Source: Ylistrum balloti
Taxonomy: Eukaryota
NCBI RefSeq assembly: GCF_031769215.1
Contig: NW_026782366.1
Location: forward strand, 124,001-188,000
Reading direction: 5' to 3'
DNA: 64,000 nucleotides
In this document: in pieces, positions 1 through 64,000 of the stretch
Numbering within the stretch: the stretch's first letter is position 1
How the letters are laid out: every line of letters starts with the position of its first letter
The notes under the pieces: model-generated
The model's database searches: none
The model's input: the letters and a program-made list of their open reading frames with translations, nothing else
Told to the model about the DNA's origin: nothing
Program-made: the position numbers and the translations under genes

Positions 1-372
1 TGGTGGAGGTGGGTAAATTAGTCGGTATGGTGTGGTGAAGGTGGGGAAACTAGTCGGTATGGTGTGGTGGAGGTGTGGAATCTAGTCGGTATGGTGTGGT
101 GGAGGTGTGGAATCTAGTCGGTATGGTGTGGTGGAGGTGTGGAATCTAGTTGGTATGGTGTGGTGGAGGTGTGGAATCTAGTTGGTATGGTGTGGTGGAG
201 GTGTGGAATCTAGTTGGTATGGTGTGGTGGAGGTGTGGAATCTAGTTGGTATGGTGTGGTGGAGGTGTGGAATCTAGTTGGTATGATGTGGTGGAGGTGT
301 GGAATCTAGTTGGTATGATGTGGTGGAGGTGTGGAATCTAGTTGGTATGGTGTGGTGGAGGTGTGGAAACTG
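1..372. repeat. 32-bp minisatellite (GGTATGGTGTGGTGGAGGTGTGGAATCTAGTT), runs off the left edge
   Basis: TCTAGT recurs every 32 bp (e.g. 81, 113); about 11 near-identical units with no unique spacers. The short ORFs here are repeat artefacts. Confidence 0.95.
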
Positions 373-702
373 GTCAAGATACTGCTTAGGAGAAAGATTA
401 ACCAGTCGGTATGCTGACGATCGTGAAGTAGGAAAACCAGCTTGGTTGCTGAGGTGGAATTTAAATATGTCACCCTTACTGAAATTGTCCTGTACCTTGT
501 AATACACGTATCTCAGTAACTGGATGTTTTCATATACTGCTGTATATTACTTCTCCCTATATCAAGTTTTGTCAGTAGAAAGGTTCAATAAAGGAAATTA
601 CAGTTCATCTTGTATCGTATACCTACTTGTAGAGTAATAGGAATAAGATGGGGAAAAATGATTATGATGATCGGACAACACAGACATAATAAGGTTATAA
701 AG

Positions 703-1680
703 TGATCGATTACAGGGACCTCTTAAGTCTAGAAAGATGATCGGATTCCGGGGACTTCTTAAGTCTGAAACAATGATTGGATTCCACGGTCTTCTATAGG
801 TTATGTAGTGATGGAACCAAGGACTGCTATAGGTTATACAGATATGGATTCAAGGAAGTTTTTAAGTCTAGAATGATGATCGGATTCCAGGGACTTCTTA
901 AGACTAGAAAGGAGATCGGATTCCATGGACTTCTTAAGACTAGAAAGGAGATCGGATTCCAGGGACTTCTTAAGACTAGAAAGGAGATCGGATTCCAGGG
1001 ACTTCTTAAGACTAGAAAGGAGATCGGATTCCAGGGACTTCTTAAGACTAGAAAGGAGATCGGATTCCAGGGACTTCTTAAGACTAGAAAGGAGATCGGA
1101 TTCCAGGGACTTCTTAAGACTAGAAAGGAAATCGGATTCCATGGACTTCTTAAGACTAGAATAATGATCAGATTCCATGGACTTCTTGAGACTAGAAAGG
1201 AGATCGGATTCCAGGGACTTCTTAAGACTAGAAAGGAGATCGGATTCCGGGGACTTCTTAAGACTAGAATGACGATCAGATTCCGGGGACTTCTTAATTC
1301 TAGAATGACGATCAGATTCCGGGGACTTCTTAATTCTAGAATGACGATCAGATTCCGGGGACTTCTTAATTCTAGAATGACGATCAGATTCCGGGGACTT
1401 CTTAATTCTAGAATGACGATCAGATTCCGGGGACTTCTTAAGTCTAGAAAGACGATCAGATTCCGGGGACTTCTTAATTCTAGAAAGACGATCAGATTCC
1501 GGGGACTTCTTAATTCTAGAATGACGATCGGATTCCTGGGACTTCTTAATTCTAGAATGATGATCGGATTCCAAGGATCTCTTTAGGTTAGAAAGTGGCA
1601 GTTCCCAAGGACTTTTTCAGATTAGAAAAAATTATCGCATTCCAGGGATCTCTAAAGGTTAGAATGATGATCGGATTTTG
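703..1680. repeat. 36-bp minisatellite (GGATTCCAGGGACTTCTTAAGACTAGAAAGGAGATC and variants)
   Basis: Core about 865-1580 with degenerate flanking units. The unit is a multiple of 3, which explains the 269-aa (+) and 246-aa (-) periodic ORFs. Confidence 0.95.
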
Positions 1681-2182
1681 CTGAAAATCGTCAGAAATTG
1701 CAATCCACAAATCAATACCCATCTTGTATTATGACAATGATTGTTGAAATGACCAGCGGGAAGTAATGTGTTTAAATAGGAGAGACATTGACCATGTGTA
1801 AAATGAGCCTCGCCATTTTCTGAATCAATTTCTTCCAGAACTCATTAAGGTACCCTAGATTACAGGTTCCCTGGTTGTATGGAACGACAAATCTGGAGGA
1901 GATTGTTTCTAAATATAACCTTTTTTATGAAGAGGATTAATATATGTTGTGCCTGTCATCTATTTCGGTTATCTTTGTTTATTTTATTTATACAATAAAA
2001 TTGTCAAAATTTAAATTTAAAATAATATATCATCGTTACTTTAATAAATGTTTTGTCTAACATTAGACAATGTCTTTCATTATAGTATCCTTTATCATAT
2101 CACCATATCCTAACAAAGGATATATAGAAGTAGGAGATATTTGGAGGGTTTTCTGTTTAAAAAAATAATGAAATTAATTTTT

Positions 2183-2813
2183 AACAAGAGGCCCCTTGGC
2201 CGTAACGGTCATCTGACTATAAAAAAATTCAGCAAGAAGGATTATTTTTCTACTTTGAATGAAATCTTACTAAGAAGCCTTTTACCATGATGTATATAAT
2301 GTAGTTTTGGTGAGGTGTAGGAATCTGTAACAAGTATCACCTATTTTTGACAGTAAAGTTTGAGCTCAATCCCACTGGTGAAACATGAGAAGTTTTAAAT
2401 AGGTGTTGCACTGGAAAACCATTATTGCGCAATCATATTACAAAATGGCCTTCCTGACTGCCGTACCGAAGTTTTGACAAGGTCGAAAAATAACAACACT
2501 TTGTTGGCTACCTTCCTAAACATTTCCACCAATTTTAGCTCAATGACATCAGTGGAACAGGAGAACAAGTTTAAAATATATGTTTCAAGATGGTGACCAT
2601 GGCGGCCATCTTGGGTTTCAGACATATCCGAAAAATAACTACACTTGGTCAGGACCATCTCAGGATCATTTCATGCAAGTTTGAGCTCAATCCCACTCGT
2701 GGAACTTGAGAAGAAGTTTTAAATGTCAAAGGTTACACTTAGTGGATGGCGCATGGCGGACAAAGCATGACGGCTGTGGGTCATCATGACCCGTTGGAAC
2801 AGATGACCTAAAA
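2183..2813 (+). mobile_element. Helentron/HINE-like non-autonomous element
   Basis: Starts AACAAGAGGCC after a T-run. Perfect 9-bp subterminal inverted repeat GGTCATCTG (2207-2215) / CAGATGACC (2800-2808). 3' hairpin GGGTCAT-C-ATGACCC (2778-2792); ends CTAAAA. No coding capacity. Confidence 0.75.
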
Positions 2814-2924
2814 TCGGGTTTGGGATTTTTTTTTTTTTTTTTTCGTTGTTTGAAATAAAAGCACCAATTTTGTCTGTGTCAAGTTACTTCTGTAACCGGG
2901 TGTTGTTCATTGACAGAATTCCCC

Positions 2925-3918
2925 CAACAGCTAAGTCCTGTTGTCAGGATGTCTATATAACACTATTACCAATAAGGTTCGGTTGTTAGGATGTCTGATT
3001 TTCCCGACGTTTTATAAGCTAGGTCATGTTTTCAGGCAGACTGTATAGCTTGACATCTAGCTAGGTCATGTTTTTAGGATGTCTATATAACACCTCAACA
3101 GGCTTGGCGCTGCTGTCATGATATCTGTATGATACTATATACAGCTTGGTCTTGTTGTCATGATGTCTGTATATTATGACATCTATTTAGGTCTTGTTGT
3201 CGTGATGTCTGTATAACATAACATCCAGCTAGGTCCTGTTGTCTTGATGTCTGTATAACATCACATCTAGCTAGGTCCTGTTGTCTTGATGTCTGTATAA
3301 CATGATATCTAGCCAGGTCCTGTTGTCAGTATGTCTGTATAACATGACATCTAGCTAGGTCCTGTTGTCATGATATCTGTATGATACTATATACAGCTAG
3401 GTCTTGTTGTCATGATGTCTGTATAACATGACATCTAGCTAGGTCCTGTTGTCATGATGTCTGTATAACATGACATCTAGCTAGGTCCTGTTGTCATGAT
3501 GTCTGTATAACATGACATCTAGCTAGGTCCTGTTGTCATGATGTCTGTATAACATCACATCTAGCTAGGTCCTGTTGTCATGATGTCTGTATAACATGAC
3601 ATCTAGCTAGGTCCTGTTGTCATGATGTCTGTATAACATCACATCTAGCTAGGTCCTGTTGTCATGATGTCTGTATAACATGACATCTAGCTAGGTCCTG
3701 TTGTCATGATGTCTGTATAACATGACATCTAGCTAGGTCCTGTTGTCATGATGTCTGTATAACATCACATCTAGCTAGGTCCTGTTGTCATGATGTCTGT
3801 ATAACATGACATCTAGCTAGGTCCTGTTGTCATGATGTCTTTGTAACATGACATCTAGCTAGCTCCTGTTGTGATGATGTCTGTATAACATGACATCTAG
3901 CTAGGTCCTGTTGTCAGT
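2925..3918. repeat. 42-bp minisatellite (CTAGCTAGGTCCTGTTGTCATGATGTCTGTATAACATGACAT)
   Basis: 42-bp period (GTATAAC at 3421 and 3463); homogeneous core about 3225-3918, degenerate units to the left. Confidence 0.95.
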
Positions 3919-4135
3919 AGGTATGTAAGTTGTAAAGGTTTTCGTTTTCCAGGAATCCTTTTTTTTCAAAGATGGAATACAATAATAACAACAGACATAA
4001 ATAAAATTAATTGTTTCATGTCTTCTATAAAAAAGGGCATTGTTTCTCCTTCAGGGGAAGCTATATATGGCAACTGATAAATATCCTTTAAGAACTTTGT
4101 TAAGAAATAGTGATAAGAAGAACTATTTAAGAAGA

Positions 4136-4258
4136 GACAGACAGACAGACTGACAGCCAGACAGACAGGCTGATAGATTGATGGATGGACAGATGGATGG
4201 ATGGATGGAAGTGTAGAAAATGTACAGTCATCCATCATCAGATGGTGGGTGAATAAAA
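4136..4258 (+). mobile_element. 3' remnant of a HINE-like element: (ACAG)n/(ATGG)n microsatellite plus terminal hairpin
   Basis: The microsatellite is followed by CCATC-ATCA-GATGG (4232-4245). The same terminal motif, after a GACG/GACA microsatellite, occurs near 26447-26460. Confidence 0.55.
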
Positions 4259-4816
4259 CATAACTCAATATACTTTATCATCAGTGTAATCAATTTATTG
4301 CATATCATGACAACTGAAATAAAGGACTACATATTAATGCAGTATTTCATACATTCAAAAATATCTTCTATACTGTATATTTTATCTAGAAAAAACTATT
4401 TCATTTTCTAAAGACAATATTAAAATTACATAAATACATACACATTAACAGTGACACAACTCAACGAATCCTTAATGTACACAAATATCAATGGTATAGT
4501 TATCTGTGGTATAAATAGGGGTTAATGTAACTGTTGTGGTTGTCATCAGTCTTTTCAAGTCGTTTTGCAAGTGAAATTGCAATATTAAATCACTTTTATG
4601 TTCCATTCAAATATTTTCATGATCCCATCACAAAGAATTGGTCATGAGGCATGTCACTGGTCAAATCTAAATGTTGATGAAAAACGATGGTGCATGCTGA
4701 AGTGAGGTAATTTTGGTAGAAATGTTTCCACAAATGTTATTTGTTCATGAGATGAGTCTCTAACACTATCTCATATAACACTACATCCATCAAAAATTAG
4801 GTTTAAATGAATGAGG

Positions 4817-7800
4817 TCAGAAAGCAATTTTCTTCTTCTTTTTTGACTTTTCATGTTTCTTCATTTCTTCCTGTTCCAGTCTTCTCTCTAGGGCTTGTCT
4901 GCGTAGATACTCAGAGTCCTAAACAAAATGATTAAATAATTCATCTCCATTGATTGGACAGTTATGACATAATATGTTCAATAATAATAGGCCAAGTGTA
5001 TGACATACATTAAGACATAGCCATTACAATACAATATGCTGATACAACAATAAATACTCAAATTTATGTTTGTGCACATTTTATGTTCATCTTTCCCTAC
5101 ACTGAAGTATAATTTTCTCATTGTTGTGGCTTAAGGGAGATAACTCTACCTTTACTGGCGACCCCTCAGGTGTGTTGGAAGCAGAACTCTTTGGACTCTT
5201 TGCAGGACTTGTTTTTGGACGGACTTTGTCGGGAGACACACTCTTTGGACCAGTAATGGATGGTGGGAGCCGATTTGACCCCCATGATGGACCAGATGAC
5301 CCCTTCCTCTCAGCTACATCACCCAAACTCTCATCATCAAACTCTTCATTGTTGTCGTCCTCTGATAACAAAGTAGTACACAAATGTCACATACAATATA
5401 GAAAGAATATTTAGTACACACAACGGTATGAGTATAGAAAATAATCTATTTATCAGTGAGGACACATGTGATTGGATGTGGTTTGATGAGCACCTTAAAC
5501 TAACTCCATCAATATGTTTTTATATTGTAAAAAGAATATATTATTTACATGTATATCATGAATGTCACAATACATGAAAAAGAATTAAGATAAAAGTATC
5601 GGCTTCAGGATAAAAAGAACTACATATTACATTCAGGCATCTAAAGCAGTGACACAGAAATTAAAATAAAAAACTTTCTATGTTTAGCAAATGATTTCAG
5701 AAATACACATCCAAACACCATTATTCCAAATATTTCTGATTAAGATAGGTTTGGGAGGCATTAATCCAGTCTTATTAATCTAAATACAGTCATTAAGTCA
5801 ATTTAATTAACCTAAAACAGCCATTAATTAAGCCAACCTAATTAATCTAAACCAGATTCTTTTTAATATATCTCAATTCCTTGTGAACCTGAAGCTCTGT
5901 AGAGAAATAGAGTATGGATACTGTCAACATACCTTTTGTGGGCGATCTGTTGATCCAAGCATATTTTGTCATGATTTGTCTGTATAGATCTTGGCCAGCT
6001 TCATCGAATGCTGTACTCCCAAGAGATTTTACAGAGTTTTCAAACATCTGAAGTAACCAACAATATTTGATCATATACAGATAACAAATGATTACAGAAA
6101 AATGATTTTAAGCTAGTGCTTGTCTTTTAAAACTTTAAAAAAAAATTTATATTTCATAAAATTAAACATACATGTAGTTAATTGCTACTAATAAATTTGT
6201 TTGAAAACACTATTTCTTTAAAGTAAGAGGCTCAGAGAGCCTCTACCACTCACTTGGCTATTAAAGCAAATATTTTTTTCACTCAAATCAGTATTGTAAG
6301 TCATTATATGTTCTGTAATCTGTGTTTAAGGTTCAAATCTACATAAGAAATTATTTACATTGCTTGTCTACACAATATAATCCATACCGATCATTTTCAA
6401 TAATCTGGTTATCCAGACAGCGTATTGACATGTACATTTTCTGGTGATCATAAAAACAGATCAGATGGATGTACAGTTACCACATTCCACAAGTAAGTAT
6501 TCATGTCATGTGAATTGATGTGAATTATTAGGAAAGGAGATTGACAGTAAAGAATGCTAATTCCATTCCAAGGCTTACCTTTGACATCAACATCTCATTT
6601 TCAAAAGCTGTCTCCACAAAACTCTTAGTTTCAATGTGTTCTAGAAAAAAACAATGTTGATTTGGAAGACATTACCAGTATTCAATTAGGTCATGGTTAA
6701 AACAATGACACAGATCTTTGGATTATTGAGGCATTGAACTGCTTTCAAGTCAATTGACATTCATGGGCATCTGAATGCCAATGGGATACAGGCAGGGTCA
6801 ATGAAGCGTGTTAGTGCTGCATATGCCTTTATCCAGTATTCATATTCAGTATTCATACTGCCCACGAATATCAACTTATAGATCCAATGAAGCTCTGGAT
6901 TAAACTTGGTCAAAATACTTCAGAAGATGACCACTAAAGCTTTTCCACTGTAACCTATTATTTTATTAAGGTGATTTATATGAATGAATTTTGCACCCCA
7001 TTTCAGGTATTCCTGGCAAAGCATTAACACCATGGGTCTTCTTTAATTTGAATAGATTCTTTTGTTTTACAATTTTGGCTCCTGTGACTGTCAGGGTAGG
7101 TCTAGCTTGTTTATATGAAGAAATGTAAGAGCCCTCTATCCCAGGTTCATGTTCATCAGATATAAGGATTCAATTGCGATCACTCTTCAAAAAGCAAAAT
7201 ATTGACAGAGGGAATGACAATACGACCAATGCTTCAGTATGGTGTAAACTCTCTGGTACTTTGTGTCATGTGAGCTAAAATCATTATAAAGCTACAGAGG
7301 ATTTCCTCTATATTTCACAACAGCTGCTGAAATCATGTCTGTTCTGTGAAGGCATAAAGAAATGCTTACTTCTTGAGGTCTTCACACCCTGAGATTTGTA
7401 ATCATCTATTTCCTTGTCTTTATTTTGGACAACCTTGACAAGTTCCTTCTGCCGTCGTGTCAACTCACAGACCATACCCATCAATGGTATTATAAGGTTT
7501 TCTGATACCTGAATACATAGAGATTTCTATATATGAGATCAATGTATAAAATTTTAAGTAATATATAATTGTGGATATGTACAGTAACAATATTGCTGTG
7601 ATTGATGAACTGTCAGATATACATCCAGTAAAAGTATATTGAAAATAGCCGAGGCCTACATATACAAAAATCCCTATACTGGGTGACTAGTAAGTCCATG
7701 TGTGTTTTTTCAGAGCTTCACACTTTTTAAACCTTACTTTTTTATGGTTTTATATATATATATAGATACCAAAACATACCAATATAAGTATACTGTGAGG

Positions 7801-9488
7801 AGGTTTTGATATATTTCTGTTTTATTCAGAATTACTTTAACATTTATCATTAATGATCACCAAACCAACTATGACTAACGACTGATCAGTGAAAAGCTGA
7901 AAAAATATATACAAAGTACATTTGTAAGTTTAAATACATTTATCACAATGTTCACATGTAAACTAATCCCTTTTCAGGTCTGCCCTACTTCATATAAATA
8001 AGTGTTCATGATCAGTAACAATGAAAAATACATCTGCGTAATGGAGCACTCATTTGATACTCAAGCTTACCATCTCACTGTCAGCCACATTGGCAATGAA
8101 GTTCCACACAAAAGGCATTCCTGCCAACTGAGAGGTGATCTTCAACATAATTTTTTCCTGGTTATCTTCACCACTTGAAGACTTAAAACCAACGGACAAG
8201 GTTGTCTCCCTTTCTGGAAATTCAATACTACTCCTAATCTGATCCAGAATCCTAGTTAATGATGCCTCTATGCTAGGATTCAATTTCTGGAAAATGATTT
8301 ATCATATCAAAATTTATTGAGGAAAAGCATGTGGATTATTTAATACATATGTAAGTATTCAACCTGAAAACTTCAAAGCATTATGTTCTAATCTGTTAAC
8401 TTAGTTTGAAGATAAGGGTGAAAGTACTTATCCTTTCTTCTACTATGTCTTTTCTACATAGACATGATACAAACCAATTAATTTCCCAATAATTTTATTC
8501 TAATTCAGGTCAGTTAAAAAAACATGTACCTTTGTAAGAAAACAAAGAACACTTTTTCATGTTAAAAATAATGACAGTTTCCTAGTCTTGACAAAATGTT
8601 TAGTTCAAAATTTTGGTACATTATATTTTCATCACATATGAATTCATTCTACTTTTCACTGCTAACAGAAACAAGTTTCAGTGAATCCAGAAGTTACTTG
8701 ACAGCCAGAATTTATTATATATGTAGTGTACAAAAACAATGATACCACTACAGTAGAATTTAGAATGTGTATAGTAATAAATAAATCAAGAAGGACAAAT
8801 ATACAGTAGGTAAAACAATGTATACATACTACATAAGAAATATAATATTAATTAACTTATTTATCCATCACCACTCTTTCAAATTTTCAGTGGGGTTATA
8901 TGTATATTGCTTGAACGTCTCTACTAGTCACAGACTTATTCTTGCCATGAACCAATTCCAGCCACAATTCAAATAGATCCAAACTCAAATATCACAAAAA
9001 AGAACTAGAGTGAATTTATACCACAGATGTATTGTAGATGTAATTTACATGCCTATATTCTAAGTCAAACATTTGATTTCATATAGTTAATCATAAACAT
9101 TGTATAACAGATCAATTTCAAAGTAAGATAATGACTTCTTTTTAAATAAGTTACTTATGATTACATAATTAGCTCTTTTATGCATGTATCATGACTCTTT
9201 GAAATGCTGGTTTAATTACAATTTAATACATGTACATATCTTGTATCATATTTTTCGCAAGATTAGAGATGTTATCTAGTGTACTGGTACCTGTATCCTT
9301 TTCCTAAGGGCTATGTCCTCTAGTTCCTCATACCAGAAATGGACCAGATCTGTGATAAGGATCTCATAGGAGTTCTCAGTGAACCTAAACTTGATAAGAT
9401 ATTTAATTCCTTCAACCTCTATTGCTTGCCAAGGACACGAACCAAGATCAGGCTTCCATTTCCTCCGCCATTCTATTTCAGATGTCAT
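4817..9488 (-). CDS. NHEJ1: Non-homologous end-joining factor 1 (XLF/Cernunnos), 7 exons, 347 aa
   Basis: Exons 9488-9291, 8286-8071, 7508-7370, 6640-6579, 6047-5933, 5361-5150, 4918-4817; all GT-AG and phase-compatible (1044 nt). Motifs match human XLF as recalled: ITDLVHFWYEE (VSDLQQVWHEQ), SQLAGMPFVWNF (SELSGLPFYWNF), VSENLIIPLMGM (VSQHLIRPLMGM), KDKEIDDY (KDLEIQDY). Basic C-terminus KSKKKKKIAF. Confidence 0.93.
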
Positions 9489-11639
9489 GATTGCTCTGAA
9501 AAGTTTGTAAATCATATAATTTACTAATCTGATTATTTTGACGTTTTATCAGAATTTTCTAAATTCTATCGCATAGTGGTCTAGCGTCGCTTAACAGCAT
9601 TAAATCATTTGGACCGATCATTTATATATCTGTCAACCTTTCTTTTTCCAAAATGCATGCAAAATAATCTAAAACACTTCTTAAGTTATTTGACAAAAAT
9701 ACTAAGCAGTGTCCTAATTTGAAACCCATTTCAGGAACAGTTATAATTTGACAGTGAGTTATCCTGTTATCTGTATGACTGTCTAAATCTAATGCATTAA
9801 ACTGATTATTAGGTGTGTAACTCAACTGTGGGGTTATCCTAATATACAGATTCCTATCAGTGTCGAATAAGGCTGGTTATATCGAACTGAAGACCAATTT
9901 AAAAAGCATCGCTAAGAACAAACAGGGACAAAAGACACTTAAGAGCAAAAAGACCTGTTTGCGATCTTCCACCATTGATTGCCGGAAATGACAGGGAAGT
10001 AACTCTAAGTATAACTAATTCTACTTTCTCTTTCATCGGAACAGGCTGGTTCGATAGAGCGTTTTAAATACACCAGTTCTAGGTAAATTAATTCATATAT
10101 CGTATCCAAATATTTGATCGTCATTAACTCAAAGTAAGCAATGAGACCAGACAAAATTTCATCAAACTTTTTGAAATTTTTAAAAACATTCATTATGCAC
10201 TTATTTTTTTTTTTAATTTTAGAAAAAAAAATGCTGTAAACTCTCTATGCTGATTTTGCTCATGCTTTGTTTGTTGGCTAATCCCAAAAGTACCAGTGTT
10301 CCCTCAGGAAAAATCGCATAGACGCTTCACATATATCTTGTAGTGTTATTTTCTATGTCTTATTTAACGGTATTGTTTTATATGTTTGGTTTATGTACAC
10401 GTTGACCGTGTTAACTTAGATAGGGTGCCAGTGTTACCCGTAATCTTATGATGTATTAATTACCTTGATCTGTGTTTGTCCATGAAGCACTGTTTGGATT
10501 TGTTGCCACGTAGTTCAACAGGTATAAATTAGGTTATTTACGGTCTCCTTATCTATATCACCCACGGCCATCATTAACTCATCCCTAATTGACTTCTAAA
10601 TGTTATGCACGTAATTAGGTCAATTTGCCAGACTGCTCTGACAGGATCCGTTTGCCCGACCGAGTATAAAAAAATAGTATAAAAAGAGCGGGAGAGTTTA
10701 ATTCGGAGAATTCGATTTTGAGATGCCTATGTGTTAGAGATGGAGTACCCTATATCGACGAGAGTGATGATGCTTGCTGTTTACGTAAACTTTTACGATT
10801 ACACCGCATGCGCTAACTGTCAAAACAAACGTTTGTTTGCATACTTCATTTTATCTGTTATTCTGCAATCATCTTATTTACAGACTTACAGAAAATGTTT
10901 CAGGTTTGTTGAAAGCCCTTAATTGGCCGAAACTTCATTACCACAGAAACCTCTCTTCCCTTATAATGCCTTTCATTGTTATACACTGTCTATAAGCTTT
11001 TAAAAAAATACAAATTCTAGTTTCCTTCCAGAATCCATAAATAATATATGGACGCAATTTGTTTCCCTGTAACCATCCGACCCTGAAACAACCTGCTAAC
11101 AAACTGCTACCAAACATCGCACTGATATAACACCATTCAAAACAGAGTTCACAAATACAGGTCATTTGTAAAGTTAATTAAATCGAGACGAAAATCAGGG
11201 TCACATATGACAGGAAGTCGCTTAATTCAGATGGTCGCTATTATAAGGAAGGCTTGACGGTAGTATTTAGATAACGAAAACCATATACTAAAACTCAATT
11301 TCTAATGCAAAATAACGCTACCCTGGAACCCAAATAACTCTTTTCTTCAAATTTCCAGAGGAAAAATATCATAGTATTTTAAAGATTGAACCGTTCATGT
11401 ATCAAAAATCAATTTCTAAAGCACTTCTTCTAACTGAAAAGTGAAGGGAAGTAACTCTGGGATATGAAAAATAATCGGAACGGTGGTCAATTTCTTGACC
11501 ACTTACTGATAAGGGACACCTAGCTAGTACTGTAGCTATAGCGCTAGCGTTTAATATCTTATATTAGTGAGTTTATTAGCTCGTCGAAAGGTCTGGTGTG
11601 CGTTGTGTACTTTATTTATTTTCTCACTTCTTTATAGTC

Positions 11640-13326
11640 ATGAAAGTTTTTGTTTACGGGGCACTGCAAAGAGGTCAGCCGAACTCACATCTATTTGACA
11701 ACACAAAGGACGGTCATTACAAGTACTTGGGTGTTGGAATAACTGTTAAAAAGTATCCTCTTGTGATAGCCTCGAGGTTCAATATACCGTTTATGTTGCA
11801 CGTTGAGGATAGCGGCAATGTAAGTAAACTGCACCACAATCGGATTCGTCGCTCAGTAGGGTCAGTTTGGTTTCACAAAACATACTTTTAATACCCAGCC
11901 ATATACAAATTTGTATTTCCCTTGTATATTGTTTTGATAGTTCTACATAAGTTTGCTAATTTTATTTATTTATTTTTTTATATTAAAAGTGTTATCGAAA
12001 CAAGATTCAATGACATATATAATCGATAAGATAAACAGAATAATTTCTGTCCATGCTGACCTGAATTTTGGACTTTAATAGTGAATTATTATCATTGATA
12101 AATTATGAGAAATTGATTCTTGAATTTCATATTTAAGTAACCCTTAATCCGGATGTGTGCATATCAAAGTTCGGGATTGATCGGAAAATAATTACTGCTC
12201 CTAGTGACCATCTTGGATTTTGATGACAATTAAAGGTTAATTTTGATGTCGGCTTATCGCTATTTTTTGAGAAGTTCGGAATAGATTATTTTCAAATCCT
12301 ACATGTATTAATGCATTTTCGAACCTTTACTGGCTATTTAACCCAAGCAGTCCCTAATACTAGCTTTCGCGAGATTTATTACATAAACAAACAGCATATC
12401 AGAGAAAAGTTATTCATTGTTAAATTTGTAGTGTACATATAAAAACTCTGGGTCTTCTCAAAATCGGATACAGGGCGCGGCAACGCTTCACCATCTCTAA
12501 CAAAATGTTAATAGATCAAGAAAACCGCTGGTCAGTCCGTAAATTAGGACCAGCAATTATTTCTATAAAGCATCAGTTAAAAACAATTAAACCGAATTTT
12601 AACCCCATTACTATTACTATATAAGAATGGGGTCATTTCATGCGTATTGTACTGATCAAGTTGTCTTCTGTCTTTTCAAATGATGAAGTTTGTAAATCTT
12701 AGTGTGCTGTCTTCTTGCATCTTCTGCCATTATAATTCACGGGATATATTTAGTAAGACTTTTAGAAGTCCCTTAAATGGTCTGTAAAGATACGTACGAT
12801 GTTTTAATGAATGATTAGAAACAAAAATGTTATGAATATCTATTGTGCATACGCTATTGTTTTTACTTTTTTACCAAATATCTACATGTTTACCCTTTGA
12901 AATCATTACAATATTAGCAAATTTACGGTTAGGTTAGTGAAAATATTGTTCACTGAGAACGCGTAGAGTCACCATGCTTTTTATTTGCATATTTAACCAA
13001 CGTTAATTATCCATTTAATGTAGAGAATAAAAGGCGAGGTATATGACGTAAACGAGCCAGTGTTGGACGCCCTGGATGAACTAGAAGGTCATCCAAACTT
13101 CTACCGCCGCGAGGTGATCCCAGTGACTTGTGAGGATGGTTCTACTCTGGAATGTGGCTGCTACTTTCTGTTAAACTTCCGGAAGGATCTGTTGGAACTG
13201 CCCTTCCACGACTCTTACCATTACAAAGGGTCACATAACTTGACATTTTCTATGCCTAGTGCAAAGGAAGGCGAGAACGAACTCGAAGAGAGGCGCAGTT
13301 TTCTCTCCTCTGTTATAAATATTTAA
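11640..13326 (+). CDS. GGACT: Gamma-glutamylaminecyclotransferase-like, copy 1 (2 coding exons, 160 aa)
   Basis: Exons 11640-11819 and 13024-13326 (GTAAGT / TGTAG). Motifs VFVYGALQRGQPN, YPLVIAS..NIPF, GEVY, LDELEGHP (catalytic Glu) and DSY..GSH match the GGACT/AIG2-like family. Confidence 0.92.
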
Positions 13327-13795
13327 ATCTTCAAAACATACACATATCAACTGCATGCACTGATATATTATATCATAGTGTATTATTTTGTACATTGAAC
13401 ACTGCATACTGTGTGTGCTATATTGAATATTGTACAAAGTAACTTACATCATATAGGTATATTGAACCTTGTATATTTTACTCCGAATGCAGTGTATTAT
13501 ATACATAATTCTCACAATGTATTTTTTAAACTGTAAATGATGTTCTATATTTTGTATTTACTTCATATAACATATAAACTATATACAGTACATGTTGTGT
13601 TATGATTCTTATCACGCACGTCCTGTACAATACATTATACATAGTACTGTGTAAAACTTAACACTTTATGATATATCTTAATTGTTATTTTTGTTATACT
13701 GTTTCTAATTCTAAATTTGCATTAATTGACTTGTATGTTTGTTGTACAACACATTTTACATGGTTACATTTGCGCTGTAGATCATCCTTGATAAT

Positions 13796-14078
13796 CCAGG
13801 GGTTACGATCACTTTCATTCTCTCCGCCCCTGGAACATGTCATAGCACAACTGAGGCTCAAGTGAAGTAATTTGATTAGTATAGAGTGGGTTTCTGGAGA
13901 AAAAACTGACCAATCACAAATTAATATGGTTCAAACTTCAAAGCCAGTACAACATACCGTTATACGACTTAAAGATTCGCCTCATGTACGGCAAATGCAC
14001 AATGTATTGCATGCACATGGACCTTTCAGTTTACGCTATAATTTTTCATGGGAGCAGTAAACGATAGTGATCCCCTGG
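13796..14078. mobile_element. Possible MITE
   Basis: Imperfect terminal inverted repeats CCAGGGG(TTAC)GATCACTTTCAT and ACGATAGTGATCCCCTGG; no clear target-site duplication. Confidence 0.4.
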
Positions 14079-14689
14079 AGTATCGAGGGCGGGTGTAGAG
14101 TTTGCATGCAGTGAAGTGGAGAGTCAAATGATATCCAACTTTGGCCATTATTACACATAATTCGAGCGATTCTGTAATACAGAGATCATAGTTTATACTA
14201 ACGGCTCTAGACCATTTGAGAAATCAGACTGACGAATGTCATTAATGCATTTCTATACATATTTAATGAGGGCGTTGATAGACAAATGCATTTAAATGCA
14301 CAGCCATGACCCATGGACGTGCGCGGAATAACTTCATCAAACTGACTTAATCAATTTTGTTCAAGTCAGCGCATGGCACAACAGCAGTCAGAGTGTGACC
14401 CAAGCCTCGTGTATCTGCGAATGCTATTTGATTACTCCTTTAAATTGCACGTTAAGTCCACGTTGAGTTTAAGTTGTAAATGAATCAATGTTAATGATAT
14501 CTCGTTCAGTATTGAAGATGTACTGTAGTCTTTTCCCAAACAGATACATTGAAAGTGTACTTACTTGTCAGTCTTGATGACAAAGTATTATACGATCTAT
14601 GTCATAAATATTAGGATCTGTAATGCTTACAATATAGTAGGTAAGTCAGTAGCTGTTGGGTTCCCACCAAGATAAATATGTAACAAAGG

Positions 14690-14790
14690 ACAGTATTATT
14701 CAATGCCTCATCTAGGATTCAAATCCGAGACCTCTGGTTTACTGGTCCACCGATCGAGCTAAAGAGAAGTTCTACTTAAACAAAGAAATG
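14690..14790 (-). mobile_element. tRNA-derived SINE fragment
   Basis: Reverse complement reads AGCTCGATCGGTGGACCAGTAAACCAGAGGTCTCGGATTTGAATCC (A-box and B-box like); homologous to about 18405-18480 and about 31655-31720. Confidence 0.55.
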
Positions 14791-15055
14791 TCATAAGCTC
14801 TTGACTATGTTCACAGGTAGATGATATTCCACAAATCGTACTAGAAACTGCCTCCTGAACCTCTATAAACTGATATCATTAATAAAACACCTTTCAGTAT
14901 ATTTAGCATTAGAAAATTAATTTTCGCTGATCCCATGCTAATATGACGAAACCGTCAGGCGTTCACTTTATGATGGTCAAATACTGTTTTTACTGTAATT
15001 ATTTTAAATTTTTAAGTCTATTCTGTCACTGAAATCAATTTAATAATGTCTCTGA

Positions 15056-15058
<3 letters not shown>

Positions 15059-15096
<38 letters not shown>

Positions 15097-15106
15097 AAAA
15101 AAAAAA
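15059..15106. repeat. C28 homopolymer fused to A20 homopolymer
   Basis: Direct count: C at 15059-15086, A at 15087-15106. Confidence 0.95.
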
Positions 15107-16155
15107 TGGTCTTATTTTTTAAAGTTGTGCTGTTCCTATGAGTGGTGAAGTACAAATATGCACCATTCTCATGTATTTACACTAAACTGTTTGTTATTTC
15201 ATAAGAGTTATTTCCCTTGTCCTCCCGTGTAGATCCACTTCTGTGTTGAGTGAATACTATGTTGAATGCATATTAACGACAAAAAATGTCAACCATATTA
15301 CGTGTTTTTTCAAGCAATCTATGTAAACCTATATTAGTCAATATGGTGATAATATCAAAAAAGTTTCCCAGAAAATGAACTGTCAAGGCGGTGTTACCAT
15401 AGATTACACCCTCTAAAAAATGACCCTAGCAGTCACTAACAGCAATAATTTGTGCGTTCAAATATTCTTCATATTTGTTTTGGTTTAATTGCATACATGT
15501 TTTGAATTACCTTGCACAACTGACTTCCCGCTAGCAGGATATTTCCACTGACTTCCATGCCAATTTTACATATGTAATAATTTTTTTTTGTAGGATCCAT
15601 CGAACAATATATATCTAGTGTCTTTTGTTTCATGTATATGGTCGCCTATAGTGTGTCTTGTTCTTTTAAGAATCGTGACAAACTCAGCTTTGTACATTAT
15701 ATACATGTTTATATACGCGGGTAATCTTATATACATAGATCATAGCATCCGATATAACTACAATGTATTACAATTCCATTACGCAGGGCCTAACCAATTT
15801 ACAGAGCCATCTTAGGTAGCACTTATATGTTATTAAACATAAAAATGCTTTCTTCCAAATACGTCTAAAAGTGTCTATACGTCTACGAAGCATGCTTTTC
15901 CTACCGTAATTAAGTTAAAGGATATCGCATATCATTCTAATTAGTATGTGTGGCATTTCATACAAGCGTGGCTTTTATTTCAATTAAATTACAATGGACT
16001 TTCAGCACACGGGTAGCTCGATTTAACCTCTGAGAGATAGTGGGCCGTTTATACCAGGGACAGTTTTATGGTAGGACCGTATAGGTACTATCAAGTTGAT
16101 TTTCTATATACAAATCACAGCAATACGTGTCCTGTCGTTTTGTTTGTTTGTTACG

Positions 16156-18243
16156 ATGAAAGTGTTTGTGTACGGAACACTACAAAGAGGCCAGCCGAAC
16201 TCAAAGCTGTTTGACAACACAAAGGACGGCCATTACAAGTACTTGGGTGTTGGTGTAACCGTTAAAAAGTATCCGCTGGTGATAGCCTCAATGTTCAATA
16301 TACCGTTCATGTTGCCCGTTGAAGGAAGCGGCAATGTAAGTATGCTTTATACCAATCGAATTCGACGCTCAGCAGGAGAAGATTTTATTTTTTTATTACT
16401 GTTTTGTTATATCCAATCATATATCATTCCTTTTTACTTCTCTCACATAGTCGTTTAACAACTCTCCGTGAGTTTGCCCAATTTTTTTAAACCGACATTA
16501 TTGAAGAAATATATCCCCCCTTTTTTTATTTTATTTATTATTATTTTTTTTTTCAAACCAAGTGATCGACGTAGCTGGTATTCACGTGGTATGGGTATGT
16601 GTGCTATCCGGCTTGACCGAAAAATACATAGTTCGAAACACTCCAAGGGCAGGGTGTTTTTCATTGCTCTTTCTTATTACAGATATAGCACCGTTGACGT
16701 AAGGTTAGTAACTATATAAGATTGAGATCCCTTTTTTGGAGATATTGAACCAGGGTTGTTGTCTTTGGGTCCAAGGACTTTGTGGAGGAGGGATTGATAG
16801 TAGATGAGAGTACAGGTCACCTCGCTAGGATCGGTTACTGGGGATTATCATGTAGTCAAGCCACGGACTTACATGAAAAAGAATGTCCGGCTGACGACTG
16901 AGGATCACTAGCTCGAATCTCAACAAGGACAGTAGGGTGTTTTTTTCTTTCATATTACAAATAAACTGGCAGCGACGTCGCGATCTTTATGTGGAGTATA
17001 TAATTCAGTGTCCTTGGTTGCGATTTTCAGTCATCGCCATTTCTATGAGAGATGTCATTTGTCGTTGTTTAAATAACACTTATTTCTAATTAGTTTATCT
17101 CGTGACATTGCCATGCAACGTTCATTTTTCTTTTATTTAACTGAAGTTTGAACCCATCTAATCTCCCTTATCTCCTTTTACACTGCATGTGTGTACCGTC
17201 AGTCACTGAGTAACCTACATACATAAAAGTTTATCAAACGCTTGACCCATGGGTGAACCTTCGAGTGCGATTCTTTTTTTTTTTTTTTTTTATCTTGTTT
17301 GGGATTTGGACACTTCTTAACTGGAAGTGTGTTTATATAACCAATGCGGTATAACCTACATTTTCATTTGATCTCTTCATAGATTTGTGTCGGGGAAATA
17401 TACCAGCTTTGCATGGACATATTAGAAATCGTTGTCAGCTGATATTTCGTCAGTTCTCAGATTTGAAATAACTGATCACAGACAGACCTAAATCTTTGTT
17501 TTAAAGTTTTGCATCAGGTGTTGGCCATTATCAAGTATCAGTATAATTGTCAATTTCTTCCATATGGTACTTCTACATAAATTTTAAAAGTTGCTGAATT
17601 GTTGACACAAAACATTTTTAATTCGTTGCGTGATCATAATACACATTGCCTCACGTATTCACTAATATTCAAGCTCGTATTTCTTGTTCACTCGAAGTAA
17701 TCGTAATCGTAACATTTTCGAAATTTCCAGCATTCTTCAGAAATAAGTTTCCAATAAGTTGTAATCGACGTAACAATAAGCTATATGCTGTGATGATCGT
17801 TGTAATCAAGCTTCTGTGTATTAGCCACCAGTCTCCATGAAAATAAGATTTGACAATTAGCAGGAAGCGTTGTCGTTCTGTTAACGTACTTTGTACAATT
17901 TTGAAAGTATTAAATTTTAGGTTCATGTTTCTCTTCGCTGCAGAATATCAGAGGAGAAGTGTACGAAGTGGACGAGCGGATGCTGGAAGCTTTGGACGGA
18001 CTTGAGCGTCATCCAGTCTTTTACCGTCGCGAGATGATTCCTGTCACGTGTGAGGATGGCTGTGTTGTAGAGTGCGGCTGTTATCTCTTGTTTGACTTCC
18101 GGAAGGAACTGTTGGAACTTCAGTTCTATGACTCTTATGACTCCAACGGATCTCATAATCTACCATACGTTCTGAGGAGCGAGAGGAAAACAAACGATAA
18201 GGATGGTATTTCGACTGTGATGTCATTGGTGAAGAATATATAA
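16156..18243 (+). CDS. GGACT: Gamma-glutamylaminecyclotransferase-like, copy 2 (2 coding exons, 159 aa)
   Basis: Exons 16156-16335 and 17944-18243. Motifs VFVYGTLQRGQPN, GEVYEVDERMLEALDGLERHP and YDSYDSNGSH. Same intron position as copy 1. Confidence 0.93.
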
Positions 18244-18399
18244 AATAATTGAATTCCAAATTGTTTCACTGCCTAGTATATGACAGAATTGTGTCTACAA
18301 ACAGTTGAATAGCGTTAGCGAGGCAGGTCATAATTACCGACCATTTTTTGATAAGACTATATTTTGTATACAGAATTCATGGCAAATACACACTTCACC

Positions 18400-18490
18400 T
18401 TCTAGAAAAGGATTCGAACCCTGGACCTCAAGCTTACTAGTATTTTGCTTATCTAATCGAGGTTTTTAGAGAAGATCTCTCTAAGCTAGC
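18400..18490 (-). mobile_element. tRNA-derived SINE fragment
   Basis: GGATTCGAACCCTGGACCTC is a reverse B-box; shares ATCGAG....AGAGAAG with the 14.7-kb copy. Confidence 0.55.
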
Positions 18491-18815
18491 CGAGCAGTGT
18501 ATTGCGGCGAGTATTTACCAAGGGTACTCATTCCCCCTCCTGTAAAGAACCTGTTTTTGAGTTTACATGTCTTACATCGATAAGTATGATGTATGGCTAG
18601 GTATTATTTTCAAATAAGTATTTATTTCAATACCATCACAAGGATTCCTGACCATGTTCGTTAATCTTACGCTAAACTACAGTATTCTACACGTAAAAAT
18701 CAAAGTATCGAAAGATATTGTGGGAAACGGAGATTTCTGGTGATTGTACACACAAGTGAATAGCACCTTTTCATGATTTAGAGTTGGATACAGTCGAGTC
18801 AAACAACGAAATAAA

Positions 18816-18866
18816 CTGAACTCTACAGCTGTTTCATCCTCCTAGGTTTGTAAGTGGTATTCAGAG
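18816..18866 (-). ncRNA. Degenerate minimal type-I hammerhead ribozyme, copy A (core mutated)
   Basis: Minus strand reads ATACCA-CTTACAA-ACCTAGGAGGAT-GAAA-CAGCTG-TA. The GAAA, palindromic stem III and GUA triplet are intact; CUGANGA is decayed. The upstream flank is homologous to copies B and C. Confidence 0.45.
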
Positions 18867-19804
18867 CCTCAATTTTGAAGCCTAGGAGGCGACCGAGGAA
18901 AAATATAGTGATCGAAAGAATGTCAAAACTTTGGGCCGGTTTCCAAAACGGCCCCTTCTCTGATTCAAATTTCCTGTTGGTGGTACATTGCCCATGCCGT
19001 TGTGGTCACAAATCTATAAAGTATTAAGATTTAGGTCTCTTGGTTTGTTTTTTATGGCTCTTCAAAGTTGTACCTTTCAGAAGCTGTCTAAGTGTTGATA
19101 AAATGTGCATGTTATGTAAAATATTAATGAAAATCTAATCAAATGATAGTCACCGTAAAGAATACATTCATGGCATATTATTGTGACAAAAAATCATGTT
19201 TCCATCGCGCCATTTGGCTGTTTTATGGAAGAAACAATCTCAAAAATGCCATTTTCGATGATAACATTTTAGACACAAAACTGTGTTTTTTAGAGAATAC
19301 ACCCTTTTATGGGCGTTGGATGCAAACCAATTTTTATCCTATTAAATAGTACGTAATATGCTATTGATGAGAGGAAAAATCATCAAAATGTAAGTGGTGG
19401 AACATTTTCAAATGTTGGGTTGAATTAGCTTATGGTTGAATTGCCGATTTTCGACTTTCTTTAGATAATTAACAAAAAAATGAGAGTATTTGCTCGGTAT
19501 GTTGAGAATATGTACACAGATATGAAAAAAAGTGAGAGAAACACTTTTTCATAAAAAAAATCCAAGATGGCTACTTCGCAAGTCCCCGTGATTGAAGATA
19601 TTGGCTGACAAATAGACAGAACAACAAACAAAACGTGTTCCTTATGATTTTGGTTGGTTTTCACATTTACGAGAGTGTTCATAGCTACGGGCGATTGTAT
19701 AATACCTATATTTATAAGTTTGGTTAGTCACATGATAACGGGGATCTTTCATATCGAGCCCCAAACATACTTTCGACATATACACTCCGTTGCCGCATGG
19801 AAAA

Positions 19805-20195
19805 CTATTTCAAGTTTTGTCGGAATTTCTTTACCTGTGGTTGTAATGGTCCAGGGTTTTCCAGCGTCCTGTAATACCCAAGGTAGTACAAGATACTGGA
19901 GATGTGCGCACACATTCCCATCGTCCTCTCTCCAACTGGGCACTGGCAGTAGTAGTCCTTTATTGGGGCCTCAACATCGGGTGAAACGGTGAACCGTATC
20001 CAAACGATATATCGTTTGGCTTTTGTGTCGAGAATGTATTTGACATCGGAGAAGGTCTGGAGAGTGCTGGTAAAGCCACACCTCATGGTCGCCGTCATCA
20101 CTTAAATGTTCGGCGATGTAACCAGGAGCCAGAGATATCTGATAGTTCCACACGTAATGGTTCTCAAGTAATCAAGATCGAGACGAGGAAACAGT
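19805..20195 (-). mobile_element. Frameshifted 3' fragment of a SWIM-finger DNA transposase (ISL2EU/IS4EU-like, PHIS group)
   Basis: Across two 1-nt frameshifts it reads FPRLDLDYLRTITCG/TYQISLAPGYIAEHL...DLLRCQIHSRHKS/AKRYIVWIRF...YYCQCPVGERTMGMCAHISSILYYLG, containing a CxC..CxH SWIM motif. The superfamily assignment is from memory. Confidence 0.7.
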
Positions 20196-21679
20196 ACTTT
20201 ATTTTATTTTTTTTACACATCATAAAACTGTCATGAGAATATCCGCTCTGATATTCAATATAAAAGTTTGTATATAATAAGCTATATAATAGGGGTTCAG
20301 ACAAGGTTGTTACTCATTTCCCCTTTTCTTTCAATTTACAACCACATTCAGGCGGCGATATGATATTCCACATGGAATTAGGTGATTTTTGGTACACATA
20401 TGAAACAAGTAAAGCTCTATCCGATATTCTGATGGAAATTTGCATCCAAAACTACATAACGGGAGAAAATTGCAAATTTATGGCATTTTTTTCATAATTG
20501 TGTCTCTGCAAGTGCATTTTCATCCGAGAATATTTTTTTTATGTTTTATGAATAAACACGATGTTTTGGAAATATTTACCAAAAGAAATTTATACTATAT
20601 TGCGAATTACAATTTCGAGATAACCTTCTTTTATTTACGAACTTATGTCTTTGATGCTGAAATTGACAACTTTATAAAAATACATTTTCACTGAAATTAT
20701 GAAATCTGGTTGTCGGAAAGGTGTAAAATTATTTTTCGGAAAAGAAAAAAACAGTAGTTGAGCTAGATAAGAAATTATACGGGGGCAGGCTCCTATGGAG
20801 AATTAACATTACTGGAAACAGGCCCTTTAGACTGGGAGGTACAGCAGCCCCATAGTTAGATAAACATTCTGATCACATCCATCTGTAATAGTATCATGGT
20901 ACTGGGTTCATAGTTACATATCGTTCTTTACTGTATCACGGCACTCGGATATACAATCAAACTTATGAAAAAATTAGAAATCTTCAGGAAAATAACATTT
21001 TGTCATATTTCAATATTTGTTCTCAATAACGATGAAAACAGTCAATTTCAGGATCAAATCAAATCGAAATTTTAGCATTATAATGTAAATGTTCGGAAAA
21101 GAAGTACTTCTTACGTGGCCAATCTCTCCAAAGGAACCAATCCAGACAGAGGACAACAAAACTGAATGAAGATTTAATAACTTGTGGTACTGTTTTGCCT
21201 TCTCGCTTTCTACGATTAGCTACTGGTGTTAAATGGTTTGTATCTTCCATGAATCTGTGATAAGCACGAAACAAAACGGAACATGTTCTGATTACACTGT
21301 TTTAATAACAGCTTGCCCCAGTTGTGAACTGACACAAATATTGTGATGATGATATATAAATCCGCGAGATCATCCTGTCTAGAAGATAATTTCATAAAAT
21401 TTAATGTACTCGTAAATATTAATATCCACACGTGTGTATGCTAAGTATGCTAATACTTTTATATATTATTTTTGAATCACCAATCAGTGCACAGATATGC
21501 TGTAGCCTTCGGTCATTCGTATTTTAAAAAAAAAACAGAAAGTTCTAAAAAATCTCTCGGGTTTATATGCTTTTACTGCTAAAGTGTTGTTGGGAATCCT
21601 AATCTATGCTTATTTAATCCTGGATATCCATAAATTTCTCTTTTTTTTTTTTTTTTTTTTTGTTACAATTGTTGACTCA

Positions 21680-21836
21680 CCGAAATTTAACCAATGCATA
21701 TTGCTTTTGACGATTTCATGGGGTGATGAATTGAGTCGCTCCTGAGTCAATATGAATTTTAAATTTGTTTCAAGAGCAACTCAATTTATCACCGCATTAA
21801 AACCGACAAAAGCAATATACAATGCTTATATTTCAG
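21680..21836. mobile_element. Fold-back (palindromic) MITE-like element
   Basis: Arms 21680-21745 and 21770-21836 are inverted copies at about 80% identity (about 13 differences in 67 nt) around a 24-nt spacer. Confidence 0.75.
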
Positions 21837-23322
21837 TAAAGACGGTTTGTTTTCAACATTTTAAATAAATTCAGGTCTGCAATTTTATTATTTTTAATGG
21901 ATTGTGTTAAAAAATGTAGTCCGACATTCTAAATCATAGGATGATCAAACTATATTACTCGGGCAAAATACGATTATGCGACACATTAAAAATACAAAAC
22001 AACATAATTAAATTTCGGTAATTGACTTTGTCAACATTTTTCAGAAATCATGAAAATTCTCCGACAGCTGAACAGAAGAATAGTGTTTATACTGAGCATT
22101 GCGATTGCCTCCAGCTTCGCTTAAGAACTAGGCGACAGCAATATCTAAATAGTCATGTAGTGTGTTTTGTGACTATTCTCAGTAGCGTAGCCTTAGTATC
22201 CATAGCATCCAGAAATGAAGTCAAGAAGCAGTTGTGTATTAAAAATCACTCAGTGAACACGCTTGGTCTTGTTGGAGATTTCCATTTTCAGGCAGTGGCA
22301 GGTTTAAAAAATGTGGTAATATTTGCAAGGTCTCCGCAAATATCAAAACATGGAAAACAAATATGTTCTGCTAAAAATCACCATAATGTCATATTTGTAC
22401 ATATTGATACCACTTCTACTGATAGAAACACTTAACTTCCAAATGGAATATCATATATCAAATGTTAAATCAGTATATTTAAATTTCGATTTGAAATCAC
22501 GTTTTTGCCTCTTAATTTGAAGTGGACTTCGACCAATAGTCTTCAAGCTTTATCATCAGAAGTAATGTTAATATGTTGATGTTGGCATAGATTATGAAAT
22601 ATTTGTTGACATTTCAGCAAAAAGTCTTCTCGACTTCATTTTACCCGATAATTGTTTTCTTCAAGTTAGTCTATGAATGACATTGGACATCCAAGGTGGT
22701 TGCTATCATTTTTTTCTCTGAAAAGAACTATCACGATCAGTCCATGTGAACATAGGGGTTCTGAGTCACTAACTAATCAAATCCAATTTCACCCAAGGAT
22801 GCTTCTGACTAACATCAGTCAAAATACACAAACATGTATGTGTAAACAGAAGAATTTACTATATTTCCCAAATTAGGCCATGTCCCCATTCTGCGATTCT
22901 TCATTCTCGTTCATCCTCATTCAGACCAAAATTGAAAAGAACCAGGTATTCCAACACAAGAAAGATTTTAAAATTTTGACAATTGCATGTCTTTCCTACA
23001 TAAGAAGAAGGATTTTACCAAATTTCTCCTTTTCGACAACCCACCCCTTTGTACATTTTTAAATCTCCTCCACTCCGGGATGATAGTAGCCCAGTATGAG
23101 TGATAATGTGTTTACCAATCCATACCGTGGTTCATTAAAAATCAATATTGTCAAATTTCCCACTTTTTGTACCGCCCTTGAGTCCCCTGAAGGGTAACTC
23201 CTACCATCTGTACAGACTGGAATCCCTACCTCCTGATGATGAGTGATCACGTGATCCACGATGATGGTATCTTGATGAATCGCCTGCGTAATTGGCTTAT
23301 TAACCGCTAAATTTGATGACAC

Positions 23323-23504
23323 GGTCACCTAAATCTCCCTACATTTCAGATCGCGAGGAAACGCGAAACATTTGAAGTGAACTGGGTTAATTTGTAGGTA
23401 TGCTTCCTGTCAAAATTTTAAAAGGTTATTTAAGAAATTGTTAATGTACGGACGACAGACGCCAAGGTATGGAATAAGTTCAATTCGGACCAAGTGACCT
23501 AAAA
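23323..23504 (+). mobile_element. Short HINE-like element or 3' remnant
   Basis: GGTCACCT (23323) / AGTGACC-TAAAA (about 23493-23504) subterminal inverted repeat, with GACGACAGACG before the end. A related central-repeat unit lies at about 22880-23060. Confidence 0.45.
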
Positions 23505-24119
23505 CTCCTCGGTGGCCAATGTCTAAAACAACCCGTTCTCTCTTAACTTTTATTGATATCCCCACTTTCGATTACATAAGTAGTCCGGAGGGTTCTGAAT
23601 TTATACACGATTTTATTTGTGTCTTTTTCGCAGGCGAAAGTCAGAATACCTCCCTACATCAAAACACCCGATTCTGAATAGTGGAGGTCATAGTAGATAT
23701 GCTTGAAAGTAAAGTTGTTTTGGAAAAATTGTGTGGAAATACTTGGTTGATAACATTCATTAGCTTTGACACAAATGCAAGTAAGAAGAACAGTGTTTTT
23801 TCCTTCCATCAATGTATGATTTATAAAAACATTGCCTGAATGCCGACCTTTGCTGGAATCGTTGGAATTTGACGTTCAGGTCCATCGACAATATGCATAC
23901 AATGTCAATGGTCATCAGTGTTAACAAATTACCGCGAAATAACCAGACTTGATACGTATAATCTTAGGATACTTTCTGGCAAGATGAATCTCAGTGGTCT
24001 CAAAGGTTTAAGATTGGTGTTGCCAATTTCAGGAAAGGATGATTGTGCACTCATGTAACAAAATGGCCGCCATGACTGTCATGTCGAAGTTTTGACGAAA
24101 TTTTAAAATTTAAGATTTA

Positions 24120-25075
24120 AAAACACACATCTCACACCTCGTTCAATGTCTCACACATCATCCTCTATAGTTCATACATCTCATCCCCCACACACCTCAA
24201 CCAATATGTCTTGTATCAATCACCTCGTACATATCATCCTAAATATCTTGTACCTTATTCCATAGTTCTCATATATCACCTCCTGCTTCATACAACTCAC
24301 CTACACGTCTCGCACCTTAATCCACACGACCATCCGCGACTCTTACCGCTCATCTAAAACATCTCATATCTCATCTTATCTTTCTCATAAGTAACCTCTT
24401 ACTTTATATATATCAACCAACAAATCTCATACCTTGCCATATCTCTCATACTTCACCTCCTACTTCACACGATTCATCCCATCCATCCCATACCTCAACC
24501 CTGTATCTTCACCCCACGACTCTCACACCTCATTCAATACATCTCACACCTCACCCTATCTTTCTCATACATCAACCTTTTTTATAAATCTCACCACACA
24601 CACTTAACCAAAGAATCTTGCACCTTCTCCCGTACCTCTTGTACGTCACCCCCTATTTCATACATTCCACCTCATATCTGTGAAACATCACCTTCCAACT
24701 CATGCATCTCATCCCACACATCTTACATTCATCACCAATGTTATACATCTCTACCTAAATATCTCTCACTTCATCCAATACATCTCACACTTCATCCAAT
24801 ACTTCTCACACCTCATCCAATACATCTCACACCTCACCCTATTTCTCTTACACATCACCCTTGACTAATGTATCTCATCAAACCAGCTCGCCCAATTCCA
24901 TTATAACACCATTCCATAGTCCTACACCTTACCAGATATCCCTCCCATATCTCACATATCTTTACACCCTACCTCAACACAGCTTTCCAGACCATACCTC
25001 TCAAACCTTACACAGTATCATCCGATACGTCTCATCTCATAACTCTCACACCTGATCTTGTACCATACTTCTCAT
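24120..25075. repeat. G-poor low-complexity tract with decayed ~180-bp periodicity
   Basis: CATCTCACACCTCACCCTATCTTTCTCATAC-like blocks at about 24360, 24540 and 24820; the plus strand is strongly depleted in G. Confidence 0.75.
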
Positions 25076-25679
25076 AGCCGTTCTTAGGGTTCATGACTTA
25101 CCTCCTTGGGATTTTATTTTCGTTTTGGTCCTGGTTTCTAGAATTTCTCCCTAAATAAAAACATAGGATTTGAGCGACCCATGCATGGTCAGTATTTAGG
25201 ATTGATATAAGTATGTTACAGCGGCTAAATGACTATTACTAAACGAAATGACAGAAATAACAAACATTTCTCAGCCAACTTACATAAAGATCAGAGTCAT
25301 TGACTGCCGTTTTACTAAATACAAAATCTCATTTCTTCTGACAACATTAATTACAAGATTTTGTCGCAGCGGCCAAACTGAGTTACGGTCCAGATCGTCT
25401 TAACTTTGACTCATTACTCCATTAAAAGCTTAAATAATTAACAATCTATTGATGGCGCTGACCCACTGCTGCTCTGATAAACTTGCGAAAAACATTTTCA
25501 TTAGAACTGCTCCCAATATAAAACTATCTAAAATTTTGATAACCCTTTTCGGCCACGTATTTGTTCTTTAAAAGTTGGATCTTTTCCTTCATTTTCCCGT
25601 CACTTCTCTATTAGCTCTTAATGATAAGAAATTTAAACATTCCTTTGCAGAAATAAAGGTAGTAATCTTTAACTGTCAA

Positions 25680-26471
25680 ATTCTAGATGTTGGTCTGGAA
25701 GCCATTTTGTTTTTCTTTTTAATCTTAAAATCGGAAGGACACAACTATGGATCAACGGAAACCTACAGCAGAAAAATTGAGAAAGATCCATCCAGTACTT
25801 CTCAAGGAACAGCGATAACAAACTTAACTCGGATCAGTACTAAAAAATGGTATAACTCGGGACAAAGGGGAACTTATATAGGCATCTAATACTTCTCAAA
25901 AAAAAAAGCTATAACAAATTGTCAAAGTCGAAATTCAAGATTGACGCATGTCGGCCGTTTTATTTTCTGATCAGTCCCAAAATCATACAGAAACAACTAG
26001 TGACCAAGGGGAACCTGCATATAAAATTTGAGAAAGATCTATGCAGCACTTTTCAAGAAATGGGTGACAACAAACTTTCAGTAAAATTACAAGATGGCCA
26101 CCTTTCTTTCATTTTGTTTTTCTCATCAGTCTCAAAATTGGAAGGTCCCAACTAGGGATCAAGAGGAACCTACATTGGAAATTTGAGAGAGATCTATCCA
26201 AAGCTTCTCAAGGAATAACGATAATAAACTTACCTCAGCAAAATCCAAGATGGCTGCTTGTTGGCCATTTTGTGTTCCTGATCAGACCCAAAATCAAACA
26301 GGCACAACAAGGGACTAAGGGAACCTACATATGAAATTGAAAAAAAAAATCTATCCAATGCTTTTCAAGAAGTGGTGATAACAAAAGTTGGTTATGGACG
26401 GACGGACAGACGATGTTTCATGGATATAGGCAATTTGAATAGCCCACCATCATCAGATGGTCGTCAAGAAA
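25680..26471 (+). mobile_element. HINE-like element carrying about 4 degenerate ~150-170-bp central repeats
   Basis: Units share AAGATGGC..., ATCAG.C.CAAAAT, GGAACCTACAT..AAATTTGAGAAAGATC. Ends with a GACG/GACA microsatellite and GCCCACCATCATCAGATGG. Confidence 0.65.
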
Positions 26472-26577
26472 TATGATTTGGCATTTGCATCTTGATAGTG
26501 CTTCATATTTTTGCTTTAACTATTCAATAATCACCAGCCCCTAGATATTGGTGAGCAAGCATTGCTTGAAAACTGAT

Positions 26578-27045
26578 AACAAGAGGCCTGGATACACTGT
26601 TTATACAGAACTAATTACCGTTCACCAACGAAAACTTCAGTATAAATTTGAGCAAAAGCCAATCATTTCTACAGGAAGAGTGAGATTTAAAAGAAATTGC
26701 TCGATTTCCATATTTCGCCCTGCTCCTCCCTCCCAAGAAGGCTGACACCTACCGTGTATACAAAATTGATGCCCTTTCATCCGATAACGCTTCAGACCAA
26801 ATTTGAGCAAAATCCAATCATTCCTACAAGAGAAGTAGGATTATAAATAATTTGTTATATTTACCCTTTTGGGCTCTGCTCCTCCCATCCTAATGGGTAA
26901 AAACAAATCGTTTATAAAAATTTCCTTACCCTTCCCCCAACAATGCTTCAGACCAAATTTGAACAAAATCCAATCACTCCTACGAGAGGGAATAAGACTT
27001 TAAAGGATTTACTCTATTTTCCTTTATGGTCCTTCGGGACAATGC
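26578..27045 (+). mobile_element. HINE-like element with 3 ~150-bp central repeats
   Basis: Starts AACAAGAGGCC; units contain CTTCAGACCAAATTTGAGCAAAATCCAATCA; 3' hairpin GTCC-TTCG-GGAC (27029-27040). Same family as 33490-34537, opposite orientation. Confidence 0.65.
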
Positions 27046-28959
27046 TTACACTGATACCTGGGTGATTGCAATAATTGCCCCTCTAAAATTCAAATATACA
27101 ATATCTAAACATCATCATTACACATTTCCTTGACCATAATGTCCTTTGAGGATGCCAAAGATTACTTTTACCTCTATTACAGAGATCATAAGTAAAAATG
27201 AATTTATGACTTACATCAGTTAGTCAAAGATTATATATCTCTTACTTCCCACATGGTGCATGGTACAGAATCTTTGATGTTATAACAATGACAAATACAA
27301 AAGGAGAGTGAGAATCATGTGTATAGTAGTGGAAAATTGCCTTTCATTAAAAGATCTTAAAACACAATTGGTCTTTAATTGAAATATTTTAATGTCAGAT
27401 GAAACAATATATACATGTATATTTATTACTCTAACATCATTTCACTCTTCATTACATTGTTACTTTTGAAAACAAATACCTGTAAATGTGATACAAAAAT
27501 ACTGCAAGATGTACCACAAAACCTATCACAAAATCTGATCTAAGATTGTTTTAACGTTACAGTCTTATTGCATGGTGTTTACAATAAATTTGAAGGTACT
27601 TTATACTGTAAATCAATCATCAATAATCTGACTGTTTCTACTTTATATAAGTTTAAACATTTAGTAAGCATTTAGTTAACAATCATCAGATATCGTCTTT
27701 TTATACTATGTAGGAACTGCAGCTCCTGAAGATAAAGTAGTTCAATAAGACTGATCCTTTCATAAAAACACAACACAAGTCAATCAATCTTCAAGCATGT
27801 TTTCAAATCTCCGAGAACCAGCATCTTCCTGTCACTGCAAAGACACCTGTTTGTGATTTACCTGGTCTGCTTCATTTCTTCACAGCTCACATGATTTTAT
27901 ACTATACAGTTCATTAGATTCTAATTTCTTCTATAATTAACTAGAATATTTCATTCACACTTCTTTTCATCTTTCACAAACAATTTCACAGATGTAACAA
28001 CAGGAAGCAAAGATATTTCACACAAACTAATGCAACACTAGGATTTATGCATGTCATCAAATTCATCCAAGAACTTTTCTTGTTTGATACTGCGGATTGT
28101 TCCTCCATCTGAGCGTAATGTTAAGGATAATAAGAAATAATTAGAATGATGAATTTTTAACAAACATATGTGTTCATTTTTTGTTACTTTGTTTTCAAGT
28201 TGTATTAAGTAACTGAGGTAATGTTTTGTTTTCTTGTACTCTAACTACAGACTCTACATTTGTGTATGTGTGCGTCAGAGGGGGAAAAAACATTTATCTG
28301 ACGGGCTTTATTGAAGAGATGTGAAGTAAATTCATCTAAGCATTGGTTACTTGTACTATTAAACTTCAGCAATACTGTTTATCATAATCAAGAGAGGTGT
28401 GGCTATCAACAAAATATAATGAACTCATAAATTTGTTTTCTCTATACACACTCAGTTGTAAAATACAAAAAGTCTCACATTCTTGGAGTTCAAAATCTAA
28501 TCCTGATGTTACTTTCCAACTTTTAGCAATTATCTTTTGGATAATATTCATTAGGAATGTAATTTCCAGTGAAAAGATAATCTCATCACACAAACAGGAG
28601 GTTTAAGTGTGATATTTTGATGACTACATTGTCACCTTCATCAGACAAAAGACCACTGTGAACTGCAATAGCACTGATGAACGTAATGTACAAGATGGTA
28701 AGAAATCAACCAATTTTTTCAGCACTATTATAATCCTATATACTCTAAGGTAGAAAACTGTGTGACGAGATGGTAAAAAGGTTATAGAAAAAAGTACACA
28801 AGATGCTTCAATGTACTGTAGTCTATCAGGCTAAGCATTTTTTCATACTTGGTCATAGATGTGCAGCAGAAATTACCAGCAAACAACATAATAATTACCA
28901 AAGAGAATGTTTTGCACTTTAACAGTTTAGCAAGAACAGATCTACAAATGTATCATCAT

Positions 28960-29720
28960 ATTAGCAGCCAATAAGGGGAAGCCAAAGTCATCCTGGACAC
29001 TAACATATAAAAGAACAAAGTCATAAATATGTTTGAAGACAACAAACCACATTAAAAACTCAAGAACAACCCTCACTAAAAGTTCAAAAAGCATCTGGTA
29101 GCTATCTTATCAAAACTAGTGCAAGAAAATAAGATCACTGAATCATAATATCAACATCTGTATCCAACTGAAGAGAATACTCCTAGAATGTACTACCCCA
29201 CCCAAGATCCACAAAAAATAAATGCAACTCATCACCACCTATATGTTTTCAGATCACTAGCAGACATTATAGGGCCCACTAATATGGAAACCTGAACACC
29301 ATGTCAACACTTGACAGACCTTGCAGAAAGTATGTAACGGTAATGTTCTTGGTGGAAATGATATGTTGATGACATATTAGAATTAGTCAAGAAAGGGTCA
29401 CAAAAGAATTTGACTGTGCATATCAATACTATCGATAACATCAACACCAAATTCACATTTTAAGAAGAAATTGATGGTATGGTACCATTCCGTGATTCCC
29501 TTCTAGTAAAGAAAGATGGTAGTACTATTTAACCAATGGTCTTTAGGAAAAATGCACATAAACCAATAACTCACACCACATTACACCAAAGTTGGGCATT
29601 GTACAAACTTTCGCAACACATATGAAATAACTGTTGTAAAAAAACAAGACAAGACAAAAAAAGACAAAATCACCTCCATGAAAGCATATGATATCCAGAT
29701 TTGGCAATCCACAAAGTTAT
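28960..29720 (+). mobile_element. Decayed Penelope-like element reverse-transcriptase fragment
   Basis: Broken-frame translation gives A(N)KG..KVILD, PRMY..PKIHK, NID-NI..KFT.EE.DG..PF.D.L..KKDGS and VFRK.AH, which are PLE RT motifs. Many stops and frameshifts. Confidence 0.7.
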
Positions 29721-30613
29721 CAACAGTTTTAGGGATTGAAAAGAACAAAATGAAAGGAAAGATAGTCATCTCTTAAAGGCAGATTTGGGGTCCAACTTCA
29801 TGAACAATGGAAAAATGTGAAATCTCAAGAAGGCAAAAACTTGCCTAGATCAGAATGAAAGCATTCTTAGCCCAAGATCAATAAATTGGCAATTACAGAC
29901 ACTGACTGGAAAATTCCAAAGTAGTTGACAGGGAAAACACTTTTCAGTAAGCTGATCAAGGAGGCCATTTGAGATGCCAAAGCAGGCCATGATAATGTTC
30001 AGGTGCCATAAAATCACATACATCTATGACCAGTGTTTAACAACATTTACTACAGTACTTTGATATAGTGATGTGTACTTTTTTTTCAATAACCTCTTCA
30101 CCATCTTGTCATCTTATTTTCTACCTGAATGTACATAGGGTTATAGTACACCCGTAAAAAATATTTGGTTCTTTACCATCTCATACACTAAGTACATTTT
30201 TATTTGTATGTCAGTGCTAGCACACTTCCCGCTGGTAATTTCTCTGATGACAAGCACTCCTTTGTCAATATATTGACATGAAATGTTCATAAGAAACATG
30301 ATGTTAATTTTCATAGAGGAATCTACAATATGGTAAAAAATATTCAGTCCACTGACTTACTTTATGCCTCATCCATTTTCCGATCTGTATGGAAGAAATA
30401 TGACCGGACCTCACTTGTTTTACCTCTGCCCAATATCCCAAATCTGCCTTTATGGCCACACTTGCCGGTGCTCCAGTACCCGTTTAATGTGTTTAATTTG
30501 TACAACTGGGTAATTTCCAATATTTTCGCGTTTTAAAGAGCGTTGAAGTTTAACTGAACTCACCAATACCTTGTCATCGTTGATATAGTAGGCAGGGTCA
30601 AGAGTATTTTTCA

Positions 30614-30874
30614 TAAATATACCATGTCATTGAAAAGGATACATAACCCAAATGCCACAAGAATCAGAAGCACTCCAATATATCTGCCTCGTTTCTTTGT
30701 TGTTTGCGTCTGAACCGATCGCAATTTATTTGCTTTCCCGATTTTCTTCACAAAAAACTTTTGATTTTCATCGAGATATTGTGATGCATCTTTTGAAAGG
30801 TCCAATTGTTTCATATATGTAGGATCTGGTTTTAATCCGAGCTTCATCCGGCACCAGTCCACTATCGACGCCAT
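30614..30874 (-). CDS. First coding segment of an unidentified single-pass membrane protein gene
   Basis: AACATGG start at 30874. MASIVDWCRMKLG... (60 aa) then basic KKRGRY and hydrophobic IGVLLILVAFGLCILF. Lies beside a CpG-rich block. The genomic frame stops at DMVYL*, and the downstream structure is unresolved (see findings). Confidence 0.55.
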
Positions 30875-31210
30875 GTTGGTTACGAAATGTGATAGAAACG
30901 AGAAGTCGATAAAAACAATTCTTCTTGTAACGGTGCTCAAAAGTTTGAGGTAACTAACACGTTTATAAGAGTTAATAATATATGAGAAAAAGTAGTAGTT
31001 TTCACAAAGACAAGAGGATAGTGGATGACAGTACAGATTTAAACGAATGTAATTTTATCGACTATCTAAGTCTCGAAAAAGGAGTCGCTGTCGAATGAAA
31101 GTTTGAAATGAAGGACGAAGCTTTTTAAAGCGTTGCAGAGACGTAGTGTTTTGATTTTTGACAAGTGCAGTCGTCTCGACTTTCAGCTCTAGAGCAATTA
31201 CAACAAGGTA
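30875..31210. promoter_or_regulatory. Candidate bidirectional promoter and plus-strand non-coding first exon
   Basis: Local CpG enrichment directly upstream of the minus-strand ATG at 30874. Plus-strand donor CAAG|GTATAG near 31207 could splice to the TTTTGCAG acceptor at 34663. Confidence 0.4.
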
Positions 31211-31654
31211 TAGTGATTTAGGCATAGACCAGTCTTTATATTTTATGTCACTTCGTTCAACTAGACATTTCGAAGGTAAAAATCTGATGTGCCCTAGTGC
31301 ATGAAGCATGCATATAAATATAGAAACGACGAGTGTTGTATATCATTGTTTACTAGCAAATCTGTGTATCTGATGGTAACGCTTGGACCCTGCTGGAAAC
31401 CAAACACTCATGAATGCTTTAGTTACAGCGGTTATCTTTGCGAGACATCTTCAAACTTTGCAATTTTACAACTCTTTTTGTCTTTTATATTTAATTTTAT
31501 GTTAATTAGATTTGAAACTACCAACACATCAGTGTAGGCGAGCACAGCAAAGAGTGATCGGTATGTACAAGGTGGTAATTTAAGTGTTACTGACTACAAC
31601 ATGTGGTATATAACCCTGGTAAATACTAGATGCAATATATCATTCAACTATGAA

Positions 31655-31725
31655 AAACCTCTCTATTGCTTGATCGGTCGAGCGTTTGACTTGTAAGTTT
31701 ATGTGTTTGAATACTAGCGGGCATT
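31655..31725 (+). mobile_element. tRNA-derived SINE fragment
   Basis: CTCTATTGCTTGATCGGTCGAGCGTTTGACTTGTAAG...GTTTGAATAC is the forward-orientation homolog of the 14.7-kb and 18.4-kb copies. Confidence 0.45.
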
Positions 31726-33489
31726 GAAATTAATTGTGACCTCTGTTAGTCACACCTGACTAAACAACTACCAAAGAGGAACATGAAGCTATATATTTTT
31801 CTGGCTTTGACATCTCATTAAATGTTGTAGAAAATAAAGTTACAGATAGTAGTAAATTATTTCTAAGACCAGTATACAATTATGAACAATACAAATTCTC
31901 GTTCTTGTGCATATGGTCATAGAATTGAACAAATTAGTCGAGGATGTAGTGCACCTCAGCATTGGAGGCATGCAAAAATGCGGTATTCTAATGGTTCATC
32001 TAAAGCATACAAATTAGTATGAATGGGTCTGACTTCCTATCCATGATTTTCATTTCGTCATTGACCAAGTTTTGCCTTGGTTACAGCAAAATTGCAGATA
32101 GATAGTAATAATCCTTAGGACTAACCAACACAACATGTAGTCATTATATTTTTTCCTTTGGCATTCTGTATTCATTTCACATTTTAAACTTTTTTCAAGG
32201 TCCATTGGTGCAATATAACTCAAACCAAACAAAACATTATTTTTGTAGGCAGTCTGATATCCAGTAGCATCACAACGACTGCTATCTTAAAAGCACATTT
32301 TAAACTTCTTCTCCACTACCACTGTTACTATTGAGCGTAAAACTGGGGGAGAGGGAGATGCTAGAAAATTGTTATTTTTCAATCTTGTCAAAAAGGCAAC
32401 ATGATCACACAATTATTGTTTTTCAGAACAACAATTATATTGAACTTCATAAGTTCCACCAGTGAGATATTAAATTAACTGAAAATTGTCTGGAATGATC
32501 ATAAGGTGGTCTTGAACAAGTGTTGTTATGATTTGGATTGATATGAAATCCAATAAGGCTGCCATCTTGAATCTTTTATTTGATTTGGTGTCATTAAGTC
32601 GAAAATAGGTGGGGATGTTAAAGGAAAAGATTTCTACTTATGACTGTCTACTACTGTTATATATTAATAACTAAACTACTTAATTATATCACCTGTATGG
32701 TTTTAGTACACATCTTTAAGGCTGTTTTATTACAAAAAAAGAATTAGAAATTAATAAATTGAGATAGAAACGAAATTCATTTTGCCTTTTTAACCCCTCA
32801 TTTAGTTTCTCAAATGTATTTCCAAAATTATGAAATGTATGTACAATTAAAATGTATACAGCATTTATGGTCAGGCTACTGAAAAATTATTTTCCTCTTG
32901 TTTCCAAATAGATAATAATTTTTGTCCTTTGACATTTCATTATACTTTGATGAATTTTCTTTGAAAAAGAATGTATCAGAAATTGAAAGGTAATTTTATT
33001 ACAAATGAAATTTCATTTTTGGGCCTATAGCAATTGTTGGGAACTATTATCATGTGTTTCCAATCATTAAGTAAATATAATGATGGATGACACTCAACTC
33101 AATATTCAAACTTCATTAACTCATCAGAAGGATTTTATCTCTTTGTTTTTCCCATGCCAAACAACTTAGTAAGATGATATAATTGTACCATATTGATGCA
33201 TTTCCTTCACCATGAAATGGCCAGGACATATATAGTATCATTGCCCTTGTCATTCAGTGATAATTTGGTGTATGTTTGTTTGCTCTTTTGTGAATGGAGA
33301 TATTGAACAGTTTTGCCCAAAACTGCATATGGAATTAAAAGGAAATACGAATAATGTATGATAAATAAAATTGAACGTTGCCAAGTATATCTGTAGTGGT
33401 AATTTATAGAATATGACTGTTAAATCTTTGTTGTTTATGATATATTGTTCTAGTCCCATTTGTGTGTCACTTTTGTTGTGTGCTCATAT

Positions 33490-34537
33490 TGATCTTGGTT
33501 TTCGGCCCCTAGAGGCCTGAGCGGTGGGACCAAAAAGGGAAAATCGTGTACGGTCTTTTAAATTCACTCCTCTGAAAGAATGAATAGATATTGCCCATAT
33601 TTGGTCTGAAGCATTCTTGGGTGAAGAGGAATCATCTTGAATAAATGTTAACCTCCGTTCCCTGGATGGGGGCCTGAAAAGCGGAAAAGTGTAAATTCTT
33701 TTAAATCCTACTCCACCTGTTGGAGGGATGTTTGGATTTTACCCAAATTTGGTCTGAAGCATTCTTTGATGGAAGGAAATCAATCTTGTAAAGATATTAA
33801 GTCTCGGGCAACCTGGAGTGGGCAAAGCGGGACCCAATAGAGAAATGGGACACATTCTTCAAATATCTTTTTACTTAAAATCCTACTCCTCCAGCAGGAA
33901 TGATTGGAATTTGCCAAGATTTGGTTAGAAACATTCTTGGGTGAAGTGGAATCAATTTTGTATAAACTTTTCATTTTGGTTTTCCCCGGGAAGGGCAAGG
34001 TACAGTAGGGAAATAGAGCAAATATTTTAAAATCATTCTTCTTCTGTAGGAATACAGGGAGTGTCCCAATATAGCCTGAAGCATACTTGGGTGAAGAGTA
34101 ATCAATCATGCACAAATAGTGGATCTCAGCCCATAGGGCAGGAGGGGTGGGGCCTTATAGGAGAAGTAGGGAAAATTCTTCAAAATCATTTTTCTTATAC
34201 AGGAAAGGTCTGGATTTTGTCTTGAGACATGCTTGAGTGAAGGAGATCAATTTTGTATAAACATTGGGTTCTGGCCCCTTGGGGTGGGAGGGGCAGGGCC
34301 AAATAGTTGAAATAGAGGAAATTCTTTAAAATCCTTATTTTGTTTTATCTGAAAACATCCTTGGTGAAGAGGACTTTGTTTTTTCCAAACAGTGCATCTA
34401 ATCCTCTTAGTGGGGAGGGGCAAGTCTATTACGGGGAAGTAGATTCAAATGTTTTAATTACTTTTCCTTTTGTTTGAATTAATCAAATTCAGCAAACTAA
34501 ACTAAGTTTGTAATACAGGACCTATGGGCCTCTTGTT
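33490..34537 (-). mobile_element. HINE-like element with about 6 degenerate ~150-160-bp satellite-like central repeats
   Basis: Minus-strand start AACAAGAGGCCCATAGGTCC at 34537. TTGGTCTGAAGCATTCTTGGGTGAAG-like motifs recur at about 33600, 33750, 33920, 34075, 34222 and 34352. Confidence 0.7.
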
Positions 34538-34682
34538 ATTTTGAATCAAAACTTATGCAGACATGTTTCTTAAATTCAATATATTTAGATTGTTACTGAG
34601 TAAGTTAAAGAGGAATTCTGGAAGGGAAGTTGATAATAATTCACAAATTTATAATTTTTGCAGGTCGGTTGGATGGACCATC

Positions 34683-35927
34683 ATGGGAAACTCCAACAGC
34701 CACAAGCGGACTGGATGTTCCAACAAAGTGGAGCACTGGTCATTGATCCAGAATACACCAGTAACTGGAGTCTTGCAGTCTTGTTCTTATGGGAGATGGA
34801 TAAAAACTCAGCGCAGCATCTGTGGCTATGCAGACTATGCTGACTTCACTACTTGTCGTGAGTCCAGGAGAAGATGTGGAGTACTTGCCAAACCTGACAC
34901 TACATGTGGACGGTACTTTGTGCCAAGTTTCAAATCCAAGTCAGAATTGCTGATTGTAGAAAAGCAGAAATGGTATGTTGGTAACTTCAAACTCCCACGT
35001 GTACCTGTCCCAGACCCACAGTGGGTTCGCCATTCCCAACATAATCGAAATCGAAGGGAATGCAGTGTGGTTGCATACAGCAATGGACTTGTTGTTGTTC
35101 AAATAAACACCAACAGGTATTATTTGTCACCAAAATTCTATATACTAGACATTGAAACAGGTCAGGTTGTCGGCCATTTTCTGATGTTCTACCACTGTAG
35201 GAGATGGTATGAGTGCTATATTTCACCCAATAAACACAGAATTCTTTTACGTCCTGACAGTCTCACAAGGGTGGTTGCTTTACCTGACAATTACCTGTTG
35301 GAAAATGTCTACATTAATCCAAACACCAATCACTCTAGTCTGTCCGTGGGAACCATCCCGCCAATTTTTCGTGCTCATGTTATGACATTTAATGCCTTAG
35401 CTGGTGACAACAGAATTGTCATGGCAAGCCAGAAAGATCTAGAAATCCGCTCTGTGGAAACATGGGATATTCTGTATGGTGTTCAGAATCTGGATCTCCC
35501 AACAAACATACAACAGATGAAATCCAGTCCTCTTGGTGACTTCATCGCTCTACGCTGTGTTCACCCTGTTCATTGTAAGGAATACAGCGTCAATGTAATT
35601 GCTGTGCTCAACTTCAGAACTTTAGACATTTTGTTCAAAGTGGATGTGTGTGGTTGCTACTGGCCTGTGTCAGAGGTTATCAATCTCCAAGTGTTCCCTT
35701 ACTTCTCGCCTGGAGAAGCATCCATTTCTCTGATGAAGAACTGTACCTATCACCGCAAGGTTGTCACATACAAGCTCCCTATTCCCCGCTTGAATTTGCA
35801 ATACCTGTGTCGCAGAGCAATACTCCATCTCACAAATTTCAGAGATCTGAGCAAACTTCCTCTTCCAAAGAAGATCATCAGCTTTCTCCAGGCTAAACCA
35901 CCTGTTATCAAGGACAAGCCATTGTAA
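34683..35927 (+). CDS. SOCS-box protein with a degenerate WD40/beta-propeller-like region and predicted N-myristoylation (414 aa, single coding exon)
   Basis: Acceptor TTTTGCAG at 34663 precedes ACCATCATGG, so the likely start is MGNSNS (G2, S6) rather than the track's 34563. Strand-like SPxG/DIETG repeats. C-terminal LNLQYLCRRAI...LSKLPLPKKIISFL is a BC box plus LPLP Cul5 box. Confidence 0.85.
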   Translation: MGNSNSHKRTGCSNKVEHWSLIQNTPVTGVLQSCSYGRWIKTQRSICGYADYADFTTCRESRRRCGVLAKPDTTCGRYFVPSFKSKSELLIVEKQKWYVGNFKLPRVPVPDPQWVRHSQHNRNRRECSVVAYSNGLVVVQINTNRYYLSPKFYILDIETGQVVGHFLMFYHCRRWYECYISPNKHRILLRPDSLTRVVALPDNYLLENVYINPNTNHSSLSVGTIPPIFRAHVMTFNALAGDNRIVMASQKDLEIRSVETWDILYGVQNLDLPTNIQQMKSSPLGDFIALRCVHPVHCKEYSVNVIAVLNFRTLDILFKVDVCGCYWPVSEVINLQVFPYFSPGEASISLMKNCTYHRKVVTYKLPIPRLNLQYLCRRAILHLTNFRDLSKLPLPKKIISFLQAKPPVIKDKPL

Positions 35928-36519
35928 TTGTTCAGCTCTCACCACATGAATAACTATCACTTTTGAAATCTGAAAGATTTAGCAAATTTGGAAAGTTTAT
36001 CATATGTCTCTCTATCATTTCATATTATATCTACAACATACAAGCAGGACAAAATCATCAATGTCTTTCCATTTTCAAATAACTTTCAAACATTTATAAA
36101 CCTGGATGGAAAAAGTGTTTTATGTTATTAGATGTTTTACCTAAATTTCTGAGAGGGAGTGTTTCAGTCCGTATCATTGCAGATGGGCATACATGTATCA
36201 TTTTAGTCAAATAGATTATTTAACAAAATGCCGGAGACAATGAGGTTGATATGATTTGAGATTTGTCTTATAGTGACATGCATGAACCGATTAAATACAT
36301 AAATTTTGTACCACCTCTAAGATTACAAAATAGTGAGGAGACAACTTATTCATTTTTAGGGGCTTTCCCTGTTTGGCAGATCTAGCCTACTATTTTTACT
36401 AGAGCCAGCAGTAGATTTATAGACCATTCACACAAAGTCACTTCTCCAAACAGAAGCTAGATAAGCATTATTGACTGTTTTGTAAATGTATTCACTAATC
36501 AATAAGAGTTTTACAGTAA

Positions 36520-37920
36520 CTGATCACGGTCCTAAGGTAAAGCCAATGCCACAGTATGACAAAGAATGATATATAGCTGTTGCGTTGTTTCTAGAGTAAC
36601 CATCTCTTACCTTGGACAGGTAAATCCACACTTTTTAGTGGTATCAGATCTTGTCTTGGGTTTAGACAGAGGGGTTTCCTTCTCAGGACAATGACATGAT
36701 GTCACAGTAACAATTCAATGGCAACAATTAAATCATGTTAACAACATAACCTAACTCGCAAGTACTAACTTCCAAGGGGGTAAAAAATTCTATAAATCTT
36801 GGTCCTATGATAAAGCCAATGTCATGGTACAATACTTGATAATAAGTGTTGTCTGGTGTCTAGAGTTACTCATCATAGTCTAGAGTTACTCATCATAGTC
36901 CGAGGGTAAAGCTGATGTTATGATATGATAATGGACAATAACTGTTTTGTAGTGTCTAGAGTAACTCATCTTAGTCCAAGGGTAAAGCCGATGTTACAGT
37001 GCGATAATTGACAATAACTGTTGTGTGGTGTCTAGAGTAACTCATTATAGTCCGAGGGTAAAGCTGATGTTATGGAACGATAATGGACAATAACTGTTGT
37101 GTGGTGTCTAGAGTAACTCATCTTAGTCCTAGGGTAAAGCCAATGATATGGTATGATAATGGATAAGTGTTGTGTGGTGTCTAGAGTAACTCATCATAGT
37201 CCGAGGGTAAAGCTGATGTTATGGAACGATAATGGACAATAACTGTTGTGTGGTGTCTAGAGTAACTCATCTTAGTCCTAGGGTAAAGCCAATGATATGG
37301 TATGATAATGGATAAGTGTTGTGTGGTGTCTAGAGTAACTCATCATAGTCCGAGGGTAAAGCTGATGTTATGGAACGATAATGGACAATAACTGTTGTGT
37401 GGTGTCTAGAGTAACTCATCTTAGTCCTAGGGTAAAGCCAATGATATGGTATGATAATGGATAACTGTTGTGTGGTGTCTAGAGTAACTCATTATAGTCC
37501 GAGGGTAAAGCTGATGTTATGGAACGATAATGGACAATAACTGTTGTGTGGTGTCTAGAGTAACTCATCATAGTCCGAGGGTAAAGCTGATGTTATGGAA
37601 CGATAATAGACAATAACTGTTGTGTTGTGTCTAGAGTAACTCATCTTAGTCCTAGGGTAAAGCCAATGATATGGTATGATAATGGATAAGTGTTGTGTGG
37701 TGTCTAGAGTAACTCATCATAGTCCGAGGGTAAAGCTGATGTTATGGAACGATAATGGACAATAACTGTTGTGTGGTGTCTAGAGTAACTCTTCTTTGTC
37801 CTAGGGTAGAGCCAGTGATATGGTATGATAAAGAATAACAGCTGTTGCTTGGTGTCAAGGTTAACTCACTGCAGTCCTGGGGTAAAGCTAATATCATGGT
37901 ATAACAAAGGATGATGACTG
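36520..37920. repeat. Minisatellite with alternating 76-bp and 73-bp units (149-bp higher-order repeat)
   Basis: CTAGAG starts at 37032, 37108, 37181, 37257, 37330, 37406, 37479, 37555, 37631, 37704 and 37780, giving spacings 76/73/76/73/76/73/76/76/73/76. Flanks are degenerate. Confidence 0.95.
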
Positions 37921-38069
37921 TTTCCTGAAGTCCAATGTCCAGTTTGCTTGGGTATCAAAAGGTATAGAGGAATATCCTCTGAAATGTTACACACATCTTT
38001 GTAGAACTAATGTTACCTCACCCCCTTTTCTTACTGCTAACAACTATTGGGAGTGTGGGGGAGGGAGTA

Positions 38070-38245
38070 GGCCATTATGACTGAGTGGTTAAGGTGTCTC
38101 ACCATCATTATCACTAGCCCTCCACCTCTGGGTTGTGGAAGCAAGTCCTACGTTGGGTAGTCACCAGGTACTGGCCTCAGGTTTCTTCCACCAACCACAT
38201 CCTGAAATGACCCTGGCTGTCAATAGGACATAAAGCAACAACAAA
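38070..38245 (+). mobile_element. tRNA-derived SINE, near full length with an internal deletion
   Basis: A-box-like GGCCATTATGACTGAGTGGTTAAGG head, ATCACTAGCCCTCCACCTCTGGGTTG body, AAATGACCCTGGCTGTCAATAGGAC tail and an AC-rich end. Resembles a common mollusc SINE as recalled. Confidence 0.75.
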
Positions 38246-41200
38246 CAGTTGCAACAGTAAGATATCAACCAAACTCTGCACTACAAAGACAATTCTAATT
38301 AATCACGAACATTTCAAATATGTTTTACTCACCATAAACAATGCTTTAAGAAACTTTTCTCCAACTTTCGTACTTAACTTGTTGGGAAGAGCCAGTCTGA
38401 ATTAATTTTACACATACTCTAAAGGCAATAGTTTAATCCTTTTGAATCTGACATGTATGTCATCGTCAAGCCATTTAAACTTTACTGTGATTTTGGTTGA
38501 TGATGATGCTAAGCTCCCACTAGTCTACATCATCATTAAATTACAACACTTGTCACAATTTCTCTTAAAGCATTCTTGTTGGCTGGGATGGAAACAGAGA
38601 ATCAAGAGATCTGACTGTGGGAGGGAACCTATGGTCAGACAGTTGACCACATACCTTCTCACACTGAGCAGTAAATCAGACACCATGAAAGGCATACAGA
38701 TTACCTCTGTACCATCTAACCATCCTAACCTCATATGATATCCCCAAGAACTGTAACCATTAATTAGGTTAGAATGTCTATCATAAATGTCTCATCAAAA
38801 TATCTAAAAATGCTAGACTGAAATATGTTCAATGACTAAAAATCAAAGCTCTTATAAATGTGCCTGCAATGAGTGTATATATAAAAAAAAAACATCAAAA
38901 TGAGATCGCCTCTATGGACAACAGAAGGCAGCATATATTCACAAGAAACACATGTAATATTTACATTTTTTCATGTGATCAACTTAATTATAGAATATAG
39001 TATTGAAGATATATTTTGAGATGTTTTTTTTCTAGCCCATTATCTTCGTTTTTACTCTGACCAAACTTTACCTTTTTTTAACCCAACATGAAATTTATAA
39101 AAACAGAGAAAGATATTGTCTTTGATTTGAAATTTATGAAAGGGCTATTATTTCCTAATGCTATGTATGTAATATTGCATCTCCAGCCTATGCTAGTGGT
39201 CCCCTTTTAGGATTTGATATCCAGTTATTTTTAATATTCCATTAAGGGAATATAGATGTATTTAGAATATTGTATGTCTCATTTAATTTGTCTTGCCTTA
39301 GAAACAAAACATAGTGAATTTGTATATTTGTTTAATGTACTACATTTTATATGTATTAACATTTTATATGGTTGTTGAAACAGTATATAGTAAGATTATA
39401 AAGTCAGTTTTTAATCATGCTTTATTTACATATATACAATTGTTTGACATCATCAAGGCTCCCTACATATTACAAATATTCAACATTATTTTTATTATCT
39501 CTGCTTAGTTCAAAGTTTTTCAGATTTTCAGACGTCTCAGTATGGAGGTGTAAGTCAAAAGAAACAGAAATACTCATTATCTCTTTGTTTCAGTGGATCA
39601 TATTAATTCAGAGATAAATATTTTTGTCATGTAATGTTTCAAGTGATATGTCCTTCACAGAAGTAATATTACTTGAACGCTTATAACTTACTAATCAAGA
39701 GAGATACAAATTCCCACCTACATGTATTGGGAGGGAAGAGAAACTGCACTAAATAGGAGGGACTTACCATTTCAGTATAAACTAATAATACTTACAGTTC
39801 TTATATACATTTATCTGTACATGTATAGACATTGTTATTCTCTATAGCTTTAACCATATACTGGTGCTAGAAATATTTATCAGATGTCAGCCAAATGTGA
39901 CACAGCTTTTACTTTAAAAAAATATGCGTAAATTTTTACATTTCTACAGTATAGAACATGCTTGTGAGGGATTATCCATGAATATTGATTTTTGTAATTG
40001 TCTGCCAAGATGCTGCTATTGATATGTTCAAATACTCGTGTTTAACTGCAAGCTCACATTGTTAGTTTTACCAATTGTCAGTAAAGGAAAAATACTTTGT
40101 AGTGGGAAGCACCTTAATTTGAATAACAAAAACTGTTACGAAGCAAGTTCCTTCCAGAAGAAACACTAAATGGTGGTCTTTTTTTCGATGCTGAAGAAGA
40201 CATAACTGTCATATTACTGGATAATTTAAGAAAGGCTTACTTTCAGCGTGTGACATGAAGGTAAGGCATATCTTATATCAAAGGATTAGAGATATAACTG
40301 GTTTTAAAGTCATTTTTTTACAGTTATTTCTTTGAATTTCAAACATTAGTTCTCAACACTTTCTTACATTGATATGGAATTACATTTATGATATTCTTTA
40401 ATATTTATTTTCATAAGCTCTATTGTATATTGGTTGTTTTCTTATATTTGCAGAGATGTGATGGATGACAGGATTCCTCAGTTATTGTAAGGTAGGATTT
40501 TGATATACAGATTTTACGCATAGATTTATAATCTGTAAATGATGTACTTAAGAATATTCAGATATCAGCAAAATCTTATCAAAAATATTCAAATCATTTG
40601 TGATAAATTGTTCATAAAATATGTTTTAATTTTCAAACAAATCTCACCTTGCTTTGTTACTTACATGTAAGTCTCTCTTTCAGTACATCTTACGGTAATA
40701 TTGATATATTTTGTACTCCACTAGAAATTTGTTAATATTTTATAATCAGTTCAAATTAGTAAGACCAAACATGGAAAAAAATACAGGTTAGAATAAGAAA
40801 TCTACTGTTTCTTTTTTTTTGCAGATTGTTACTTCTGAAATTGCACACTACATTGGAACATTTTGATGCATTATAAGCTGTCTACCATGATGAGATCCTG
40901 TGTCTTCTTCGTCTTTGGTGGTAGTATTTTAATAAAACATCTGCTTGATTTGTATTATATGAATTTTTTATTTATTTAAAAATTTATTTCAATTTACTTT
41001 GGTGCTTGAACATTTTATGCTATAGTAAGGTATTAAGTTGCTGGTATATACCAAAACTAGCTGATGTCCAAATTCTCAACCAAGGATGTGTAATACATTT
41101 ACATACATGCTATACATCCAGGGCTAAGCCCAGTCTGAGTCACTAAAAACTGGAATGTGGTTAACTGATATTAAAGTCCATCGATATTTAGCTCGGTTAA

Positions 41201-41907
41201 ACCAAACTTCCTTACAATATATTGTAATATACATGGGATTATATACATGTACGGAAGTATATGTATCTATTTTAATTATAATCAAGAAATAAATAAAAGA
41301 TAAATCTAGAGGCAAATTTGGAAAAATATTTGATAAAGTAGAAAATTACAATGGTTATAGAAAATCAATAATTACTTTTACTATAATGATTTATTTTGCA
41401 ATTTTTTTACCCTATATGAAATGAATTATACATTACTTAATTTTTGTTATACAGACCAGGTAGGCTATTATTTCTAAACTTTTTATAAAAAAACTGACTC
41501 AAGTTGATTATAGCCACCTAATGTTTTTATCCAAATTTATTAGAACTGCCAAACTGCCTTAGTGTTTACTAATCTTTTTTGATGTTTGGTTCATTGAAGT
41601 AGCTGCCAAATATAGCATGACTGCCATTACGATATAATTGTGTTCCTAGAAATTGTTATTTTTTTCTCTGCCCATGGTTTGAGGAAAAGAAAAAAATGCA
41701 TATTATGGGGAAAAGTGTGAGTGAGATTTTACCTCAAACCAGTTTTATATTATAACCAGTTTTGTTTATTAAACCCAAGAAAAATTGCCCGAAAGGTATA
41801 CAAAATGGAAACACTAGATCAGTATCTCCAGGGTGGAGATGAAGTTTTAATGAAAATGCAAAATGCTTGAGTTGAGTGTTAGTCATGGTATTTTGAAAAC
41901 ATATGAT

Positions 41908-42427
41908 AGTCCCAGAGACAAGACTGTAAACATTTTAATCGTATGGCTGACAAATGCTGTAGTATCATCATTTAGTCCCAGAGACAAGACTGTAAACATT
42001 TTAATATTATGGCTGACAAATGCTGTAGTATCATCATTTAGTCCCAGAGACAAGACTGTAAACATTTTAATATTATGGCTGACAAATGCAGTATCATCAA
42101 TCCCAGAGACAAGACTGTAAACATTTTAATATTATGGCTGACAAATGCTGTAGTATCATCATTTAGTCCCAGAGACAAGACTGTAAACATTTTAATATTA
42201 TGGCTGACAAATGCTGTAGTATCATCATTTAGTCCCAGAGACAAGACTGTAAACATTTTAATATTATGGCTGACAAATGCTGTAGTATCATCATTTAGTC
42301 CCAGAGACAAGACTGTAAACATTTTAATATTATGGCTGACAAATGCTGTAGTATCATCATTTAGTCCCAGAGACAAGACTGTAAACATTTTAATATTATG
42401 GCTGACAAATGCTGTAGTATCATCATT
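41908..42427. repeat. 66-bp minisatellite (AGTCCCAGAGACAAGACTGTAAACATTTTAATATTATGGCTGACAAATGCTGTAGTATCATCATTT), about 8 copies
   Basis: 66-bp period (42167, 42233). One unit near 42090-42100 has small deletions that shift the periodic ORFs. Confidence 0.95.
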
Positions 42428-45260
42428 ATCCATTGTTTATCCATTGTTAATAGTGCCTATTAATATAGACATTTATACAGACAACATTAGTTCATGAGAG
42501 AGGTTATTAGTTCATTAGAGCTGTTATTATTACTAACCATTGTATAAATATTAACAACAGCATAATGTTATATATTCAATGCAATATATTTATAAGAACA
42601 TGTTTAAGTTTATTTGCATGTTTTGATGTAACATAAATACCAGTCCTTTCTTCCAAAGAACCTGAACACATCATATACACATTTTGTATTTACATTTTTA
42701 TCTATTAAGTGTATGTGATTGTATGTTCCCAACTCTTCTGCATTAAGCAGAAGAAAAAATGACCTACAGCATGCTGACTATTTGAATAATTCTTTTCATT
42801 AATTTAAATAGATGTGCTATGTCCTTGTGTGCTACAAACATACACAATACCTTTTTCCATGAAAACGAAGAAATTCACTTTTTTCACGGTCATTTCTCGT
42901 GCAGTCGAGGTGGATCCTCCTTTCTAACTGGTACTTTGGTATATTTTATGTAAATATCAGGTCCCTTTTTTCTCAGATCTTTGAATTCTATTCATTATGA
43001 ACCTACATTGTTAAGATACCAAAGTTACTTTTAAATCAAATTAATCACTTTGTGCACATAATACATATTACCATATAATATATAGTAAGTGTTGTATCGT
43101 TGTGTCTAGTGTAGGGTATGCTATACTATAAATATTCAAACTTTTTAGCTTCACTAAGTATATTTTACTCATAGTTGTGATATTTATTATGGTTATTTAT
43201 TTGGATTTGTTATTGTCTTTTATGTACTTGCCTGTTATAATGCCCCATTGATTCCTATATAGAGTTCTACATAATATTTACCTTTATGTTGATTTTTTAT
43301 GGATTTACCTTTTCACTTGAGTTGCTTGATTGTTGTGACAAGTGCTGACTTTTTATTTAGTATTTCTTTAATCTTTGAGTTAAGTTGAAACAAAGTTTGC
43401 AAATTTGATGTTAGTGTTTTATGATAAATCCAGAAAATTACTCCAGTTACCATTTGTTTACAAGTTTTCATACATCATAAAACATTGTAAAACAGTGTGT
43501 GTATTTGTGATGTATTTCATACAAAAAATCCTGCCTTTGAAGCCAATATATACAGTTTTTATAATATAATAATTATTATTTTGATGTGGTTAACTTCCCA
43601 TTCTAGAATATTCTCTGTACAGGAGAACATTTTTAAGTATTTATCCAAAATGCACTGTTGATAGTCTGGCAAACTAAAACGTAGCACATATCCAGTTTTC
43701 ATTTTTTTTTATTTGTTTTGTTTTTTTTGTTTTTTTTTTGCGGGGAGGAGGGTGCTTTTTGCTTGAGATTTTTAACCTGAGTACAGTACTCTGGTATATT
43801 GTTTTTGCTGTAATACTCGAACGTTTTATTTTACCTTTTATAGTGCTTTGTGTTGTGTGCCAAGTATTTTTATTTGATATTGAGTATGTTAAATCCGTTC
43901 ATCGTCCTGTATTTCTTATTTTATAATTTATTTTTATTTTATTATTAACTTATTTAGATATTGAAGTGTGTTCATTATTGTATTAAGATTCGAAAATAAC
44001 TGTCTACTGCTGATTCTATTCATTCTATTATTATTTACACAAACTGTGAGCAGTCATGATAGATGCGTCACATTTCAGATTCCTGTACTTTAATTTTTCT
44101 TGCCGATATTGTTATTATATAATTGAACTTTAAATTAACTTAATGCTATGGCATGTTGTAATCCAAGATATTTTTTGCTTTTAAATCTAGTACCGGAAAA
44201 ACCTTTAAAATGGTAGTGATTCAGAACAAAACGCTAAATGCAGTTTGGGTCGAACGCTATGTTATACTGGGTACTGCATAATATTTACTGTTGTGTATAG
44301 TGTATCTTGTATATTAATTTGATATTGAAACGTAAATAACGAAGGAAGGCATTTTTTTGACAAAATACGCTTCCTTTCTCATTTTGATTGGTAGAAGCAG
44401 CATTGTGTTTTCAATACACATTTTACGTTGTATTTGTGGTAATATTTGGTGTCATAGGAACAGCAGTCTGATATTTGGATGTTAATTGATAAATATCATT
44501 GTTTACAATTTGCAGCCATGATCAGTACAGTGAACGACATTTTTTAGTGCAAAGATATAGTTATCATCAAGAGACTTGTCCCATCGACGATAGAGAAGGC
44601 AATGCACTCACTGTTTATTGGTATTGTGATCTCGTTGACCTTCATCTGAGAGGTAAAGTTGCTAGGACTTTAGATATATATTATCACAACTGTTTCTGTT
44701 CATGAAGCAGATGACGCATACTCTTCTAAAATCTTTAATTTGTTGGAGGGGTGGCTGTTGCTATTGACGTTGAGTTGCACATTTGTTTCCCATTTTATTA
44801 AAGTCTTACTTTAATATGTATGAACGTAATTACAATGCCTTATGCCTTATTGAACATTTTTTTCCTTCGGTCATTGACTTTAATTGATAAAATAGTGACA
44901 CAAAAGTGCCTTTCACCAGGAGTTTTGTATTAAGAGCGACACTTGTAACAAACTTTTCCGATCGTGATTTTGAAGGAGAATTAGTCTGCAGATACATATT
45001 TTAAACTGGAAAAGAGTGAATTATGACAAAAAATACGTGAAATTCGAATTGGATTTATTAATAGTGTTTGAAGTTGTGTAACGGGAAATATATCGCTGTA
45101 TTTACGAAAATATTACGTGAGAATTTTAAATACCTCAACTTTAACACTTAACTCTGAAGACATTAAAGAGACATATATTTGATGTATAGTCCATTTGTGT
45201 ACAGATCAAGTATGTTCAGATGAAATATATATTTTTGATGCCTTAGCTTCTTCACTGATC

Positions 45261-48200
45261 TTAAATATTATTGTATCGACGTTTTGTATTATATGCACTC
45301 AGATATAATTTAGCTGCTATAGTTAAACATTTTCGTTCTAATTCGCTTCTTGAATGATATAACTTCAGTGTTGATGACGAGCGGTTTTTTATGCAAATTA
45401 TCCACATAGCCGCACAGTGCTTGACATAATGCACAACTCCTTTGTCGTCTGGTAGTGTATACCTGGAGAACAAAAAAAAGTATTTCACCAAAGTCATGAT
45501 ATCAAATATCTACTTTAGTTCAACCATTACCCTAATCTACGCTCTACACTCTGCTACTTAAAAGTGTAGTTTACACAAAGTTAGCGCAGATATTGTTTTA
45601 AACAGATAGCAAGTGTGTATCTTGTGATGAGCACGGAGATCCTTGAAAATGCGCCGTCAAAATATGACCTAATGTTCCATAAGAGTAAGTCTCTTCTGCC
45701 GAATTGACCTCGCCTGTCATATAAATCTAGGTCAGTTTAGATAATATAACGTTCTCAAATTGAGAGCAGGCATAGTAAAAACGAATATTTTATTTTGAGA
45801 CACAGGAATAAGCATCGAACACTTCGTACTGAATACATCGCACAAAATATTTTCTGACGAGATTATGACAACAACCATCAACCTTTTCCCCAGCATCGTT
45901 TACCTTTATCTTTCGTCATTTGGAACAATCAGATATCAGATCAGCTGACACATGTTAAGCTGATGGTTGTAAACTATTTACACGAAAGGGCAATGAAAAC
46001 AACAAAGCGTATAAGAAAGCTCATTGGTTCGGTAATCCTGTTGGTGACGTTGTTACTAAAAGTTGTAAGAAGACTGACACGTGAATAACTCTAATCAAAT
46101 CAAATTTAAATTAAGTTGCAGTAGAGCCAAATATTGAATTAAAGTACACCATGCAGCTGTTTCGTCTTTCTAGGATTCACCACTGATGATACAGCCTAAA
46201 TATTTGAAACATAGGAGACGAATTAGAAAAATCAAATTTGGTCGAAAGAAGTGTAAAACACCAGATGTGAAGGTGTACTGACCCCAAAATTTGGTAAAAT
46301 TCATAACTTGCAATACTGAGTGATTTCAAAATTATTTCAAATGCATGTGTATATTCTGACCTGTACCACGATCGAAATCAATTTTAAAAGTTTGCAGGTT
46401 ACGCCAAACGTCAGGAATTAAAGTCACCAGCAGTGCGTACTTGTACAAGCGAGGAAGTTAATTTTGTACTCGATTTATCTCTTTTTAAGTGAAAATGACG
46501 TCACTTTTCGTAATATTTGGTAAGTCTCCACGTTCAAAACAAAATCTTAAATGCATTAAACCCGTCTATAGGGATATAAAGTAGAAATCTACTAACATGA
46601 TAACATGACAAACTTCTCACGTTAAATTGCACTTATCTAAGAAATTTTTTTTTGCCCTTACACAACGTAATTTTTCTGTGGTATGATCATGTCGCTGCTA
46701 GTGGTAAGCACACGTCCAGGAATGTGGATGATACTATACTTGATGTTGTCACTGTCGTTTTTGCCTTGTGGATTCGCCTGATAATTTGTGCTTTGTACCC
46801 GTTTCATTTTGACCCCCGCCGCGTCTGGGTAGTTCTTCTCAAATGTATCCTGCAATGAACATTTTATAAATTATGTAATTTTCTTAGATTTCGGAAGAGG
46901 CCACTGACAAGTAAACGTCACTTAAGTATTAAAATAAGTTATTTTAAAAGTGATCTTGACAGTCATTGTGTGTGCTTTTCAGAGGAAATAGTATTGGGTA
47001 AAAATCAGAACTAGCCCTTCAGAAGAAGCGATATAAGTTTATGTTTGACTATATCCTGTTCCTTTAGCTAGGCCAAAAAGACCCTAAACATCTGCACTTT
47101 ACCAATAATTACCAAGATATTCTCGATCTTGATTGTCAATTTACCTCTAGAAAATAAAACATCATTTTCCATTCTTGTGGTAAGATGAACTCATTTACAT
47201 CTATATTGGCTGCATATCCAAAGCCACGCAGGTATTCCATACAATGGAACAGAGCCACGCGCTTGTCCTGGTCTAACTGATAACGGACAGAATCGTTAGT
47301 CGTCGTGAAGAAACTACGATCGACGTCATCTGCAACATAGAAAAACAACATAATTTATACTTGTCAATCTCTTGAAGCAATCTTGTTTAAAGAGAATCAA
47401 AAGCTTATATGTCTGAATATTTTCATACAAGTCAATATATTTAATGAAGAAACAGAGTGATGTATAGTATGTCTATATTTATAAAAATAATCACTTATAT
47501 AGGGGTTTCCGAGATTTCGATGACGCGTCGCTATTGTTACGCAGTTTGATTTAGTTGTTATGACACCGCCAAATAATGTCATCGAAAGTTTGTAATGTTT
47601 CGTATCGGTCTCATGATTTAAAGAAATGAAAAAAAAAACTTTTATTTGAATAAAAGTGTCTTGTTCAGGATGAAAAGACAACCTTTGTGAGAAGCTGACT
47701 AAACACATGAAATGTCTTGTAACATTCAGGTAATCTGCAAAGTCAGTAAATGTTTAAAATACAGTTTGACGTACCGTGTGATCTGCCGGGTAACGGGAAA
47801 GGGAATTCCTGAATATCCAGAAATCCATTTCTCATATAGTAACTTAACACTGTCATAACTTGTGCATCTGGAAGCTGAAGTACCAAGTATATGTTTTCTA
47901 CTCCTGTAGATTTATAATACTCGAGCCATTCGATTAATTGCATAGGACTGACATCTTGTGTTACCACGGAATAGATAACAAATCTGTTGGGTGTTCTTTG
48001 CTTTGGGGGATAGATAACATTTGTAAACTGTTCAGTCATTGCACATTTCTTAGAAGCTGGTATCATAGCAACGGAAATCAATAGTTTTTGAATAGACGAT
48101 AAGGAACATCTGTATTGTCGAGCAGATATAAGGTTTTCTTTGTATTCACCATTTAGTGGTTTTGCAAAAACTTGAATTAGCTGCTCTTTAGAAATCAAAA

Positions 48201-48333
48201 TACAACATTTGTAGCTTTTGTCCTTTGACCCATCCCAGACATTTAAGGTTATTTGGCTTTCATCTTCAATGTGTACCACTGCAGAAAACACAGAAAGTAA
48301 GGTCGAATCTTGTAACCTGCTGTGATTGTGCTT
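45261..48333 (-). CDS. Glycosyltransferase family 92 (DUF23, GALT-1-like) protein; 4 downstream exons, first exon unresolved
   Basis: Exons 48333-47775, 47329-47145, 46849-46662, 45462-45261; GT-AG and phase-compatible (377 aa from Lys). Motifs QLIEWLEYYKSTGVENIY, VLSYYMRNGFLDI..F, Q..ALFHCM...YAANIDVNEFILP and VVHY..HC are typical of GT92. Confidence 0.8.
46147..46188 (-). ncRNA. Degenerate minimal type-I hammerhead ribozyme, copy B
   Basis: Minus strand reads CATCA-GTGGTGA-ATC-CTAGAAA-GAC-GAAA-CAGCTG-CA-TGGTG. Stem I (CAUCA/UGGUG), GAAA and palindromic stem III are present; the core and cleavage triplet are mutated. Confidence 0.55.
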
Positions 48334-51300
48334 CTGAAATGAAATGGGGGTAAAGATATACATAATGTATCACGCAGATAATACAAAAATGCAGATAATG
48401 AATTTCCCGACTCATAAATTGTATTACATTGATATATCACTTAAGCGATTACAGAGGTGTGTGCATGTCTGTCGATCTATCAAGCGAAAATAATTATTCT
48501 GTATTTAAAATCGTGTTCAATCTAGATTCTGATTTAATTCATTTGAGAATATTGGATGATGACCCGCTTCAGTGACAGTAGATTATAGCAATTACATTTG
48601 ATAAAGTGACAGAATCATCATGAGTCCATGCGCATATGCTTAGCTGACAACATCCAAAACGGTCGCCATCTGGCGATTGTTTTTTTCTTTTTTTTTCACA
48701 ATAAGGAGCTAAGAATATCTTCCCAGTACCTCTCAAGAAATAAAAGATTTGAACAGTCAGCCTTCTTTCTTAAAACTATATTCAATATAAACACTTACCC
48801 ATACTGGTTTAAAGTACTCGAAATGTATTAAAAATGTGCAAATCATTATACCAAAAGTTGTGCTCACCAATGAACACACTTTCAAGGAAATTGGCATGCG
48901 CACGTGACAGGAACTGTAAACCATGTCCCTGTAACAGAGATAGAAATTATGTTAAATATATCACATTAGCTTCTCCATAACAATGTTGTAAGTTATAACA
49001 TTTGGGTTGGGAAATAGCAGATCCACATTATTTTTAGAATTGTCAGTGTGAACTATAAAACTCATTGAAGTAGGTTTTAAAGAATAACTGTTTGTATCTA
49101 TTTAGAGAATTCATTGTCCCGTTTAAAAAATCTGTTCATCAGTGACGCTTTTTAAGTAATAATGCTTCAGGTAATTTATATTTGTTCTGGATTGAATTTG
49201 ACTACATTGTCATTATCAAGCTATCATTCAACCATAAACACAACAATACAAGTTTACGTCACCCATTGTGAAGTGTACATTAACGGTAAACCAACATATT
49301 TTATTTTGTAAAGCATATAAACATTTGATTATAAAATATGTTCTTGACTGAAGATTTCATCTTACGTCAGACTTTATCAAGAGGAAAGGAAATGAGACTA
49401 TTAAAACAATCATTATGTACAGAATTTAATGATACAATGCTGAAGTGACGTTTCTTTAAATCAAATAATAACACTCTATAATAAGGAAGATATAAAGAGA
49501 CAAACTGCATCGTCAAAATCCCATGAAAATATCACACCAATACGTACCGTTAGAATAGTGACAATGTCGATGAAGGGTTGACTTTACATGGTATGTAAAA
49601 CGGACACTACACAGCCGAATAGAGTCCAAACACTCAAATGACCGTGTTCTACCCATACCTTGAATGTTATCAGTCACCATTGTTGTTTTATCTGCCGGCA
49701 CGACGATAGTTCAAAAGGTGCTTTAAGGTCATAGTTCATCCAATTAAAATAATCGATCAATTGAAAAGTTGTCTCTATGTTTATATATATACCTTTAATC
49801 AAAGGTAATATTAGTGAAAAAAGTTATGCCCTGCGTAGAATCAAAGTCATTGAATTAACTTCTACTGCCACGGGTTAATTCATTAGAACAGTGGCTTTGT
49901 TCGGAATATACACATGTACTTGAGGTAATTTTAAAATCATCCGATATATGAGATATGCTAAATTTATTGTAAAGAGAAGGTATCTAGTTGATTTTATTGG
50001 GATGGAGTTTATTTGATTGTATGATTCTTTTTGTTTTATTCACAACTGTATATAAGAGAACTAAATAGCGAATTAAACTTTGGTAACAATGGCTACAACT
50101 TATCATTTTAAAGGTCAGGAAATATATCAATTAACAGCATGGACTAAGCTATATATCTAAATCTGTGCTGGCTTTTACACGAATCGTCTGCTATCTAAGA
50201 GAAATAAGAGTTACCTTGTGTATATTAAGTCAGTTGTAACTTATCTATTGCGCAGTTTAAACTTCAGGCAACACATTATTTTAATTGAAACTTCTTTTTA
50301 GCAACACTTAAACCTTGTTTTTTATCAATAATGTCAAGCTCTCGTATTGTATGTAACAATGTAAACTAGCATTTACGATCCAAAGCAATTCAGTTCAATG
50401 GTTACATAACAATTACACATGGTTACACAGCTTTAAGATTCGAGTAATTTAATTTCATCAAAGTTCTTTTGTTTTGAAACATACATGAAAAAGTTAATAT
50501 TTAAAGAAAGTTTGTTTATTGATGTATTTACTTTTCTGTGTAGTAGTGATAAGTGTGTATAACGAGTATCTTACGGTGTATAGAAAGTGGGTGTCTATTC
50601 AACCTGTCTCAGACATATACATAGGGAATACCAGTACTTTTCTAAAAACGGAAATCAACCATGAAATGTCTTCTCGCTAGATACACCTCCCTCTTTGAAG
50701 AATTCATCTCTATATAAAAATCACTCAGACGTGGCCTTTTGACAATGTTGTATAGCAGAGAAGTATCAACCCAGAACTTAATGAAAAACATCCATGTAAA
50801 GACGGGCAACGGGTGCATAGAATTTTACGGAACGACATTTTGATACTTAAAAGTGCTTTCATGTTCAAGAAACAAGAGAGAAGTAAAAAAATATATATAA
50901 AACACGACGTCAACTTACAATAACCACTTTTGTTTTTTACGGATGGATGTGAGTCTTAATTAGAAGAACAGCTTATGCTATTTCATGGTAAAAGGCAAAT
51001 GAGCATTGCACTTGGCCACCAGACAACTCGACAGGCAAAATCCTTTGAGAATTTTTAACCACATTTTACGTTTGTATTAAGCCTGATAATATGTGTTTAA
51101 ATTCAACCAGTTTACATAATATATCAATATTTGGCAACGTTACATTATATATTCATCTTAAGCAACTGCTAGGTTTCTTTTATATACAGGTCTATCCTGG
51201 TTATATCATGGATACAGATTCTTTGAAGCTACACTAGATTAACCAGATTTTACATTCAGATTTCACCAGATCTCGTTATGACTTAACCTGACTATAATAC

Positions 51301-52264
51301 ACTTAATTCATTTCTGACAGGCTGTAAGATTTTAAATGAGCATAATTCAGACGAGAGTGCATTCAGTATTAATTAACAGTCGACGAACAACCTTACATAA
51401 GAATATCAATGACAAGCTTAGTGACATGCATTAACATATATTTCCATTAAAATGAGCTCTTGACGAAGAGACCACGAGAGATAGTGATGGTAATTGCATG
51501 AGATGAATATCATTACAGAATCCTTTCTCAACATTTCAAAACTGATTACATTCCTGATTGAGTATTACAGAATTTTCAATTGACTTTAGAAACACAAACT
51601 GAATCGTATTCTGATTCAATTATTCAATCAGAATTATGATTCGAAGCTACTTATCTTTTCCCATATTTTTATCACGAAACAACCTGAAACTTAGAATATT
51701 GATAATCAGTGCACTATGTAACTCTAGGCCTTACTTTGAAGGTAAGCTTCGATAAGTATGAAAATAACTCCCATTGACTGACAAGTTTTATGAACCAACG
51801 ATGTGATATAAATCTAATCATTATTTTTTAGGTGTTTTAGATTTTTACTATTTCGAGAATAGAAAAATCGCGTAAGGAAGATAACAGTGAATTTCAAATT
51901 TTCAAAATATTTATTTAACTGGGAAAATTTTAACCATTGAAAAAAAACTTTACAATAAGGTTTCATTTTGTTTGAAAAGGTTTGTTCTAATCAAGATATA
52001 CGAAAGGCAATGATAACTCGTAAATGATGAATAAGATCATATGTGATTGATCTTAAGATTTTTCCTGATATCGGAAGTGGAGTGCAAAACTGGTTAAACA
52101 AAATCAGGTACTAAACAAGATGATGAACCTACGAATCGAACATTAGGAGGTCTTGAATATAGATCTAGGTCACCAAATACACAGATGCATTGACCCGTGA
52201 CAGCGTGCTACTGAACATCGAGATATCTACCTTTTCACTACTCAGTTCTACCTTAGTTGTCAAC

Positions 52265-55200
52265 ATGGCAAACGTTATCTCTGGCAAGTTTATCTTTATA
52301 ACTCTCGTTTTTCTTATACACCAATTCAATGGATGCTTTCCTATGATGTTGGGACGAAACTTGAAAATATCCGCTTTCAATATGAAAATGTTTGGGGACA
52401 AGAAAATGGAGCAAAGTGGCGCTATCGATATTCTCGTAAAGGTATGTAAGTCATCACTTTACAATAACACATATATCGGTTTTTGCATTTTTAAAAGCTT
52501 CTTCTTATGAATCAAATGTTCATAAGCCATTTAAAGATAATCATACTATAAACACTTACTTTCTGAGTAAAATCGGTTGTATTATATGTACTGTTTTAAC
52601 TGTTTATTTGTAGGACAAGATAAAGTATTTAGTACCTCTCATTGAAAAACCTTTGATGAGAATGTCGCCACGTTTTTAGTATGGAAATGACATTCAACAA
52701 CAGACATTGGTAACAGAAAACCCATGACCATACGTAGCTTTATTTGTTTGTCGAATTTATGTACAAATACACTCTTACCAAATATTACCTTATACTGAAT
52801 TCTGTTCAAAGACGAAAGGCAGATAACCAATGATAATTCAAACTAGGGTGTTCAGTACTCACAGAAGGGATATTAGCAAATGAGATTTTACTATAATTGG
52901 TAAATAGAAATTGGTGACATAACATTGATGTTATCAATTGAATTAGTTCTTGGTTGAGTCTAAATGTCCTAATTCGGTCCTGCGAAAACACTGTATTGCA
53001 TGTGTACTTCAATAAATAAATAACTATTCGTAGATACGTGACATTTTCAAACTGATCTTTTCATTTCTGAACTTTAACTGATCCTTAAAGTAAATGAACA
53101 CGAATCAGAAGTAGGTATGCTTATTGACATTCACAGAGTCGTATTTGAAATATTTTCGTCGTGGCGCGATGGCTAAACAATTACATATATATTTATACTA
53201 GAAGACTCGGTGTCGAGTCTATGATCAAAACATATGTTTATCTGGCGAATTAAATGGAAACCTACCTGTTGTAATTAAATATTTCTAATACAATGTATGT
53301 TGAAAACAGCTCGATTAGATAGCTAAGTGTACTATCGAGCGCATGAAATAGCTAACACATGTTCATTTTATATGGTACAATATTTTATTAGCAATATAAA
53401 TTTAAGTTGTACGATTGTGGTTGCTTATACAAAAAATATTTTGTAGGTAATCCTTTTATGATTGACTCTGCTGAGAGTTATCACAGAAATAACAGACCTA
53501 TTATGCCGAAAATAAGAATAGGTTTTCGTTGCTCAAATGACGATTTACTCCCAAAACAGCGGAAATAAAAGAAAGCAAACTATTTATTTGGCTTTCCCTA
53601 AAGAAGTAACGTGATTTTGTACTGGGTTAAGACTACATTATGTCCGCTATCACAACACATAACGCATGGCTAACACAGAATGGAAAAGATGACATCGATT
53701 CATGTCGCGTAAAAGACAGATTACCTTCATCACCTTTTATATGAGAAAATAACTGGGTCGGAACCAATGAAAAATCACCACGGTGTTACGAGGGACTTTA
53801 GTCAGAGATGATCAGATGATCAGAGGGAATCATAAAGTTAAAAGAAACAATTGTTCATTAGTCAGCCTTCTTCCTGTACAGTCAAGTACATAAGTTGCCA
53901 CCGTGCAAAGAAAAAACCAACGGACATTTTCTTTTTATGGAAGGAAACATTATTGTATTTTGCTGTGTTGATTTCTCCTAAATCATCTTATAACTTCAAC
54001 TATTCGATGTATCGTTGTTCGTCTTGTCCTTTCTTGGTGATGAATAAGTCAAGCTTTGCAGTAATAATCAATAATTTTCTTGATGATATTAAATGACTTC
54101 TGTGCAATTCGAAAATTCGAAAGAAACCAATTCGAGGTACCTTCCGGAATAGTTTCAAATTTGAACAAGCATGCTATAGATTTGATTCAAACTCTAGCTG
54201 AAATAGTATGTATCTTATCGAGATTTTGCTATTACCTCACGAAAATTTTGGTTTTTTTAACCTGTGCAGATCATTACTCGATATGATATCACTATCGTCC
54301 AAGAAATAAGAGATGTAGACGGTTCTTCATTCAAAGAATTGATGGAACTAATCAACAAGTAAGTCTTACCCAAGCCTTTCCTCACTGTGGTTTCTTAATT
54401 GTATGGGCTTCTGATTCAACGCGAAACAATCACACTTATGTAAGGCATTCAAAGCAACAATAACAACAAACATCTTCAGATACCAAAAGTTTTAAAATCA
54501 GAACCCGAAAGACAGATGATCAACATACTCCTTACTGCACATACTGTCTGACGGATAAACTTGTATTGAACAGTTAAGTTTATACTCTCGGTGATTAAAT
54601 TGTGTCCTGAGCAGAGTTGAGGCACTGGAAACATGGTAGTATAAGTATGACTGTATGAGCCTCATTTTACGCAACGTTACTGTGTGGTTTCTTTTTCTAA
54701 TGATGAACACTTAATCAACTCGCATCCATCTTTTGTATCATTATTTGACGACACAATCAAAAGCCTTATTTAATGGATTAACGCCTGGTGCATTTGAACT
54801 ATAAAGTCCATATCTTATTGTTTCAGAGCGGAATTTTCTGGATTATATTCAGAATGAAATGCCATTCTTTTTAATATACCTGTCCGACCGAAATCTCTCA
54901 TACATCGTCACTTAACAAATGAATCAAACTATTTGCAGTAATAAATACTAAATAATATTGTTTGCATATAAAAGAAACTTTTCAAGAAACCAGACATAAT
55001 GTAAAATTATTCCATTTATTTATGTCGTTCGTATTCAGCCTTCTTCCTATACAGTCCAGTTCGTAAGTTGCCACCGTGCAAAGAAAAATCAACGGACATT
55101 TTCTTTTTATGGAAGGAAACATTATTGTATTTTGCTGTGAAAAAAAGAAACTTTTCAAGAAACCAGACATAATGTAAAATTATTCCATTTATTTATGTCG

Positions 55201-58200
55201 TTCGTATTCAGATCAGATGCAAGTACGGAGTATGATAGCGCGTTGAGTGAGCGTCTGGGAAGAAGTCACATCAAAGAAGAATATGGAATTATATACAGGT
55301 AGATAATGACTTCATTTAGTGCACTTCCCCATCTACATATTGACTTTTCTTTCGATCACTTTGGCCCTAGAATGACGTAACATGTGTATATTGCAGTTTA
55401 ATTCATTGCTTGGCTGAACTGTATCCAATTCTAAATTGTTAAAAGGTGCTATTCACTTGTATAATCTTAGAATCGTGAAATTACTTTCATTGATCAAGAT
55501 ATCGTCGTTGAACCAGAAGACGCTTACCCTTCCGAAAATCTGTTCTTATTTTCTTCGTAATATTTCATGAGTTAACGAATATTTCTTAGCTCATAGATTG
55601 TCGCAGTTTCACCGGATTTCAGTTTGAATTATAATTCTGTTCAAATATCGCCGTTATCATCGTTGACGGATGGCTGCCATGATAAACCGTAAAAATGTCA
55701 CAACAACTACTGCATATCTCTAAGGAAATTTCTACATATGATTTAATTTTTATCATAGGAAAGATAGCGTCACTCTCGAAAGTACATACCAGTATCCAGA
55801 CCCGAACTACACCTTTTTTGAGAGACCACCTTTTGCATTTAAAGTTCGCCTGGCAGAAGCGGATGGTATGATTTAAATCTGGCCTGAACGTGTGCCTTAT
55901 ATTTCAACATAATATTTCAGTCATTGAAATAATGTATAGGGTAACGGAATTTCTCCCAAAATCGCGTGATAACAATGATATAACTGCTAATTACTGCTAT
56001 ATATTTTATTACATATTATACAGACTATGCAAATGTGATATCACTGATAGAAAGATCTCCAACTTAAAAACCTTGGATGATGTTAATAAATAATATTTTT
56101 TGAAACACAAAATATCGAAATTAATATGCTTATCCTCCATGGACATCCTCCATTTTTCCTCGTTTTATTCATAGAGCAAAAGTATACATCAACATGATTT
56201 TTTTTATAACTAGAACTATTACCCTGGAAAGCTGTATTCAAATCTCATCGTGATGAACATGCTTACATAAGGTTTGAAATGAGAGGGGTGGGGGCCTTCT
56301 GTAAATATGACGTCACATCGACAAGACAAAGTATTGATATAGCGAAACTGAAAGTAGATTATTACAAACTTTTACAGAATTATACGTCCTTGGGATTATT
56401 GCTATCCACACCAAGCCAAGAGACGCTGTTAGGGAGATAGACATGCTCGTCGATGCATACCAGAAGACCAGCGATCATTGGAATGGGTTAAAGGTGGGTA
56501 CATAATCAAAAGTTAATGTTTATCAAATCAACTTCAAATTAATGTATGTTATATAAGCTTAATACCACGTGTTCTTTACAGAATATCCTGATCGCTGGAG
56601 ACTTTAATGCTGGGTGCAACTATGTCACACCTAGTAAGATGGAGACGATTTTGCTCCGGACCGACCCACGGTTCACCTGGCTTATCGTTGATCAAGTTGA
56701 CACTACAACTTCTGACACTGACTGTGCTTACGACAGGTAGGTGAGAAAAAGATTAACATTCATTTGTAGTAGAAATGCAGTTAATTATATCATATATCAT
56801 TAAACATTGCAATATACACTGTAACTTTCTTAGGTAAAAAGTGTAAAATTACATCACATTAAACATACGAGGTGATTTACTGTATAACCCTCACTTATAC
56901 AATAAATCTATGGCAGCACATTGCTTATTAATAACATAAAGCTAGTCTACGTGATAGCGTGCTGGTATTAAATTATCCACCCCTTCCCTATTGAAATCGT
57001 ACAAATGATCGAAAACGATGATTTAAAACACTTACCTTCTCCAATACATTCATACCATCAGACAGAATGAAAAGAACGGAAGAAACTGTCAGATAAGTAT
57101 GACATATATTTGATTCGTATTGACGGAAGGTGCAGGAGAAATCAACAAATATTTCCAATAAACTAAAAAAATTTAAAAGTGAAAGACAAGACGTACATTT
57201 TAGCACATTGAAGTGATAGGACCATCATCTTATCTCTAGAAAGTAGATATCGTCATTAATACACATTTCTTTATATCTTTGTCAGATTTGTGGCTGCTGG
57301 TGATGAGCTCAAAGCTGCTATAGTTCCAGGAAGTGCGCGTGCATTCAGGTTTGACCAAGAGTACAAGCTGACAGAAAATGAGGTAACATATCCTTAAATA
57401 CATTTATTTGAATTATATAACATATTTCATTTGACTCTTATACATCTAATTATTAAAAACTTTCAAGTGATAGGAGCCACCCAATTGTGTCTTTTGTACA
57501 ATCTTCACGATTGCATTTAGTAGACACTGGACTGCTGGCGGACTTTTTGTCCCGAGGTTTGTCGTAATCTGCTTAACATGTTTTAGTTCATGTGCAAGTA
57601 TTTGACGTTCTTCCAAAATTATCAGTAATGTGAAAATTAGAAAACATGTTTAATTACGGAGTAAATGCACCTACCTCTCCCTAGATTTTAAAATTTTCTT
57701 CGATAACTTGGAATCTTCCTCAGCTGCCACCGTGGATTAAAAATTTAGGGCCATAGCATCACTGACGAGTCCTAGAAAGACGAATTAGCTGAATAGTGCT
57801 GTTCTATTCATTCTGTATCTTGTTCTAAATTTCCATTAAAATAAGTTATTCACTTGTGAGTCTTTTGGACAATCTAAATGTACTCATCAACTTCATTAAA
57901 ATGCAAGAGGAATGACATGCCTCTATTGATCATAGGATGCTCCATGATGTACCCAAAGATATGCGACCCTCAAAATATTTCGGCATACGACCAAGATATT
58001 AATTGACACAAAATCGACAGCCCTTCATTGAAGTAGAACTAGTATGCTACCTGTCAAGTATCATATCACTGGACTTTAGTTAGTCAACAATAATGACCTT
58101 GAAAGGTGCCAATGCCAATTGTTTCACCAAATGCCTCTTTTCTTTACCTCTTGGTTCAGTAGCAGTGTTATTACCTGGACACATTTCACTCGTATACATC

Positions 58201-59463
58201 AAAGAACTTCATTTGAATATGATTGTTTGGAACGGGAATAGCAGGAAATGAAATAGCTTGATAAATAAAATCGAAAATTCCGAAATGCCGAAGCGCCTGT
58301 ATTTTTCCAAAACGAAATATTTCCATCAAGCGCACATTAACCTTGTCAAGCTAGGGACCAATGAAATGCGTTTCACACAGATTCTGTGTACAATCAAACT
58401 GCAAATTATTTGCAAGTGTTAAACGACATTGGCACTGACAACATATGCGAAATCGACTCAGAGGAAATACCGAAAATCTTTATCGGATGATGGTTTATGA
58501 TACAACCTTCTTGACAGGGTGTTCTTGGAAAAGAAATGTCTTGGCCAATAATGATATTTATGAAATGTTAATATTTACAGACAAAGGCTGTCAGTGACCA
58601 TTATCCCATCGAAATGGATATAAGAGGAAAGGGTAAGTAATACAATGTATATGTTAAGTCATCACTAGATCGGTTACTGGTAGAGTGATATTATTCCGAG
58701 CGCTATACAAATTTATTACGTGTATCTAGTCAACCGGGAGACTTAATATACAGTATTCCATTTCACAAATTAAACTACATCTATGCCTTATTGGTACGTT
58801 TTCTTTTTTGTGTGAAAGTTAAAAATTAGAAGTTTTGTGATAAGCGCAATTCATACCATTGCCCGTTTGCATTTAATTGTTTATTTCTCATCTAACATTT
58901 TCTTCTATACACGTTAAAACATAATTCTGTGTTCATATTGTATTACGAACGTGTCTTTCGGTGCCAGTCCGATTCAGGTAAACGAATACAACAGTTATAT
59001 CAACTTTTTTCTTCTTTCAGTAAAACAATCCGAACTTGCAAAGTTTCATAGTGAATTGACTATGTCCTTTGAAGATGACACACCGCACACAAAAAAGCAA
59101 GTTCGGCGGATAACGAGATCAGTTGATTTTAAAAAATATGGTTTCACCATTTCTTATGAAATCAGCAGCAACACCAAAACACATGTTCTGGCTTCGCGGG
59201 ATCACCTGAAAAAATCCGATATATTGAACATAGTAGAGAACCTCCGCAAAGACTCCTCACCTTTCATCAGAGAATCTGTGTTCGAGTTGATAAAACTGTA
59301 TCTTAACTCGCCATTCATGGAAGGCGTTCGTGGGGCTCATGGTTTCCTGGTTCCATACAAACTACAGAGTTATAATTTCGTGATAGCATGTCAGTGGGAA
59401 GGAGACTGCACGTGTAGCTTTAGATTAACAAGGCATATCGTGAAGATCAACAGCTTTACCTAA
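52265..59463 (+). CDS. DNASE1: Secreted deoxyribonuclease I family protein with a candidate C-terminal extension (9 exons, 440 aa; 295 aa if intron 8 is read through)
   Basis: Exons 52265-52441, 54270-54358, 55212-55298, 55759-55865, 56378-56493, 56582-56736, 57286-57382, 58581-58632, 59021-59463; all phase-compatible. Signal peptide present. Motifs LKISAFN..FG, QEIRD (E39), LGR..KE, IHTKP (H134), GDFNAGC (D168), CAYDR (D212) and SDHYP (H252), in DNase I numbering. The symbol denotes the family, not proven orthology. Confidence 0.92.
54970..55211 (+). other. 69-bp direct duplication of the exon-3 acceptor, flanking a ~101-bp copy of intron-1 sequence
   Basis: 54970-55038 is identical to 55143-55211. 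The insert 55039-55139 matches 53866-53967 at about 94%. Confidence 0.9.
57755..57800 (+). ncRNA. Degenerate minimal type-I hammerhead ribozyme, copy C (in DNase I intron 7, sense orientation)
   Basis: AGCATCA-CTGACGA-GTC-CTAGAAA-GAC-GAAT-TAGCTG-AA-TAGTGCT. CUGANGA, stem II and stem I (6 of 7 pairs) are intact; GAAA is changed to GAAU and the triplet is mutated. Confidence 0.6.
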
Positions 59464-59969
59464 AAGGTCAAAGTTTACAATTTCAGAGAAATACCTTCAT
59501 TTCAGAAACATAAAGCATTTTGAAATGGCTTTTACACGCGCATTTTGAAATGAAGTAACTGCAAACGATGTCAATCTGATGGGGTTTTTTTTTATCAAAA
59601 TAGAGGATAAAATACATAATAATCACTATCAGACTTCCTCTTTAGTATCTTTGTATTTATATATCAACAGAATTGTTCTCATTAACGCTTTTGTAATCTG
59701 CTTGTATGACTGTGTATGGCACAAAAATCTTTGTTCATTACTCACAATCTTCGTCCAAAAGTGTCCGTGAAGACCGATAACGTGGTATAGATACATACAG
59801 TGGTCCTATAAATATAAAATGTATGCGTTTGTGATTCCCTAATGCTTGGTATTTACATGTTGATACTCGTGACTAGTTAACATCGCGGTATAGACAGATA
59901 ACACAGACTTAAAACACAGAGATGCGTGTAGATGACGACAGATTTATCATGGGGTGTACTCGATGAAAA

Positions 59970-60000
59970 AGAGAACGCTTACCCTTCCGGAACACTGTAC
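59970..60000 (+). mobile_element. Short interspersed-repeat tail fragment (ACGCTTACCCTTCCG)
   Basis: The same 15-mer occurs near 55520-55534. Resembles LINE/SINE 3' tails seen in bivalves, from memory. Confidence 0.35.
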
Positions 60001-61217
60001 TTTATAAAGGTTCTCCGTGTATATTATTCTTCTGTAGGTTGTTTTACATTTAGAGTTGAGATTGTCTTTACTTGCCGGAATTTATTATATCATTTATATA
60101 TAATTAAACACAGTACATTGATTTACAAAGTGTATCACATTCTGTCAGTTAGATGATATACGTATTGATAAATAGACTATATTTTAAAATTGTCAATGCA
60201 TTTGCTTGTTTTTGTGATGATAGCTTGTAAATGTCAAAAACAATTTAACACACTTAGCACATGGTGAATCATCGTCTCGGCATTAGATATCGAATGAACT
60301 AGAAATTGATGTCGGCATGCTACATGCAAAACTATCACAATATCATAAAACCCATATCTGATGAAAGCTTAATAAAATCAATATCCTACCAGATAGAAAC
60401 ATTGTATAACATACCTGTAGGTAAAAATGCAGTTAAGAAAATACACAGTAAAACTGAAAATTATGAAATGTAAATGAGGGAGACCTAAGGATAAGTGAAG
60501 GTCAAGTTTGATAATTTGTCTATATAAATATGATTAAACACTGCTGAAGTATGTCATAGGGTGGAACATACATCTGTTTCATAGAAGTGTGTTTATTCAT
60601 ATGATTACTGTTTATGTACTTATTTTAGTGGTAACCTTATTTTAGAGATTTCGAGCTAAATGCACTGTTTCTCTATGTTGTTTATTTAGCAATATATTTC
60701 ATATCTACTACCTCCGTATTCTACAGTTTAATTTCAGAAAATCATAAAGTGGTATAGTAAGTGTATTCATATAATTACGCCTGGGTTTATTTCTTTGTTT
60801 ATAAATTTACATGCTGTTAAATTCTCCCTTGGATACATGTTCAGAAAACACATGTCTCAGCTTATTAGAAAGAGGCATATCATTCCAAACTATAACAAAA
60901 CTTACATGTTATAATTATAGAACTTCCTCATTTTTAATTTATTAACTTGCTCGATTACCATAATGAAACAAACAAATTTTTATATCCTTTCTCTACCTTC
61001 TTTTAGCTACTGAATGGGTTACACACTGTTTTTTTATTTGGAGTTTGCCTTGTTATTGCAGATAATGGCACATATCAAATTTAAAGAAAAAATACGCATA
61101 TAAGGTATGTAGACAGTGTTAAGAATAACACACGTAAGAGACAACTATTAAAAAAAACAGAAAAATCACCAACTTTATAATAGTTTCTACTGCACAACGA
61201 TGACAACCACTACAGGC

Positions 61218-61610
61218 ATATCACAATAATTATCACATTGTTAACAACCAACATAATTATATCAAAATAATTGTCACACTGTTGACAACCACTGCAGTTA
61301 TATCACAATAATTGTCACACTGTTGACAACTACACTCATATCACAATAATTGTCAGTGTTGACAACTACACTCATATCACTATAATTGTCACAGTGTTGA
61401 CAACTACACTCTTATCACAATAATTGTCACACTGTTGACAACTACACTCATATCACAATAATTGTCACACTGTTGACAACTACACTCATATCACAATAAT
61501 TGTCACAGTGTTGACAACTACACTCATATCACAATAATTGTTACACCAATGACAACCACTACACTCATATCACAATAATTGTCATAATCGACATGTTCAC
61601 AACCACCATA
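61218..61610. repeat. 38-bp minisatellite (TCACAATAATTGTCACACTGTTGACAACTACACTCATA), about 9-10 copies
   Basis: Direct reading; homogeneous core about 61300-61520. Confidence 0.9.
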
Positions 61611-61784
61611 TTCATAAAACTATGATCATCAAAACCAATATATTTGCCTTGGAAGAAAACATAATACCACATAACCTTAGAGGACAATACAAAAATTAAC
61701 GCCACTGCGATTGTAACAGTCACTTACCAACTAGTAACAGGTTCTGGTGTTATAGCAGGAAATTGGTAATAAGGATAATTTTAT

Positions 61785-61873
61785 ATCAATAGAAACTTAT
61801 TGTGTGGTCTGTATCAATAGAAACTTATTGTGTGGTCTGTAAAAATAGAAACTTATTGTGTAGTCTGTATCAA
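61785..61873. repeat. Three copies of a 28-bp unit (TATCAATAGAAACTTATTGTGTGGTCTG)
   Basis: AGAAAC at 61791 and 61819, with a third copy following. Confidence 0.9.
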
Positions 61874-61935
61874 TGGGAAAGCCCTTTTTACAGCATGCTG
61901 TTAAAAATGTGTCTGTAGTGAATTCACACTCTTTA

Positions 61936-63888
61936 TTATTTAAATTGAAGATAATTCTTCAATGTTCTAGGGATCATAAAATTCTCTAGGTCAGTGATAT
62001 GACCTTTCTGTAGGTTATTTCTGATAGTGTATCGACATGACCTCAGTAAAGATCTTGGAGTGTTGAGTTCACTCTCCATCCACTGATTAAAAAGTGTGTA
62101 AGATTCTCGCAAGTCTGTGATTTTATCACCATGGAGAAGGTCCATATCACGATAACAGTCCATAGACAATAACATGCGTATTGTTTCCATTTTACCAAAT
62201 CGGATTGATTTCGATAAAGGAGTGCCACCTGAAAAACAAATCATAAAAATTATTTCACTCCCAATTTGTTTGTGATTAAGCACCTTGTACTAGAGTTCAG
62301 GAAAGTCTATGTGTTATACATGTTCTGTCCTTCTTTTAACCTGGTAATCCTAACATAACTTGTGAACCCACCTTGTGATCTAGTTACAGTAACTCAACTA
62401 ACCCTGTTACTATATTACTTTAACTCTCAAGAGGGCTGCAATAGTTTAGGCATTAGACCGTTAGACTGATGTAACCTAAGGTGAAAATCTGGGACGTTTA
62501 ATGTTTCTCAAGAAACTGCAATCATGGATCATCCTGTGGTGTGCTTTACTTCAGATGGTTTGAATAAAATATGTGGATTATTGATGATGGTGCAATATTT
62601 CACATCAACTTACAATTTGTTACTGGTTTTAATAAGTATGTGAAAAAAATAATAAAAATGTGTGTTTATTCCATGGGCCGGATATCTCGAACCTCTTTTA
62701 AGAGTTTGGCTGGTCAGCAATCAGCAAACCCAAGTTACATAGCATAGTCAGTAGAATAACATATTGAAGAAAAAGAGTTGAACATAGAGTCTAAGACACA
62801 ATGATAGGCCATGAACATGTACATCTACTAAACAATAGTGTATCAATTAAACACCAACACCAAAGATAAATAGATACCATTTTTGTCTACAGCATTAATA
62901 TCAGCACCTCTCTGAACCAATAACCGTGTGATTGCAGGGACAGCCCTAGAGTTGAGCTCTACCACAGAGTGAAATGTTGTCCTTCTCATATTATCTGCCT
63001 GAAAATTAAACATGATAAAGTCAGTTTAGTTTAAATATTACTACTGTAACTTTGATGAAGGTAGACACAAGGGAAAAATGACCAGGTTAACATTACAATC
63101 ATCGTAATTACTAAGTTAAGTAACTAGAACAATGACAGAGGTCAATAACTAAGGAACCTGCTGTCTGTCTGAATGTATACCCCCATTCATCAACAGGCAG
63201 AATATACTAGGAATGAGAAAGCACGATTTGAATTTTAAGATGCATCTGCTTAGAAAATTTGCATCTGAAACCTGATCTCAACTAAGCTTAGTTAAACCTA
63301 AGCCTCAAGTCTGAATAAAATCTAACAAATTGCTAATATGTCAGGGCCATTTCCCAAAAACACTGTGTATTGGGTGGGACCAGTTACCAAATAACTGTGG
63401 AAAAAATAGCTCTTTCAGTTTTACTTCAACATATCAGTTTACGAACCAAATGTCATTGTTTATTGTCTTAAATGATCCAACTGAATCATACCTCATATTC
63501 CTTACTGTTCCTTGCTGTTTAATTCATTAACCTTATTCTCAAACTAAAGAATTGTATATAGGTTCAACTGCCAAACACTTAACCTCACTGGACCTAATAT
63601 TTAATAGACTTTGAACTTCACATTCTCTGTATTGTTTCCCACGTGTCACTTAACATAGCTAACATTACATGTAAGTATGGTATGCATTTAACATTCATAC
63701 CAATGCATAACTTCAACAGATTTGGATGTATGTTTGTGTTAAAAAAATTCATAAACAGAAATATGTTACCTTATCAACTTGAGCTCCTCCATCCAATAAC
63801 ATTTCCACGAGTGCAAGATCTCTAGTACTTACAGCCATCATCAGTGGTGTAGCACCTTTCTTGTTGGCAATGTTAACATTAGCACCAC
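61936..63888 (-). CDS. 3' exons of an ankyrin-repeat and SOCS-box (ASB-like) protein; the 5' part lies beyond the window
   Basis: Exons 63888-63770 (GANVNIANKKGATPLMMAV...LVEMLLDGGAQVDK), 62998-62878 (ADNMRRTTFH...LLVQRGADINAVDKN) and 62228-61936 (GGTPLSKSI...TPRSLLRSCRYTIRNNL...IPRTLKNYL*); phases 1/0/1 are compatible. Confidence 0.88.
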
Positions 63889-64000
63889 CTATAACATGTT
63901 ATTCATTTTTATAAGTAGGCGGGTCACAATAAAACAGCCTTTAGTTTGTTTGGGAACAACTAGGGACAAAGGAAAGCCTACTTAATGAAACTTGAGAAAG

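What the first reader, a model, noticed from the sequence alone, without database searches (positions are those of the whole stretch)
58581..59463. DNase I with an extra ~147-residue C-terminal domain on a separate exon, plus a built-in short isoform
Seen: exon 8 ends after SDHYPIEMDIRGK at a phase-1 GTAAGT donor. A strong acceptor (TTTTTCTTCTTTCAG, 59020) opens a phase-1, stop-free 443-nt exon encoding VKQSELAKF...YGFTISYE...ACQWEGDCTCSFRLTRHIVKINSFT*. Reading through the donor instead gives ...RGKGK*, a 295-aa protein of canonical length. Known: vertebrate DNase I family members end shortly after SDHYP or carry only short tails. Inference: the extension is an alpha/beta-looking accessory domain with three clustered Cys that I cannot assign; it might target the enzyme to a substrate, membrane or extracellular trap, and splicing may switch it on or off.
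Basis: partly seen in the sequence, partly recalled or inferred. Interest (0 to 1): 0.7.

Follow-up and report, generated by a model that had tools for sequence, protein, structure and literature searches.

The report
Scallop DNase I with orphan tail
One of the saucer scallop's several DNA-cutting DNase I genes carries an extra last exon that adds a roughly 145-residue domain of unknown fold. The same layout is found in one other unidentified animal, so the exon is very probably real, but what it does is unknown and no RNA data could be checked.

Summary
Exon 8 ends at 58632 after ...SDHYPIEMDIRGK with a phase-1 GTAAGT donor. A strong acceptor at 59020 opens a stop-free 443-nt exon (59021-59463).

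The window is Ylistrum balloti (saucer scallop). RefSeq already models exactly this splice as XP_060077171.1, "deoxyribonuclease-1-like", 436 aa. Nine GT-AG exons in the window translate to it letter for letter.

The extension (residues 290-436) is single copy and not a transposon. It has no Pfam family, no solved-structure relative and no Atlas relative.

A search of 1.84 billion proteins found one relative (27% identity, E 7e-5). It lies on a genomic contig from a public metagenome sample. That contig has the same SDHYP exon, the same phase-1 GTAAGT donor after "GK", an intron of about 270 nt, and a phase-1 acceptor. This conservation is the main evidence that the exon codes and is joined to DNase I.

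At least three DNase I paralogues in this genome stop eight residues after SDHYP/SDHFP and have neither the donor nor the extension.

The tail is basic (pI 9.3) on an acidic core (pI 5.0) and keeps two cysteines. I read it as a non-catalytic accessory or targeting domain; this is inference.

No RNA run was available, so splicing and the "short isoform switch" remain untested.

The parts
52265..52441 (+). Coding exon 1: start codon, signal-peptide-like hydrophobic N-terminus (MANVISGKFIFITLVFLIHQFNG...) and the start of the mature DNase I core (LKISAFN...)
   Evidence: Exact match to P0001 residues 1-59. Residue 33 aligns with residue 1 of mature human DNase I.
54270..54358 (+). Coding exon 2 (IITRYDITIVQEIRD...; holds the Glu39 equivalent)
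55224..55298 (+). Coding exon 3 (TEYDSALSERLGRSHIKEEYGIIY; holds the Glu78 equivalent)
55759..55865 (+). Coding exon 4
56378..56493 (+). Coding exon 5 (IAIHTKP; holds the His134 equivalent)
56582..56736 (+). Coding exon 6 (GDFNAGC...TDCAYD; holds the Asp168, Asn170 and Asp212 equivalents and the Cys173-Cys209 pair)
57286..57382 (+). Coding exon 7
58581..58632 (+). Coding exon 8: TKAVSDHYPIEMDIRGK (His252 equivalent), ending in a phase-1 AGG|GTAAGT donor. The paralogues have their stop codon one codon before the point where this exon ends.
58633..59020 (+). Intron 8 (388 nt, GT..AG). If retained it adds GK then TAA, giving a 292-aa product. It holds one ATTAAA at 58769.
59021..59463 (+). Coding exon 9: the 147-residue extension (residues 290-436) plus the stop codon. 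It is basic, single copy and has no known family. The conserved cysteines C413 and C421 are encoded at 59389-59391 and 59413-59415.

Best explanation
The 443-nt ORF is the genuine last coding exon of one paralogue of the scallop's DNase I gene family. The gene encodes a secreted, catalytically complete DNase I: a signal-peptide-like N-terminus, all active-site residues and the structural disulfide.

Its reading frame does not end at the ancestral stop eight residues after SDHYP. Instead it runs one codon further into a consensus GTAAGT donor and is spliced in phase 1 to a downstream exon. That exon adds a lineage-restricted, fast-evolving domain of about 145 residues. The predicted order of elements is beta-beta-beta-alpha-alpha-beta-beta. 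Two conserved cysteines sit in the last hairpin and probably form a disulfide.

The domain is basic (pI 9.3) and is tethered to an acidic catalytic core (pI 5.0). My preferred mechanism, which is inference, is a non-catalytic accessory module that raises affinity for polyanionic substrates or surfaces such as DNA, chromatin or trap-like DNA. This would be functionally comparable to the much shorter basic tail of vertebrate DNASE1L3.

What is shown: the exon anatomy, the match to the RefSeq model, single-copy status, and conservation of the two-exon architecture in a second species. What is inferred: that the junction is used in mRNA, the disulfide, and the function.
For: 1. Nine GT-AG exons translate exactly to XP_060077171.1.
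2. phmmer against 1.84 billion proteins finds, besides the protein itself, one relative, P0002 (E 7.2e-5, 27% identity over 129 residues). The pairwise BLASTP E-value is 6e-10.
3. P0002 and P0003 lie on genomic contigs L002 and L003. Those contigs carry ...AIVVSDHYPIELKLNGK, a phase-1 A|GTAAGT donor, an intron of about 270 nt, and an acceptor tag|TA. Similarity to the scallop tail starts at the first codons after the acceptor ([IV][NK][RQ][QS]EL). In L002 the tail's open frame begins only three codons upstream of the acceptor.
4. Three paralogues in the same genome whose last DNase exon was read to its end stop with TGA eight residues after SDHYP/SDHFP. They have no GTAAGT there, and neither the tail sequence nor its profile matches anywhere else in the genome.
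5. The exon is single copy at protein and DNA level.
6. An open frame of this length did not occur in 60 simulated windows. Its codon-position base composition resembles exons 1-8 and not intron 8.
7. In a second individual (DNA run X1) the 5,981 bases laid carry 39 SNPs. Only 2 fall in the 1,134 coding bases, both synonymous, one of them in exon 9.
8. The DNase core is complete.
9. The charge contrast is pI 9.3 against 5.0.
Against: - No RNA evidence was available. The only run served is DNA. The RefSeq entry is an automated XP model whose transcript support I could not inspect.
- No annotated protein of any other bivalve in the databases carries a detectable relative of the tail. The second organism is unidentified, so the depth of conservation is unknown.
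- Both structure models are of low confidence (pLDDT 53 and 45).
- The functional reading rests only on charge and on analogy.
- The tail of the second species, without its 28-residue basic end, is near neutral (pI 7.8). This weakens the polyanion-binding argument.
Confidence: 0.6

Rival explanations
1. The tail is an intramolecular inhibitor or pro-domain. It masks the DNA-binding groove of the nuclease during synthesis or storage and is removed or displaced on secretion or activation.
For: A basic domain tethered to an acidic nuclease core could sit in the DNA-binding groove. Secreted nucleases are often kept inactive until needed (general knowledge). The tail evolves fast (26% identity).
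Against: No conserved processing site lies at or near the junction: RGK|VKQ in the scallop against NGK|INR in the other species. Canonical DNase I paralogues in the same genome manage without such a domain. The docking test gave no verdict, so it counts neither way.
Confidence: 0.15
2. The ORF is not part of the DNase protein. The DNase ends at ...RGKGK* by read-through, and the downstream ORF is either an independent small gene or an untranslated 3' exon that the gene predictor joined on.
For: No transcript evidence could be obtained. The read-through form has canonical DNase I length. An ATTAAA lies in intron 8.
Against: A perfect GTAAGT donor and a phase-matched acceptor occur in both species, and only in the copies that have the tail. 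Homology starts right at the acceptor, upstream of any in-frame ATG, and in L002 a stop lies three codons before it. An independent product starting at the first Met would lack a signal peptide, yet the second species' tail carries five N-glycosylation sequons, which are typical of secreted proteins.
Confidence: 0.08
3. The tail descends from a degenerate DnaQ-like 3'-5' exonuclease domain, that is, a second and now inactive nuclease or nucleic-acid-binding fold fused to DNase I.
For: The three-sequence profile A1 matches residues 108-190 of the exonuclease domain of the Plasmodium apicoplast DNA polymerase, E 1.6e-4, 24.6 bits.
Against: Neither tail sequence alone reaches that protein even at E 10. 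Pfam's exonuclease families are not hit. The Asp-x-Glu ExoI and the ExoII acidic residues are not conserved in the alignment. Fold searches give no DnaQ-like match, with a best Z of 5.2, which is noise level. The target is a compositionally biased Plasmodium protein, and it is the only independent hit.
Confidence: 0.07
4. The ORF is a chance open frame or a fragment of a mobile element.
For: None beyond the AT-rich context and the repeats in neighbouring introns.
Against: It is single copy at DNA and protein level. It is conserved in a second organism in the same gene context. An open frame of this length was absent from 60 simulated windows.
Confidence: 0.02

Closest known systems
RefSeq XP_060077171.1, deoxyribonuclease-1-like [Ylistrum balloti]
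   Same: It is this very gene model. The 436 aa are identical to the nine window exons, including the exon 8 to exon 9 junction.
   Different: It is an automated prediction with a generic name. The C-terminal 147 residues carry no domain annotation (only PF03372 is precomputed), and I found no description of them in the literature searched.
Vertebrate DNASE1L3 (DNase gamma; PDB 7kiu)
   Same: It has a DNase I catalytic core (E 5.9e-59 to this protein) followed by a basic C-terminal appendage. From my own knowledge of the literature, that appendage widens the enzyme's substrate range to chromatin and lipid-coated DNA.
   Different: The DNASE1L3 tail is a helix of about 20 residues. Here the addition is about 145 residues with predicted strands and helices, has two conserved cysteines, sits on its own exon, and shows no sequence similarity to that tail.
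Canonical DNase I (human 4awn, bovine 1dnk) and the scallop's own paralogues
   Same: Residues 33-285 align end to end with mature DNase I 1-258. The catalytic Glu39, Glu78, His134, Asp168, Asn170, Asp212 and His252 equivalents and the Cys173-Cys209 pair are present.
   Different: Canonical enzymes and three paralogues in this genome stop eight residues after SDHYP/SDHFP. This copy runs on into a donor site and a further exon.
Vertebrate DNASE1L1 (C-terminal membrane-anchor signal; from my own knowledge)
   Same: It is a DNase I family member with a functional C-terminal addition.
   Different: The scallop tail has no hydrophobic C-terminal stretch. It ends ...HIVKINSFT and has a GRAVY score of -0.41, so a lipid-anchor signal is unlikely.

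Membership tests
DNase I family (Exo_endo_phos superfamily, PF03372) | Significant match to the family profile and to solved DNase I structures over the whole catalytic domain | tested here: met
   PF03372 matches residues 38-279 at 32.2 bits, above the 24.5 cut-off. Human DNase I 4awn matches at E 2.2e-59, residues 33-285 against 1-258 of 260.
DNase I family (Exo_endo_phos superfamily, PF03372) | Catalytic and metal-binding residues (human mature numbering Glu39, Glu78, His134, Asp168, Asn170, Asp212, His252) | tested here: met
   All are conserved in the printed alignment: QEIRD, KEEY, AIHTKP, GDFNAGC, YDRF, SDHYP.
DNase I family (Exo_endo_phos superfamily, PF03372) | Secretory signal and the structural Cys173-Cys209 disulfide | tested here: met
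   A hydrophobic N-terminus of 23-32 residues precedes the position aligned with mature residue 1. NAGC and TDCAYDR are conserved. Signal cleavage itself was not predicted with a dedicated tool.
DNase I family (Exo_endo_phos superfamily, PF03372) | Endonuclease activity on double-stranded DNA | not testable with these tools
   This needs an enzyme assay.
Any curated domain family, for the tail (residues 290-436) | Profile match above threshold | tested here: not met
   Pfam gives only Med26 at 16.3 bits, below the 20.6 cut-off. Nothing is found for P0002. There is no Atlas neighbour by features. No Foldseek hit has E <= 0.001, and the best VIA Z is 5.2.
DnaQ-like 3'-5' exonuclease domain, for the tail | ExoI Asp-x-Glu and ExoII Asn-x(2-3)-Phe/Tyr-Asp acidic motifs | tested here: not met
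   Only one Asp (D18 of the tail) is invariant in the N-terminal strand region. The ExoII Asp of the Plasmodium enzyme aligns with non-acidic residues.
DnaQ-like 3'-5' exonuclease domain, for the tail | Significant sequence or fold similarity to family members | tested here: inconclusive
   The profile hits one Plasmodium polymerase at E 1.6e-4. The single sequences do not, and Pfam and the fold searches do not.

The most novel reading that the evidence does not exclude
The tail is a newly arisen, rapidly evolving protein domain with a fold not yet represented in structure databases. On this reading it was recruited when the stop region of a duplicated DNase I gene became a 5' splice site. It would give this paralogue a distinct biological role, for example binding or clearing protein-coated or trap-like extracellular DNA in digestion or immunity, or self-inhibition until release. 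Intron retention would provide a canonical-length enzyme from the same gene.
Probability: 0.25. Interest if true: 0.55.

Novelty: new variant of a known kind. Interest (0 to 1): 0.3.

Why it matters
DNase I family enzymes are specialised largely through their C-termini: the basic tail of DNASE1L3 and the membrane-anchor signal of DNASE1L1. A whole extra folded domain on an invertebrate DNase I would be a further, independent case of that principle. It also shows how a terminal exon can be gained at an old stop codon after gene duplication.

It is a modest finding. The protein is already in RefSeq under a generic name, the domain is an orphan known from two organisms, and its function is open. 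Its practical value is as a clean test case: compare the full-length and tail-less enzyme on naked and on protein-bound DNA.

Tried and rejected
- **RNA evidence.** Laid on 53900-59880 it proved to be genomic DNA: even contig cover of the introns and no intron-skipping joints. Splicing could therefore not be tested. The only joints seen are repeat-to-repeat artefacts around 55360-55460 and 57485-57785.
- **Word-index protein searches.** Searches with the tail alone, with P0001 restricted to residues 291-436, and with the profile A1 found nothing beyond P0001 and P0002.
- **Metagenome contig scan** with A1: 172 pattern matches, none confirmed.
- **ESM Atlas**, by features and by structure: no usable neighbour; TM at most 0.39.
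- **AlphaFold2** on both orthologues with the three-row alignment: pLDDT 53 and 45.
- **Fold searches.** The Foldseek PDB top hit was volvatoxin A2 at E 0.044 and TM 0.20, and the best VIA-wide Z was 5.2. Both are at noise level.
- **Complex prediction**, DNase core against tail: score 0.00, "no answer". This is not evidence either way.
- **Transposon or repeat origin:** rejected, because the exon is single copy.
- **Identifying the host organism** of SRR11455649 / SAMN14422906 through the paper library: no paper names these accessions.
- **Literature** on a bivalve DNase I C-terminal domain: nothing relevant found.
- **Spliced models.** I sent no spliced model of my own to any search tool. 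The exon was searched by reference, and full-length work used the database protein P0001 as returned. Exons were joined only inside a script, to check identity with P0001.

Full report
**What is in the sequence**

- Exon 8 (58581-58632) encodes TKAVSDHYPIEMDIRGK and ends AGG|GTAAGT in phase 1.
- Reading through the donor gives Gly-Lys-TAA.
- At 59020/59021 a pyrimidine-rich acceptor (ttcttctttcag|TA) opens a 443-nt exon, in phase, that ends with TAA at 59461-59463.
- The stop-free frame around this exon is 181 codons. In 60 first-order Markov simulations of the 64-kb window (34.6% G+C) no frame reached that length. The longest was 179 and the mean of the maxima was 137.
- Codon-position base composition of the exon resembles exons 1-8 and not intron 8.

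**Which gene it is**

A search of 1.84 billion protein representatives with the 146-residue translation returned two proteins.

The first, P0001, is 100% identical over residues 291-436 of a 436-aa protein. It is RefSeq XP_060077171.1, "deoxyribonuclease-1-like [Ylistrum balloti]".

I mapped that protein onto the window. Nine exons, all with GT-AG introns, translate to it exactly:
- 52265-52441
- 54270-54358
- 55224-55298
- 55759-55865
- 56378-56493
- 56582-56736
- 57286-57382
- 58581-58632
- 59021-59463

The first 285 residues are a complete DNase I.
- Pfam PF03372 covers residues 38-279.
- Residues 33-285 align with mature human DNase I 1-258 of 260 at E 2.2e-59.
- The Glu39, Glu78, His134, Asp168/Asn170, Asp212 and His252 equivalents and the Cys173-Cys209 pair are conserved.
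- A hydrophobic N-terminus precedes the mature start.

The extension thus begins exactly where canonical DNase I ends.

**Is the extra exon real?**

I could not get transcript evidence. It is genomic DNA from another individual.

That run still gives a small population signal. Of 39 SNPs in the 5,981 bases laid, only 2 fall in the 1,134 coding bases. Both are third-position synonymous changes: 56487 GGG>GGC and 59097 AAG>AAA. The second lies in exon 9.

The strongest evidence is comparative. The second hit of the big search, P0002 (168 aa, 27% identity, E 7.2e-5; pairwise BLASTP E 6e-10), and its near-identical sibling P0003 come from two assemblies of one public metagenome sample (Logan SRR11455649; ENA ERZ23487774, SAMN14422906).

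Their contigs L002 and L003 are AT-rich eukaryotic genomic DNA and show the same two-exon anatomy:
- an acceptor, then GCG ATA GTT GTG AGT GAC CAC TAT CCA ... GGA AAG A|GTAAGT, which reads AIVVSDHYPIELKLNGK with a phase-1 consensus donor after the same Gly-Lys;
- an intron of about 270 nt;
- an acceptor tag|TA, followed by INRQELDHYTPTMSVSIQD..., which aligns from its first codons with the scallop's VKQSELAKFHSELTMSFEDD....

In L002 the open frame of the tail starts only three codons before the acceptor, and homology begins before any in-frame ATG. The tail must therefore be reached by splicing.

The alignment has 38 invariant columns, including KTHV-A-R and two cysteines (C413 and C421 of the scallop protein).

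By contrast, the genome search found about six further DNase I-like loci in Y. balloti. For three of them the last DNase exon could be read to its end. Each stops with TGA eight residues after SDHYP/SDHFP and has no GTAAGT there. Neither the tail nor the profile A1 finds anything else in the 648-Mb genome. So the donor site and the tail exon occur together, and only together.

The exon and its flanks are single copy at the DNA level. This excludes a transposon fragment.

Taken together, I put about 0.85 on the exon being a genuine coding exon joined to DNase I.

**What the tail is**

No family could be assigned.
- Pfam gives nothing above threshold for either orthologue.
- Word-index searches with the tail, with P0001 restricted to 291-436, and with the profile found no further relatives.
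- A scan of JGI metagenome contigs confirmed none.
- The ESM Atlas has no neighbour by features, and its own model has none above TM 0.36.

AlphaFold2 with the only alignment available (three rows, effectively two sequences) gave low-confidence models: pLDDT 53 for the scallop tail and 45 for the other. Both give the same order of elements: three or four strands, two helices, then a final beta-hairpin. The two conserved cysteines sit on the two strands of that hairpin, which suggests a disulfide; this is inference.

Fold searches with the scallop model stayed at noise level:
- Foldseek PDB: best E 0.044, TM 0.20.
- VIA-wide: best Z 5.2.
- Atlas: TM at most 0.39.

One lead remains open. The profile A1 matches residues 108-190 of the 3'-5' exonuclease domain of the Plasmodium apicoplast DNA polymerase at E 1.6e-4. 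I treat it as probably compositional, for these reasons:
- Neither single sequence reaches that protein at E 10.
- The exonuclease acidic motifs are not kept.
- Pfam's exonuclease models are silent.
- It is a single, compositionally biased target.

**How it most likely works**

The catalytic core is acidic (pI 5.0). The scallop tail is basic (pI 9.3, net about +6), as is the whole tail of the second organism (pI 9.1). Much of that second tail's charge, however, lies in an extra 28-residue C-terminal stretch.

The second organism's tail carries five N-glycosylation sequons, which fits a secreted protein. There is no hydrophobic end, so a lipid-anchor signal is unlikely.

My preferred reading is a non-catalytic accessory domain that increases the enzyme's grip on polyanionic substrates. 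It would work like the short basic tail of vertebrate DNASE1L3 without being related to it. I give that function about 0.3-0.35.

An intramolecular inhibitor or pro-domain is the main functional rival (about 0.15). No conserved cleavage site is seen at the junction. The docking test returned "no answer", which is evidence for nothing.

**The short isoform**

Retaining intron 8 would give a canonical-length DNase I, because the donor lies one codon past the position of the paralogues' stop. That is an interesting evolutionary trace: the tail was probably gained when the stop region of a duplicated gene became a donor site.

An early stop on intron retention is, however, expected in any AT-rich intron. 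In the second organism the read-through adds eight codons rather than two. Without RNA data, a regulated switch is unsupported.

**Limits**

- The second organism is unidentified. No paper in the library cites its accessions.
- No annotated bivalve proteome contains a detectable relative. Unannotated genomes could not be searched here, so absence elsewhere is not shown.
- I sent no spliced model of my own to a search tool. The exon was searched by reference, and the full-length protein used was the database record.

**Verdict**

The thing itself is a new variant of a known kind: a DNase I paralogue with an orphan C-terminal domain. It is already present as an unremarked automated model in RefSeq. 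Interest is modest.

Noticed in passing
L002:706-819 compared with L003:734-847: The two assemblies of the second organism's locus differ at five positions. All five lie inside the tail exon: three amino-acid changes (I>L, N>K, A>V) and one synonymous change. None lie in the roughly 760 shared non-coding bases. This could be two haplotypes with elevated diversity in the tail. The sample is too small to call.
   Followed up: partly
window 57700-57899 (intron 7), also 55300-55700 and 57300-57700: Word depth in DNA run X1 jumps to about 38,000 at 57700-57899, against about 10 elsewhere. Many repeat-to-repeat joints link 55360-55460, 57485-57505 and 57754-57785. These are very high-copy short repeats inside the DNase I introns.
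   Followed up: no
G000 C131:344088-345137 and 353377-354428; C701:377765, 991697, 2049842-2050905; C476:657180: The genome holds about six further DNase I-like loci, two of them in tandem on C131. The three whose last exon was read to its end stop with TGA eight residues after SDHYP/SDHFP.
   Followed up: partly
window 54212 and 58542: Individual X1 carries a 30-nt deletion about 30-60 nt upstream of the exon 2 acceptor, and a 10-nt deletion about 30-40 nt upstream of the exon 8 acceptor. These are indel polymorphisms close to possible branch-point regions.
   Followed up: no
window 34563-35927 (+) and 61936-62283 (-): Two long ORFs end in SOCS-box domains (PF07525, E 5e-6 and 9e-8). They are probably terminal exons of SOCS-box genes flanking the DNase gene.
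   Followed up: no
window 47743-48363 (-): A 206-codon ORF matches glycosyltransferase family 92 (PF01697, E 3.5e-6). It lies upstream of the DNase I gene on the opposite strand.
   Followed up: no
profile A1, positions 43-123: The profile alone matches the exonuclease domain of the Plasmodium apicoplast DNA polymerase (PDB 7sxl and others) at E 1.6e-4. The single sequences do not reproduce the match.
   Followed up: partly
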